Shown: positions 1 to 64,000, counted from the stretch's first letter. The stretch is DNA of 64,000 bases from an uncultured Clostridium sp. (GCA_930991035.1 CAKNRV010000002.1:19134-83133), one strand, 5' to 3'. A program made the numbers and translations. Notes: a model not told the origin generated them from the letters alone.

Positions 1-936
1 TGTAAGTAAATCTGTAACTAATCTTGCCATACGTCTTGCTTCAGAAGATATTACAGACAAGAACTTCACTCTAGTATCTTCGTCATATTCCCCTTCTAGC
101 AAAGTGTCTGAGTATCCCATTATTGATGTTATTGGAGTCTTTAACTCGTGAGACACATCTGCTACAAATTCTTTTCTCATATTATCTAGTCTAACGTGCT
201 CTGTAATATCTTGGATTACTGCTATTACTCCTGCTGGTCTGTCATTTTCGTCTTGGAATGGAGCAAATAGAATGTTTACAAATTTATCCCCTACGTTCTT
301 TCTTTGTTCCGAAGATGTCCAGTTTTCTAGATAAATTATTTTTTCAATATTTATATCTATATCTAGTTTTTTGAATATTTTTTCAAATGTATTGTCTTTA
401 TCATTTAGTCCTAGTAATTCTTTCGCTGCTGGATTTATATGTATAACTTTTCCATCCATATCAAATGCTATAATTCCATCTGTCATATGTAAAAGGATAG
501 TTTCAATCTGTCTTTTTTGTCTATTAACTTCACTTAGTTTTTGGTTTAATTCATTTGTCATAATTCCAAAAGCATTTTCCAAATCTGCTACTTCACCTGT
601 ATTTTGTGATGTTTCTTTTACATTTACATTTTCACCAGAAGCAATTTTTTCTGCACTTTTTATTAATCTTTTCATTGGCGAAACTACTGCTTTTAAAACA
701 AAAAATCCTATAAGTATCGAAATCACAGTATATACAGATATAGCAATTATTATTATTAATTTAGTTTGTGATAATTGATTTCTTACACTTTCTACAAGTA
801 CAAAATTTTCTTGTGTTGTACCTAATTCTTCTATTTGGTTAAGCATCAGTATACAACTTGCTCCAATTCCTAGAATTAGTACTATTCCTAGTATAAAAAA
901 TATTATTACAATTTTTAAATTTATATTAGTCTTCAT
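1..936 (-). CDS. walK: Sensor histidine kinase, WalK/YycG-like (partial; C-terminal part lies beyond window start)
   Basis: Absent from the ORF track because it runs off the window edge. My minus-strand translation from the ATG at 934-936 gives MKTNINLKIVIIFFILGIVLILG... with TM helices, a HAMP/PAS-like region and the H-box VADVSHELKTPITSIMGYSDTLLEGE. It lies immediately downstream of the WalR-like response regulator. Confidence 0.7.
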   Translation of the reverse strand, partial: MKTNINLKIVIIFFILGIVLILGIGASCILMLNQIEELGTTQENFVLVESVRNQLSQTKLIIIIAISVYTVISILIGFFVLKAVVSPMKRLIKSAEKIASGENVNVKETSQNTGEVADLENAFGIMTNELNQKLSEVNRQKRQIETILLHMTDGIIAFDMDGKVIHINPAAKELLGLNDKDNTFEKIFKKLDIDINIEKIIYLENWTSSEQRKNVGDKFVNILFAPFQDENDRPAGVIAVIQDITEHVRLDNMRKEFVADVSHELKTPITSIMGYSDTLLEGEYDEDTRVKFLSVISSEARRMARLVTDLLT

Positions 937-944
937 AATTTAAT

Positions 945-968
945 TAATGGTTAGCAACTAATATTGCT
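945..968. promoter_or_regulatory. Perfect 9-bp stem hairpin (GGTTAGCAA-CTAATA-TTGCTAACC) in the walR-walK intergenic spacer
   Basis: Inverted repeat read directly from the sequence between the response-regulator stop (987) and the kinase start (936). Confidence 0.3.
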
Positions 969-986
969 AACCATTTCTCCTTTTCA

Positions 987-1736
987 TTATTTTTCTTTTG
1001 AAGAGAGATAATATCCTACTCCTCTTTTGGTAATTAATATTTTAGGGCTTGAAGTATCTATTTCTATTTTTTCTCTAATTCTTCTTATAGTTACATCTAC
1101 TGTTCTTATATCTCCATAATATTCATATCCCCAAACTTTTTCTAGCAAAGCTTCTCTTGTTACAACTTGTCCTGGCTGATTAGCTAAATATCTTAATACT
1201 TCAAATTCTCTTAAAGTTAATTCTATTGGTTTGTTTCTAACTCTTACTTCAAATTTGTCTAAATTAATATATAAATCTCCTATAATTATTGTATTTTCTT
1301 TCTTTTCAGGTTCTTGAGTACCTTCACTTTTTATAATTTGATTATTATTTTCTCCTTTTCTTAAATTTGCTTTTACTCTAGCAGCCACTTCTCTTACACT
1401 AAAAGGCTTAGTAATGTAATCGTCAGCTCCGATTTCTAAACCTACAATCTTATCTATTTCCTCAGACTTAGCAGAAATCATAATAATTGGTATATTAAAT
1501 GAATTTTTTATTTTCTTACATACTGTTAAGCCGTCAACTTTTGGAAGCATAACATCTAATAATATTAAATCTGGCTTTTTTTCAAAAGCTAGTCGTATTG
1601 CTTCTTCGCCATCATTTGCTTGTAAAAATTCATATCCATCTCTTTCTAAGTTATATATTAATATATCTATTATCGGTTGTTCGTCGTCTACTATTAATAT
1701 TGTTTTTTTTGCTTCTTCATTTTTATTTTCTTCCAC
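987..1736 (-). CDS. walR: OmpR-family response regulator, WalR/YycF-like
   Basis: 249-aa ORF with a receiver domain (ILIVDDE...DLILLDVMLP) and a winged-helix output domain. The string GLEIGADDYITKPFSVREVAARVKANLR and the C-terminal TREALLEKVWGYEYYGDIRTVDVTIRRIREKIE closely match WalR/YycF as I remember them. Confidence 0.8.
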   Translation of the reverse strand: MEENKNEEAKKTILIVDDEQPIIDILIYNLERDGYEFLQANDGEEAIRLAFEKKPDLILLDVMLPKVDGLTVCKKIKNSFNIPIIMISAKSEEIDKIVGLEIGADDYITKPFSVREVAARVKANLRKGENNNQIIKSEGTQEPEKKENTIIIGDLYINLDKFEVRVRNKPIELTLREFEVLRYLANQPGQVVTREALLEKVWGYEYYGDIRTVDVTIRRIREKIEIDTSSPKILITKRGVGYYLSSKEK

Positions 1737-1982
1737 AAAAAATTCACCTTTCTTTTTGTTATTTGCTTATATTTATATCACATAAATTTCAATTTTACAA
1801 GTGGTATGAAGAAAAACTTATGAAGCCTTCCTGAAAAATCATTTATCAAAATTAAATAATTGTGTTATTATTTAGGTACAAAATAAATGTGTCTGTTACC
1901 GATGGACATTTTGTAGATTGTATGTGTATCCGGAAGTACACATACTTTTTTATTATTTTTTCTTTGATTTGTTTTATCAATA

Positions 1983-2008
1983 GGAAAAAAAGAGAACCCG
2001 AAGGTTCT
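1983..2008 (-). terminator. Rho-independent terminator after the 175-aa membrane protein gene
   Basis: GAGAACC-cgaa-GGTTCTC hairpin followed on the minus strand by a T7 run. Confidence 0.55.
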
Positions 2009-2029
2009 CTCCAGATAACTGCAATGCAA

Positions 2030-2557
2030 TTATCTTTTTGCTGATACTCTGACACTCCGTTTTGTTCTTCTTGTAGTTCTCGATTTTTCGCCATCGAAAA
2101 TTATTTTCGTCATCCCTTTCAGGATGAACTTCCAAGTAGCTGGAAGTTTAAAAACAGCTACAACGGCAAGAACTAAAATCAATGCCTTGACTAAGAAGTT
2201 CTGGGTGCTGAACGATCTAATGACATAGTCATTAGAATTATAGAGAGCCTGGCGCTCTTCATTCAGCTGTTCCTGGTCTTCAGTCATTGTGTCAGTCTTT
2301 CTTGTTTGTTCGTTGTAGAACTGAGTTTGACAATTAATGTCAATCAGTTCAATACTTGTGTCGATGATCTTCCAGCTGCTCTCCAGAACAACGAATGTTC
2401 CGAATATCAGCATCAGAAAGGTCATAGTAATGACAACGAGTTTGCTTATCCGTCTTGTGTTTCGTTTTCTTCTGACAATGGTGTAATGGGTGTTGTTGTA
2501 AGTTGCTTGGTTGTTAACATTGATGTTTCTGCTGTTGGTTCTGATGGTGTTCTTCAT
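2030..2557 (-). CDS. Hypothetical small membrane protein (basic N-terminus, two hydrophobic segments) in a GC-richer patch
   Basis: 175-aa ORF. Local GC is visibly higher (~40%) than the surrounding ~28%. It has its own downstream terminator. I do not recognise a family. Confidence 0.45.
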   Translation of the reverse strand: MKNTIRTNSRNINVNNQATYNNTHYTIVRRKRNTRRISKLVVITMTFLMLIFGTFVVLESSWKIIDTSIELIDINCQTQFYNEQTRKTDTMTEDQEQLNEERQALYNSNDYVIRSFSTQNFLVKALILVLAVVAVFKLPATWKFILKGMTKIIFDGEKSRTTRRTKRSVRVSAKR

Positions 2558-2645
2558 AAATATTTCCCTTTCTCTTTAAAAAGATTTGTAAATACATTAT
2601 AGCACATTTTACATAATGTTGCAAATTTGTAAATCGTAACAGCTT

Positions 2646-5600
2646 TTATTTTATTTCCACATTAAATACTCCTCCATTTTCTTGCAAGATTATTTCTCCA
2701 TTTTCCATTTCTTTTCCATCCACATATACCTTTTTATTTTTGACATCCTTTTGCTTATTATTAAATACTTTTATATTATATATACTATTTCCATATCTAT
2801 ATTGAATGCTATATTCATTCCAATTATCTGGAATACTTGGCTCTATTTTTAGTATATTTCCTTGCTTGTTTAGTCCTAAAATATATCTTATTCCTGCTTC
2901 GTACATCCAGCTACTTGAACCTGTGTACCAAGTCCAACCACCACGTCCAGCTAATTCTCCGCCATAAATATCTGCTGCCATAACATAAGGTTCTACTTTA
3001 TATTTTTTAGCTTCGTCCTTTGTCCTTGAATGTTCTATTGGGTTTATCATTCTAAAATATTCTGCCCCTTTATCTCCAAATCCAAGCATTGCCTCTGCTA
3101 TTACTGCCCAAATTGCTCCGGTGCGTATACTGGCCTCCGTTCTCTCTTGTTCCTGGAATATATGCTTTAATATATCCTGGTTCTAGTTTGCTCTTTTCAA
3201 ATGGTGGGTCTAGTAATTTTATAATTCCTGCTTCTTTATCTACCAAATGATTTTCTAAACTGTTCATAGAAATATATTTTTTGTCGTTATCCCCTGCGCC
3301 AGATATGGTTGCCCAGCTTTGCGCTATGCTATCTATTCTACATTCTTCGTTTTGTATACTTCCGAAGCATATTTCCGTCATCCATAAATGCTCTTCTGTA
3401 CCATCTTCCATCCCAAGCATTTGTGTTTAATGCTTTCTTTAATTGTTCCATTATTTTTCTATATCTGCTTGCTCGTCTTTCTTCACTTTGTTTTGTTATT
3501 AAATCTAATCTTTCTGCATAATGCTCACAAATTTTGCTAAACTCGTCTAACACCTTGTATTGGAAAAATCCTAGCCATACGCTTTCTCCTTTGCCTTTAT
3601 TTCCCACTGTGCTAAATCCGTCATTCCAGTCTCCTGAACCTATCTTAGGTAATCCATTTTCGCCAAAGTTTAAAGATTTTTCTATTGCTCTAATGCAATG
3701 CTTGTATATGCTTTCTTTTTCTTCTGATGGAGGATATAAATCATACCTTTCGTCTATGCCTTCCTCTAAAGCTGCTCCTTTTACATATTCTGTTTCTTCG
3801 TCTAAAATGCTCCAATCTCCAGTAAATTTAATATATTCCGCCACCATATATGGAAGCCATAATAAGTCGTCCGAAAATCTGGTACGAATTCCTCTTCCAG
3901 TTTCCTCGTGCCACCAATGTTCTACGTCTCCCTCTATAAATTGGTGTTTACTATGCTTTATAATTTGATTTTTCAAAAATTCTGGAGATACATATTTTAG
4001 TCCAATACAATCTTGTAGTTGGTCTCTAAATCCATAAGCACCACCGGATTGATAATATCCGCTTCTTGCAAACATTCTTGAACAAAGTGTTTGATACAAA
4101 ATCCATCCATTAAGAAGTATATTCATAGATTCCACTGGAGTTTCTACTTTTATATTGCCCAATAATTTTTTCCAATATCTTTTTGTGTTCTCGTATTCGC
4201 TTACTGCATTATTTACATTTGCATATTTATATGCCGTGTCTTGCAAGTTTAATGAGTTTTCGTCTACTCCTAATGTAATTACTATATCTTTTCTTTCAAA
4301 TGCCTCTAGATTGATTTTAAACTCAATTGCTACCACTTCTTCTTTTCCTAAAGTATTTTCTCTGTCTAATTCTAATTTTCTAATTCCTTCTGGATTTTTT
4401 ATAGTGCCTTTTCCTATAAATGACTTTTTACTACCCGTATATGAAGTTATTTTTTCGCTACAAGCAATATATGCAATTGTTCTATTTTGCACAGGTTTTG
4501 TTTGGTTCCAAAGAGTTATCACATTGGTACTACTATCATACTTTAATTCTATATATCCATTTGATTTTATTTCGTCTTCGTCCAAAACTGGTTTTATATA
4601 ATACACTATTTTTATATTTTTCTTCTTTGCCATTTTATTTTCCAAATGCAATATTTGAACTTTGCAACTTTCCTTTTCTGGTACAAAAACCTTTAATTCT
4701 TGATATATTCCACCACTTGTGTGCGTGTATTTGCTATATCCAAATCCATATGCCACATAATAGTCATTGTCGTCAGGTGTAGGGTTTACAGAAACAGACC
4801 ATACTTTTTTCGTGTCTATATCTTCCATATACAATACCTCTGAAGGTACATCTGTTACCTGATTATTGTTCCAAGCAGTTATTCTATTTAGTCTGCTATT
4901 TTTGTACCAAGTATATCCTCCAAGTCCTTCTGTTACAACTGTTCCAAAATTTTCATTTGCCATAATATTAGACCATACAGTTGGGAGTTTTTCATCTTTG
5001 TTTACACGTATCAAATACTCAGTTCCATCTGCTGAAAATCCACCATATTCATTATAGTATTTTAGTTTATCTGCATCTAGTGCTTTTCTTTCTACTTCTT
5101 CTTCATAAAATTGCGGAATGTCTACTTCGTTTCCAATATCTTTTATACCATCTAAATACTCTTCCTCATAATCTTTTATTTGTCTTGCCACATTTCCCAA
5201 ATGAGCATTTATTAAGAGATTTGCTCTATATTCTAATATTCTTTTTGAATTTTTGTCTAAATTGTTTAGAACAAATATTCCTCCTTTTATATTTTGCATA
5301 TATGCCAAATTGCTATCTAATATTGCATTTATTACTTCTTCTTGCACATAATTTTCGTACGTCTTTTTTTCTTCATTTAAAATAACCAAATCTATTTTTA
5401 CATTTTTTACTCTTAAATATTCGTACGCTTTTATGCAATCTTTTACAACATAAATATCGCTAGAATCTTTTATTTTTACAAGAAGTATTGGTAAATCTCC
5501 AGAAATTCCGTACTTCCAAAGCTCAGATACATATGCTTCTTCTGGTATTTTTCCTTTATACATTAATAGTTTAAGTGGATTATTAAATATTAAATATTTA

Positions 5601-8600
5601 GCTATATTTTGGTATTTTTCTATGTCTTTGCCTCTAACACCCAAATACATAGATTCCGCTTCTACCTTAGCTTTAGCCAAATTTGTATTTCTTACAATCT
5701 TTTCGTTATTCATATTTTCTTTTACTAAATTAACTGCTTCTTCTTTATCTTCCGAAACTGCTATGATTAAGTTAAGCACCGCTTTTTCGCTAGGTAATAT
5801 ACTTATTGTTCTTCTTAAAGCAATTATTGGGTCTGTTGTTCTTTGAACTCTTCTTGCAAGGGGAGTCGAATTTTCTACTGCTCTTGGGAGCTCAACATTT
5901 TGTCTTCCCACAAATTTTTCTTTGTCTAATTCAAATTCTAAATCTCCAATTGTTTCGTTTTCTGTGTATAAATTGACTGCTAGATATACATCTTTGTTTT
6001 TGCTGTCTCTTGATTTTCTTTTTGCTACAATTGTATTTGTATCTTCCAAAAATTCAAATGATAAAAACAAATTGTTAAAAGCTTTATGCGAATAATCTTG
6101 CTCTAATGAAGATAGTATAGGCTCAAGATAGCTATTTACTTCTATTGTTTCTTCTGAATTTCCTAAATTTTTAAGTTCAATTCTTCTAATTTCAACCGGA
6201 CTGTTTGGTATAATGCACACTTTAGTTGTAGTTTCTATTCCTCCGTCTTGTCGTACAAACTTGCTACAATCTGGTGAAAAACATACTGTATATTTATCTG
6301 CTAAGGCTAAATAATTTTTCTGTCCAGAAGACCAAATACGTTTTGTTTTTATATTTTTAAAGAAGAAGAAAATTCCTTGTTCTTCGTCATCAGTTTGCTT
6401 AAACCTGTTTATTACAATATCTTTATACTTGCTGTATCCATTACCTTTTTGGTCTATTATTACAGAATAATCTTCATTTGAAATAATGTTTATATTGTTC
6501 AATTTATCATAAAGTTTGTTATATTCCCTTACAGCATAAGTTTCATAATCAATTGTTTTTACTTTTTCTACTTTTTCCTTTTGCTCTTTAGTAATAATCA
6601 CATTTTCTGGCATTCTTTCCTCAAGCAAAATATTTACCGATTGCATTTCTGGGTTTGCTATAAATCTTTGTTGCAAAATATTTTTATTAAACAAATTATT
6701 TATAGAAAGAAGTATCAATCCTTGATGGTGTGCCATATATGTTTTTACTACTGCACTTATTTCTCCTTTTTTTAATCTGCTTAAAGTATAGTCTATGGAT
6801 TCATAAAATCCATATCTGTTATACATTCCCTGTTTTTCTAGTTCTTTTAAATTTTGTATTGTCTCGTTTGGGCAATCATTAATAGCCAAAATTGTTCCAT
6901 AAGAAGAAACTACCATTTCGTCTGCAAGTCCTCTTTTTAGACCAAGCCACGGAATACCAAATGCCTTGTATTGATAATTATTATTTAAGTCTCTTAAATT
7001 AAAAGCTGCTTCTGAAATTCCCCAAGGAATGTTTAGTTTTTTTGCGTATTCTTGCTGTGACATAATTGCAAATAGGCTGGATTCGCTAATAAGGCTACCT
7101 GGATATTTTGGTATATTTACATTTGGCATAAGATACTCAAATGCAGTACCTGACCACGAAATTAATCCTTTGTATTTGTTTAAAACGGTAAGGGTTCTGC
7201 TTAAATTATACCAATGCTTTGCAGGCACATCCTTTTTTGCAATAGCAATCAAACTTGCCTGCCTTGCCTCTGATGCAAGTAAGTCGTAATATGACGGAGT
7301 TAATGCATTATCTTCAACATTAAATCCAATTGAAAATATTCTGTTTTCTTCACTGTACAGGTATTTGAAGTCTGTGTTTTCTATTATGTCGTCTATTATG
7401 CTTAGCATTTGACTAATTTGTTCTATTCTTAAATTATCCTCTAAAAACTGCTTTACAGTATACAAATACCCTATAAAGTTGCCACTATCTACTGTTGATA
7501 CATACTTTGGTGAAAGTGGCTCTAATGTTTTTATATCATACCAATTATATAAATGCCCCTGCCATTTTTGAAGCTTTGCTATTGAATTAATCATTTTGCT
7601 TAATAAATCTATTGTGTCTTCTAAATTTTCATACTTCAAATCATAGCTTGAAACAACCGCCAAAAGTGCAAGTCCAATATTTGTTGGCGAAGTTCTAAAA
7701 ATAACTTGCTCCAATCTATCTTCTTGATAATTATCTGGCGGAAGGAAGTTAGATTCCTCTGTCAAATTTTCTTTAAAATAGTTCCAAGTTCTTTGTCCTA
7801 CTTCTAGCAAATAATCTTTATCTTCTGAACTTAAATATTCGATTGCATCTATACGCTTTTCCTTTTTGCTTATCCAAGTCATTACGCCAGGAGTAACTAT
7901 CCATAAAATCGCCAAGACCAAATTTAATGGACTTGTATATGAAGATATTAGTATCAATATTCCCAAAACCAAATTTGGCCACATATTTTTGTAGTATGAA
8001 ATAACATCAGTTTTAGAATTTTTCTCCGCTTCTTCTGCTGTTGTCCATTCTAACAAATGCTTTTTGCTTACACACATTCTGTAAATTGTTTTGCAAATTG
8101 CCTTTAGCATTGTATATGCTTTGTCTGGCAAACAGCCTAGCTCTAGCACAGCTCTAGTTACACTTGCTTTAATTCCAGAAATAGATTTATAAAAAGTCTT
8201 TTGTCCATTTTCTCCATCTTTTTTGTATATTATTTTATTTGCTATTTCAATTATTGAAGCAATTGTTATAGAAACAATGGTTACTGTCATAAGTGGCCAA
8301 ATTCTTATATTTGCAAATAAATCTAATACAAGCAAAAAAAGTATTGAAAGAATAGCAGCTATTTCAAATATACTTTTTACCAAATTATATAATATTTTGT
8401 ATTTTGACACAAGTCCTAATGGATTTTTGTATTCTTTTCCTTCTCTATCTTTCAATTTGCTTTTTAGCCATCTTGATATTTGCCAGTCTCCTCTAGTCCA
8501 TCTGCTAAGCCTTGTTTTAAAAGCTGCATACGATGTTGGGTATCCATCCATAAGCATTATATCTGAGGCTAACCCACACTTTAAATATGAGCCCTCCAAT

Positions 8601-10861
8601 AAATCGTGACTAAGAACAGTATTTTCTGGTATTTCGTTTTTTAAGACTTGTGAAAAAACTTCTAAATTGTATATTCCTTTACCTGTGTATATCCCCTCTT
8701 CAAAATTATCTTGATATATATCAGAAATAGCATTTGTGTACGAATCTGTTCCTGCCGAGCCTGAATATATTTTTGTAAATTTCGACTTTGCTGCATCTTC
8801 TAACCCAATTCCTATACGGGGTTGAATAATTCCATATCCACCAGTTACAATACCATTTTCTATTTCTGGTTTATTTAAAATATGTGACATTGAACCAATT
8901 AACTCCAGTCCTGTATTTAATACAAGCTGTGTATCTGCATCCAAGGTTATAACATATTTGATTTCTGGTAACTTATCTAAATCTATTGTATTTGCATAAA
9001 AAATGTCTTTTAAATTTGTTGATTTTAACTCTTCTTGATTAGCACTTTCGTTAAATTTTCTTTTATTATTTTGCAAAATATATTCATTAAACTGAGTTAA
9101 AAGCCCTCTTTTTCTCTCCCATCCCAAATAGCTTTCTTCTTTATCATTCCACTCTCTTTTTCTGTATAAAAAATGGAATTTAGGAAATGTACTATCTGGA
9201 TACTTTTGATTCAATTTTTTTGCTAATTCTATACCTTTTGCAACAACATCTTCGTCAAAATCTTCTTGGGCTTTTGTACTGCTTGTTACATCACCCAAAA
9301 GAGCAAAATACATATTGTCGCTTTTGTTTGCAATGTAATACACTTCCAATTTTTTCATCATTTCTTCTACTTTTTCTTCGTTAGCAATAATAGTTGGAAT
9401 AACAACAAAAGTTGCATCTTCTTCAGGAACTCCATTTTGCAAATCCATTTTAGGTATCAACCTAGGCTTAATAACCTTGCTTAGAATATATTGAACAACT
9501 TGTATAAAAATAATTTCAACTGGTAAATACATAAGAATAACTGATAATACAAATAATATTACACTTTTGGTTTGTGAATACACATATGCTCCAAGTAAAG
9601 CAGAAATAGCAAGGCTTACAACCACTTTTATTGCTATATATAACGACATTTTTTGATTATTTGATAAATAATTGGTCTTTTTGTTTTGCAATATTTCCAT
9701 TAGCTCTTTGTAGCCATTATCAATCAAATAATATCCAATATGAGCCTTTTTTCCACTCCTTGACTCGGCAAGTTCTAAGCATTTTTTAGCAATATATATT
9801 TCAGAAATCTTGGTCTTTTTAGAAATTTGTTGAATTTTATTTCTGTAATATATTTTTGTTTTATAATCCATTTTGTCATACACCTGCGCTGGGTCTTGCT
9901 TTAAAATATCGTCAACTTGGTTAATACTCTCAAAAATATCTATAAAATTAATTCTTTGTATATTTTTTATGCTAGTTATAGAATTGCCTATGGACACCTT
10001 TTTAACAGCAATATCAAAATGTTCCTTTTTTATCACTTCAGAAATATCAATCCCCATTTTGTTTACTTGCTCTTCCAAAATGTTTAAAAACGGGTATGCC
10101 TTTTTACCAAATTGCCTTAATTTGTATGACATATACTCTATAAAAGGATATTTCATTTCTCCATATTCTTTTACCTTGCTCTTGTACTCATTGATTTTGT
10201 TAAATTGTAGCTCATCTTTTGACTTGTTCTCAACTAACCTTTCAATTATATTTTCTACTTTGTATTTTTGAATTTGTACAGAATATATTTTCTCACACAA
10301 ATTGCGAATATTTTCTATAATCGCAATTTGAAGAAAAATACCTATGTTCCATATTTCCTCCATATTTAGCTTCTTTTTTTCTTGATATGCCTTTAATAAA
10401 TCTGTTAAAAGCTTGCCATCTATTTTACTATCTGTATATGACACAATCTCTGTTGCAAGTACATAAATCCTAGCAAAACCGTAATTTGTACCATTTGCTA
10501 TACCTAAAAAGTTCTTATATTTCTTTAAAGTTAGTTCTTTTTCTATATTTTTTACAGTCTCTTCTATTACATAATAATTATCTAAAAGCCACTCTCCTGC
10601 TGGGTGAATTGGTATTTTTAGCTTAATATGCTCATTTAACAAATTATATACCTCTGTTATAACCTCAAAATTATCAAGCATTCTCGGAATTGGATAAGTA
10701 GCTCTATCCGATTTTTCTTTTAAGGTCTGGTCAGAAGCAAGTTTTTCCAAATATCTTTCCAATTGATAAATATCTAATACCGCACCTTTGGTGGTTAAAA
10801 CTCTATAATTTTTCAAAAAAATACACTCCCTGTTTTTATGCTTTTTACATATTTTCTCCAA
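2646..10861 (-). pseudogene. Cyclic beta-1,2-glucan synthase-like giant glycosyltransferase/phosphorylase (GT84 + GH94, NdvB/ChvB/Cgs-like), disrupted by two frameshifts
   Basis: A 2507-aa ORF (3338..10861) carries multiple TM helices, a GT domain and a GH94-like region. The GH94 C-terminus continues in two other frames: 3070..3420 (…NEECRIDSIAQSWATISGAGD…GGQYTH) and 2646..3089 (…AIWAVIAEAMLGFGDKG…GGELAGRGGWTWYTGSSSWMY). The shifts sit at about 3365-3378 and 3116-3124 and go in the same direction, so they do not compensate each other. Confidence 0.7.
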
Positions 10862-11387
10862 GGAATGTATTTTTATTCAATTTTTGAAATTGAATTTTTA
10901 AGGTACTTACAGACAGAAAGCCTGAAAAATATTTTAAAAATTTAACGCATTTATTTTGTTATTAGTATATTTTTATTTTATACTTTTGTTCTTTTTTGCA
11001 ATATTTTATCTATACCTGAAGAACTTTCAAAAACATCTAACTATCCAATAAAAAAATGTCATAACTATGGAATGTACTTTATTCCAACTTCAAAAGTAGA
11101 TAAAATTTATTGTGATTATCCAAAAGAAAAATAAAAATCTTATAGAGATTTAGGTGCTTTCCAACTTTATACAGAAAGATTAAAACAAAATAAATCTATT
11201 GTAAAATACAAGAGAATATATTAACAAAATTTATATAACCCCCAAAAAAAACAAGGACAACAAGGAAATTTCTAAAACTTTGAAAATTGAAAAAACAGGC
11301 TAAAGAAAAAATTAACCAAATAAAAAAAGACTAACTTACTGAAAATGAGGTTTATGAGTGGATTATGGAAAATAAATAAGTATTAAA

Positions 11388-11418
11388 GGATTTTGAAAAT
11401 AACTCTCAAAATCCTTAT
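11388..11418 (-). terminator. Putative terminator hairpin downstream of the 112-aa membrane protein gene
   Basis: AAGGATTTTGA-N9-TCAAAATCCTT 11-bp stem with T-rich flanks. Confidence 0.35.
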
Positions 11419-11482
11419 AATATATATTTTTTAAGCTTATTCATATATAATTTTATTAATTACAATGTATAATATTCCCCTT

Positions 11483-11821
11483 TTATATTACATTATATAT
11501 TATATAATTAATTACAAAATATAAAATCATTACAAACCCTATTATAATTAATACTGTAATAATTTTTCTTTTCTTACTACTCCTACTTTTCTTTAAATAA
11601 ATTACTATTCCAATTATCAAAATAAGTGGTATTACTGCTATTTTCAAAATATTTAATATATTTTTTAATATTATTGATTTTGATTCTAGTTCTGGCCCTG
11701 GCTCTGGTATACCATATAGCAGTGGTGTAAAATCAGCGATTGCGACTACTTTTGTTGGTATCGTTAATAAAAATGCTCCAATTCCGATTAAACCTTTTTT
11801 TATTCTTTCTACAATTTTCAT
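11483..11821 (-). CDS. Small polytopic membrane protein (3 predicted TM segments), immediately downstream of the radical SAM gene
   Basis: 112-aa ORF separated by 9 bp from the radical SAM ORF, so they are probably cotranscribed. No recognisable family. Confidence 0.45.
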   Translation of the reverse strand: MKIVERIKKGLIGIGAFLLTIPTKVVAIADFTPLLYGIPEPGPELESKSIILKNILNILKIAVIPLILIIGIVIYLKKSRSSKKRKIITVLIIIGFVMILYFVINYIIYNVI

Positions 11822-11829
11822 AATTTCTC

Positions 11830-12918
11830 CTACTTTCCATTAATCATATTATAAGTACATTTATTTTGCTCATTGTCAGCAAAATTCCAAGTATGATATG
11901 CTCCTCCTAAACAATAATCCCAATATTCACATTTTTCACATTTATCGCATTTAGTTCTATCTTTAGTTCTAAATTCCTTATACTTGTTATTCCATATATC
12001 CTTAAAATTATCTGTTTTAATATTTCCTTGTATTAAACTCTTGATTCTAGGAACATTTGGACATACAAATAAATCTCCATTATATAAAATACTTGCAACA
12101 TTTATTCCTGTTCTACAATAAAAATACTGTTTTCTAACCTCTTTTTCATATTCTAATCCTAAAAATCCTGGACAACCATAAGTTAATTCTAATCTTCTAT
12201 CTTTCTTTTTTGATTTTATAAAGTCTAATAACTGTTTAATTTCTTTGCCATTTAATAATAAATTATCATTTTCATTAGCTCTTCCTATTGGATCCATTGA
12301 TACAAGTCTCCATGAATCCAGTCCTAGCTCCAACATTATTTGATATAGTTCTTCCATTTGATTAATATTTTCTTTATGAAATACTGTAGTTACTTGAATA
12401 TGCTTTACATATCCTGCTTTTTTCAATTTTTTTATATTGTTTATTATTGTTTGATAAGAATTAGGTACGCCTCTAAATTTGTTATGAGTTTCCTCTATTC
12501 CATCAATACTTATCGAAATTGTTTCCATATTAGCTTTTCGTAATTTTTCAATATTTTCCTCTGTTAATAATATTCCATTTGTTGTCATTCCCCAGTGAAA
12601 TCCTAATTCATTAGTTGCATATTCCATTACCTCACATAAATCTTTTCTTACTAATGGTTCTCCACCTGTTACATTGATTAATATTTTACTAGCATCCATA
12701 TCACAAGCAATTTGCTTAAAAGCACTTTTTATTTCTTCTGTTGTCAATTCTCCATCATATTGCTTCTTTTCTGCACTACTTCCACAATGTTTACATTTTG
12801 CATTACAAGTTAATGTGCATTCCCAAAACAAATCTATAAGTCTATGATTTATTAATTCTTGTTCTTTATAATTCTTCATTAAAGCTAATTCCCCTAATTT
12901 GTAAATATTTTTTAACAT
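11830..12918 (-). CDS. Radical SAM enzyme with C-terminal SPASM/twitch-type Cys cluster
   Basis: Carries the CNAKCKHC (CxxxCxxC) motif and a GGEP-like segment. The C-terminus has YCRTG...VCPNVP...CDKCEKCEYWDYC. The RBS is AAGGGGGTAGAAAATG. Confidence 0.8.
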   Translation of the reverse strand: MLKNIYKLGELALMKNYKEQELINHRLIDLFWECTLTCNAKCKHCGSSAEKKQYDGELTTEEIKSAFKQIACDMDASKILINVTGGEPLVRKDLCEVMEYATNELGFHWGMTTNGILLTEENIEKLRKANMETISISIDGIEETHNKFRGVPNSYQTIINNIKKLKKAGYVKHIQVTTVFHKENINQMEELYQIMLELGLDSWRLVSMDPIGRANENDNLLLNGKEIKQLLDFIKSKKKDRRLELTYGCPGFLGLEYEKEVRKQYFYCRTGINVASILYNGDLFVCPNVPRIKSLIQGNIKTDNFKDIWNNKYKEFRTKDRTKCDKCEKCEYWDYCLGGAYHTWNFADNEQNKCTYNMINGK

Positions 12919-13350
12919 TTTCTACCCCCTTTTGCTTTTTTATATATTGCTTAAAATAATTCTAAATATTATATATAGAACTACTGCACTAATTACTACT
13001 AATATTTTTTCCAAATTTTACTTTTACTTTTTAAAAATAGACTATTAGCCCTATTAATAAAACAATTTGAATTGCTATCATTGTAAATACTTTTAAAATT
13101 ATTGAACTTTTTTGAATTGGTTCCACAATTTCATAATCACAATCTAATAACGAATCACTTATTGATTTGCGTAAACTTTAATTGCTAATGCTTTTATACT
13201 TAATAAAACACCAATAATTATTGTTCCTATTTTTTGAATATTGCCATATATTTATATGCTTTTAATTTTATTTTCTTTAATATAACATAATTCAACATTT
13301 TTTACAATATATTATCTTAATTCAATAATAAAATTTAATTATCAGCAAAA

Positions 13351-13397
13351 CATATTTGAGTTTTATATCTTATGTTGTTCCTAAAAAACTCAAATCA
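13351..13397 (-). terminator. Putative terminator after the NUDIX gene
   Basis: TTTGAGTTTT/AAAACTCAAA 10-bp stem followed on the minus strand by a T-rich run. Confidence 0.4.
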
Positions 13398-13868
13398 TTA
13401 GTTATCCTCATAAATTCTATGCACTGGGAATTGTTTTTGTTTTAGTATCTCTTTTAAGCAAGCTGGAACTATGTTATACTTATCTATTTCATCCAAATCT
13501 ATCCATTCATAATTCAAATACTCTTTTCCTTCTATGTTATGTAATGTATATGTTATTTCTTGGTCTTGTTTATCTACAAACTCTACTCTGTGAATAAAAA
13601 ATATTTCGTGATATTTTTTTCCTTCTAGTTCAAAAAAGTTTTCTATTGTTGCAACATATCCTTCTGTTTCTACTTTTTTGCCTAATTCTTCTTCTAGTTC
13701 TCTTTTTACAGTTTGCTCTGAACTTTCACCTATTTCTACTCTTCCTCCAGGCAATGCTCGGTGATCTTTATTTATGTTTTTATGTGTTAAAACCTTATTG
13801 TTATGTATAATAACTCCTGCTGCTCTAATGTTTAATTTGTAATTCTCTACATCTAGTGTTAAATCCAT
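13398..13868 (-). CDS. NUDIX hydrolase
   Basis: Nudix box GGRVEIGESSEQTVKRELEEELG. Confidence 0.85.
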   Translation of the reverse strand: MDLTLDVENYKLNIRAAGVIIHNNKVLTHKNINKDHRALPGGRVEIGESSEQTVKRELEEELGKKVETEGYVATIENFFELEGKKYHEIFFIHRVEFVDKQDQEITYTLHNIEGKEYLNYEWIDLDEIDKYNIVPACLKEILKQKQFPVHRIYEDN

Positions 13869-13956
13869 TTTTACACCTCTCTTTTATATTATGCCTACAT
13901 CTTACTATATATTTATACATTTTGCAATAAGTTCTTGAAATAAAGTAATATATTTA

Positions 13957-14688
13957 TCAACTATTAAAATAATCTGCTATTCCATTATATATTCCCCAAG
14001 CAAGTTTATCTTGATATTCATCTGTTTGTAATAATTGTTCCTCTTCTGGATTAGATAAAAATCCACATTCTACAGTGGTTATTGGAATTTCTACATATTT
14101 CATTAAATATATAGTGTTTAGTTGTGCTGGCTGTCTCTTATTTTCTTTTTGCATTGCATCATTTAAATTATTTTGTATTGCTGTTGCTAACCTTTTGCTA
14201 TCTTCATTATTCTTTTTATAGAACGTCTGCCATCCGTCATATTGTTGCTGTGGGATTTTGTTAAGATGTATTGATACAAACACATCTGCCGAAGATTCAT
14301 TGCCTAATTTAACCCTATTATGCATATCAGAAACCTTTTTTTCTCGTATTGTATCACTTCCTGCATCATATATAGCATTTTCGTCAGAACGAGTTAGCAA
14401 AACTGTGCATCCACTTTGCTCTAGCAAGGTCTGCAATTTTAATGCAATTTTTAAATTTATTTTCGCCTCGGTTGTGCCGTTATTACTTTCTGCCCCTTCG
14501 TCTGGCGTTCCGTGCCCCGCATCTACAATAACTACTCTATTCGAAACAGGTGTTGAAACTGTTTCTACTGTTTTTTCTAATTGTATTGATTCGTCGCTAA
14601 TTACCCTAAATGAAAATGCATATAGCGATACAAATATTAGGCACAACATTGCAGTTATTCTTCTTTTACTTAAAATAAGCATATACAT
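13957..14688 (-). CDS. cwlD: Germination-specific N-acetylmuramoyl-L-alanine amidase CwlD-like (Amidase_3)
   Basis: VVIVDAGHG...SIHLNKIPQQQYDGWQTFY...GFLSNPEEEQLL...YQDKLAWGIYNGIADYF closely parallels B. subtilis CwlD. The true start may be the internal Met at about 14652 (MLCLIFVSLYAFS signal peptide). Confidence 0.8.
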   Translation of the reverse strand: MYMLILSKRRITAMLCLIFVSLYAFSFRVISDESIQLEKTVETVSTPVSNRVVIVDAGHGTPDEGAESNNGTTEAKINLKIALKLQTLLEQSGCTVLLTRSDENAIYDAGSDTIREKKVSDMHNRVKLGNESSADVFVSIHLNKIPQQQYDGWQTFYKKNNEDSKRLATAIQNNLNDAMQKENKRQPAQLNTIYLMKYVEIPITTVECGFLSNPEEEQLLQTDEYQDKLAWGIYNGIADYFNS

Positions 14689-14714
14689 ACCTCTCTTTGT
14701 ATATGTATATGCTT
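14678..14714. repeat. Palindromic hairpin element, copy A (AAGCATATACATA...TATGTATATGCTT)
   Basis: One of three copies of an 11-13-bp-stem palindrome; the others are at 14919-14955 and 16632-16661. Each is followed by a T-rich stretch. Confidence 0.6.
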
Positions 14715-14831
14715 ATTTTGCGCTTTTAGAACTTTTATATTACTTTATCGTCCATTACGAATTTGTCCCATTTGCGGAACTTTTTCGTATTCACTTTTCT
14801 GACATAGTACAAAATTTTTCTTTAAGGTATA

Positions 14832-14911
14832 AAAAACGTGAAAATTTTGTCACATACAGGTGCCAAAAACGTGAAATTTTTATCGTATGCTGGTGTCAAA
14901 AACGTGAAAAT
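14832..14911. promoter_or_regulatory. Three direct repeats of AAAAACGTGAAAAT(T) spaced 32-33 bp in the cwlD upstream region
   Basis: Repeats begin at 14832, 14865 and 14897. They lie between hairpin copies A and B. Confidence 0.45.
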
Positions 14912-14918
14912 AGCAAAT

Positions 14919-14955
14919 AAGCATATACATACCAAAAAGAGGCATGTATATGCTT
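14919..14955 (-). terminator. Palindromic hairpin element, copy B, acting as terminator of the AAA ATPase gene
   Basis: AAGCATATACAT-N13-ATGTATATGCTT located directly 3' of the ATPase stop codon. Confidence 0.5.
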
Positions 14956-14976
14956 ATTTGGCTATTCCCCATCGAG

Positions 14977-16362
14977 TTACGCTAAGCTATCTAAGCAAAA
15001 CACACTATAATGTGGAATACATTTTATTTCGTTTTCAAATCCAAAGTTCTTAGCAGATATTCTAATAGAGTATGGAATTTTATATAAACTTTTAAATACA
15101 TTTAAACTTTTTGACCTAGTATGTATACTTGATTTTGCTTCGATTGGAATAATATTACCATTCTTATCTTGTACAACAAAGTCAACTTCTGCCTTTCCAT
15201 TTGATTCCCAATAATATGGTTTTAATCCACATTCTATTAATGCATTACATACATAATTTTCTGCTAAAGCTCCTTTAAAATCATTCATAATATCATTATC
15301 AACTAAAACAATATTAGCAGGTATATCAAATTTATTACAAAGTAATCCTACGTCAGCCATATAAATTTTAAAGCTTTCAGGATCTATATAGGCTGGTAAT
15401 GGCAATTTTGCTTCTTTTATTTTAGTACATTGATTTACTATGCCTGATGCATTTAACCAATTTAGTGCACTTTCGTATTCGTATGCTCTTGCTCCTGATT
15501 TTATCAATTTATATTGAAATTTTTTGTTTTCTTTTGCTAGTTGCGCTGAAATGCTATTATATACAGCCATTATTTTTGTTGTTTCTGTTGGAGTAGTATA
15601 CTTTGCCATATCCGCAATATATGAATTATTAATATCATTTAATGTGGCTGCTACAAAATTCATATCTTGTTTTTCTTTATATTCCAAAATTGCTCTTGGC
15701 ATTCCTCCTATTGCTAAGTATAACCTGTAATATTGGCTTGCTAAACTATGCAATGAAAACTCTTTATTTTTTTCAAAAGATTCTCTTATCATATCTGCTA
15801 AATCTTTTTTATCCAATGCCCATAAAAACTCTTCAAAGTCAAATGGATGTAAAGTAACCATTTTTACTTTTCCTACTGGAAATGAATACTTTTGCCTGTT
15901 TATTGCTATTCCTAATAAAGAACCTGCTGCCACAACATCATACTTTGCTTTACTTTCTGCAAAATATTTAAGTGAGGTTAAAGCTCTTTCACATGCTTGT
16001 ATCTCATCAAAAAATATTAAGGTATCTTCTTCAAATATGCTTATTCCCAATTTGACACTAAGCTCATTTATTATTCTTTCTATATCTAAATCTTGTTCAA
16101 AAATTTTAGATATTTCAGTGTTTCCCTCAAAATTTATATAAGCCACATTTTTGTAGTTCTTTTTTCCAAATGATAATATGGTATATGTTTTTCCTACTTG
16201 CCTAGCTCCATATATAATTAGAGGTAATTTTTCTTTCTGATTTTTCCAATCAAGTAGTATTTTCGACATTTTTCGTTCCATTTTGTGTATCCTCCTTACA
16301 TTTATTGTAACATATTTGTAAAGAGTATTCAAGTAGTTCGAATAATTTTTAAGCTTATCCAC
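14977..16362 (-). CDS. AAA+ ATPase with DUF4143 C-terminal domain (COG1373-like)
   Basis: 461 aa with Walker A GARQVGKT and the typical architecture. Confidence 0.8.
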   Translation of the reverse strand: MDKLKNYSNYLNTLYKYVTINVRRIHKMERKMSKILLDWKNQKEKLPLIIYGARQVGKTYTILSFGKKNYKNVAYINFEGNTEISKIFEQDLDIERIINELSVKLGISIFEEDTLIFFDEIQACERALTSLKYFAESKAKYDVVAAGSLLGIAINRQKYSFPVGKVKMVTLHPFDFEEFLWALDKKDLADMIRESFEKNKEFSLHSLASQYYRLYLAIGGMPRAILEYKEKQDMNFVAATLNDINNSYIADMAKYTTPTETTKIMAVYNSISAQLAKENKKFQYKLIKSGARAYEYESALNWLNASGIVNQCTKIKEAKLPLPAYIDPESFKIYMADVGLLCNKFDIPANIVLVDNDIMNDFKGALAENYVCNALIECGLKPYYWESNGKAEVDFVVQDKNGNIIPIEAKSSIHTRSKSLNVFKSLYKIPYSIRISAKNFGFENEIKCIPHYSVFCLDSLA

Positions 16363-16632
16363 TTTTCCACATTTGAATATGTTGCAGAAAATGTAAATAT
16401 TTCTCCTGATTTACTAAGAAATATAGAAAACGGAAGAAATATTGGGAGTGTTCCTACCTTATTGAATTTATGTAATTTTTTAGAAATAACACCAGATTTT
16501 TTGTTTGAACCTTTAATTACAACTCGTAAAGATACCTTAGACACCGTTTTGCAAAAGCAACTTGCTTCTATTAGCAAAGAGGATAAAAAAATTTTGAAAC
16601 AAATTATAATTCATATAGATAAGAATTATTAA
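16363..16632 (+). pseudogene. XRE-family helix-turn-helix protein remnant (only the second half of the HTH_3 domain plus the C-terminus)
   Basis: …ISPDLLRNIENGRNIGSVPTLLNLCNFLEITPDFLF. The expected N-terminal helices are replaced by sequence antisense to the 5' end of the ATPase gene. Confidence 0.4.
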
Positions 16633-16661
16633 AGCATATACAGTTTTTTATGTATATGCTT
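16632..16661. terminator. Palindromic hairpin element, copy C, a bidirectional terminator between the XRE fragment and the GGDEF gene
   Basis: AAGCATATACA-N8-TGTATATGCTT followed by AATTTTTAAATTTATTTTT. Confidence 0.5.
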
Positions 16662-16672
16662 AATTTTTAAAT

Positions 16673-17626
16673 TTATTTTTCTATAAGACAACTTTTTGAA
16701 TTTCTTCTATCTATTGAATATGCACTTCCCATTGTGGTTTTTGCCAAATGTTTTACTTGTGCTCCAATTTCTCCTATTTCTAGCACATTGCTAAATCTTC
16801 CTTTGTGTGCAACAACTACTCCTATTGAGATTGATGTTAATGGGAATTGCTCCAATATACATTTTCTATTTGGCACTTCTAAATATCCTTTTTCTATATC
16901 TTCCTCATTAAAATATTTTAGTACCCCTTTGTCGAATTCTGCAATTATGTTTTGGCAAATTGCTTCGTAGTCGTCTTCTTCTGAAACTATTGCTACAAAG
17001 TCGTCTCCTCCAATATGTCCAACAAATGTGTTTCCACTTGTTGATAGTTTTGTTATATTATCTAGTATTACTCTAGCTGTGAATTTGATAATTTCGTCTC
17101 CATTTAAAAATCCATACACATCGTTATATGCTTTAAAGTTGTCCAAGTCTAAGTATAGCATTACAAAATCTTCTTTGTTTAATAGTCTTTTCTTCATTTC
17201 TGCTTGTATTTGTACATTTCCTGGTAATCCAGTTAGTGGACTTACTCTTCTGTTTGTATCTAATAATCTAATTAAATTCTTTATTGTAAAGTACAAGTAT
17301 TCGTTATCAATTGGTGCTTTAATGTAGTGCTCCACACACTCCTTTAGTACCTCTACCCTATGGGCTTTTTCTTTATTAGAAGATACCACTATTATTGGTG
17401 TTATGCTATTATCTTCATTTAAACGAATTTTTTTGCACACCTCTATTATGTTTTCGTCTATTTCATCCTCGTTTATTACAATAAGTGAAGGAATATTTTT
17501 TAGCATATCGTCTATTTTGTCTGTGTCTACTGATTTTAGTTTGAATTCCTTTTCTTTTTTGAATAAGTTGGATATAATCTCTTTTAATTTATTACTTTTG
17601 TCTATTATATAAATCTCCTGTGACAT
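16673..17626 (-). CDS. Response-regulator receiver + GGDEF-domain protein (diguanylate-cyclase family) with degenerate motifs
   Basis: The N-terminal REC-like domain has SLIVINEDEID, with Asn where the phospho-acceptor Asp is expected. The GGDEF domain has HIGGDDF instead of GG(D/E)EF. Confidence 0.75.
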   Translation of the reverse strand: MSQEIYIIDKSNKLKEIISNLFKKEKEFKLKSVDTDKIDDMLKNIPSLIVINEDEIDENIIEVCKKIRLNEDNSITPIIVVSSNKEKAHRVEVLKECVEHYIKAPIDNEYLYFTIKNLIRLLDTNRRVSPLTGLPGNVQIQAEMKKRLLNKEDFVMLYLDLDNFKAYNDVYGFLNGDEIIKFTARVILDNITKLSTSGNTFVGHIGGDDFVAIVSEEDDYEAICQNIIAEFDKGVLKYFNEEDIEKGYLEVPNRKCILEQFPLTSISIGVVVAHKGRFSNVLEIGEIGAQVKHLAKTTMGSAYSIDRRNSKSCLIEK

Positions 17627-17627
17627 T

Positions 17628-18536
17628 TTAACTCTCCTTATGTTTTTTTATTTTTTCTTTTAAATCCTTAAGTTCTATCTTTTGTGTCATAAATTTAGCA
17701 ATATTTTCTGATGTCATTTCTGGGAAAGCTTTTCTTAATTTAATTATTCGTTTATATATTTTTATTTTAAGCAAATCTTGTTTAAGCTTTAAATCTAAAA
17801 TAACTTTGTTTAGGTTTTCTGTATAATGTTTTTCCTTTTTCGCATCGTTTATGTCTGATTTTCCTTTTAAATTTGTTACCTTCTTTGAATCAATAATAGA
17901 TTTAAGTTCTGTAAGCTTTTCTGGATTTATTTCAGATTTAAGCTCTTCGATTTTTTCTTTAATAGTTTCACCAATCTCAAATAGTTTTCTAATCTTCTTG
18001 TCAATAACCATCTTTTTAACTATTGTTACAATTGCATCCACAAGTATAATTAAGCATATTACTATATTTAGATAAAACAATACATTTTCTGGAACTCTAT
18101 TAGTCAAGTTTTCTACTACTGGTTGTATTACAAATACTAGTAAAACACCTAATATTCCCCAATAAATAGAGTTTTTTAAGCAGATTCTTCCTTGAAAATT
18201 GAATTTCAAATGTGAATAGTCCCAATATTTAGTTTTAAAAAGTTTTTCTAAAACCACTGCAACTAGATATTCCCATAATGTAAATATAAAAAATCCTAAT
18301 AAGAATATCACTAATATGTTATCGCTTAAGTTGCTTGCTGCAATCATCATAACTGCGCCAATTCCATACATTGGGCAGAATGGACCATATAAGAATCCGC
18401 TATTTGTAACTTTTTTGAATATTATTGTTTTATATACCGATTCTAGGCACCAGCCAAAAAACGAGTATATTATAAAATAAAATATTATTTTATCCTGCAT
18501 AATCAAATTCTGTTGCTCCTTCTGCCGATATTCCAT
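17628..18536 (-). CDS. Polytopic membrane protein, CmpB-like 'putative ABC-transporter type IV' family (DUF1113-like) with a Lys-rich coiled-coil tail
   Basis: FFGWCLESVY...GPFCPMYG...LWEYLVAVVLEKLFKTKYWDYS motifs. Overlaps the upstream ORF by 47 bp. Confidence 0.55.
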   Translation of the reverse strand: MEYRQKEQQNLIMQDKIIFYFIIYSFFGWCLESVYKTIIFKKVTNSGFLYGPFCPMYGIGAVMMIAASNLSDNILVIFLLGFFIFTLWEYLVAVVLEKLFKTKYWDYSHLKFNFQGRICLKNSIYWGILGVLLVFVIQPVVENLTNRVPENVLFYLNIVICLIILVDAIVTIVKKMVIDKKIRKLFEIGETIKEKIEELKSEINPEKLTELKSIIDSKKVTNLKGKSDINDAKKEKHYTENLNKVILDLKLKQDLLKIKIYKRIIKLRKAFPEMTSENIAKFMTQKIELKDLKEKIKKHKES

Positions 18537-19446
18537 TAATGTTTGTAAGTTTTATGCTTAGTGTATTAGTACCTTGTCTTAAATCTAAGCTAAATGTAGC
18601 CTCTGTTCTGTTTAGATTATCCATAAAATACTCTTGTCCGTTTAAGTTTACTTCTATTGATTGAAGCCCATCTACGTCTGATGCTTGAATTATAATTTTT
18701 GCATTTTCTTCGTCTATGTCAATACGGTTTATTGTTGGTCTTTCTGAAGATACTATTATAGGCTGTTGTGCTGTTTCTGTATTACCAAAACTATCAACTG
18801 CTGTAACATAAATAGTATGTTCTCCTCTAGGTATATCTGTAACAGCATAATCTATTATTTTATCTTCTTCATTGTTTTTGTCAATCCTAATCTCTTCTCC
18901 ATCGTCTATTCTGTAAGTCATATATTCAATCTGTGTTTCGTCGCTTGCTCTAAGCCTTACGCTCAAACCTTGTCCTTGCTGAATGTCTATTGATGGCTTA
19001 GTAATATCTATTCCATCCAAATTTATTTCTCTAACATAAGTTACTGCTCTTCCTGTTTCGTCCTCTAAGACTATAGTCAAAACATCACTTTCGTTTGGAA
19101 GTATTATTTCTTCTTGAAAAGTAGTTCTTCCTTCTGATACAGAAGTTTGCTCTGTGTTTTGCCAATTATATTTGAAGCTATCTATAACATATTCGCTCTG
19201 CACATTTACAATTAACGTATCATTTTCTCTGCTTATACTAATACTTGCCAAGTTCTCTGTATTGCTTCCCTTTGCATCTCTGTATAAAGCATAAGAGCTA
19301 TGGCTTATGATACAAATGCCAAACACTATTATGACAATTGCAAAAAATCTAATTATATTTTTTATCTCAATTGGTCCACTGCTTGTCCTGACTTTTTTAG
19401 CTTTATTTTTCTTTTTATTATTTTCTACTGCTAAAATCTGATTCAT
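18490..19446 (-). CDS. Hypothetical membrane-anchored protein with repeated beta-rich extracellular domains
   Basis: 318 aa with an N-terminal TM segment and no recognised family. Same orientation as, and adjacent to, the surface-protein gene. Confidence 0.45.
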   Translation of the reverse strand: MNQILAVENNKKKNKAKKVRTSSGPIEIKNIIRFFAIVIIVFGICIISHSSYALYRDAKGSNTENLASISISRENDTLIVNVQSEYVIDSFKYNWQNTEQTSVSEGRTTFQEEIILPNESDVLTIVLEDETGRAVTYVREINLDGIDITKPSIDIQQGQGLSVRLRASDETQIEYMTYRIDDGEEIRIDKNNEEDKIIDYAVTDIPRGEHTIYVTAVDSFGNTETAQQPIIVSSERPTINRIDIDEENAKIIIQASDVDGLQSIEVNLNGQEYFMDNLNRTEATFSLDLRQGTNTLSIKLTNINGISAEGATEFDYAG

Positions 19447-19605
19447 TATACTCTATCATTCCTTTTCCAAAATTTACCTATTTTGTCACAAAAATTATAT
19501 CACAAGCATTTTTGCTTGTAAACAAAATTTGCAAATTTCTTAAACGAAAGGTTGTAGGATTTTACTATTAATAGCTTATTCTAAAAGCAAAGCAATGTTA
19601 TTTTC

Positions 19606-19647
19606 AATTTTATGTTGGAGTGCTTAAGGTGGGAACCGACAAGTTAC
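19606..19647 (+). repeat. Copy of the 'TTTTATGTTGGAGYGCTTAAGGTGGGRACCGACAAGTT' motif (paralogue of the dGTPase leader element)
   Basis: About 42 nt nearly identical to 52631-52668. Confidence 0.6.
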
Positions 19648-19661
19648 AGTCTGTGGAAAAA

Positions 19662-19752
19662 TTTAAGAACTTGAACAAATAGGAGTGTCCCAAATGTTTA
19701 AGAACTTGAACAAATAGGAGTGTCCCAAATGTTCAAGTTCTTATTTTATTTT
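19662..19752 (+). terminator. Tandem 35-bp repeat (2 units) that closes into a long hairpin plus T-run; plus-strand-oriented intrinsic terminator
   Basis: The unit TTTAAGAACTTGAACAAATAGGAGTGTCCCAAATG occurs twice (19662-19696, 19697-19731). AAGAACTTGAAC (19700-11) pairs with GTTCAAGTTCTT (19731-42) and is followed by ATTTTATTTTAT. It is related to the element at 54049-54125. Confidence 0.55.
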
Positions 19753-22700
19753 ATAATACGAATTTCTTGATTAATACAATTCCTCCGCCTAATATTACAA
19801 GCACTGTTGTGATTACTCCAAGGTAATGTCCACCAACACCTGTTACTATTGAAAGTACTACTGATGCATCGTCTATATCGTCTTCTCCTTCTTCAAAGTT
19901 GTCTGGCGTAGAGTCTATATCGTCGTCACTGTCTTCTGAGATTTCTGCCCAGTTTGTTTTTACACCTAAATTATCGTGTCCGTTTATCCATCTAAGTGTA
20001 ATTTCAACTGTTGCGCTTTCTCCTGGCTCTAGTAATGTATCTGCCAATTGGTCTGTTGTTACTGTTCTACCATCTTCAGATAGTACCCAGTCTTCATTGT
20101 CTTCTGCTACAAATTCAAGTCCTTCTGGTATATAGTCTTTAATTTCGTATGCATATCCAGCTTTGTTTCCTTCGTTTGTAATCCTAATTTGGTATGTAAA
20201 TTTTATTGTTGAATCATTTATTTTGTGGTTACCTAATTCTATTTTTACAACCTCTTCTGGATTATCTTCAAATGTATGACCTGTTTCTTCAACAGTTGTT
20301 TCTCCATCCAATGTCATTGTAACTTTTGTTATAATTTTCTTTAATGCTAAATCAAAGTATGAAACTTTTACTTTTTCTATATCTATATCATCTTCTCCGT
20401 CTGTATCATTATCTGGAGTTGAGTCTATATCTGTTACAGGTTCTCCATTTTCGTTTGCATCTTCTGAAACTTCTGCTGTATTTATTATTATTCTATCAGA
20501 TGTATTTGGTTCTACTACTCTAAATGCAATTCTTAAATCCTTATAATCTGGTTGTGTCATTGTGTCTGGATCGAATGCATCTATTAAGTTGTCTCTACCT
20601 GTTAGCTCTTCTTGTGCTTTTGATAAGTAATCTGTTCTAATTGTTACTGCTTCTGATACATTTTCTGTAACTTCTCCATTTGCAGCATACATTACCCATC
20701 TGTATTCGTTGTTTATACTGTTGTCTGGTAAAAATTCAAGTCCTTCTGGTAAATCATCTTTCACTTCTTCTGCATATCCTGCTTGAGTGCCTTCGTTGTA
20801 TATTCTTAATGTATAAATTACTGTGTCTCCATTTGATACCTCTATTGGGTCTTTTGTATGTGTATATGTGTATTCTCCATTATTGTTGCTAAATACTGGT
20901 ACTCTGTTAGTAATATCTTGGTCATTTACTCCTGTAATGAATTTTCTTAATGCCAAGTCAAAGTATTTTAACTCTACTTGTTCTTTATCAATATCGTCTT
21001 CTCCGTCTTCGTCATTATCTGGAGTTGAGTCTATATCGTCTACTGGTTCTCCATCTTCGTCTGCATCTTCTGAAATTTCTGCTGTATTAATTATTACTCT
21101 ATCAGACGTATTTGGTTCTACTACTCTAAATGCAATTCTTACTTCTTTGTAATCTGGCTCAGTCATTGTATCTGGGTCAAATGCATCTATTAGGTTATCT
21201 CTTCCTGTTTCGTCTTCTTGTGCCTTTGATAAGTAATCTGTTCTAATGCTTACAGCTTCCTCTACATTTTTTGTAACATTTCCACTTGCGTCATACATTA
21301 CCCATCTGTATTCGTTGTTTATGCTGTTATCTGGTAAAAATTCTAGTCCATCTGGAATATCGTCTTTTACCTCTTCTGCATATCCTGCTTGAGTACCTTC
21401 GTTATATATTCTTAATGTATATATTACAGTATCTCCTGTTGCAACTTCTACAGGGTCTTTTGTATGCTCGTATGTGTATTCTCCATTATTGTTATGGAAT
21501 ACTGGCTCTCTATCTGTTACAGTTTGGTCATTTACTCCTGTAATGAATTTTCTTAATGCTAAATCAAAGTATTTTACTTTTATTTTTTCTATGTCTATAT
21601 CATCTTCTCCGTCTGTGTCATTATCTGGAGTTGAATCTATATCGTCTACTGGCTTACCATTTTCATCTGCATCTTCTGAAATTTCAGCTGTATTTATTAT
21701 TATTCTGTCTGATGTATTTGGCTCTGTTACTCTAAATGCAATTCTTACTTCTTTGTAGTCTGGCTCAAGCATTGTTGTTGGGTCAAATGGTTCTATTAGA
21801 TTGTCTCTTCCGGTTGCATCAGCTTGTGCCTTTGATAAGTAATCTGTTCTAATTGTTACCGCTTCTGATACGTTTTCTGTAACTTCTCCATTTACGTCAT
21901 ACATTACCCATCTGTAATTTATATTTGTTGAATTATCTGGGATAAACTCTAATCCATCTGGAATATCGTCTTTTACTTCTTCGGCATATCCTGCTATATC
22001 ACCCTCGTTGTATATTCTTAATGTATAAATTACTATATCCCCTGTTGCAACATCTACTGGGTCTTTTGTATGATTGTATACATATTCTCCATTTTCTACT
22101 CTAAATACAGGTTCTCTGTTTGTTATAACTTGGTCATTTACTCCTGTAATGAATTTTCTTAGTGCTAAATCGAATTTTTGTATAACTACTTTATCAAAGT
22201 CGTCATCATCTTGTTGTCCTGGTATGTATTCGTCTCCTCTATTTATTTCGTCGTCTTTGTAGTTTGGTAATGTTTCATCAGAAGGTAATGTTACATTATC
22301 CTCTGTTGAATCTCTATCAGTAACTTCTTGTTTGTTTGAGTCCCTATCTTCTGTTATTTCTGTAATATTTGTTAACTTCTCGTCAGGAACTGCTGTGTCT
22401 CTTACTCTACATTTTATTTTAACATCAATGTAGTCTAGGTTTTCTCCGTCAAAAGCCTCTAATATTACTTTGTCAGATCCATCTTTTCTGCTTTCAAAAA
22501 TTGTATCCCTGCTTGCTGAATATTGAGTATCTGGAGATGTAATATCAGTTGTTACTGTTCTTCCGTCTCCACTTATTTGCCATCCATAGCTAGCGTTAAA
22601 TTCATCATTTACAAATTCCAAATTTGCTGGTAAATAGTCTGTAATTTCATAAACATATCCATCAATTTGTCCTTCGTTGTATACTCTTATTGTATATATT

Positions 22701-24688
22701 ACTTCATCTCCAACTGCTACTGTTACAGGATTTTTTGGATGATTATATATTGCTGTTGTTGAACTTCCAGAAGTTAATGGTGTAATATCTACAACTGGTT
22801 CTCTTAAATATCTTCCTGAGTTATCTGTAAGTTCTCTATCATTTACTCCTGTAATGAACTTTCTTAAAGATAAGTCAAAGTATTTTCCTAATATTACTAA
22901 ATTTTCAAAGTCGTCATCATCTTCTTGGCTTTCGTTGCCATATCCAGGTACATCCACATTATCTGGTATAGAATCTCTATCTGTCATATCTTCTTCATCA
23001 CCATTTGTGCATCCTGTTATTTCTGCAACGTTCTTTAGGTTAACGTTCTCTTCTTGAACAGTTGCTGTTACTTCGCACTCAATTTGAACATCTAAGTAAC
23101 TCAAAGTTGTTCCATTAAATGCTGGTATTTTTTGTCCTGCAAGGTGATCTGTTGTTACTGTTCTTCCATCTGTTGTAGTCCATCCATATTGTGTATTTAT
23201 AGAGCTATCTGCCTTTAATGTTAGACCATTTGGCAAATAATCTGTAATTTCTGTCACTATTCCTTCAACATTTCCTTCATTATATACTCTTATTGTATAT
23301 ACTACTGAATCTCCTGTACTTACAGTTAAAGCATTCTTTGGATGGATTTTATCTGCTGTTGTAGTTGTTCCATCTCTTAATTCTCCAAGCTCTTCTGAAC
23401 TAATTTGTGGCACTCTACTTACTGTTGGAGAGTTTCCATTTATAGATGTAATGAATTTTCTTAAAGCTAAGTCGAATATCTCTTCTGGTTGCTCCTCGTG
23501 AGTAAATACTTCTTCATCTCTATAAGGTTCTTCTGTTCTTTCTACTATTGCAACTGGTTGGTCTGCTTCTGGTGCTCCCTCTACTGACCAATATGTAACT
23601 TTAGTATCATAGTATGAACCACTTATTGTAAATGTAATTCTTTCTATATTAGTAGTATTTGGTATAACTATATAGAAATTTTGTCCAATTGTATCTTGCA
23701 AATTAGAAAAGCTTCTGCCTTCTTCATCTTGAAATGTTGGATTTAAAGTATGTCCATCCCCATCTGTAAATGTTCCTTGTAAAGTTCCATTTGTTCCACT
23801 TACTTGATTTATTCTAAAAGGACCTATTATATAGTTATTTTCTTGAGTATCTACTGTTTGATTAAGATCTGCTAATTCATAAGGTTGTCTAGAAGGTGTA
23901 ACCTGGTAATCTCCTGCATTTTCTAAAGCTGCATCTACCAATTCTCTATATAAAGTTTTAGCATCCTCTGATCTGTCCCATCCATTTTCTCCGCCTACTC
24001 CATTTTCGTCACTTAAAGGAGAATAGCTAGAATCTTGACCAGCATAAGCATTTATCCATAATTCAAAATTTCCATTGTCTCCTGCGTCAAATTGGTCATC
24101 ATTCGTAAAATGCCATATAGCTAACTGTTGAACAACATCTATGTCGTCATATGTTAAGTAGCTCCATTCTATACCATATTGTGCTAAGAATGCATCAATT
24201 TGTTCTTGTTCTTCTGTCCCATTCCAAGATGGATCGTGTACAAAGGCATTCTCTAATAGCCATACTAAAGCCTTATACTCTGTACTATTTGTATCTGGTA
24301 AAGCTCTTTTATATGTACTTGGAATTGAGTCTGGATCTTTCATATCAAAATATTGTGTGTAATGTCTTGACGTTATTTTTTGATTATCTCCAGAAGTAGA
24401 ATCGTCACCTGTATCTTCAAACGCTCCAGCAAAACCCGGTCCACCTTTCAAACAATATATTGTTTGACTATAATCTGCGGTGCTTCCACTGCTATTACTC
24501 TCTACAATTTTCCAAACATTTTTCTCTAACGCTTTATAACCAAAGCCAGATGCTCTTAACATTTCTATGTTTAACCATAAACTTCCAGAAGTTGCATTAG
24601 AAGTTTGAAACATACCTAATATTAAGACTGTTAATATAGTCACTATGATTATTAAAGCAATTCTTTTAGTTCTCATACTAGTTACCAT
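19751..24688 (-). CDS. Large cell-surface protein with signal peptide, six DUF11-type repeats (FDLALRKFITGVNDQ...GDxVIYTLRIYNEG) and a C-terminal TM anchor
   Basis: 1645 aa. Repeats 3 to 5 are about 90% identical at the DNA level. Acidic DIDSTPDNDxDGEDDID linkers separate the repeats. Confidence 0.75.
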   Translation of the reverse strand: MVTSMRTKRIALIIIVTILTVLILGMFQTSNATSGSLWLNIEMLRASGFGYKALEKNVWKIVESNSSGSTADYSQTIYCLKGGPGFAGAFEDTGDDSTSGDNQKITSRHYTQYFDMKDPDSIPSTYKRALPDTNSTEYKALVWLLENAFVHDPSWNGTEEQEQIDAFLAQYGIEWSYLTYDDIDVVQQLAIWHFTNDDQFDAGDNGNFELWINAYAGQDSSYSPLSDENGVGGENGWDRSEDAKTLYRELVDAALENAGDYQVTPSRQPYELADLNQTVDTQENNYIIGPFRINQVSGTNGTLQGTFTDGDGHTLNPTFQDEEGRSFSNLQDTIGQNFYIVIPNTTNIERITFTISGSYYDTKVTYWSVEGAPEADQPVAIVERTEEPYRDEEVFTHEEQPEEIFDLALRKFITSINGNSPTVSRVPQISSEELGELRDGTTTTADKIHPKNALTVSTGDSVVYTIRVYNEGNVEGIVTEITDYLPNGLTLKADSSINTQYGWTTTDGRTVTTDHLAGQKIPAFNGTTLSYLDVQIECEVTATVQEENVNLKNVAEITGCTNGDEEDMTDRDSIPDNVDVPGYGNESQEDDDDFENLVILGKYFDLSLRKFITGVNDRELTDNSGRYLREPVVDITPLTSGSSTTAIYNHPKNPVTVAVGDEVIYTIRVYNEGQIDGYVYEITDYLPANLEFVNDEFNASYGWQISGDGRTVTTDITSPDTQYSASRDTIFESRKDGSDKVILEAFDGENLDYIDVKIKCRVRDTAVPDEKLTNITEITEDRDSNKQEVTDRDSTEDNVTLPSDETLPNYKDDEINRGDEYIPGQQDDDDFDKVVIQKFDLALRKFITGVNDQVITNREPVFRVENGEYVYNHTKDPVDVATGDIVIYTLRIYNEGDIAGYAEEVKDDIPDGLEFIPDNSTNINYRWVMYDVNGEVTENVSEAVTIRTDYLSKAQADATGRDNLIEPFDPTTMLEPDYKEVRIAFRVTEPNTSDRIIINTAEISEDADENGKPVDDIDSTPDNDTDGEDDIDIEKIKVKYFDLALRKFITGVNDQTVTDREPVFHNNNGEYTYEHTKDPVEVATGDTVIYTLRIYNEGTQAGYAEEVKDDIPDGLEFLPDNSINNEYRWVMYDASGNVTKNVEEAVSIRTDYLSKAQEDETGRDNLIDAFDPDTMTEPDYKEVRIAFRVVEPNTSDRVIINTAEISEDADEDGEPVDDIDSTPDNDEDGEDDIDKEQVELKYFDLALRKFITGVNDQDITNRVPVFSNNNGEYTYTHTKDPIEVSNGDTVIYTLRIYNEGTQAGYAEEVKDDLPEGLEFLPDNSINNEYRWVMYAANGEVTENVSEAVTIRTDYLSKAQEELTGRDNLIDAFDPDTMTQPDYKDLRIAFRVVEPNTSDRIIINTAEVSEDANENGEPVTDIDSTPDNDTDGEDDIDIEKVKVSYFDLALKKIITKVTMTLDGETTVEETGHTFEDNPEEVVKIELGNHKINDSTIKFTYQIRITNEGNKAGYAYEIKDYIPEGLEFVAEDNEDWVLSEDGRTVTTDQLADTLLEPGESATVEITLRWINGHDNLGVKTNWAEISEDSDDDIDSTPDNFEEGEDDIDDASVVLSIVTGVGGHYLGVITTVLVILGGGIVLIKKFVL
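20380..22186. repeat. Three near-identical ~600-bp tandem DNA repeats inside the surface-protein gene
   Basis: Unit boundaries at about 20380, 20986, 21586 and 22186, inferred from the repeated protein blocks. Long identical strings appear, for example TCTTCTCCGTCTGT(A/G)TCATTATCTGGAGTTGA(G/A)TCTATATC. Confidence 0.7.
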
Positions 24689-25087
24689 CCTTTTACTCCT
24701 TTTAATATCATATAATATTATTGTACTTACATTTTAACGTTAAGTCAATATCAATATTTTACAGTTTTTCCAGTTTTTTCTTGCTGTATTTTAAGAACTT
24801 AGGGATATTGACCTTTTCGCATATTACAACTATATTACAATTATATTACATTTTTGTAATATTTTCAATGGTTTTGCAGCATTTTTCAGCAATTTTACTA
24901 GGGATAGCTGGGTTGGAAGAGTGTGGACAGGTCTTGTCGCGCTAATTTTTATTTTGTATTTACCTATAAATGGTAAAATTTTACTATGTTCGCTTGTTTT
25001 TTATTGTAAAGTATTGTAATATGTTAGCAACCTTTTCACTGACAGAAAGGCAATCCTTACTCAAGGACGGAAAGGGGGTTACATACT

Positions 25088-25189
25088 ATGTCATCATACG
25101 ACTTAATCTTACGATTAATTGAAATGTTACTCGCTGAAAAAGACAAGAACTACCAATTAAGAGATAAAAAGATGAATGGCAAAGACTAG
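25088..25189 (+). CDS. Candidate small protein (33 aa, MSSYDLILRLIEMLLAEKDKNYQLRDKKMNGKD)
   Basis: Strong SD (GGAAAGGGGG) 8 nt upstream of the ATG, and a downstream hairpin plus T-run at 25211-25241. Below the ORF-track length cutoff. Confidence 0.35.
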   Translation: MSSYDLILRLIEMLLAEKDKNYQLRDKKMNGKD

Positions 25190-25210
25190 GTTGCATACAT
25201 AGTCGAAAGT

Positions 25211-25241
25211 AGAAACAAATTGCAGTTTGTTTCTGCTTTTT
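25211..25241 (+). terminator. Terminator hairpin AGAAACAAA-ttgc-AGTTTGTTTCT + TTTTTATTG
   Basis: 9-bp stem followed by a T-run on the plus strand. Confidence 0.5.
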
Positions 25242-25417
25242 ATTGTTATAGACAACAAAGTCGGATTAGTTTCTTCTTTTAGCATAAAAAAAGTATGTGT
25301 AATTGCAGTTACACACACCAGTTACATATATGTCTCATACGACCTATGACACATTTGCTTAAGCTAAATATATAATAACATCTTTTTTGACCTTTGTCAA
25401 ATGATTTTTTAATATTT

Positions 25418-25491
25418 TGGAGGCGACACCCGGATTCGAACCGGGGATCAGAGTTTTGCAGACTCGTGCCTTACCACTTGGCTATATCGCC
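25418..25491 (-). tRNA. tRNA-Cys (GCA)
   Basis: Reverse complement GGCGATATAGCCAAGTGGTAAGGCACGAGTCTGCAAAACTCTGATCCCCGGTTCGAATCCGGGTGTCGCCTCCA folds as a cloverleaf. The anticodon loop is CTGCAAA. Near-identical to Bacillus tRNA-Cys as I recall it. Confidence 0.9.
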
Positions 25492-25645
25492 GTAACCATA
25501 ATTAACCTTTTTGGAGTTTAATACATTATATGCTCAAATTTATTGTTTAGTACAATAAATTTTATCTATTTCTTTTTTATAATAAATTTCTGAACTACTT
25601 ATCAGAAAAAGAATGCAGTTGGATATTCAAAGCATAGCTGTTTTT

Positions 25646-25681
25646 AACAATAAAAACTGTTTCTTATATGTAAAACAGTTT
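25646..25681 (-). terminator. Hairpin (AAACTGTTT/AAACAGTTT) plus T-run just 3' of tRNA-Gly
   Basis: 9-bp stem, then TTTTTATTGTT on the minus strand. Confidence 0.35.
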
Positions 25682-25682
25682 G

Positions 25683-25756
25683 TGGAGCAGGTAACGAGAA
25701 TCGGACTCGTGACTAAACCTTGGCAAGGTCTCGTTTTACCACTAAACTATACCTGC
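25683..25756 (-). tRNA. tRNA-Gly (GCC)
   Basis: Reverse complement GCAGGTATAGTTTAGTGGTAAAACGAGACCTTGCCAAGGTTTAGTCACGAGTCCGATTCTCGTTACCTGCTCCA. Anticodon loop TTGCCAA. Confidence 0.9.
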
Positions 25757-25928
25757 ATAGAAATATTTTTTTAGCAGAACAATTAATATAATAGCAAAAA
25801 AAAACTAAAAAGTCAATACAATTTCATAATTTAATTTTTTAAAGTACTCTAATCACACGTTGAACTTAATAGAGTACTTTGTTAAAGCTTTTTTGTCAAC
25901 TTTTTCATTTGGTTAAGCTTTCTTAAGT

Positions 25929-27326
25929 TTAACCTGTGATACTCTTTATTAGAAGCATAAATTCTACTAAATAGTCTTGCATCTCTTTTTTTCGTATCTC
26001 TTCTTTTGCGCACATCTGTAATATATCTATTACTTCACCATTTAATGTTACTTTTGCATTTCCTATTACTTGATTTTTGCTTACCGGTGCTTCTAAGTAA
26101 AATATTGAGTTTACTTCTATTTCTACTTTGTCTACATCTGTCTTTTTTACTGCCATAGTTTCAAAATCCAGCTCATCTAAAAGCAATTCTACGTTATTTT
26201 TTATTCCTTTATTCACATATATTCTACCTTGGTTCACATCTAGCCATTGCTCTAATTTTCTGTCTACTATTTCTTTTATATTTATAATTTCAAAATTTTC
26301 ATAAGCATATTGTATTAATTTTATGGTGTCTGCTGTTCTCATTTTTGTAGTATCCGCTCCTATTATAACTGTAATTATGTCTAGGTCGTCTCTTTTACAG
26401 CTACTTACCAAGCATCTACCTGCACCATTTGTAAATCCTGTTTTCACGCCATAAACTCCCGATACACTTCCAAGTAATTGATTTGTATTATTTATAACTT
26501 TCGCATAGCCGTTTATATATATTGTAGCTGTTTGACAGCTTACTATTTCTTTAAATTTTGCTACATTAAGCGCATAATCCGCCATTTTAGCAAGCTCATA
26601 CGCAGTAGTATAGTGCCCTTCGTTATCAAGTCCGTGTGGAACAACAAAATGTGAATTTGTAAGTCCCATTTCTTTTGCTTTGTCATTCATCATTTGTGCA
26701 AAGCCCTCTATGCTACCTCCTATGTGTATTGCCAAAGCTACTGCCGCATCATTGCCAGAGCGAAGCATTAAGCCATAGAGTAAATCATTTACTGTTATCT
26801 TATCATCCTTCTTTAAGCCAAGCCTTGAACCTCCTGTTCCAGCTGCTTTTGAAGTTATTGTTACAGTGTCTTTTAAATTAGCATTTTCAAGCACTACTAT
26901 TGCTGTCATTATCTTGGTTGTAGAAGCCATTGGTGTCTGTTTGTTTCCATTTTTTTCGTATAGAATCCTTCCAGATGCTCTATCATAAATTAAGGCGATT
27001 CTAGAGTTCAACTCCATTTCTTCTACATTACTTGATGTTGCAAGTACTTCTTCTTGTATTTCTCTTACATCTACTTCTTCTGTTTCCTCTTCTAATTCTA
27101 TGTTTTCTATTTTCTCTAGATTTGTATATATTAAGTTTTGTTCATTTTTTATTTCTTCGCTTGTTTCTGTCAAATTTGCAATTTTTATCCTATTTTTTAA
27201 TGCTAAATTTATAGTAATGCCGTTTTTCTTCCTATTTGATGCAATTATAATCGCATTTGAAAAAGAAAATGTAAAGATAAATAATACAATTAAAATTTTA
27301 TATATTATTCCCGACTTGTTACGCAT
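25929..27326 (-). CDS. Serine-type D-alanyl-D-alanine carboxypeptidase (PBP5/DacA/DacF family)
   Basis: SxxK (ASTTKIMT), SGN (LRSGNDAA) and KTG (KTGFTNGAG) motifs, with a signal peptide. Confidence 0.85.
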   Translation of the reverse strand: MRNKSGIIYKILIVLFIFTFSFSNAIIIASNRKKNGITINLALKNRIKIANLTETSEEIKNEQNLIYTNLEKIENIELEEETEEVDVREIQEEVLATSSNVEEMELNSRIALIYDRASGRILYEKNGNKQTPMASTTKIMTAIVVLENANLKDTVTITSKAAGTGGSRLGLKKDDKITVNDLLYGLMLRSGNDAAVALAIHIGGSIEGFAQMMNDKAKEMGLTNSHFVVPHGLDNEGHYTTAYELAKMADYALNVAKFKEIVSCQTATIYINGYAKVINNTNQLLGSVSGVYGVKTGFTNGAGRCLVSSCKRDDLDIITVIIGADTTKMRTADTIKLIQYAYENFEIINIKEIVDRKLEQWLDVNQGRIYVNKGIKNNVELLLDELDFETMAVKKTDVDKVEIEVNSIFYLEAPVSKNQVIGNAKVTLNGEVIDILQMCAKEEIRKKEMQDYLVEFMLLIKSITG

Positions 27327-27481
27327 AAAAAAATCACCTTCTAAATTATATTTTAGAAAGTGTAAATTTATGTGTTTTCAAATTTTTAATACATAATAAT
27401 TTGATAACTATATATTTTTTTAATTAAAACTTCCTATTATTTTAATTCCTTTCAAAATTTTATTTACGTACACACTTTTTT

Positions 27482-28819
27482 CTAATGTCCTCTGCTCATT
27501 GTTGGAGCACCATACTCTTCTTCTATTTCCTCGTGTATATCTTCTATCTTTTCGTCCGGGGTCTTTCCTCCTCTTTCGTTGTACCTTCTAGTAAATTCCT
27601 CTGGAGAAATTTTTGCCTTTTCTGCTTCTTTTGCAAGTGTTGTTTCTGTTCCATCTTCTAAAACAATTACTTCGTCTGGTGTAACTAAATCGTTGCTTGC
27701 TGTGTCGTCTATATTTCTTAGTCTAGTATCTCCATCTCTTTCTAGCTCTCCTTCTGCCCTGTCCATTTCGTCTTCTATCTCCACATTTTTGTGTTTATCC
27801 ATTGCCTCCCTAACAGCCCTTGTAGTTGGTCTTTGGTTTTTGGTTTCTATTGGTGCAGAAAAATACCTTTCATCCTTGTCCTCACTTAAATCTGCTCTTA
27901 CATAGTCAACTTCTAATACTCCGTATTGTCCTACTCTTACAGATAGCATTTCTTCTTGCCCATTTGTTTTGCTTCTTCCATTTATTCTGACCATTCCAGC
28001 AACTTGCTCTTCCTCTACAAGGCTTCCGTCTCTGCTATTTATTGACATAACTGTTTGTCCTGTTGTAGTTCCTTCTACATTCTCTAAACTGTCAATAGAC
28101 TGAATTTGTCCGTTTTTATCAATTCCTACAAATGAAAATCTTCCGCTTTGTCCTTTTGCTTTGTCAGAGTAAACAACTCCTACTTTAACAATTCCTTTTT
28201 GCTTTATTTCTGGAATCATATCAGCTAAAGTTTCTGATTGAGTTACTTTCGCATTTGGGTCTATTTCTTGTTTGCTTGTGAGTTTATCAAATACTGGAGT
28301 TTGGTCAGTTTTCATTTCTGAATATGACTCAATGTCCTTGCTTCCCGTTTTTTCTGATATTTTTTCTATTCTTTTATCTATTTCTTTTTCTTCTAGCTCT
28401 TCCTTTGTCAAAGATAGCTCTTGCTCACCTAAATCTTCAAACTCCATATCTTCTTCTATTCCTAGTAGCTCCATATTTTCCTCTCCAAGTTGCTCTAGAA
28501 ACTTAGGTTCAAATATGATAATTCCTCTTTCGTCAACTGTTGCTATTAGGTTTTGGTCTTTGTCAAATATAGCATACGTAAAGTTTTCTTCTTTTCTTGG
28601 CTCTAGCTCTTTTTCTGGAACAGTATTATCTCTAATCTTTGCTTTGTATATGTCATTTTGTTCTAAATTCATTCTATTGCCTTTTATTTGAAAAGATTTA
28701 TAATATTCAATCCCTACTAACTCTTTGTTGTTTTGCTCTAAGCCTTCACTAAGTTTTTGCTTTATTTCTAACATTGTATTTACTACTTCTTCGTGTTTTT
28801 TGTTGTTCATACTTGTCAC
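27482..28819 (-). CDS. Hypothetical acidic protein (445 aa), last gene of the type IV secretion-like block
   Basis: Highly charged, with no recognisable motifs. Confidence 0.45.
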   Translation of the reverse strand: MTSMNNKKHEEVVNTMLEIKQKLSEGLEQNNKELVGIEYYKSFQIKGNRMNLEQNDIYKAKIRDNTVPEKELEPRKEENFTYAIFDKDQNLIATVDERGIIIFEPKFLEQLGEENMELLGIEEDMEFEDLGEQELSLTKEELEEKEIDKRIEKISEKTGSKDIESYSEMKTDQTPVFDKLTSKQEIDPNAKVTQSETLADMIPEIKQKGIVKVGVVYSDKAKGQSGRFSFVGIDKNGQIQSIDSLENVEGTTTGQTVMSINSRDGSLVEEEQVAGMVRINGRSKTNGQEEMLSVRVGQYGVLEVDYVRADLSEDKDERYFSAPIETKNQRPTTRAVREAMDKHKNVEIEDEMDRAEGELERDGDTRLRNIDDTASNDLVTPDEVIVLEDGTETTLAKEAEKAKISPEEFTRRYNERGGKTPDEKIEDIHEEIEEEYGAPTMSRGH

Positions 28820-28984
28820 TCTCCTTTGTAATGTTTTTGTTTACAATTTTATAATATGTTTATTTACTATTTATAAATTAACTTATATTTGTATTTATAT
28901 ACATTATGTTATCTTGTCTATGTATACATATTTTTTATGTATATATTTTTATTATTTATTCTATGTCATAGCATTTTTACAGCG

Positions 28985-29950
28985 CTATTTTTCTAAGTCT
29001 TCTTCTTTCTTTTGGTCTTTTGACTTATTTTCTATTGGTTCTTTTTGCTCTGATGTAACACTATGTACATCCACTCTAAGTCCTGCTCTGTAATCATCTT
29101 CTCCAAATAAACTAGAAAAATCATAAAATTTATTGTTTTCTTTTGATCTATTAAAATCCGGAACATATAAATACATATCTTCTTGTTGTATTTTCTTCCT
29201 GTCTAAATCTGTTAAATCTGTTTTATACTCTTTTATAAGTTCTTGTTGTAATTTTGGTATTAAATCTTCTAATCCAAGTTTTTGTAAATCGGGAGTAATT
29301 TCTTCGTTTAATAATTCTGGTACTACATATGCACCATATCTTTGTGCTTTAATAAGTTTCACTAAACTTGGTATAGCATTTTCTTTTATTGTATAGTTAA
29401 ATACACTTTCATTTACTTTAGTATAATCAGATAAATTTAGTGCAATATCGTTTATATCATCTTCTGTAAAATAATATATAACTGTTGAAGATTCTTGTTC
29501 GTTTTTGTGCCTAAATTTTGAAAAAAATCTTTTTATTGGACTTGTCTTTTCTAATCTTTCACTTTGCTCTTCTACATTTCTTTCATTTTCTCTTTTTTCT
29601 ATCTCCAGCATCTTTTTATCATATTTATCTAAGCAGTGCATTCCTCTATTTAAATAATCTGTTAAATCATCTATAATTGCATTTCCTAAAAATGACCAAC
29701 CTGCATATTTTCCATTCTCGTATTCCTGTGGAAATATTGATATATTTGCTTTTTTAAATTGTTGCTGTATCTCTACCATCTTATTATTTACTGTAATTGC
29801 TAAATTAGGTACTTGTTCTTGTATACCTATTACATTTATAAAATTTTCTATATTTTCTCTTACTTGAGAAATTTTTTTTGAGATTTCAAGAATTTTATCT
29901 ACTATATTATCTTTTACTTTTTTCTCGTCTCTCTTTTCCATTTCTTTCAT
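28985..29950 (-). CDS. Hypothetical charged protein (321 aa)
   Basis: No recognised family. The partial conserved leader motif ATATAATATATTTAGGTTTTA lies just upstream. Confidence 0.45.
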   Translation of the reverse strand: MKEMEKRDEKKVKDNIVDKILEISKKISQVRENIENFINVIGIQEQVPNLAITVNNKMVEIQQQFKKANISIFPQEYENGKYAGWSFLGNAIIDDLTDYLNRGMHCLDKYDKKMLEIEKRENERNVEEQSERLEKTSPIKRFFSKFRHKNEQESSTVIYYFTEDDINDIALNLSDYTKVNESVFNYTIKENAIPSLVKLIKAQRYGAYVVPELLNEEITPDLQKLGLEDLIPKLQQELIKEYKTDLTDLDRKKIQQEDMYLYVPDFNRSKENNKFYDFSSLFGEDDYRAGLRVDVHSVTSEQKEPIENKSKDQKKEEDLEK

Positions 29951-30085
29951 TTTTCCTCAATCCTCATATATAATATATTTAGGTTTTACATTCTAGTTAT
30001 TGCTTTTTACTGCTTAACATTTATGTTCCCTATAACTTATAGTATACGCTATTTTACAAGTTTTTTCAATAGAAATCAAAAAATA

Positions 30086-30122
30086 CGGTATGCAAAATTA
30101 TCAATTGCATACCGCATTTTTT
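30086..30122. terminator. Bidirectional terminator (CGGTATGCAA-N9-TTGCATACCG with T-runs on both sides)
   Basis: 10-bp stem between the 445-aa and 321-aa genes. Confidence 0.5.
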
Positions 30123-30288
30123 GTCGAATTTTTGTTTAAGGTTATCTATACTAAAAAGTATATTTTAATAATTATATCACATAATTTTAAATTTTCTAGT
30201 CTTTTATGAGTAATTTTATTACTACTTATAGTTAATTTTTTAATTATTTAACAATTCTCAGTATTATGCTTTATTCAGTTTACTCTGT

Positions 30289-31626
30289 TTAAACGCTAAA
30301 TGACATTACAAAATCTGTTCCATCTAGCAACTGCATAATAAAGTTTTTGGTTATTGCAGAACTTGTAGGATTACTTTTATCTGTAATATTTAACTCAAAT
30401 ATATGCAAGTCTCCACTTGTTTGATAATTTGTGTAACCAACACTGTTATTATCATAAAATGTATTTTCTGCATAAGTTTCAAAATCTGCAAGTGTTGGGA
30501 AGTTATTTTGCTTAAATGTGCTATCTAATTTGTTGTATACGTATTGGTAGTCTTTGTTATTTATAGCTGAAAAGACTTTTTGTAGGTTTAGTGCAGCTTT
30601 TTCTTGAGCTGTTCCTTCATTATATTGTTCTATAAATTCTGGTAAGTCAATTGTATATGTATCTAAAATAGCTGTATAATCCATTATTCCAGTTGCTCTA
30701 AATATGTAATATTTTTCATTTTTATCTATACATACGTATTGTTTATATCCTGCTTCTTCTTGAGTGACTTGATATTGCTGTAAATTAATTGCTGATATTT
30801 CTGTTCTATTGCTTTCTATATATGATTGGAATGCTTCCAAACTTCCAAACTTAGCATCTCTATATTCATAGTCTAACATTTCATACATTATATCTGGTCT
30901 TACTATTGAAAGTACCTTATACGAGTTTATGTATTTTTTTGATATATACTCATCATTTGCTGTTTCCTCAATATATTGATTAAAATTTGTTTTTTCTATT
31001 GTTATATCATCATTATTCACTAGCTCTATTTGACTTAAGTTCACTCCGCTTTTTAGATTTAATGGCTCTATTGCAAAGGTTTTGTTGTTTGTATCTAAAT
31101 ACACTTTATAATATCCATCTCTTATATATTGATTGTCTAAAGTATATTCTATTCCATAAACAGCATATACTTGTTCATTAGGTTCACTTAGTTCATACAT
31201 ATCTAAAGCCATAAATGTAATATTCTGATTTTGTGTTTGTACAAAATCGTTAATATTATCTAACGTTATATTGTTTTGCTCAATATATTCGTCACTTAGT
31301 AAATCAAATATATATTGATTTATTTCTTCAGCAGTAATAATTTGAACATACTCATTATTTTCATTATAACCATAATATACTGAATTTGCTGTATTTTTAA
31401 CATCTAAATATTGATTAATACTTTGTTCAACTGTATAGAATTTAGAACCATCAGTTGTTTTTTGTATTGTTGCTTCTGCACTATCTATACTATCTGTTCC
31501 TTGTGTGTTTACATTATCTGTATTTGTATTACCTTCTTGCTGTAAATTTAATGCCATCATAAGTAATATTATAAAAATAATCAATATAATTAACAATGCT
31601 ATAACAATCCATTTTACATTTTTCAT
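30289..31626 (-). CDS. Hypothetical N-terminally anchored (bitopic) protein, Tyr/Asn-rich ectodomain
   Basis: 445 aa with an N-terminal TM segment. It follows the hydrolase gene. The conserved leader motif lies at 31646-31684. Confidence 0.45.
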   Translation of the reverse strand: MKNVKWIVIALLIILIIFIILLMMALNLQQEGNTNTDNVNTQGTDSIDSAEATIQKTTDGSKFYTVEQSINQYLDVKNTANSVYYGYNENNEYVQIITAEEINQYIFDLLSDEYIEQNNITLDNINDFVQTQNQNITFMALDMYELSEPNEQVYAVYGIEYTLDNQYIRDGYYKVYLDTNNKTFAIEPLNLKSGVNLSQIELVNNDDITIEKTNFNQYIEETANDEYISKKYINSYKVLSIVRPDIMYEMLDYEYRDAKFGSLEAFQSYIESNRTEISAINLQQYQVTQEEAGYKQYVCIDKNEKYYIFRATGIMDYTAILDTYTIDLPEFIEQYNEGTAQEKAALNLQKVFSAINNKDYQYVYNKLDSTFKQNNFPTLADFETYAENTFYDNNSVGYTNYQTSGDLHIFELNITDKSNPTSSAITKNFIMQLLDGTDFVMSFSV

Positions 31627-31786
31627 TCGGCTTTTCCCTTATATAATATATTTAGGTCTTTAAATGGGATTTACCTATAAACCCATAATTCTTTTATTAT
31701 CTTTATTTAGCTAAAGGTTACTTATGCAAAAAACATAAATAGCCTTTAATTTTTTGCAACCTATTAATAACAATTTAAGCACATAT

Positions 31787-34700
31787 TTATAAATTTTCTT
31801 GCTCACTTGTTTCGTCATTAGAGCCTTGTTGTGTAAAGTATTCGTAATAGTAATTTGCCCAGTAAATTCTTTCTTCTATGTGTGGAACTCCCGGTCTTTC
31901 AAATGTATAGCAGAAAGCTCTGGCTGCTTCTTCTGGAGTAGTCGCATCTACCCAATCTTCTCTTGTGTATCCGTTTCTATCAAGGAAATTATAATCAGCA
32001 AAACCATTGCATCCTCCTCCTGGAGTCATTTCTGCAACCAAAAATTCAATTTGTGTATTTACATCTGTCCAACTTACTCCTTTATGATTTGAGTAACCAA
32101 TAAGTTTTTCTTTCCTGCCACCAGACCATTGGACTAATCCTATACCATCTCCTGCTCCATTGTCTTCCATTGCAGCTGGATCAAAGCCACCAGATTCCCA
32201 GTGTAAATTACCTAATACACCAGCTACTGCTATATCACTGTACCCTAAACCAGTTAATGTGTTCCACACTTTTTCTTGTACATCTCCTCCAACAATTTCT
32301 GTTACAGTAGAAAAATTATCTGGGTTAAATATACTAGTATCCAAACTTGTTACACCCTGATCTTTTCCAGTTGCTTTATATATTAAGTATTTTGTTAAAT
32401 CCACCATATCTGCTGTATCTTCATTGTTTTCTAGGATTTCGTATAACCAATCTGGTGCACTTATAATGTTATTATATGCCTCATAATAATCTGCACTTCT
32501 AAATAGGGTTACAAAGTTTGGTTCTTCTGAATCTCTATCTGTCTTTTCTATTATATTCGCTGGTGACGCAACATATATATTTTTTTCTATGGTTGTAGTA
32601 GTTACTATTGTTCCACCACTGCCATCATCCCTAGGTCCATCTATTGTTCGTTCTACCTCTGGTACTTGATATGTATACTCTTGTGTATAATCCACTATCC
32701 ATACGTCTGCCCTATATAAGCTTATGGTTATTGTATTAGTTCTTGTTATTGTAGTATCAGTTCGCCAATATGTATTAGAAACTGTTCCTTGTGTACCATC
32801 CTCGTTGGTTACAGTGCTTTCAACCGTATAAGTATGTGTTGTTTCTACTGTCTCAGTTGTCAAGTTGTCGTAAATTGCAATTTCTATTTCACTTCCATAT
32901 ACTAAATCTGCTATTGCTAATGCAAATTCTGCCTGTCTTCCTGTTACTGTTAAAGCCCACAAATAATTGAATGGCATTGTGTATCCGCTTACAAAAGCTT
33001 TATAATTTATAGATTGTGTTGTCATTTGATATGTATGCTCTTCTGATGGAGTAACTGCTGGATCATTTGATTCTACTCTTACTTCTTTATCTTTCCATGT
33101 TGCAACAATAACTGAATATGATTTTGGTTGTGTTATTATTTCTTCTTCCTCATCTTCGCCACTAGGTGCTTCTGGTTCTTCTTCTGTTGGCTCTTGTGTT
33201 GGTTCCTCAATTGGCTCCTCTGTTGGTTCTTCCGAATCTCCTCCATCTGTTGAAGTTTCTGTTGGCAATGATTGCCAACCCCATCCTAACCAGCCAACTT
33301 GTCCATCTGTTTCTTGATTTTGCCAAGACAAAAACTCTTCTAAAGTACTGTCAACTACTACTTGCTGTCCATTTCTCTCTATGCTGTGTCTTACTGTATT
33401 ATTACCAACATAAATTCCTGCGTGACCTCCTGATACACTACCAGTGCCATATACTACTGCTCCCACTGGTATATTTGACATATCTGTTGATACTATATTC
33501 GCTTGAGCTGCTTCATATGCATTATTATACATAACATCTGGAAGTCCTGCATTCGCATAAACTCTTCTTACCCAAGCTTGACTTAATCCCACATCTACAC
33601 TTGGTGTTGAATACGCTGCATCTATAATAGCATCAACATATTCCTGTGGCATTTCTGTACTATCCGTTCTTCCTGCTCTAGTTGTAATCTTTTTATCTGA
33701 TTCGTTATATAGAGCAGAAACTCTATCTATTGAGCCAAGCTTTTCTACTTGTGAAGTACTTTGTGTTGATGTAGAATCTGAAACTTCTGTTGATACTGAA
33801 ATTCCATTCCATCCCCATCCTAACCAACCACTTTTTCCATCTATTACATCTGTTTGCCATGAAAGCCACTCTTCTATTGTACTATCTTTTACAATACCTC
33901 CTCCTCCAGAGGCTTGATTATCTCTTACTATTCCATTTCCAACATATATTCCGACATGACCACAACCATTTGAATTAAGTCCTGTACCATATACAGTTGC
34001 ACCAATTGGAATACTTGACATATCTGTTGATACTATGCAATTTTTTGCTGCTTCATATGCGCTATAAAATCTTTTTTCTGGAAGTCCTGCATTAATGTAT
34101 GTATTGCTTACCCAAGCTTGACATAAATTTCCTCCTGGACTTGGTGTTGAATATGCTGCTTGTACAATGGCATTTGAAATATCTGATGTCATATCTACTA
34201 TATCTGCTCCAGAAACTAAGCTTCCAGAGCCACTACCAGATGTACCACCATTCGGAGTAATACCACCAGCACCTTCCTCGATTGTAAAATGTGTCATTGC
34301 ATTATTCCAAGCACTATCACTACCTGTATAATTATAATCCTCAATCCAACCATAGAACTCTTCTGGGGTTGCATAAGTAAGTCTAACAGAAGTACCATCT
34401 TCCAAAAATCTTCTGAATTTTATAATTCCTTGAATTTTATTAGATTCAATGTCTTGGTTAATTGTTTCCCAGTCAATTTCTTCGTCTGGGTTCGGTCTTG
34501 TATCTGGATAATTCGTAATTACTTCTGCATTCATTAGAGCTAATAATTGCTCTGCATTTTCTAAGTACTCGTCTACTCTGGAATTATTTTCCATCATTTT
34601 TTCCCATATTTCTTTTGCTGTCATAGATGCAGTAATATTACCCTCATTATCAATTGTTACGCTCCTTGTAAATTGACTTGCGGCAAATGGTACGTTTGAC

Positions 34701-34873
34701 CAATCTCCTTCTTCATAAGTTCCATCAGAGACTGTTACCTCGTACGTAAAGCCTGCAATTAACATTATTATCAACAATATAATTAATATCACAGGTAAAA
34801 AACTCTTTACTATTCTTTTTCCTACACTTTTTGCAGCACTCTTTATTTTTACTAATAACTCTGAATCTGACAT
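31787..34873 (-). CDS. VirB1-analogue cell-wall hydrolase: N-terminal TM anchor, two CHAP-like (Cys...His) domains and a C-terminal phage-tail-lysozyme-like muramidase domain
   Basis: Two repeats of CQAWVSNTYINAGLP...GHVGIYVGNG / SQAWVRRVYANAGLP...GHAGIYVGNN. The C-terminus has GNLHWESGGFDP...GIGLVQWSGGRKEKL. Confidence 0.65.
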   Translation of the reverse strand: MSDSELLVKIKSAAKSVGKRIVKSFLPVILIILLIIMLIAGFTYEVTVSDGTYEEGDWSNVPFAASQFTRSVTIDNEGNITASMTAKEIWEKMMENNSRVDEYLENAEQLLALMNAEVITNYPDTRPNPDEEIDWETINQDIESNKIQGIIKFRRFLEDGTSVRLTYATPEEFYGWIEDYNYTGSDSAWNNAMTHFTIEEGAGGITPNGGTSGSGSGSLVSGADIVDMTSDISNAIVQAAYSTPSPGGNLCQAWVSNTYINAGLPEKRFYSAYEAAKNCIVSTDMSSIPIGATVYGTGLNSNGCGHVGIYVGNGIVRDNQASGGGGIVKDSTIEEWLSWQTDVIDGKSGWLGWGWNGISVSTEVSDSTSTQSTSQVEKLGSIDRVSALYNESDKKITTRAGRTDSTEMPQEYVDAIIDAAYSTPSVDVGLSQAWVRRVYANAGLPDVMYNNAYEAAQANIVSTDMSNIPVGAVVYGTGSVSGGHAGIYVGNNTVRHSIERNGQQVVVDSTLEEFLSWQNQETDGQVGWLGWGWQSLPTETSTDGGDSEEPTEEPIEEPTQEPTEEEPEAPSGEDEEEEIITQPKSYSVIVATWKDKEVRVESNDPAVTPSEEHTYQMTTQSINYKAFVSGYTMPFNYLWALTVTGRQAEFALAIADLVYGSEIEIAIYDNLTTETVETTHTYTVESTVTNEDGTQGTVSNTYWRTDTTITRTNTITISLYRADVWIVDYTQEYTYQVPEVERTIDGPRDDGSGGTIVTTTTIEKNIYVASPANIIEKTDRDSEEPNFVTLFRSADYYEAYNNIISAPDWLYEILENNEDTADMVDLTKYLIYKATGKDQGVTSLDTSIFNPDNFSTVTEIVGGDVQEKVWNTLTGLGYSDIAVAGVLGNLHWESGGFDPAAMEDNGAGDGIGLVQWSGGRKEKLIGYSNHKGVSWTDVNTQIEFLVAEMTPGGGCNGFADYNFLDRNGYTREDWVDATTPEEAARAFCYTFERPGVPHIEERIYWANYYYEYFTQQGSNDETSEQENL

Positions 34874-34885
34874 ATTTTACTCCTC

Positions 34886-35842
34886 TTATAAGTTTATTTG
34901 AATAGTTCCATATTGTTTTAATCCAAGTTCATTATAGTTAAGTACTATATCAGGAAATACAATACTTACTATATTCTTTCTTGAACCATATTTACTATAA
35001 TATTTAATAGTTACTTCTTTTGTTGTTCCTGCATTTACTGTAAGTTCTCCTTCTGTTAATTCGTGTAAATATGCTGTATATGCCACTCCATTATCGTCTT
35101 CTATATAAATTGAATTTATGTTATTTATATCTGCTAATAATATTGGTGTTTGGTTATTATTTGTTATTCTAAATTTATATGTAGTATAGTCCATATAATT
35201 ATTACATTCTAATACAGTTATTTGAATATTATTATTTTCGCTTGTTTTATTTAATTCTGTTTTGCTTACAAATCCATTAATATTTAACGCTTTTTCATTA
35301 TTATTGTCAATAACAGCTATATAGTCTTGATATTGTGAATCTTCTGAGTAATTTCCTGTTAACAAAGAGTCTTCATTTACTAAAATTCTATAAATGTTTC
35401 CTGACCAATTTTCAACTGATACCTGTTTCGCTCTTCCTCCAAAGACAGGCTGATAATATGCTGATTGAAAAACTGATAATTCTGGATACATTTCTTCTTT
35501 ACAATCATTTGACAATAAATCATATGCTTCTTGGATTTTTTCATTATTGCAGTATGCAAAGAATTGATCTATTAATTTAATGTCTTCTGACTGACTTTCT
35601 GTTATTGCTGAACCTGTAATTAAGCCTGATTCTGATCCTATCGATACACTATTTAGATTTTCTGTTATATTTTCGTAAACACTTCCAGCTACTTGGTTGT
35701 TTTCGGTTTCTGAACTATTTTCACTAAATAATGAAATTAAGGCAAGTAATCTGTTTATTATAAAAGCAACTACAATTATTGCAACTATTAATTCTATTTG
35801 TATTTTATGCTTTATAAACCATTCTGCTATTTTTCTATTCAT
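34886..35842 (-). CDS. Bitopic membrane protein, possibly VirB8/TcpC-like (NTF2-like ectodomain?)
   Basis: 318 aa with an N-terminal TM segment. The assignment rests on topology and context only. Confidence 0.4.
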   Translation of the reverse strand: MNRKIAEWFIKHKIQIELIVAIIVVAFIINRLLALISLFSENSSETENNQVAGSVYENITENLNSVSIGSESGLITGSAITESQSEDIKLIDQFFAYCNNEKIQEAYDLLSNDCKEEMYPELSVFQSAYYQPVFGGRAKQVSVENWSGNIYRILVNEDSLLTGNYSEDSQYQDYIAVIDNNNEKALNINGFVSKTELNKTSENNNIQITVLECNNYMDYTTYKFRITNNNQTPILLADINNINSIYIEDDNGVAYTAYLHELTEGELTVNAGTTKEVTIKYYSKYGSRKNIVSIVFPDIVLNYNELGLKQYGTIQINL

Positions 35843-35956
35843 TAATGCTCAACCCTTTCCATTTAATAAAATTACATTAGTTTGTATCCACTTATATTTT
35901 TTATTACTTTTTAACATTTTTATTTTCTTTTATAACAGTATTTAAATAGTTATATT

Positions 35957-35986
35957 CTATTAAAGTGAGACAAAAATGTGTCTCAC
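35957..35986. terminator. Terminator AAAGTGAGACA-aaaat-TGTCTCACTTT between the VirB6-like gene and the 318-aa gene
   Basis: 11-bp perfect stem with T/A-rich flanks. Confidence 0.5.
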
Positions 35987-35996
35987 TTTAATAGTT

Positions 35997-38975
35997 TTAG
36001 TAAATTCCATTGATTTTTCTAATTGCATCAACATATGCTTTTATGTCTTTTTCTGGAACTTTATCCTCTCTTAACCTGCTTTCGTGTTGTTTAAGTTTTT
36101 TGCTATCCTTTCCAACATCAGTTGCAAGTCCAGCTAAGATAATCTTTCTTTCATCATCTAGTTTATCTCCAAATTCTTTTGTTTGCATAGCTTTTATTAT
36201 AATTTTATCGTCTGGAACTCCTGCTGCTCTAAACTTGCTAGCTGCTTTCATTGCTTCATCTACCTCTTGCTTATTTCTCAAGTTTAATTCGTCTTTATAT
36301 GTTCTACGTCTTTCTTTATCGTGCTTTGCTTTTTCTTCTTCTTCTGCTATTCTCTTTTCTTTTGCTCCTTCTATTCCTAATTTTCCTTCTCTATAAGTTT
36401 GTTTTAGTTCATCAAAGCTACTATTTCCCTTAGAACCTGCTAATGTTGAGCCAGCAAGGAAACCAACTCCTGCTGCTGCGCCACCATATTTAAGTATATT
36501 TTTGTCTTCATCTGATGCAAGTCCAGCTGCTACTCCAACAACTCCTGCTGTTGCACCTAACGCTACTCCCATAGCACCTCTTCCAACTGTTCTTACAAAC
36601 TTCTTCGTTCCTTCACTTCTAGCCACTTTTCCTGTTACTCTAGCAATACCTCTTGCTCTGTTTTTAGTTCCATTCCATACTCTTTTTCCTAGACTAGGCC
36701 TTTCTTCATTTGCATCACTTATATCTATTTGTTGTGGTTCTTCCGGTTGTATAGCCTCAGTATCTTGAGCATTTATATTATTATACATAGCTTCAAACTC
36801 ACTAGCTGTTGGCATATTTATAGCCGGATTATCTCTAGTATATATATCATTAGCATTTTCTGCTCCAGCCCCGTTGTCCAGTGTAGTTGCATATGTAGCA
36901 TATGCAGAGTAATCGTAATCTTCTGGTTCTGTTCCAGTATAAGGTATGTCATAATCGTCATAGTTATTATCTCTGCTACCATAATTTGAATAATCTGGTA
37001 TTTCACCTGCATTTGAGTAATCTGGATAATTTGCTTCTTCTCCAGAAGGTACTTGTGCTCTATAATTTGTAGAATTAGCAGTATCTCCAGCATTCTGATT
37101 TCCTGATTGTACTAAATTATTAGTTGTTCCACCATATTGGTTTACATTTCCATCTACATTGTTGGCGCTTCCTGATGGTAGGGCTTGATTGTAGAATTGG
37201 TCATTAGAATAATCATATGCTTGATTTTGCCCATTACTAATTTGTGCATTCTGTCCGTTTTCTCCATTTCCATAATAACCTCTAATTCTTTGTGCGACTT
37301 TATTTTTTCTTCCTCCTGAAGCATCTTCGCTTTTATTTTTGTCTTTGTTCGCATTATTTCCACCACGATGTCCTGCTAAACGTTTTAGTGAATTAACGCC
37401 TGCCATAGCTAAAGCTCCACCCAATGCTGCTGTTGAACCGTTTTCCAATGTTCCTGCTTTATCGAAGCCAAAAAACTTACGTAATATTTTTTCTGCTTGT
37501 AAAATAAATCCTACTGCTACAATTGCATATATTAAATTGTTACTTGCAAATTCAATTGCTGAACCAACTAATACAGTATACAAAATTAGGTGTAATGGCT
37601 GTATTAATAAATTAAAGAAATATTCTTTAAGCCAAGTATTAAATCCTTGTGCATTACCATCATGCATTTTGTCAAGTGGATATGTCATCGCCATTAATGG
37701 TGCTATCATTGTTAAAAACGCAATCATAATAACCCTTTTAATATACATTATTAAGAAACCTACTGTATAAAATACCAAAATCAAAAATATTAATATATAT
37801 CCTAATTGGTTCATTATGTTACTTACTTTAGGGCCATCTTCATTTACTTGTTGTATCTGTATTCTTACTTGTGTCATTAAATTTCCTGGCCAAGTATATT
37901 TTCCTCCATCCATATAACCGTTCTCATCAAAAAATTGTTGGGCTGGTTTACCATTTATTTCATATCCGTTTTTCTCTAAATCAGGCAACTGTAATATTAT
38001 TGGTTTGTTTATTTTTTTTACACTCTCTGTTAACGTATCAACTAATGTAGTAGCAAAGGCCATAATATATTGTAAGAAGAATATTAGGCACATTGCAACT
38101 AGCCAACTAGTCAGTTTTTCTTTATATTTTGCTTTGTCTGCATTGCTACTACTTATTATAATTCTAATTGCTGAATATAATAATAGTGATAATAATATTA
38201 CAAGTGCTAAATTTCTTAAAGTTAAATACCAGCTTGAAACCATTCCCCTAATTTGCATTGCAATTGATTCGCTATGAATAGTTTCATATTCTGCAATTTG
38301 GCTCTGTAATTCATCTCTTTGTCCTTCTAGTTCGGTTATTTGACTCGCTAAATCTTCTGAAATCTGTCCTCCATTTTGTACTAGCTGTTGTGCTTGATTA
38401 TTTAAATCTTGCAGTTGTCCTTGAAGTTTTTCATATTCGGTTTGAGTATTTTTATACTCATTATAATCTTTGGATTCTTCTTCTGTTGCGGCTGTACCAA
38501 AAAAATTCACATCAAGTAATGGAATGTCATTTTGAAAGATTTGTTCTGGACTGATTGCATACATTGGTAAATACCAAGTATCTGGAAAAACAGCATTAGA
38601 TACGACTGTTGACAAATATAGTGTTCCTGCACCTGCAAGAACTGCTAATCCTACCCCGCCAGTTATAACTCCAACAAATATAGCAACTGCTCCTGCTAAA
38701 ATAACTCCAACTAATTGTGCTGCTCCTTTTTCTGGTACGCTTACCGTTATCAGAGGATCATCAATATTTAAAACTAGTCTGTGTGCAATATTCATTAAGC
38801 CATCACCAAGTGCAACCAGTAGTTGTAAAAATGGCTCCAATAATGTTCCTCCCAATGAATCAAGTATTGTATCAACTCCATAACTTACTGTTGGACTACA
38901 AAAGTTAAACAATATTACAATTACTAAAACAATAGCAACCTTAATTATGAAATTCTTGTTTATAAATGTTTTCAT
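35997..38975 (-). CDS. VirB6/TrbL/ConG-like polytopic membrane protein with coiled-coil segment and a long N/G/Y/D-rich low-complexity C-terminal region
   Basis: 992 aa with at least six hydrophobic helices. Size and position (right after VirB4) match those of VirB6 analogues in Gram-positive conjugation systems. Confidence 0.55.
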   Translation of the reverse strand: MKTFINKNFIIKVAIVLVIVILFNFCSPTVSYGVDTILDSLGGTLLEPFLQLLVALGDGLMNIAHRLVLNIDDPLITVSVPEKGAAQLVGVILAGAVAIFVGVITGGVGLAVLAGAGTLYLSTVVSNAVFPDTWYLPMYAISPEQIFQNDIPLLDVNFFGTAATEEESKDYNEYKNTQTEYEKLQGQLQDLNNQAQQLVQNGGQISEDLASQITELEGQRDELQSQIAEYETIHSESIAMQIRGMVSSWYLTLRNLALVILLSLLLYSAIRIIISSSNADKAKYKEKLTSWLVAMCLIFFLQYIMAFATTLVDTLTESVKKINKPIILQLPDLEKNGYEINGKPAQQFFDENGYMDGGKYTWPGNLMTQVRIQIQQVNEDGPKVSNIMNQLGYILIFLILVFYTVGFLIMYIKRVIMIAFLTMIAPLMAMTYPLDKMHDGNAQGFNTWLKEYFFNLLIQPLHLILYTVLVGSAIEFASNNLIYAIVAVGFILQAEKILRKFFGFDKAGTLENGSTAALGGALAMAGVNSLKRLAGHRGGNNANKDKNKSEDASGGRKNKVAQRIRGYYGNGENGQNAQISNGQNQAYDYSNDQFYNQALPSGSANNVDGNVNQYGGTTNNLVQSGNQNAGDTANSTNYRAQVPSGEEANYPDYSNAGEIPDYSNYGSRDNNYDDYDIPYTGTEPEDYDYSAYATYATTLDNGAGAENANDIYTRDNPAINMPTASEFEAMYNNINAQDTEAIQPEEPQQIDISDANEERPSLGKRVWNGTKNRARGIARVTGKVARSEGTKKFVRTVGRGAMGVALGATAGVVGVAAGLASDEDKNILKYGGAAAGVGFLAGSTLAGSKGNSSFDELKQTYREGKLGIEGAKEKRIAEEEEKAKHDKERRRTYKDELNLRNKQEVDEAMKAASKFRAAGVPDDKIIIKAMQTKEFGDKLDDERKIILAGLATDVGKDSKKLKQHESRLREDKVPEKDIKAYVDAIRKINGIY

Positions 38976-38987
38976 TTTTCCTCCCTA

Positions 38988-41006
38988 TTAATTTGCCATT
39001 CTATTTCTTCCTTTTTGCATTAGTTTGTTTAGGTTTGTTTCTACGAATTCAAACTCTTTTCTTGTTGGTTGTATTTGTATAATTGCACTATCCTGTCCTA
39101 CCTTAAGCAATCCTTCTCCCTTTAAACAAGTTATTAAGAAATTTGCCTCTCCTTCACTTAGTTTAAATACTTCTTTTAAGTATTGTATCTCTGATTTATC
39201 TTGTGCTAAGAATAGTTTTGTATCTGAAGATGTAAGTACTGCTTGTGCTTCTGGTTTCTCATAGAAGTCTTGGAATCTTTGAGATATAATAGCAAGTGAT
39301 ACGTTTCTTTTTCTAGCACGTCTTGCCATAGTGTTTAAAAAGTCTACTGCTTCTGGGTATGGAAGTAACATCCACGCCTCGTCAACTAGCACTCTTTTTT
39401 TAGCAGCTTTTGTTCTATCTTCACTATTCTTTTTAACATATTTTTCCCATATCCACTCTAGCAAAATTTGTTGTGCAAGTGGTCTTGCAAATTTCTCCTC
39501 TAGTTGTGATATGTCTAAGTTTATAAACAATGTACCTTCTAATAAATCAAATGTAGATTGTCCATCAAAATATGCCATTTGTCCATCATATTCTCTTATG
39601 TATTGTTTCATAACTTTTAACAAATAACTGTAATGGAAATTGTAGTCTGAGTTTGTATTGTCATCTGCTTTCTTTTGAATTCTTTTATACCAAGAACCAA
39701 TTGTTGGCATATCTTTCTTTTTTCTTCCTAGCATATTATAATTGTTGTCATCTTTTGCAGCTTCAAACAAACTATTTGGATCACTGTTTATTCCGTGTGC
39801 TGCATATTCTTCTGCAACAGATTCTGCAATTATTTGTTTTGTAAGCTCATTTACTTCTTCACTTCTTGTACTTCCTTTTGCCATTGTAAGTAGAGCCTGT
39901 GTAACGTCCTCAACTTTGTTTTCTACATTAAGCACCAATCTATCTTTTCCTGTAATTTCGTCTTTTACAATTTCTGTTTCTATATCAAATATGTTTATAA
40001 CTGTTTTAGAAGTAGGGCTGATAACAACATTTATTCCTCCTAAACTTTCTGCAACTATGCTATACTCACCTTCTGCATCTAGTGCTAAACTTTGAACTCC
40101 CATTAAAACTGCTGACCTTGAAATTAAAGTTTTCATTGTAACTGATTTACCAGCACCAGATTTAGCAAATATAACCATATTGTAGTTTGTAAGTGAATTG
40201 TGGAAGTTATCAAAAAGTATTGGTACGCCAGTTTGTTTATTTATTCCAAGTGGAACACCTGTCGAATGGCCAACCTCTGATGTTGTAAACGGAAAAACTG
40301 TACCCATAGATCTTCTATCAAATGTATGTGTTTTTCTTATTTTATCTTCCATAAATGGTAAGTTAGATTTAAAAGCTTCTTCTTGCATAGCCCAAGCACT
40401 TTTTATTCCAACCAATGATTTTGCCATCTCTGTTGAAAGTAATTTTGTGTATCTATCTAAGTCTTCTAGGCTATATGCAAAAAGTGTAGATACTACTGAT
40501 GCCTCATATAATTTGTTATATCCTGCCGCAATTTCGTCTCTTAATTGTTCTGCTTCGTATCTTTTTTGTCCTAAATCACTTTCTCTATTTATGTTTCCTC
40601 TATCTGCTGCAACAATTCTTTCTGTTTCTATTTCATTTATTACTCTATTTAATTCATTTTGTGATCTTGATTCTGGGATTGGATTTATAAATATTGACGT
40701 ATTTATATCTCCAAACAAATACATATCTCTAAATAATTCTGGAAATGTACACATCCTAGGTAAAGTAGATACGAAAAAACTTCTTGCATATCTTGTTACA
40801 TTAGAGATTATCTCTAAATGATCTATATTGCTTGCATCTATTCCAGATGGAGCTATTAATTCTTTTATTGTTTTCTTCTTTAGAATTTCATACTCTCCTG
40901 GTCTAGTATAATCATTAAGCTGTTTTTGTCTTTCTTCTTCTCTTTCTTGTTTCCTTGTCATTATCTTCTGTGCCTCCTTCTTGTTTATTTTCATTGTTCT
41001 TTTCAT
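38988..41006 (-). CDS. VirB4/TraE/TcpF/ConE-family type IV secretion ATPase
   Basis: Walker A FAKSGAGKSVT and Walker B VLVDEAWMLL. The N-terminal domain (LIAPSGIDASNIDHLEI...RYARSFFVSTLPRM) is of the Gram-positive VirB4 type. Confidence 0.9.
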   Translation of the reverse strand: MKRTMKINKKEAQKIMTRKQEREEERQKQLNDYTRPGEYEILKKKTIKELIAPSGIDASNIDHLEIISNVTRYARSFFVSTLPRMCTFPELFRDMYLFGDINTSIFINPIPESRSQNELNRVINEIETERIVAADRGNINRESDLGQKRYEAEQLRDEIAAGYNKLYEASVVSTLFAYSLEDLDRYTKLLSTEMAKSLVGIKSAWAMQEEAFKSNLPFMEDKIRKTHTFDRRSMGTVFPFTTSEVGHSTGVPLGINKQTGVPILFDNFHNSLTNYNMVIFAKSGAGKSVTMKTLISRSAVLMGVQSLALDAEGEYSIVAESLGGINVVISPTSKTVINIFDIETEIVKDEITGKDRLVLNVENKVEDVTQALLTMAKGSTRSEEVNELTKQIIAESVAEEYAAHGINSDPNSLFEAAKDDNNYNMLGRKKKDMPTIGSWYKRIQKKADDNTNSDYNFHYSYLLKVMKQYIREYDGQMAYFDGQSTFDLLEGTLFINLDISQLEEKFARPLAQQILLEWIWEKYVKKNSEDRTKAAKKRVLVDEAWMLLPYPEAVDFLNTMARRARKRNVSLAIISQRFQDFYEKPEAQAVLTSSDTKLFLAQDKSEIQYLKEVFKLSEGEANFLITCLKGEGLLKVGQDSAIIQIQPTRKEFEFVETNLNKLMQKGRNRMAN

Positions 41007-48951: not shown

Positions 48952-49770
48952 ATGGATAAAGTTGCAATTTTTTCTGATGTACACGGTAATATAACTGCTC
49001 TTGAGGCTGTTATTGCTGATATAGAGAGTCGTGGTATTAATAAAATTTTTTGTTTAGGTGATAGTGTTTTAAAAAGTTGTAATTCTGATAAAGTTATAGA
49101 TTTATTGCGTCAAAAGTGTGATGTTATTATAAAAGGGAATTGTGATGAGGCTATAACTAGACCTGATATTCCTAAGGGTAGATTTTGGACAAGGGATTTA
49201 ATTGGTGAGGAACGTGCTGCTTTTGTATATAGTTTACCTGTTTCGTATGATTTTTATATGAGTGGTTATTTGATTAGACTTTTTCACGCTTCACCTTTTG
49301 GGTTGGATTATGTTTTTAATCCAATGTTTTCTAATAAGGATACAATCTATTCTGCAACAGAAATTCATAATCCAATGGATTTATTTGAAAATACAGAATT
49401 TATTGGTAAGAGTAAAAATGACCCTGTTCCAGATATTGTAGGATATGGTCACATTCATACTCCAAATATTTTTAGAATTCGTAATAAAACAATTTTCAAC
49501 CCTGGTAGTGTTGGAATGCCAATCGAGATGTTAAATGATAATTTTTATGACAAAACTAATAAATTTTCTACGGTTGCTTCATATATTATACTAGAGGGAA
49601 AATTTGGTAGTAAAGAATTGTCTTCTATTAGTTTTAATTTAGTTAGGCTTCCTTATGATATAGAAAAAGAAATTGAATTACTACAAAATTCTAATCTACC
49701 AAGTAAAGAAAGACTAATACTTGAGTTAAAGAGTGCTACTAATTATGCCAATATGCACCTTAGGAATTAG
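48952..49770 (+). CDS. Calcineurin-like metallophosphoesterase
   Basis: Motifs FSDVHGN, GDSV and GHIHTP. Confidence 0.8.
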   Translation: MDKVAIFSDVHGNITALEAVIADIESRGINKIFCLGDSVLKSCNSDKVIDLLRQKCDVIIKGNCDEAITRPDIPKGRFWTRDLIGEERAAFVYSLPVSYDFYMSGYLIRLFHASPFGLDYVFNPMFSNKDTIYSATEIHNPMDLFENTEFIGKSKNDPVPDIVGYGHIHTPNIFRIRNKTIFNPGSVGMPIEMLNDNFYDKTNKFSTVASYIILEGKFGSKELSSISFNLVRLPYDIEKEIELLQNSNLPSKERLILELKSATNYANMHLRN

Positions 49771-49898
49771 GAAGATAACTTGCTATTATGTATTTTATTA
49801 TGAGTTGAGCTTGATTTGCCAGTACTCTGCTTTTGTTACCTTAATTTTTTATTATTTTATTATACAAAAATCATATTTTTATATTTATTAAGATTGGA

Positions 49899-51158
49899 AT
49901 GATATTTTATATGGATGATAATCTGGATATAGTTAAAAATTTATTAAAAAAATATAATCAAGAGCATTTGTTGCAATTTTACTCTGAACTAACAGAAAAG
50001 CAAAAGTCTAATCTTTTAAATCAGATTCTTGATATAGATTTTGAACAAATACTGTGTTTATATGAAAAGTCAAAACTTGATGTTCTTGATTCAACAGAAG
50101 AAGCTGAACCTCTTTATTATACTGATAAATCTAATCTTTCTGAAACTCGAAAGAAAACTTTATACAACTTAGGTACTAAGGCTATTAAGTCTGGCAAAGT
50201 CGGTGTAATAACTCTAGCAGGTGGCCAAGGTTCAAGGCTTGGTTTTAATGGCCCTAAAGGAACATTTTGTTTAGAGCTAACTCCTAAAAAATCTTTATTT
50301 GAGATTTTATGCGATTATATAAAAACTGCCTCTTCTAAATTTAAAGTAAACATTCCTTGGTATATAATGACTAGTACAAACAACCATTTTGAAACTATAA
50401 GTTTCTTTGAAAAGAATAACTACTTTGGCTATGATAGAACTAATGTAACATTTTTTACGCAGGGAAACTTACCTATTATTGATGTAAATGGAAAATTGGT
50501 TCTTTCTGACATACATAAAGTTCTTTTTGCTTCTAATGGTAATGGAAATTTGTTTTCGGCTTTAAGAAGGGCTAATCTTATATCTTCTATGTCTAGACAA
50601 AAATTACAATGGCTTTTTGTTGGTGGAGTTGATAATGTATTACTAGATCCATTAGATCCGATTTTTATTGGGTATACTATAAATTCAAAATGTGAAATAG
50701 GCTCTAAAACATTGTTTAAGGAATCGCCTACTGATACTTCTTGGATATTTGCTAGAAAATATGGTAAACCATCTATTGTTGATTGTGAGAACTTTGTCGA
50801 GCAATTATCTGAGATAAAAGATTCTAAAGGCAATTATTTGTATAGAGATGTTAATATGCTAGCTCATTTATTTAGTTTGAATGCAATAAAAAAAATGGCT
50901 AATATTGTTTTTCCATATCATAGAGCATTTAGAAAAAATGCATTTATAAACTATGAAGGTATGAAGCAAGTCCCAGATGCTCCCAATACATACAAATTTG
51001 AGCAATTTGTGTTTGATGCTTTTCCACATTTTGATAACATTGCTTTGCTTCGTGTTAGCAAAGAAGAGGAATTTGCTCCTATAAAAAATTTTAATGGGCC
51101 CTATAACCCTGAGATTGCTGCCCAAAAGTACGAGAAGAAGATGTTGCAAATGTTATAG
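49899..51158 (+). CDS. UDPGP-family UTP--sugar-1-phosphate uridylyltransferase (eukaryotic-type UAP/USP-like)
   Basis: LAGGQGSRLGFNGPKGTF pyrophosphorylase loop, about 419 aa. Confidence 0.7.
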   Translation: MIFYMDDNLDIVKNLLKKYNQEHLLQFYSELTEKQKSNLLNQILDIDFEQILCLYEKSKLDVLDSTEEAEPLYYTDKSNLSETRKKTLYNLGTKAIKSGKVGVITLAGGQGSRLGFNGPKGTFCLELTPKKSLFEILCDYIKTASSKFKVNIPWYIMTSTNNHFETISFFEKNNYFGYDRTNVTFFTQGNLPIIDVNGKLVLSDIHKVLFASNGNGNLFSALRRANLISSMSRQKLQWLFVGGVDNVLLDPLDPIFIGYTINSKCEIGSKTLFKESPTDTSWIFARKYGKPSIVDCENFVEQLSEIKDSKGNYLYRDVNMLAHLFSLNAIKKMANIVFPYHRAFRKNAFINYEGMKQVPDAPNTYKFEQFVFDAFPHFDNIALLRVSKEEEFAPIKNFNGPYNPEIAAQKYEKKMLQML

Positions 51159-51192
51159 TGTTTTATTATTTATACAGTATTAAGTTTATTAG

Positions 51193-51240
51193 CTGTGTGT
51201 TTTGCAAAACAAAGCACACAGAAACTAGTTTTTATATTAA
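51193..51240. terminator. Bidirectional terminator between convergent UDPGP and RelE-like genes
   Basis: CTGTGTGTTTTG-caaaa-CAAAGCACACAG 12-bp stem (one G-U pair) followed by a T-run. Confidence 0.5.
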
Positions 51241-51546
51241 GTTGTTAAAATCTCTTTTAGAATATATAATTTTTCTTAATTCCATTGCATTGTCTTTTAC
51301 AATATAAAAAATCGTGTAATTATTTACATATATTCTATAATATGCATTTTTTCTTTTTTTAATTTCTGAATATTTTTTGTAACTTTCTGGGCTTTCACTT
51401 CTTTTTTCTATTTCTCGAACTACTTTTTTATAAAAATTTTCTGCCGCAATTTTATTATTTAATTTATTTACAAAATATTTTAAGATATTATTAAATTGAT
51501 TAATAAAAGAAGAAGTATATCTAATTTCATATTTATGATTCTCCAT
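51232..51546 (-). CDS. Type II toxin, RelE/ParE superfamily
   Basis: 104 aa, basic, overlaps the upstream antitoxin gene by 14 bp. YYRIYVNNYTIFYIVKD is typical of the RelE/ParE fold. Confidence 0.55.
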   Translation of the reverse strand: MENHKYEIRYTSSFINQFNNILKYFVNKLNNKIAAENFYKKVVREIEKRSESPESYKKYSEIKKRKNAYYRIYVNNYTIFYIVKDNAMELRKIIYSKRDFNNLI

Positions 51547-51820
51547 CTATTATCCTCCTAGCCATTTCTTTCATTTCTTCGTGTGTATAGTATTTTGTGT
51601 TTGGATCTTCTGCCTCTCTATCTGCCTCGTCTAATGCTCTTTCAACATACTCGTTATATTCGGCATCACTCATTAGTTTCGAATATTTTTCTAAACTCAT
51701 TACTACCATTGAACCATATCCATTTTTTGTTAAATATACCGCTTCGTCTTCTTTTAAAACTAAATCCTCTATTTCTGGATATTTGTTTCTTAAATCTGAT
51801 ACTGGTCTAATATTAATCAT
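51533..51820 (-). CDS. Type II antitoxin, Phd/YefM family
   Basis: 95 aa with the N-terminal MINIRPVSDLRNKYPEI... pattern. Immediately upstream of, and overlapping, the toxin gene. Confidence 0.55.
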   Translation of the reverse strand: MINIRPVSDLRNKYPEIEDLVLKEDEAVYLTKNGYGSMVVMSLEKYSKLMSDAEYNEYVERALDEADREAEDPNTKYYTHEEMKEMARRIIDGES

Positions 51821-51963
51821 AATCTTTCACTCCTTATACAATATATTTATAAAATTTTATATTGTATGAACTCCATAATATAAAACTTATAGCGATATTG
51901 TTGTTTTAATTTTATCACTATTTTATCATTATTTTATTATTTTTGCAATATTTTATGCATTTT

Positions 51964-52476
51964 TTAGTACTGCATTCCTATAAGTTCATATGCATAGCTC
52001 TCATAATTTGGCATATATTTTTCTAATAAATCATAAAATTTTTTGCTATGTTTTTTTATTTTTAAGTGACAAAATTCGTGAAATATTATATATTCTACAA
52101 TTTCTTTCTTATATTTTACTATATCAGGATTTATTATAATTTTATCAGCAAAGCATTTACCCAATGTCTTATCTATACGCATTATTTCATAGTCTTCTGG
52201 CGCAAATTTTAAAGTAGTTCTAACTTTTTCCATTATATTTTCTATTTCTTTTTTAGCTATTGCTTCATACATTTTGTCTAATAGTATATCTATTAAAATT
52301 TTGTTATCTACTTTTTTATATTTACTTGGTAAGCATATTTGTATTTTTTTATCTTTTATCTCCAAATTTGGTTTCTTTATATATTTATACATTACCTTTA
52401 AATCATAAGAAACTCCAAATATTTTAACTGTTTTTATTATTCCTTCATTATTTTTTCTCATTATACTTACCTCCAT
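51964..52476 (-). CDS. YgjP-like metal-dependent hydrolase (DUF45 / M48-like, HExxH)
   Basis: IFHEFCHLKIKKHSKKF contains the HExxH motif at the position seen in DUF45 proteins; 170 aa. Confidence 0.7.
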   Translation of the reverse strand: MEVSIMRKNNEGIIKTVKIFGVSYDLKVMYKYIKKPNLEIKDKKIQICLPSKYKKVDNKILIDILLDKMYEAIAKKEIENIMEKVRTTLKFAPEDYEIMRIDKTLGKCFADKIIINPDIVKYKKEIVEYIIFHEFCHLKIKKHSKKFYDLLEKYMPNYESYAYELIGMQY

Positions 52477-52608
52477 TTATTTATAATTTTTGTTCTGAAC
52501 TTTTGTTCGGTATTATTTTATATTATATTTTTTACTTTGTCAATACTTTTACAAAAATTTGTTTGGTTTTTTTGAAATTTGACGTTAAAATTCACAGCCG
52601 TACTTTTT

Positions 52609-52759
52609 AGCGAAGTACTGTATATTTTTATTTTATGTTGGAGCGCTTAAGGTGGGGACCGACAAGTTTACAAACTGTTAACGACACCTTAATGGAGTTA
52701 TACAGTTTGTACGCAGTTGGGGGCCGGAAACATAAAATAAAAATATACAGTACTTCGCT
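52609..52759 (+). repeat. 151-bp element bounded by perfect 29-bp terminal inverted repeats, containing interleaved stems; lies in the dGTPase 5' leader region
   Basis: The left IR AGCGAAGTACTGTATATTTTTATTTTATG (52609-37) is the exact reverse complement of the right IR (52731-59). Inside, CTTAAGGTG (52646-54) pairs with CACCTTAA (52685-92), and TACAAACTGT (52669-78) pairs with ACAGTTTGTA (52702-11); the two stems are interleaved. Confidence 0.6.
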
Positions 52760-52851
52760 TTTATAATAAGCTGTGAATAATAACAATTTGACTATTTAGA
52801 TATAAACTGTTACAATTATTCGTAATTAATAAGGAGGTAATAAAGTTAATA

Positions 52852-54048
52852 ATGAAAAATTCGTTTTATATGTTAGCTGCTAATCCAAATAATAATAAAT
52901 GGGAGCTTATGATTAAAAGAGAAGCTCCTTTATATTCAAGAAATAATGACCTTCGTTCTGATTTTGAGCGTGATTTTACTAGAATTATACATAGCAATGC
53001 TTACAGACGTTTAAAGCATAAGACTCAAGTGTTTTTTTCTCCTCAGAATGACCACATTTGTACTAGAATTGAGCACGTAAATCACGTTGAGTCTATTAGC
53101 TATACCATTGCGCATTATCTTGGACTAAATGAGGAGCTTACAAAGGCAATTGCAGTAGCACACGATTTAGGTCATAGTCCTTTTGGTCACAAGGGTGAAA
53201 AAGTCTTGAACTCTATTTGTGAAAGAGATTTAGGTAAATCTTTTTGGCACGAAAAAAATGGTTTGTTTTTTGTAGATAATGTAGAGCTTCTTGAAGATAG
53301 TGAAGGATGCAAGCAAAATCTAAATTTAACTTATGCTGTTAGAGATGGCATTATTTCTCATTGTGGAGAAATTGACGAAAATGTACTTAGACCTAGAGAG
53401 GAATTTATCGATTTAAGAACTTATGAATTTCCAAATCAATATGCTCCTTTTACTTGGGAAGGATGTATTGTAAAAATTTCTGATAAAATTTCTTATATTG
53501 GCAGAGATATTGAAGATGCCGTCACCTTGGGCATTTTAGATGCTCATTTGGATAAACTATATGATTTATTAGGTTACACAAGCGGAACTATAAATAATAC
53601 TGTTATTATTAATAAACTAATTTATGATTTATGTTCTAATTCTTCTCCAGAAAAAGGTTTATGTTTTTCTGATGAGGCTTTAGAGCTTATGAATAAAATA
53701 AAAGATTTTAATTATACATATATTTATCAATCAGATATTTTAAAGCCTTCTGAAAAGTATTTTTCTGTTGTTATAAATCAAATTTATGATGTATTAAAAG
53801 ATTGTTTTGATGGAGAAAATACTTTTGATAATTTAGATAATTTGAGGAAGTTTTATCCTAATTTAATTAATGGATTTACTGAATGGTTTTATAACTTTTC
53901 TGCAATTGGTGATAGAACTAATTTAAAAAATAGAATTTTATTTGACATACACAATCCAAATGATTTTTATTTTGCCATTGTTCTATATATATCTGGTATG
54001 ACTGATAAGTTTGCAATGGATATGTTTAATGAGATTATTGGGTATTAG
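52852..54048 (+). CDS. HD-domain dGTP triphosphohydrolase-like protein
   Basis: HD motif AHDLGHSPFGH with the dGTPase-like length and layout. Confidence 0.8.
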   Translation: MKNSFYMLAANPNNNKWELMIKREAPLYSRNNDLRSDFERDFTRIIHSNAYRRLKHKTQVFFSPQNDHICTRIEHVNHVESISYTIAHYLGLNEELTKAIAVAHDLGHSPFGHKGEKVLNSICERDLGKSFWHEKNGLFFVDNVELLEDSEGCKQNLNLTYAVRDGIISHCGEIDENVLRPREEFIDLRTYEFPNQYAPFTWEGCIVKISDKISYIGRDIEDAVTLGILDAHLDKLYDLLGYTSGTINNTVIINKLIYDLCSNSSPEKGLCFSDEALELMNKIKDFNYTYIYQSDILKPSEKYFSVVINQIYDVLKDCFDGENTFDNLDNLRKFYPNLINGFTEWFYNFSAIGDRTNLKNRILFDIHNPNDFYFAIVLYISGMTDKFAMDMFNEIIGY

Positions 54049-54125
54049 TAAATAAGAGTGTCCCAAAAGTTTAAGAACTTGAACCAAAGGGACACTCCTT
54101 TTTGTTCAAGTTCTTTTATCATATT
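54049..54125 (+). terminator. Repeat-derived terminator (GAGTGTCCC...GGGACACTC interleaved with AAGAACTTGAAC...GTTCAAGTTCTT, then TTTTATC)
   Basis: Shares the 14-mer GAGTGTCCCAAA(A/T)G and the 21-mer TTTAAGAACTTGAAC(C/A)AA with 19662-19752. Confidence 0.55.
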
Positions 54126-54646
54126 TACAATTTATATTCAACTGGTTTATTTTCTTTTAAACTTTCTTGTACATCTAATATTCTTTGGTTTGAAGATCCT
54201 CTAAATTTTAATTTTAAGTCTTTTTTGTCTTCTTCAAATTTTCCATCAACTACTACGTCTATGTACTTTAACAATTCTTTTGTGGTATCACTTTGCTGTG
54301 CCATTTTTCCTACCACATCTTTTTCGAAATCAAAACCAGTATAGCACCATATTTTTTTATCTGGAAATTTTTCTTTTGCTTTTTTTACAAGTGGTAATAG
54401 TCCTGCTTGATTTGCTGGTTCTAATGGTTCTCCTCCAAGCAATGTAAGTCCTGAAATATAGTCGTGGTCTAAGTCTTTTAGTACTTCTTCTTCTTGCTTT
54501 TCTGTAAATTTATTTCCATAATTAAAATCCCAAGCACACTCGTTAAAGCAACCTTTGCAATGGTGATTACAACCACTAACAAATACAGAAACTCTAACTC
54601 CTTCTCCATTAGCCACATCTATTCTCTTAATATCTGCGTAGTTCAT
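54125..54646 (-). CDS. nrdG: Anaerobic ribonucleoside-triphosphate reductase activating protein
   Basis: CNHHCKGC radical-SAM cluster motif, 173 aa, directly downstream of nrdD. Confidence 0.85.
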   Translation of the reverse strand: MNYADIKRIDVANGEGVRVSVFVSGCNHHCKGCFNECAWDFNYGNKFTEKQEEEVLKDLDHDYISGLTLLGGEPLEPANQAGLLPLVKKAKEKFPDKKIWCYTGFDFEKDVVGKMAQQSDTTKELLKYIDVVVDGKFEEDKKDLKLKFRGSSNQRILDVQESLKENKPVEYKL

Positions 54647-54660
54647 TTTCCAGTCCTCCT

Positions 54661-56787
54661 CTACAAATGCATTACTCTCTGTTTAATCTCCTTCGTCTTA
54701 CCAGCATTCCAGAAATTCTCTCCCAAGTATCCGCAAGTTCTTCTTACAACTGTCATTTTTGAATGGTCTTTATTTCCACAGTTTGGGCATTCCCATTCAT
54801 TATCGTCGTTTATTATTATTTCTCCGTCAAATCCGCATACGTGGCAGTAGTCTGATTTTGTGTTGAATTCTGCATATTGAATGTTATCATATATAAATTT
54901 TACAACAGTCTCTAGTGCATCTATATTCTTTTCCATATTTGGTATTTCTATGTATGAAATCGCTCCACCTGATGATATTTTTTGGAATTCACTTTCAAAT
55001 GATAATTTTTCAAATGCATCTATCTTTTCTCTTACATCTACGTGATATGAGTTTGTATAATATCCTTTGTCTGTAACATCTTCAATTGTTCCAAATCTTT
55101 CTTTATCTATTCTTGCAAATTTGTAGCATAGGCTTTCTGCTGGTGTTCCATATAATGCAAATCCAATGTTTGTTTCTTTTTTCCATCTATCTGTTGTTTC
55201 TCTTAAATGTTTCATTACTCTTAGTGCAAATTCGTGTCCTTCTGGTGTTGTATGTGATACACCTTTCATTAGTTTTGTCATTTCATATATTCCTATATAT
55301 CCTAATGATATTGTAGAATATCCACCATATAATAACTTGTCTATTTTTTCACCTTTTGGTAATCTTGCTATTGCTCCATATTGCCAATGTATTGGGCTTA
55401 TATCTGAATGTGTTCCAACTAGTGCATAGTGTCTACACATTAAAGCTTCTTTACAAAGTTCTAGTCTTTCGTCTAATAATTTCCAGAATTTATCTTCGTC
55501 TCCATCTGCTATAATTGCTACTTGTGGTAAGTTTATACTTACAACACCTTGGTTAAATCTTCCTTCAAATTTGTAATTTCCATTTTCGTCTTTCCAAGGT
55601 GATAAGAAGCTTCTGCATCCCATTGGGCTAAATACGTTACCTTCATAGTTTTCTCTCATTTTTTTAGCTGAGATATAGTCTGGGTACATTCTCTTAGCTG
55701 AGCATTTTACTGCAAGTTTTGTTAAGTAATCATATTCTCCACCAGTTAAATTGTTGAATTCGTCTAATACATATACAAGTTTTGGGAAGGCTGGTGTTAC
55801 ATATACTCCTGCTTCGTTCTTTATTCCTTCGTATCTTTGTCTTAATACTTCTTCTATTATCATTGCATTTTCTTTTATGTATGGGTCGTCTTTTTCTAGG
55901 TGTAGGAATAATGTTACGAATGGAGATTGTCCATTTGTTGTCATTAATGTATTTATTTGATATTGTATTGTTTGTACTCCTGATTTTAATTCTGCTCTTA
56001 CTCTGTCTTGTACTATGTCTTCTATTACTTTTTCGTCTAATTTACCTTTGTATTTTTCTTCTATTTGTTTTTTGAATTTGTCGTAGCTTTTTCTTAAATA
56101 TTTTCCTAAATGAATCATATCAACAGATTGTCCACCATATTGGTTGCTTGCTACTGCTGCAATAATTTGTGTTGTAACTGTGCATACAACTTGGAAGCTT
56201 TTTGGACTTTCTATCATTTTTCCATTCATTACTGTTCCATTATCTAACATATCTCCTATATTAATTAAGCAGCAATTGAATATAGGTTGTACAAAGTAAT
56301 CTGCATCGTGGAAATGTAAAACACCTTCTGCATCTGCTTTTGCTATTTTTTCTGGTAATAATAATCTTCTTGTTAAATCTCTTGAAACTTCACCTGCTAT
56401 ATAATCTCTTTGTGTTGAAGCAAGCATTGTATTCTTGTTTGAGTTTTCTTCTGCTAATTCTTTGTTATCATTTCTAATAATTCCAAGTATTGTTTCGTCT
56501 GTTGTATTTTGTTTCCTTACTAATGCTCTTGTATATCTATATACTATATATTTTTTTGCAAGTTCGTACTTACCTATCTCCATTAGTTGCTCTTCTATAA
56601 TATCTTGGATATCTTCTACAAGCATTCTCTTTTTATTTAATTCTTCAATATGATTTATTATTTCTTTTATGTCTTCTTTTGTAGCTCTTTCAGCTGCTTT
56701 TACCTCTCTATTTGCTTTTTCTATGGCAATTTGTATTTTAGCCCTATCATAGTCTACGGCTCTACCATCTCTTTTGATAACTTTCAT
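54661..56787 (-). CDS. nrdD: Anaerobic ribonucleoside-triphosphate reductase (class III)
   Basis: N-terminal ATP-cone (MKVIKRDGRAVDYD), glycyl-radical motif RRTCGYLG and a C-terminal Zn-ribbon CHVCG...CPNCG. Confidence 0.9.
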   Translation of the reverse strand: MKVIKRDGRAVDYDRAKIQIAIEKANREVKAAERATKEDIKEIINHIEELNKKRMLVEDIQDIIEEQLMEIGKYELAKKYIVYRYTRALVRKQNTTDETILGIIRNDNKELAEENSNKNTMLASTQRDYIAGEVSRDLTRRLLLPEKIAKADAEGVLHFHDADYFVQPIFNCCLINIGDMLDNGTVMNGKMIESPKSFQVVCTVTTQIIAAVASNQYGGQSVDMIHLGKYLRKSYDKFKKQIEEKYKGKLDEKVIEDIVQDRVRAELKSGVQTIQYQINTLMTTNGQSPFVTLFLHLEKDDPYIKENAMIIEEVLRQRYEGIKNEAGVYVTPAFPKLVYVLDEFNNLTGGEYDYLTKLAVKCSAKRMYPDYISAKKMRENYEGNVFSPMGCRSFLSPWKDENGNYKFEGRFNQGVVSINLPQVAIIADGDEDKFWKLLDERLELCKEALMCRHYALVGTHSDISPIHWQYGAIARLPKGEKIDKLLYGGYSTISLGYIGIYEMTKLMKGVSHTTPEGHEFALRVMKHLRETTDRWKKETNIGFALYGTPAESLCYKFARIDKERFGTIEDVTDKGYYTNSYHVDVREKIDAFEKLSFESEFQKISSGGAISYIEIPNMEKNIDALETVVKFIYDNIQYAEFNTKSDYCHVCGFDGEIIINDDNEWECPNCGNKDHSKMTVVRRTCGYLGENFWNAGKTKEIKQRVMHL

Positions 56788-57081
56788 TTTACATTTCCTC
56801 CCCCTGTTTAAGTTATGCTCTTATTATATCCCTTTTTTTTGTTTTTTCTGTTGCATAAGTCACATATTATGAAAGTTATATTTTTCGACTTTTTTTGCTT
56901 TAGAGTCAGTAGCTTTCCTTTTCCCCAAAAAATATATTACATTTTTGTTACAATTTTTTGTCGCTGTTTTCTTGCTTTTGAGTCTTGTTTCCGTTATAAT
57001 TGTTTTATGTTTATAGAACATAATAAGTAATAAAAATAATTTATTAAACTAATATACATAGTTTAGACAATAATTAATTTT

Positions 57082-57741
57082 GTGCTTTGGGGAGGAACAT
57101 CCAAAAATATGGCTAATGACTTTAAACTTGATAATTTTATTTACAGCTTTTCAAATAATTGTAAAAAAGTACAGAAAAAAACTTTTGCCAAAAATCAAAT
57201 AATTACATCTTACATTCAAAAGCGTAATCAGCTATGTATCTTACTTAATGGCAAAGCTGATTTGGTAAGATATGATTTGAATGGTAATAAGACAATAGTT
57301 GAGCATTTTGCTAAAAATGCTTTATTTGGTGAGGTTTTTTATAAGGTTACAACAAATAATGAATTATTAGTTGAAGCAAAGTCAAGTTGTACAGTCCTAT
57401 TTTACATTTATGACGAATTAAAAGAGCAATGTAATAATGGTTGCAAGTTTCACGGAGTTTTAACAGAACATTTGCCAGAATTAATTTTAAATAAAATTAC
57501 TGATTTAAATACAAGAATCGAGCTTCTTACTCAAAGAAGCACACGTGATAAATTACTTACCTACTTTTCTTTAATATCTACAAGAAAGCTTTCAAAATCA
57601 TTTGAACTGCCATTATCTTTAACAGATTTAGCAGACTATTTAAGTGTTGACAGAAGTGCTATGATGCGAGAGCTTAAGTTATTAAAAGAAGATGGATTGG
57701 TAGATAAGATTGGCAATAGAATTATTTTATTGTATGAGTAA
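57082..57741 (+). CDS. Crp/Fnr-family transcriptional regulator
   Basis: cNMP-binding-like N-terminus and C-terminal HTH LSLTDLADYLSVDRSAMMRELKLLKEDGLV. Confidence 0.75.
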   Translation: MLWGGTSKNMANDFKLDNFIYSFSNNCKKVQKKTFAKNQIITSYIQKRNQLCILLNGKADLVRYDLNGNKTIVEHFAKNALFGEVFYKVTTNNELLVEAKSSCTVLFYIYDELKEQCNNGCKFHGVLTEHLPELILNKITDLNTRIELLTQRSTRDKLLTYFSLISTRKLSKSFELPLSLTDLADYLSVDRSAMMRELKLLKEDGLVDKIGNRIILLYE

Positions 57742-58203
57742 GTTGGGCACACATCCCCATAAAGTAAGATTTTGATGTTTTTCACATTGTAATATTTCTA
57801 ATTTTTTAAATTTTGGTACCCATACTAACAAATTCCATCCAGAAGCTTCTACTACTTTACTGCTTTCTGTAAATTGTGATTTAAATTTATCATAACTTCC
57901 AAAGTCTGTATTTATTTGTTTCATAAGCTCTACGCTTGGACTGGTTGGTACTGCTGGACCCATATTAGTAAAAAACAGTTCGTGAAGTATTGCTCCTGAG
58001 CCAAAAAAGCTTAAATCTTTTTCTAGGCATTTTATATTTTCAAAATTATTTTCTTCCCTTGCCTTTTTTAGTTTTTCTTCTGTTTTATTTGTATTGTTTA
58101 CATATCCAGCATACAAAATATCATAATGCAAAACTAGCGTTTCTTTGCTGTAATATGGTTCTAATGCGTTTAGTGGATATGGTAAGTCTATTTTATTAAC
58201 CAT
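57727..58203 (-). pseudogene. Fe/Mn superoxide-dismutase-like remnant (metal ligands lost, C-terminus truncated)
   Basis: LPYPLNALEPYYSKETL and GSGAILHELFF align to SOD, but HHxKHH is replaced by HYDILY. The DVWEHAYY segment is absent, and the ORF ends inside the convergent Crp gene. Confidence 0.5.
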
Positions 58204-58323
58204 TTTTATCCTCCTTTGGTATGTTTGTTATGATATAGAAAAAAGCATTTGGAATATCATAAAATAATGTTTTACTATTTTATATTATATTCACAAATGC
58301 TTTTTTTATTCTTTTAATAAGGC

Positions 58324-60207
58324 TTATCTATGTAGGGCATTATCTGCCTCCTCCACCTCCTCCGGCCACCGGCCTCCGCCGCCTCCGCCAGAGAAGCCAC
58401 CTCCACCACCTGTTCCAGATGAGTATGACGTTGACATTGACGAGCTTACACTTCTACTTATACTTGAAGAAAAATTACTATGATACATAAAATACATATA
58501 TGTAGAAGTATTTACAGAACTTAGTTCGTCTATGTTTGGATAAATTGTTTTTAATTGTTTTAGAACTTTATCCGAAATTCCAAATGCGGTAGCATATACT
58601 AAATAGTGCTCCCACACTTCTATTGCAGGTACTTCTTTTTCATTTAATAATGAAAAGTCTTCCATATATTTTTTTAGGCCTTTCCATTTTTCTTTTTCAT
58701 TAATACCTTTTTGTGTAAGTACATTTATCCTTTTTCTAATCTTTAGACATAGTATTCCATTAATTAGCAAAATTGCAGCTAGTGGAAATGCCCAGCTAAA
58801 TGTCATAAATGCGCCAAAGAAATATGCACCACAAATATTACCGTATTTTTTATGTTCTTCTTTTGCTGTTTTAGTGTATTTTCCATCTTTTAATAATTCA
58901 TTTTCTATATCTTTTTCAGTTTGCTTTATTAATTTCTGAACTGAAGACGAATGTGAGGTAATATATTTTTCTAAATCTTTTATCTCTATTTCTTTTTTTG
59001 ATTTATATGCATTACTTATAAAGTTTAGTATTGCTTGTTGTTCTCTTTTTAGAGAATCGTCTATTCTTTTTACCTTTATTATATAAATTTTTTCTTTCTT
59101 TTTATCTTCTTTCTCCACTCTTAAATCTAAACAGCCTTTAAGCTTTAAGTCTAGTATTGTTGCAGAAAATATTTTTCCAAATTTGCTAGTAAAAGAATTA
59201 TATGGTTCTTCCAGTATATATACCGCTTCTCCAGGGGTTGTATTTTTTTCTGGTAATTCTCTATAATATTCCAATTCCTGTTCTGGTTTATATTTTTTTA
59301 TGCTTTTTAATTTTTTTACATACTTTATTGTTTTTATCAAGAATACAATTCCTACTATTACTGTTATTAATAAAAATATTCCTGCAATAACGTCGTCTTT
59401 TATTTCTTCCCATTGTCTTCTAGCGTTTGCCTGATTAGCCCATTTGGTTTCTTCTTTTACTACTTCTTCATATCTATCTTCATTATATGTCCTGTTTGTA
59501 TTAGTTATCATATCCTTTGGAAATAGGCTTCTTACTTCTACATATCTGCCAGAAATAAAATTATTTACTTCAAATGTTATCTCATTTAAAGCTGTAACAT
59601 ATATTTCTCCATTTAAGTTTTCCGTGTGTCCCCACACTTTTATGTCGTCTAAATTATTTGCATCTTCCGGTAAAATAATTGTGCCTGTTATTTCGTCTGC
59701 ATCTATTTCAAAGTTCTCTCCTACAAATTGCCAATATAATTCTGCATAGTCATTATATTTAGCAATTGCATCCTTTACGGTATAGGAAATTTCATAAGTT
59801 CTTCTGTCAAAAGTATCATCTAACCCTACTCCCCAAGCAATTTCAAATTTTCCTTTTGAATTTACTAGTCCATAATAACAATCTTTTGTTACGTGATACA
59901 TTTCTTCATTTATGTCTGTAAATTCTTTGCTTGTTCCATCTGTTATTTCTTTTACTTTTACATTTGTTATTTCTGAGAATTTATCCTCGTCCATCTCAAA
60001 TGTTTTGTACAATGTATTTGTGTACCTTATGTCTATATCCCAAGTTTCTACTACGTCCATACTTCCATCTGGATTTATTGTGGCTTTAAAATCAAGTGCG
60101 TTTAAATTTAGGTATGAGCCAACTGCATTAGAATACGTTGAAAATTGCATAAGTAGCACAAGTACTATAAATATTAAGATAACAATTTTTTTTATTCTTT
60201 TTAGCAT
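58324..60207 (-). CDS. DUF2207-family membrane protein with Gly-rich C-terminal tail
   Basis: Signal peptide, large ectodomain, TM, cytoplasmic Lys-rich region, second TM block, and a C-terminal SSGTGGGGGFSGGGGGG tail. Confidence 0.75.
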   Translation of the reverse strand: MLKRIKKIVILIFIVLVLLMQFSTYSNAVGSYLNLNALDFKATINPDGSMDVVETWDIDIRYTNTLYKTFEMDEDKFSEITNVKVKEITDGTSKEFTDINEEMYHVTKDCYYGLVNSKGKFEIAWGVGLDDTFDRRTYEISYTVKDAIAKYNDYAELYWQFVGENFEIDADEITGTIILPEDANNLDDIKVWGHTENLNGEIYVTALNEITFEVNNFISGRYVEVRSLFPKDMITNTNRTYNEDRYEEVVKEETKWANQANARRQWEEIKDDVIAGIFLLITVIVGIVFLIKTIKYVKKLKSIKKYKPEQELEYYRELPEKNTTPGEAVYILEEPYNSFTSKFGKIFSATILDLKLKGCLDLRVEKEDKKKEKIYIIKVKRIDDSLKREQQAILNFISNAYKSKKEIEIKDLEKYITSHSSSVQKLIKQTEKDIENELLKDGKYTKTAKEEHKKYGNICGAYFFGAFMTFSWAFPLAAILLINGILCLKIRKRINVLTQKGINEKEKWKGLKKYMEDFSLLNEKEVPAIEVWEHYLVYATAFGISDKVLKQLKTIYPNIDELSSVNTSTYMYFMYHSNFSSSISRSVSSSMSTSYSSGTGGGGGFSGGGGGGRWPEEVEEADNALHR

Positions 60208-60350
60208 ACCCCTTCTCCTTTTCTAATTTTAATTCTATATATTTTATATATGAATTTTTTATAATTATATCATATAAATTTAGAATATTTTACTATTTTT
60301 TTGCATATAATTATATTAATAAGATTTTTATACAAATTCCTCTTCTAGTA

Positions 60351-60379
60351 TTGACACATTCGTTTTAAAGTAGTATAAT
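60351..60379 (+). promoter_or_regulatory. Canonical sigma-A promoter (TTGACA-17-TATAAT) driving tRNA-fMet
   Basis: TTGACA at 60351-56 and TATAAT at 60374-79. The tRNA 5' end is 17 nt downstream. Confidence 0.6.
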
Positions 60380-60396
60380 TAATTTTGTTGATACAT

Positions 60397-60472
60397 CGCG
60401 GGGTGGAGCAGTTGGCAGCTCGTTGGGCTCATAACCCAAAGGTCGGAGGTTCGAGTCCTCCCCCCGCAACCA
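60397..60472 (+). tRNA. Initiator tRNA-fMet (CAT)
   Basis: CGCGGGGTGGAGCAGTTGGCAGCTCGTTGGGCTCATAACCCAAAGGTCGGAGGTTCGAGTCCTCCCCCCGCAACCA shows the C1 mismatch and three G-C pairs in the anticodon stem, typical of the initiator tRNA. Confidence 0.9.
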
Positions 60473-60519
60473 AATTGAATTTTTATTTAAGAGGATGTTC
60501 CTAAAAACATTCATATAAA

Positions 60520-60551
60520 AAGATTTTACTAGGAATAGTAAAATCTTTTTT
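60520..60551 (+). terminator. Terminator after tRNA-fMet (AAGATTTTACTA-ggaa-TAGTAAAATCTT + TTTTT)
   Basis: 12-bp perfect stem plus T-run. Confidence 0.65.
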
Positions 60552-60625
60552 CTATAAGATAGATTTTGTTTTAAAATTATTGTTAATAACTTTTAGTGTA
60601 TTATAACAATTTTATATAAAGGAGT

Positions 60626-60907
60626 GTGTTTTGTATGATGTATCCGTATGTAAAATATTCTGACGGCACAGAAGTCGTTTTTTCCAATATATATATTGAC
60701 AATGGACAAGAATGTATTGATGTTCATTTTGAAAGGCCTACCGAAAATGGATTTGACTCTGTTAGAATAAAATTACCTACTTATGAAGTAACTGTTTGGG
60801 AAGGTAATTATACTGATGAAGAAATTGAGTTCTTTAAGCAAGTAGTCAAGAATAGTTCCGATCTATTTTATAAATATGCCAAAGAGGGAGGTCTTAAATT
60901 TGCCTAG
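60626..60907 (+). CDS. Hypothetical small protein (93 aa)
   Basis: ORF with upstream AAAGGAG. No family recognised. Confidence 0.35.
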   Translation: MFCMMYPYVKYSDGTEVVFSNIYIDNGQECIDVHFERPTENGFDSVRIKLPTYEVTVWEGNYTDEEIEFFKQVVKNSSDLFYKYAKEGGLKFA

Positions 60908-60981
60908 TATTTTTGAAAGTAGCCCAAACCATACAGTTGTATGATTGGGCTTTGTTGTCATTCTAATAAGCTATTTTAAGT

Positions 60982-61608
60982 TTAATCAACACCTCCATAT
61001 TTATGATTGAAATCAATCATAAATGGCTGAAATTTTCTCTTCAGCCTCCGAATCTGAGTTGAACTGTAAATTCTGCAAGAGAATAGCAGTTCACAATTAT
61101 CTGTTTGATTAAGATTTATTACCCTATAATGAGCAAAGCTCATATAGTCTGGCTTTTTAGTTGCCAGATAAACCTCATCTCCAACATTCAGTTCATAAGA
61201 TTCTTGGTCGTGAACCGTTATGTTGTTCGAGATCACCCATATATTCCTGTACGATGTACAGAAATTTTGCAACACCAACTTATTTTCTTCTCTTCTGGCT
61301 GGCAAAAGAGTAATAACTCTCTTTGGATATTCTTTGAACTCTTTTTGGGGTTGAGTTTCACTTTGTACTTCCTGTGCTTTTAGAGATTCACTCTCTTCCT
61401 TTTTCTTTTTGAGTTTCTCTTTATTTCCCTCAAGCTGTTTAATAATGCGTTTAGCAACCCTAGGGTGCTTTTCCAGACTTGTTTTAACTTGCATTTCAGA
61501 CAGTCCAAGTTCTTTTCCAATTGCGGTGATTGAAGTTACCGGCTTCGTGTTTACGATCATCCGGATATACTGGTAATCTCTTTCAATTTCTTTTGATGTT
61601 CTTCTCAT
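60982..61608 (-). CDS. Putative DNA-binding protein (N-terminal HTH) of unknown function
   Basis: ITAIGKELGLSEMQVKTSLEKH looks like an HTH. The C-terminal domain is unknown. Confidence 0.4.
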   Translation of the reverse strand: MRRTSKEIERDYQYIRMIVNTKPVTSITAIGKELGLSEMQVKTSLEKHPRVAKRIIKQLEGNKEKLKKKKEESESLKAQEVQSETQPQKEFKEYPKRVITLLPARREENKLVLQNFCTSYRNIWVISNNITVHDQESYELNVGDEVYLATKKPDYMSFAHYRVINLNQTDNCELLFSCRIYSSTQIRRLKRKFQPFMIDFNHKYGGVD

Positions 61609-61805
61609 AATTTTTTCCTCTTCTTCTCATTTGTAAATTTATGGGTGAATGATTAATTACTTAAACTATCTCCTTCTTTCTTTTAGCTCAATTCGAGCTT
61701 ATTTGGCATAAATTGACATAATATGCCTATAATGCAATTATAGCACAATCTAAATGTTTTGTAAAGTTTTTAATATGTTCAAATTTTGACAATCTTTTTT
61801 ATTAT

Positions 61806-62690
61806 TTACATCTCTATCTCTATTATTAAATCACCATTTTGATATTTTGCCAGAATTTTTCCTCCATTTAGTTCAATTAATTGTTTTGCAATTGAAAGTC
61901 CTATTCCAGTGGACTTTTTAGCATTTTCCACTGTAAAATATCTGTCAAAAATTTTTTGTACTGTTGTTGCATCTAATGATTCTGCTTTATTTGAAAAAGT
62001 TATTTTTCCGTTATCTTCCAGTTTTACTTTAAAATTTCCATCACTATATTTACTTACATTTGAAAGAATGTTCTCAAACACTCTAGTCATTGTGTTTTTA
62101 TCTATGTTTCTATATATTTTTTCTTTGCAGATGTCAATTTCTGGGACTATATTGTTAGCTTTAAAAATGCTATAAAAGCTTACTAAAGTTTCTTCTATAA
62201 TTTCGTTTATGCTGTGTGTCTCTTTTTTTATATGTGTAGGTGTGTCCATTATTTTTGAATAATTAAATAGTTGCTCTGTAAGCAGTGTTAGATCATTTGC
62301 TTTTCTTTCTATTATTTCTAAATATTTTTGTTTTTTATGTTCATCTGCTTCTTCTTTAATCAAATCCATATATCCAATTATTCCAGTAAGCGGAGTCCTT
62401 ATGTCGTGTGAGATATTTGTTATTGTTCTTTTTAATTCTTGATTTCCATTCTGGTATTGCAATTTCTGTTTTCTTAAATCCTGAAGATTTTTATTTAGTA
62501 TTTGAGCAATTTTTCTAATATCTTTATCAGAGGTAGATATTGAAATTAAATTATTTGTATCTTCTTTTAATATTTGTTCTAATGATATTTCTATTTCTTT
62601 AAGGGATTTTTTCATTAAGTACAATTTAATCAAAAGATACAAAATTGCAATTCCAAGAACTGCAATTATTATAAAGACTTTAACATTCAT
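61806..62690 (-). CDS. Sensor histidine kinase (single N-terminal TM, HisKA + HATPase_c)
   Basis: H-box ISHDIRTPLTGIIGY and G-box GIGLSIAKQLIELNGG. Confidence 0.8.
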   Translation of the reverse strand: MNVKVFIIIAVLGIAILYLLIKLYLMKKSLKEIEISLEQILKEDTNNLISISTSDKDIRKIAQILNKNLQDLRKQKLQYQNGNQELKRTITNISHDIRTPLTGIIGYMDLIKEEADEHKKQKYLEIIERKANDLTLLTEQLFNYSKIMDTPTHIKKETHSINEIIEETLVSFYSIFKANNIVPEIDICKEKIYRNIDKNTMTRVFENILSNVSKYSDGNFKVKLEDNGKITFSNKAESLDATTVQKIFDRYFTVENAKKSTGIGLSIAKQLIELNGGKILAKYQNGDLIIEIEM

Positions 62691-62737
62691 TAATCTTACC
62701 TCCTTATTTATAGCACAACAATTAACACTCTATAACT

Positions 62738-63557
62738 TTACTTCAATTCCTTTTTACTAAACAAATATATCCCTACTAAATTTACAATTACAATAAATGT
62801 AATCGAATATGCCGGCATCTGATTCATATATTCTGGTTCTGCATTTGATATTTCTCCGGCTTGAGCTTGTGGTAAGAACATATAAATAGTTCTTGCTATT
62901 TTTATTTTTTGCTCTCCTGGATAGCTATAATTTGGTTCTTGGCTAACGATTGTTCTAACTCCGTTTTCGTCAGTTGAATAAGTATAATGATATGGTTCTT
63001 GATTTATTACCAATGATAGAGAACTGCTTAGTATGAACATTCCTATAAAAAGGAGTATACAAACTGTTGTAGATATTGTTATTTCTGAACATAGCATTGT
63101 TATAAAATTAAATAATGAGCAAAATGCTATTATAACTAGCACTGCATTTACAATGTTTAATACTATCTCAGATGTAGTCATTTCCGGAAGTCCTTTTGTA
63201 GGTATTCCTACAATTAAAATTATTGCTGTATAAATTATTTCGCATAGTATTGATGTTACAATGCATACAATAAGGTTTGATAGATAAATAGATGTTCTGC
63301 TATGACCGTACTATTACTTTATTTCTTAGTATTCCATCAGAGTATTCTTTTCCAACAAATATGCTAACAAATATTGAAATAAGTAATCCTATAAAAGTTA
63401 AATACTGGTTTATAAGTCTTTCCATTGATACATTGCTAGATTTCAACATAAATATTGCAATTCCTATGCTCAAAAATATAAATAACCAAAACATAATATC
63501 TTTTTTTAGTCTATAAAAATCTGCTTTTAATATTTTATACATTTTCCCCACCTCCAA
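62738..63557 (-). pseudogene. ABC-2-type transporter permease, interrupted by a frameshift near 63300-63310
   Basis: The N-terminal 85 aa (63300..63557) end at a stop. The reading frame continues uninterrupted in another frame (…YGHSRTSIYLSNLIVCIVTSILCEIIYTAIILIVGIPTKGLPEMTTSE…) into ORF 62738..63181. Confidence 0.45.
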
Positions 63558-64000
63558 TTAGATTTATATAATAGTTTTCTAGTGATTCTTCTTTTTCTTG
63601 AAATTCGTCTATTACACAATTTCTATTTGAAAGTGCTATTGCAAGTTCCGAAATATTCATTTTGTCATATATATTTATTATTTTATCTGATATTACTTCA
63701 TACTGAATGCCTTTTTCTTCTAAATATTTAACACATTCTTTTTCGTTACTTACTTTTATTTCGATTTTTCTTTTACATTTTTGTTCTAGGTCTTGTTTAC
63801 TTATTTCTTGAATGATTTTTCCTTTATTTACGAACCCATAGTGTGTTGCAATTTTGGATAACTCGTCTAAATAGTGACTTGATATTAAAAATGTAATTCC
63901 TTTTTCTTTATTTAATTTTAATATTAATTCTCGTATTTGTATAATTCCTTCTGGGTCTAGCCCATTTATTGGCTCGTCCAATATAAGAATATCTGGATTT
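63535..64000 (-). CDS. ABC transporter ATP-binding protein (partial; N-terminal part beyond window end)
   Basis: Walker B/D-loop ILILDEPINGLDP and the H-loop region. The ORF remains open to the window edge. Confidence 0.75.
   Translation of the reverse strand, partial: NPDILILDEPINGLDPEGIIQIRELILKLNKEKGITFLISSHYLDELSKIATHYGFVNKGKIIQEISKQDLEQKCKRKIEIKVSNEKECVKYLEEKGIQYEVISDKIINIYDKMNISELAIALSNRNCVIDEFQEKEESLENYYINLIGGGENV

Follow-up and report, generated by a model that had tools for sequence, protein, structure and literature searches.

A non-coding repeat upstream of a dGTPase-like gene of an uncultured Clostridium: very probably a recently inserted MITE, with an unusually conserved core

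The Correia elements of Neisseria, also named NEMIS or CREE, are abundant intergenic MITEs of 100-155 bp which contain internal functional sites, and co-transcription of their long inverted repeats gives rise to hairpin RNAs. They duplicate TA, their ends are conserved over 26 bp, and they are known only from Neisseria. The REP, BIME, ERIC and REPIN repeats of proteobacteria are intergenic palindromes, often located just past stop codons and co-transcribed, whose effect on mRNA can be stabilising or destabilising; the enzymes which move REPINs are RAYTs. None of these four kinds of repeats is known to be flanked by target-site duplications, and neither target-site duplications nor terminal inverted repeats are known from IS200/IS605 elements and REPINs. 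The interior of a MITE is normally free to drift. Prokaryotic MITEs are defined as elements of less than 500 bp with terminal inverted repeats of 4-30 bp, which lie in AT-rich intergenic regions and form stable stem-loops, and flanking direct repeats are seen in the younger copies (PMC10969869). QMITE2 of Coxiella burnetii has direct repeats of 7-9 bp, terminal inverted repeats of 23-29 bp and a core of 113-145 bp (PMC10969869).

The element described here lies in a stretch of 64,000 nucleotides from an uncultured Clostridium sp., which is called the window in the following. It is very probably a recently inserted non-coding MITE, belonging to a family which is apparently undescribed and of a kind which is well known. 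Its size, the lack of a transposase gene, the shared termini, the duplication of fixed length, the empty site and the dispersed copies are those of a MITE. Like QMITE2 and other prokaryotic MITEs it is about 200 bp long, non-coding, bordered by terminal inverted repeats and 8-bp duplications, located in AT-rich intergenic DNA and present in many copies, and a transcript or single strand of it would form one very stable stem-loop. In contrast to typical MITEs, however, the parent insertion sequence of the family was not found in the window and 879 kb of loci, and the interior is not drifting: a long covarying helix surrounds a core which is near-invariant across the 20 species-level genomes among the matches listed. 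The same interior is combined with at least three GTAAC-ended terminal variants. With the Correia elements the family shares its abundance, the intergenic MITE nature and the long inverted repeats, but there is no sequence similarity and the duplication comprises 8 bp instead of TA. It differs from the REP, BIME, ERIC and REPIN repeats in having terminal inverted repeats, duplications of 8 bp and an empty site. The riboswitches and attenuators of Rfam resemble it in that covarying helices enclose unpaired nucleotides which are conserved; unlike these, the present element is tied to no gene family, is absent from orthologous leaders and fits no Rfam model.

The initial annotation had reported an element of 151 bp with a perfect inverted repeat of 29 bp. 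The repeat is indeed perfect and slightly longer, since the two arms of 31 nt are 100% complementary with 89 nt between them. The 151-bp hairpin exists, but it is not the whole element. It is enclosed by outer terminal inverted repeats of 15 nt, which are 87% complementary (13 of the 15 positions match in the window copy) and which had been missed together with the duplication, and the complete unit therefore comprises 201 bp (52584-52784). A perfect 8-bp direct repeat abuts both ends of this unit. Terminal inverted repeats and a flanking duplication around 201 bp represent the anatomy of a MITE. All features are listed in Table 1.

Table 1. Features of the element, of its insertion site and of a second family copy in the window.
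Feature	Position	Strand	Basis
Target-site duplication, left copy, AATTTGAC	52576..52583		exact 8-nt direct repeat
Left terminal inverted repeat GTTAAAATTCACAGC; family consensus GTTACAATTCACAG	52584..52598		repeat search
P1 5' arm, 31 nt, perfectly paired in window copy	52609..52639		repeat search
Core 5' loop: GGAGCG, CTTAAGGTGGGGACCGACAAG, TT; conserved	52640..52668	+	alignment of copies
Hairpin P2, stem 52669-78/52702-11, variable apical loop	52669..52711		repeat search, pairing across copies
Core 3' loop CGCAGTTGGGGGCCGGA; conserved	52712..52728	+	68-copy alignment
P1 3' arm	52729..52759		repeat search
Right terminal inverted repeat GCTGTGAATAATAAC	52770..52784		repeat search
Target-site duplication, right copy, AATTTGAC	52785..52792		exact direct repeat
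Sigma-70-type promoter match for dGTPase, TTGACT-17-TACAAT with TG; outside element	52788..52816	+	consensus match, 10/12 positions
Promoter match of divergent YgjP-like gene, TTGACA-17-TAAAAT; context only	52515..52543	-	consensus match
Second, truncated family copy: degenerate left terminus, left P1 arm, 5' core loop, long-variant P2 5' strand; right half missing	19561..19657	+	

The sequence of the P1 arm has no further site in the 64-kb window beyond the two arms, and shuffled sequences gave no match. The RNA fold reaches -68.8 kcal/mol on the plus strand (z = -9.7 against dinucleotide shuffles) and -60.6 kcal/mol on the minus strand (z = -10.6). Two inner stems and a G-rich segment had been noted before, and all are found in the window copy: TTAAGGTG/CACCTTAA at 52647-54/52685-92, TACAAACTGT/ACAGTTTGTA, which is the stem of P2, and the segment CGCAGTTGGGGGCCGG. 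In addition G52645 pairs with C52724 as the closing pair of the core. The inverted repeat, the fold and the inner stems together are far beyond chance expectation.

The 201-bp unit has no coding capacity. An ORF of 43 amino acids at 52635-52766 was considered as a small protein and was rejected because its frame differs between copies. The lengths of the P2 loop differ by 10-11 nt between copies, which are not multiples of three, and a conserved reading frame is therefore absent. A terminator was considered as well and discarded, since in neither orientation is the hairpin consistently followed by a T-run.

Downstream of the element the ORF 52852-54048 encodes an HD-domain protein (Pfam HD and a faint HD_assoc match) and is dGTPase-like; the 151-bp part of the element ends about 92 nt upstream of its start codon. 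The divergent neighbour is a YgjP-like gene, an assignment which rests on syntenic orthologous loci. An empty site was identified in L121, a metagenomic contig whose encoded dGTPase (P0001) is 99% identical to the window protein. This strain lacks the element and contains a single target copy, AAGTTGAC, followed by TATTTAG. The junction reads GAAAGTTGAC/TATTTAG and in its wider context TTTTTTGAAAGTTGAC/TATTTAGGGATAAACTGTTACAAT. The window aligns colinearly with L121 once 52584-52784 and one copy of AATTTGAC are removed, and the empty site is a precise one. Of the two readings which the initial annotation had offered, that of a recently active MITE-like insertion is the one which is supported. 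Copies of the element are absent from all six loci with YgjP-like/HD-domain synteny (L116-L121, protein identity 77-99%), so that these six orthologous dGTPase leaders contain none. In the five loci besides L121, which share the neighbourhood of UDPGP, YgjP-like and HD-domain genes and encode dGTPases that are 77-80% identical, neither the core nor the profile gave a match.

The element had been placed in the dGTPase leader. The best promoter match of this gene lies downstream of 52784, and the element is for that reason probably outside the leader. The -35 of this match overlaps the right copy of the target-site duplication, and the match is also present in the empty-site strain (L121 192-220). 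Judged by these consensus matches, the element likely sits between two divergent promoters and outside both likely transcripts.

Other differences between these loci concern regions outside the element. Relative to window position 52829/52830, L121 contains about 44 extra nt (L121:234-277, TCGATTTTAATTTTTTGTATTGGCTTTTATAAAAAGATATCTAT), which lie past the promoter match of the dGTPase gene and ahead of its ribosome-binding site. On the minus strand of the window two overlapping ORFs of 95 and 104 amino acids (51232-51820) are located between the UDPGP-like and the YgjP-like gene. They are absent from L116-L120, where the YgjP-like gene directly adjoins UDPGP. Their layout is that of a toxin-antitoxin pair, and they are possibly another insertion.

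Related gut Clostridia contain hundreds of copies of the family to which the window element belongs. With the core pattern CTTAAGGTGGGRACCGACAAG at least 115 stretches were found in a scan of one genome per species. Among the matches listed, all belong to uncultured Clostridia or Clostridium MAGs, and they represent 20 species-level MAGs with up to 20 stretches per MAG; one of these MAGs originates from roe-deer rumen. With a profile of 99 copies, nhmmer gave 134 matches in 879 kb, with up to three per locus of 5-8 kb. Full copies are intergenic in 120 of 123 cases, meaning that they do not overlap an ORF of at least 100 amino acids, and the genes beside them are mutually unrelated (SAM synthetase, two-component systems, glucan phosphorylase and others).

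Copies with both termini are 191-267 bp long. The GTTAC-type consensus GTTACAATTCACAG is found at both ends in 29 copies, among which seven are flanked by perfect 8-bp duplications, four by duplications with one mismatch and three by duplications with two. Shifted controls gave no identical pair and one pair with a single mismatch out of 261. The duplicated 8-mers differ from copy to copy (TACTATTT, AAGCATTA, ATATTTTG, TAATATAT and others). The terminal variants GTTAC-TATTTAAAG and GTTAC-TGGATAATGG keep the terminal GTTAC, and perfect 8-bp duplications also flank two variants of this type, in L059 and L034. Differences in occupancy are also seen elsewhere in the window: at about 62.6-63.05 kb the window contains no copy, whereas the syntenic region of L058 does, and L100 contains a full copy in an intergenic region in which the window keeps only a fragment. 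Many copies at unrelated intergenic sites with duplications is the very outcome which the initial annotation had named as speaking for a plain MITE and against a regulator.

Abundant, hairpin-rich repeats may also be mobilised as single strands by HUH enzymes, and the element, recognised as a DNA hairpin, could then be a REPIN moved by a RAYT or an IS200/IS605-derived PATE. The biased orientation in a type of genome where most genes follow replication, and the extra sequence which hairpin apices recurrently hold, would suit such an origin as well. However, the variable sequence of the 8-bp duplications and the conserved GTTAC...GTAAC termini contradict it, and we consider a HUH-dependent repeat very unlikely.

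Regarding their genomic setting, the MITE copies are found between co-directional genes in 83 cases, between divergent genes in 15 and between convergent genes in 8. They start at a median of 31 nt past the upstream stop codon and about 100 nt ahead of the next start. As most copies follow so closely after the preceding stop they are probably co-transcribed, and the perfect hairpin would then act on mRNA ends, an effect which has been reported for other palindromic repeats. Within the 83 co-directional pairs the orientation is biased by 62:21, the 62 being those in which the genes are on the strand opposite to the G-rich motif strand. Transcription, the direction of replication or selection may be behind this bias.

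An autonomous insertion sequence with the same termini was found neither in the window nor in the 879 kb of loci. We looked for a transposase between pairs of termini which are 0.3-4 kb apart and have matching flanks as well as among the ORFs beside solo termini, and obtained host genes only. Multi-copy families among 485 ORFs likewise consist of host genes and include no transposase candidate. The solo termini adjoin ordinary host genes, for example in L050 an ORF which resembles a replicative helicase. As these loci yielded no such transposase, the element is assumed to be mobilised in trans. A transposase encoded elsewhere, presumably of the DDE type, would recognise the GTTAC...GTAAC ends, the target AATTTGAC would be opened by cuts staggered by 8 bp and the element joined in, and repair of the gaps would then duplicate the 8-bp target. 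In the window the insertion would have landed between the divergent promoters of the YgjP-like and the HD-domain (dGTPase-like) gene. Through the duplication the -35 box of the dGTPase promoter match was restored, so that the gene is probably unharmed; the insertion would be neutral.

Because the same termini are also found with a different cargo, at least two kinds of MITE appear to be moved by the transposase. In L006 (1953-2052) termini of the sequence GTTACAATTCACGG and a perfect 8-bp duplication, AGCATGTA, surround an unrelated interior of 100 bp. An interior in common with this cargo is seen in L048 from 7034 onward. Some family members are located inside other outer palindromes (TTTGCAAAAGGGGACGGGC type), for which no duplication was demonstrated.

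Outside these genomes the family was searched for in several collections. BLASTN in distant mode with a region of 292 bp gave no match in the phage and plasmid collections, and the 21-mer core has no match in viral contigs. The 14-mers GTTACAATTCACAG and AGGTGGGGACCGAC occur in 120 and 82 stretches of viral contigs, respectively, none of which is element-like by nhmmer, and these were dismissed as chance matches. A metagenome scan for a base other than T after the core yielded only two more copies, which are members of the same AT-rich family. A full-text literature search for the core sequence, with either strand written as DNA or RNA, found no occurrence.

Copies in different states of decay are also present. 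The truncated second copy of the window (Table 1) is matched by nhmmer at 19579-19648 (E = 5e-13) and by the long variant L112 at 19562-19663 with 87% identity, and the core 5' loop recurs in it at 19617-43 with two mismatches. In L055 the copy at 2380-2580 has intact termini and arms and no core, and forms a near-perfect palindrome; in another species the same site, beside the orthologous gene, is occupied by a full copy (L105, 181-391). One-sided deletions are seen in L055 (1085-1195), L106 (5595-5710) and L108 (5667-5729). Core-less palindromes exist in L055, L079, L098 and L108. A core which is separately mobile and inserts into the centres of palindromes was considered and rejected, as neither a duplication nor defined ends of such a unit were found, and the outer termini do not change among copies which share their arms. 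The simpler reading of the core-less palindromes is that they are deletion derivatives.

To the 68 distinct copies which were aligned the helices P1 and P2 are common, and 87.5% of the cells of both helices together are paired. Out of 41 pairs 33 change on both sides (474 cells), although the copies are related by descent and such counts therefore overstate the number of independent events; none of 500 shuffles reaches the observed value. Pairing falls to 41-59% when the 3' partners are shifted by 1-3 columns. P2 alone is 97% paired and contains swaps from CG to AU and from CG to GC.

The covariation seen in P1 and P2 does not extend to the other inner stem. The interleaved stems had been interpreted as a pseudoknot or as alternatives which exclude each other, and in this form they would allow the dGTPase 5' leader to sense dNTPs or a second messenger as a riboswitch or attenuator. 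The interleaved pairing CTTAAGGTG/CACCTTAA shows no two-sided change and only 61-67% paired cells in the 68 copies, and 14-19 of them, depending on the column, lack its partner loop. This stem is an accident of the P2 loop of the window copy. A very stable fold, two interleaved stems in the window copy and a position about 92 nt upstream of the start codon speak for a riboswitch. Against this, the element is lacking in L121, whose dGTPase is 99% identical, as well as in five leaders of orthologues with the same neighbourhood, it lies upstream of the best promoter match, and its hundreds of copies are found by unrelated genes, mostly just past the 3' end of a gene on the opposite strand. Rfam gives no match either: with Rfam 15 the whole window at gathering scores yields only tRNAs, nothing relevant appears around the element at E values up to 10, and four other copies, including the divergent L103, yield nothing at E values up to 1. 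We regard a riboswitch or attenuator dedicated to the dGTPase as extremely improbable.

The MITE as such, however, leaves two observations unexplained, namely the near-invariant core with its covarying P1 and P2 helices and the 62:21 orientation bias. The conserved parts of the core are asymmetric and consist of GGAGYG, CTTAAGGTGGGGACCGACAAG, and CGCAGTTGGGGG followed by C. The invariance of CTTAAGGTGGGGACCGACAAG is partly due to construction since the 21-mer was the search pattern. GGAGYG and the 3' core loop (CGCAGTTGGGGGCCGGA/CGCAGTTGGGGG) are conserved as well, although they are outside of that pattern. The closing pair, formed by the base before CTTAAGG and the base after the G-run, is of Watson-Crick type in 91 of 102 copies (70 G-C, 11 U-A and 10 A-U). 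The core loops are kept in the copy from the rumen MAG, L103, in which P1 and P2 are unrelated in sequence to those of the gut copies. RNAalifold indicates no convincing extra pairing within the core on either strand. A conserved asymmetric core within covarying helices is unusual for the interior of a MITE. Either the element itself may depend on the long covarying helix and the invariant core as folded DNA or RNA, or hosts may make use of them, and this would be the reason why both are kept.

It is possible, and we suggest it tentatively, that the MITE is the vehicle of a functional, strand-specific structured payload which comprises the 151 bp of P1, the conserved loops and P2. Such a payload could be an RNA motif for protein binding or processing, or a single-stranded DNA structure for the mobilising enzyme or for the replication and repair machinery, and it would add to the MITE reading. 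The conservation of GGAGYG, CTTAAGGTGGGGACCGACAAG and CGCAGTTGGGGG across the 20 MAGs among the matches listed, with compensated changes in P1 and P2, is consistent with it, as are the three Watson-Crick types of the closing pair and the loops of the rumen copy between unrelated helices. Comparisons of orthologous copies point in the same direction for L082/L071, where the module is 96-97% identical and the flanks are 74-78% identical, and for L001/L107 (97-100% and 67-73%, respectively). The opposite trend is seen for L106/L012, in which the module is less conserved (88-97%; core 90%, arms 88% and 97%) than the surrounding outer 30 nt (97-100%). Wobble pairs in P2 favour the G-rich strand, with G:U exceeding A:C by 18 to 3. 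In the long arms, however, there is no strand bias (146 versus 119, p = 0.11), and the strand favoured by the wobble pairs is opposite to that of most neighbouring genes. The orientation bias of 62:21 speaks for a payload. The search pattern accounts for part of the invariance of the 21-mer, kinship among the copies inflates all counts, and there is neither an Rfam match nor a conserved promoter. Taken together, the signals from conservation, wobble pairs and orientation give no clear RNA or DNA function.

It is rather doubtful whether the interior of about 150 bp represents an undescribed structured nucleic-acid module which was spread by the MITE in gut and rumen Clostridia and is kept by selection. 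A module of this kind may be an RNA which is co-transcribed in 3' regions and bound or cut by a host protein, or it may be a folded single-stranded DNA signal for mobilisation. The latter would explain arms which are perfectly paired and yet differ between copies, and copies which are swapped or flipped in place.

Copies which may be of that kind were identified in L079 and L037, which are 95% identical over the region. There the module of P1 and core is found in opposite orientation at two sites (L079:2940-3200 and 5127-5335, L037:3180-3420 and 5359-5567), and in L015/L065 the core is likewise present in opposite orientations at the same site. Together with the non-random orientation relative to genes this might indicate an inverton, in which the 31-bp inverted repeats serve as recombination sites for flipping the core and altering the expression of the neighbouring genes. 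The arms of the flipped copies in L079 and L037, however, are only 81% identical, which is unlike a simple flip, and opposite orientations were seen only between different genomes. No invertase gene is located beside the copies examined, the arm sequences vary between copies and thus offer no common recombinase site, and target-site duplications and empty sites are signs of transposition. We therefore think that an inverton is quite unlikely. The differing arms in L079 and L037 point to replacement or re-insertion, and together with the opposite orientations they suggest one of these or flipping rather than simple descent.

A regulatory RNA dedicated to the dGTPase is a false lead, and the finding as it was originally posed is an ordinary one. 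The MITE insertion in the window is recent, looks neutral and can be used as a strain marker. In the poorly known AT-rich uncultured gut Clostridia the family is very abundant, and anyone scanning these genomes for riboswitches, small RNAs or terminators will be misled by repeats of this kind. The asymmetric core and its covarying helices are a reasonable target for studies of element recognition or host use and deserve a modest follow-up.

Further repeats were observed in and around the copies. The apex of P2 is a recurrent place of extra sequence. One type of insert is about 50 nt long and contains a 13-bp hairpin of its own (CTTGAAGAAAAAA...), and a second type is rich in GAGATGTGAGAT. Extra sequence at the P2 apex is found in the long variants L018, L023, L035, L040, L049, L056, L074, L080, L083, L091, L104 and L112, and also in L025 and L026. 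In some copies the module of P1 and core sits within a GGGGACGGGC palindrome, for which no duplication was seen. Other families of long palindromic repeats in these MAGs are of the TTTGCAAAAGGGGACGGGC and GGGACAGG types and have arms of up to 46 bp; palindromes are located at L079:688-764, L092:5476-5574, L083:4161-4234, L036:798-843 and L039:234-286 and 4995-5047. In the window the truncated second copy runs into a 35-nt unit which is repeated 2.2 times (19662-19737, 97% matches; the region extends to 19757). This repeat forms a terminator-like hairpin downstream of a gene for a surface protein of 1645 amino acids.
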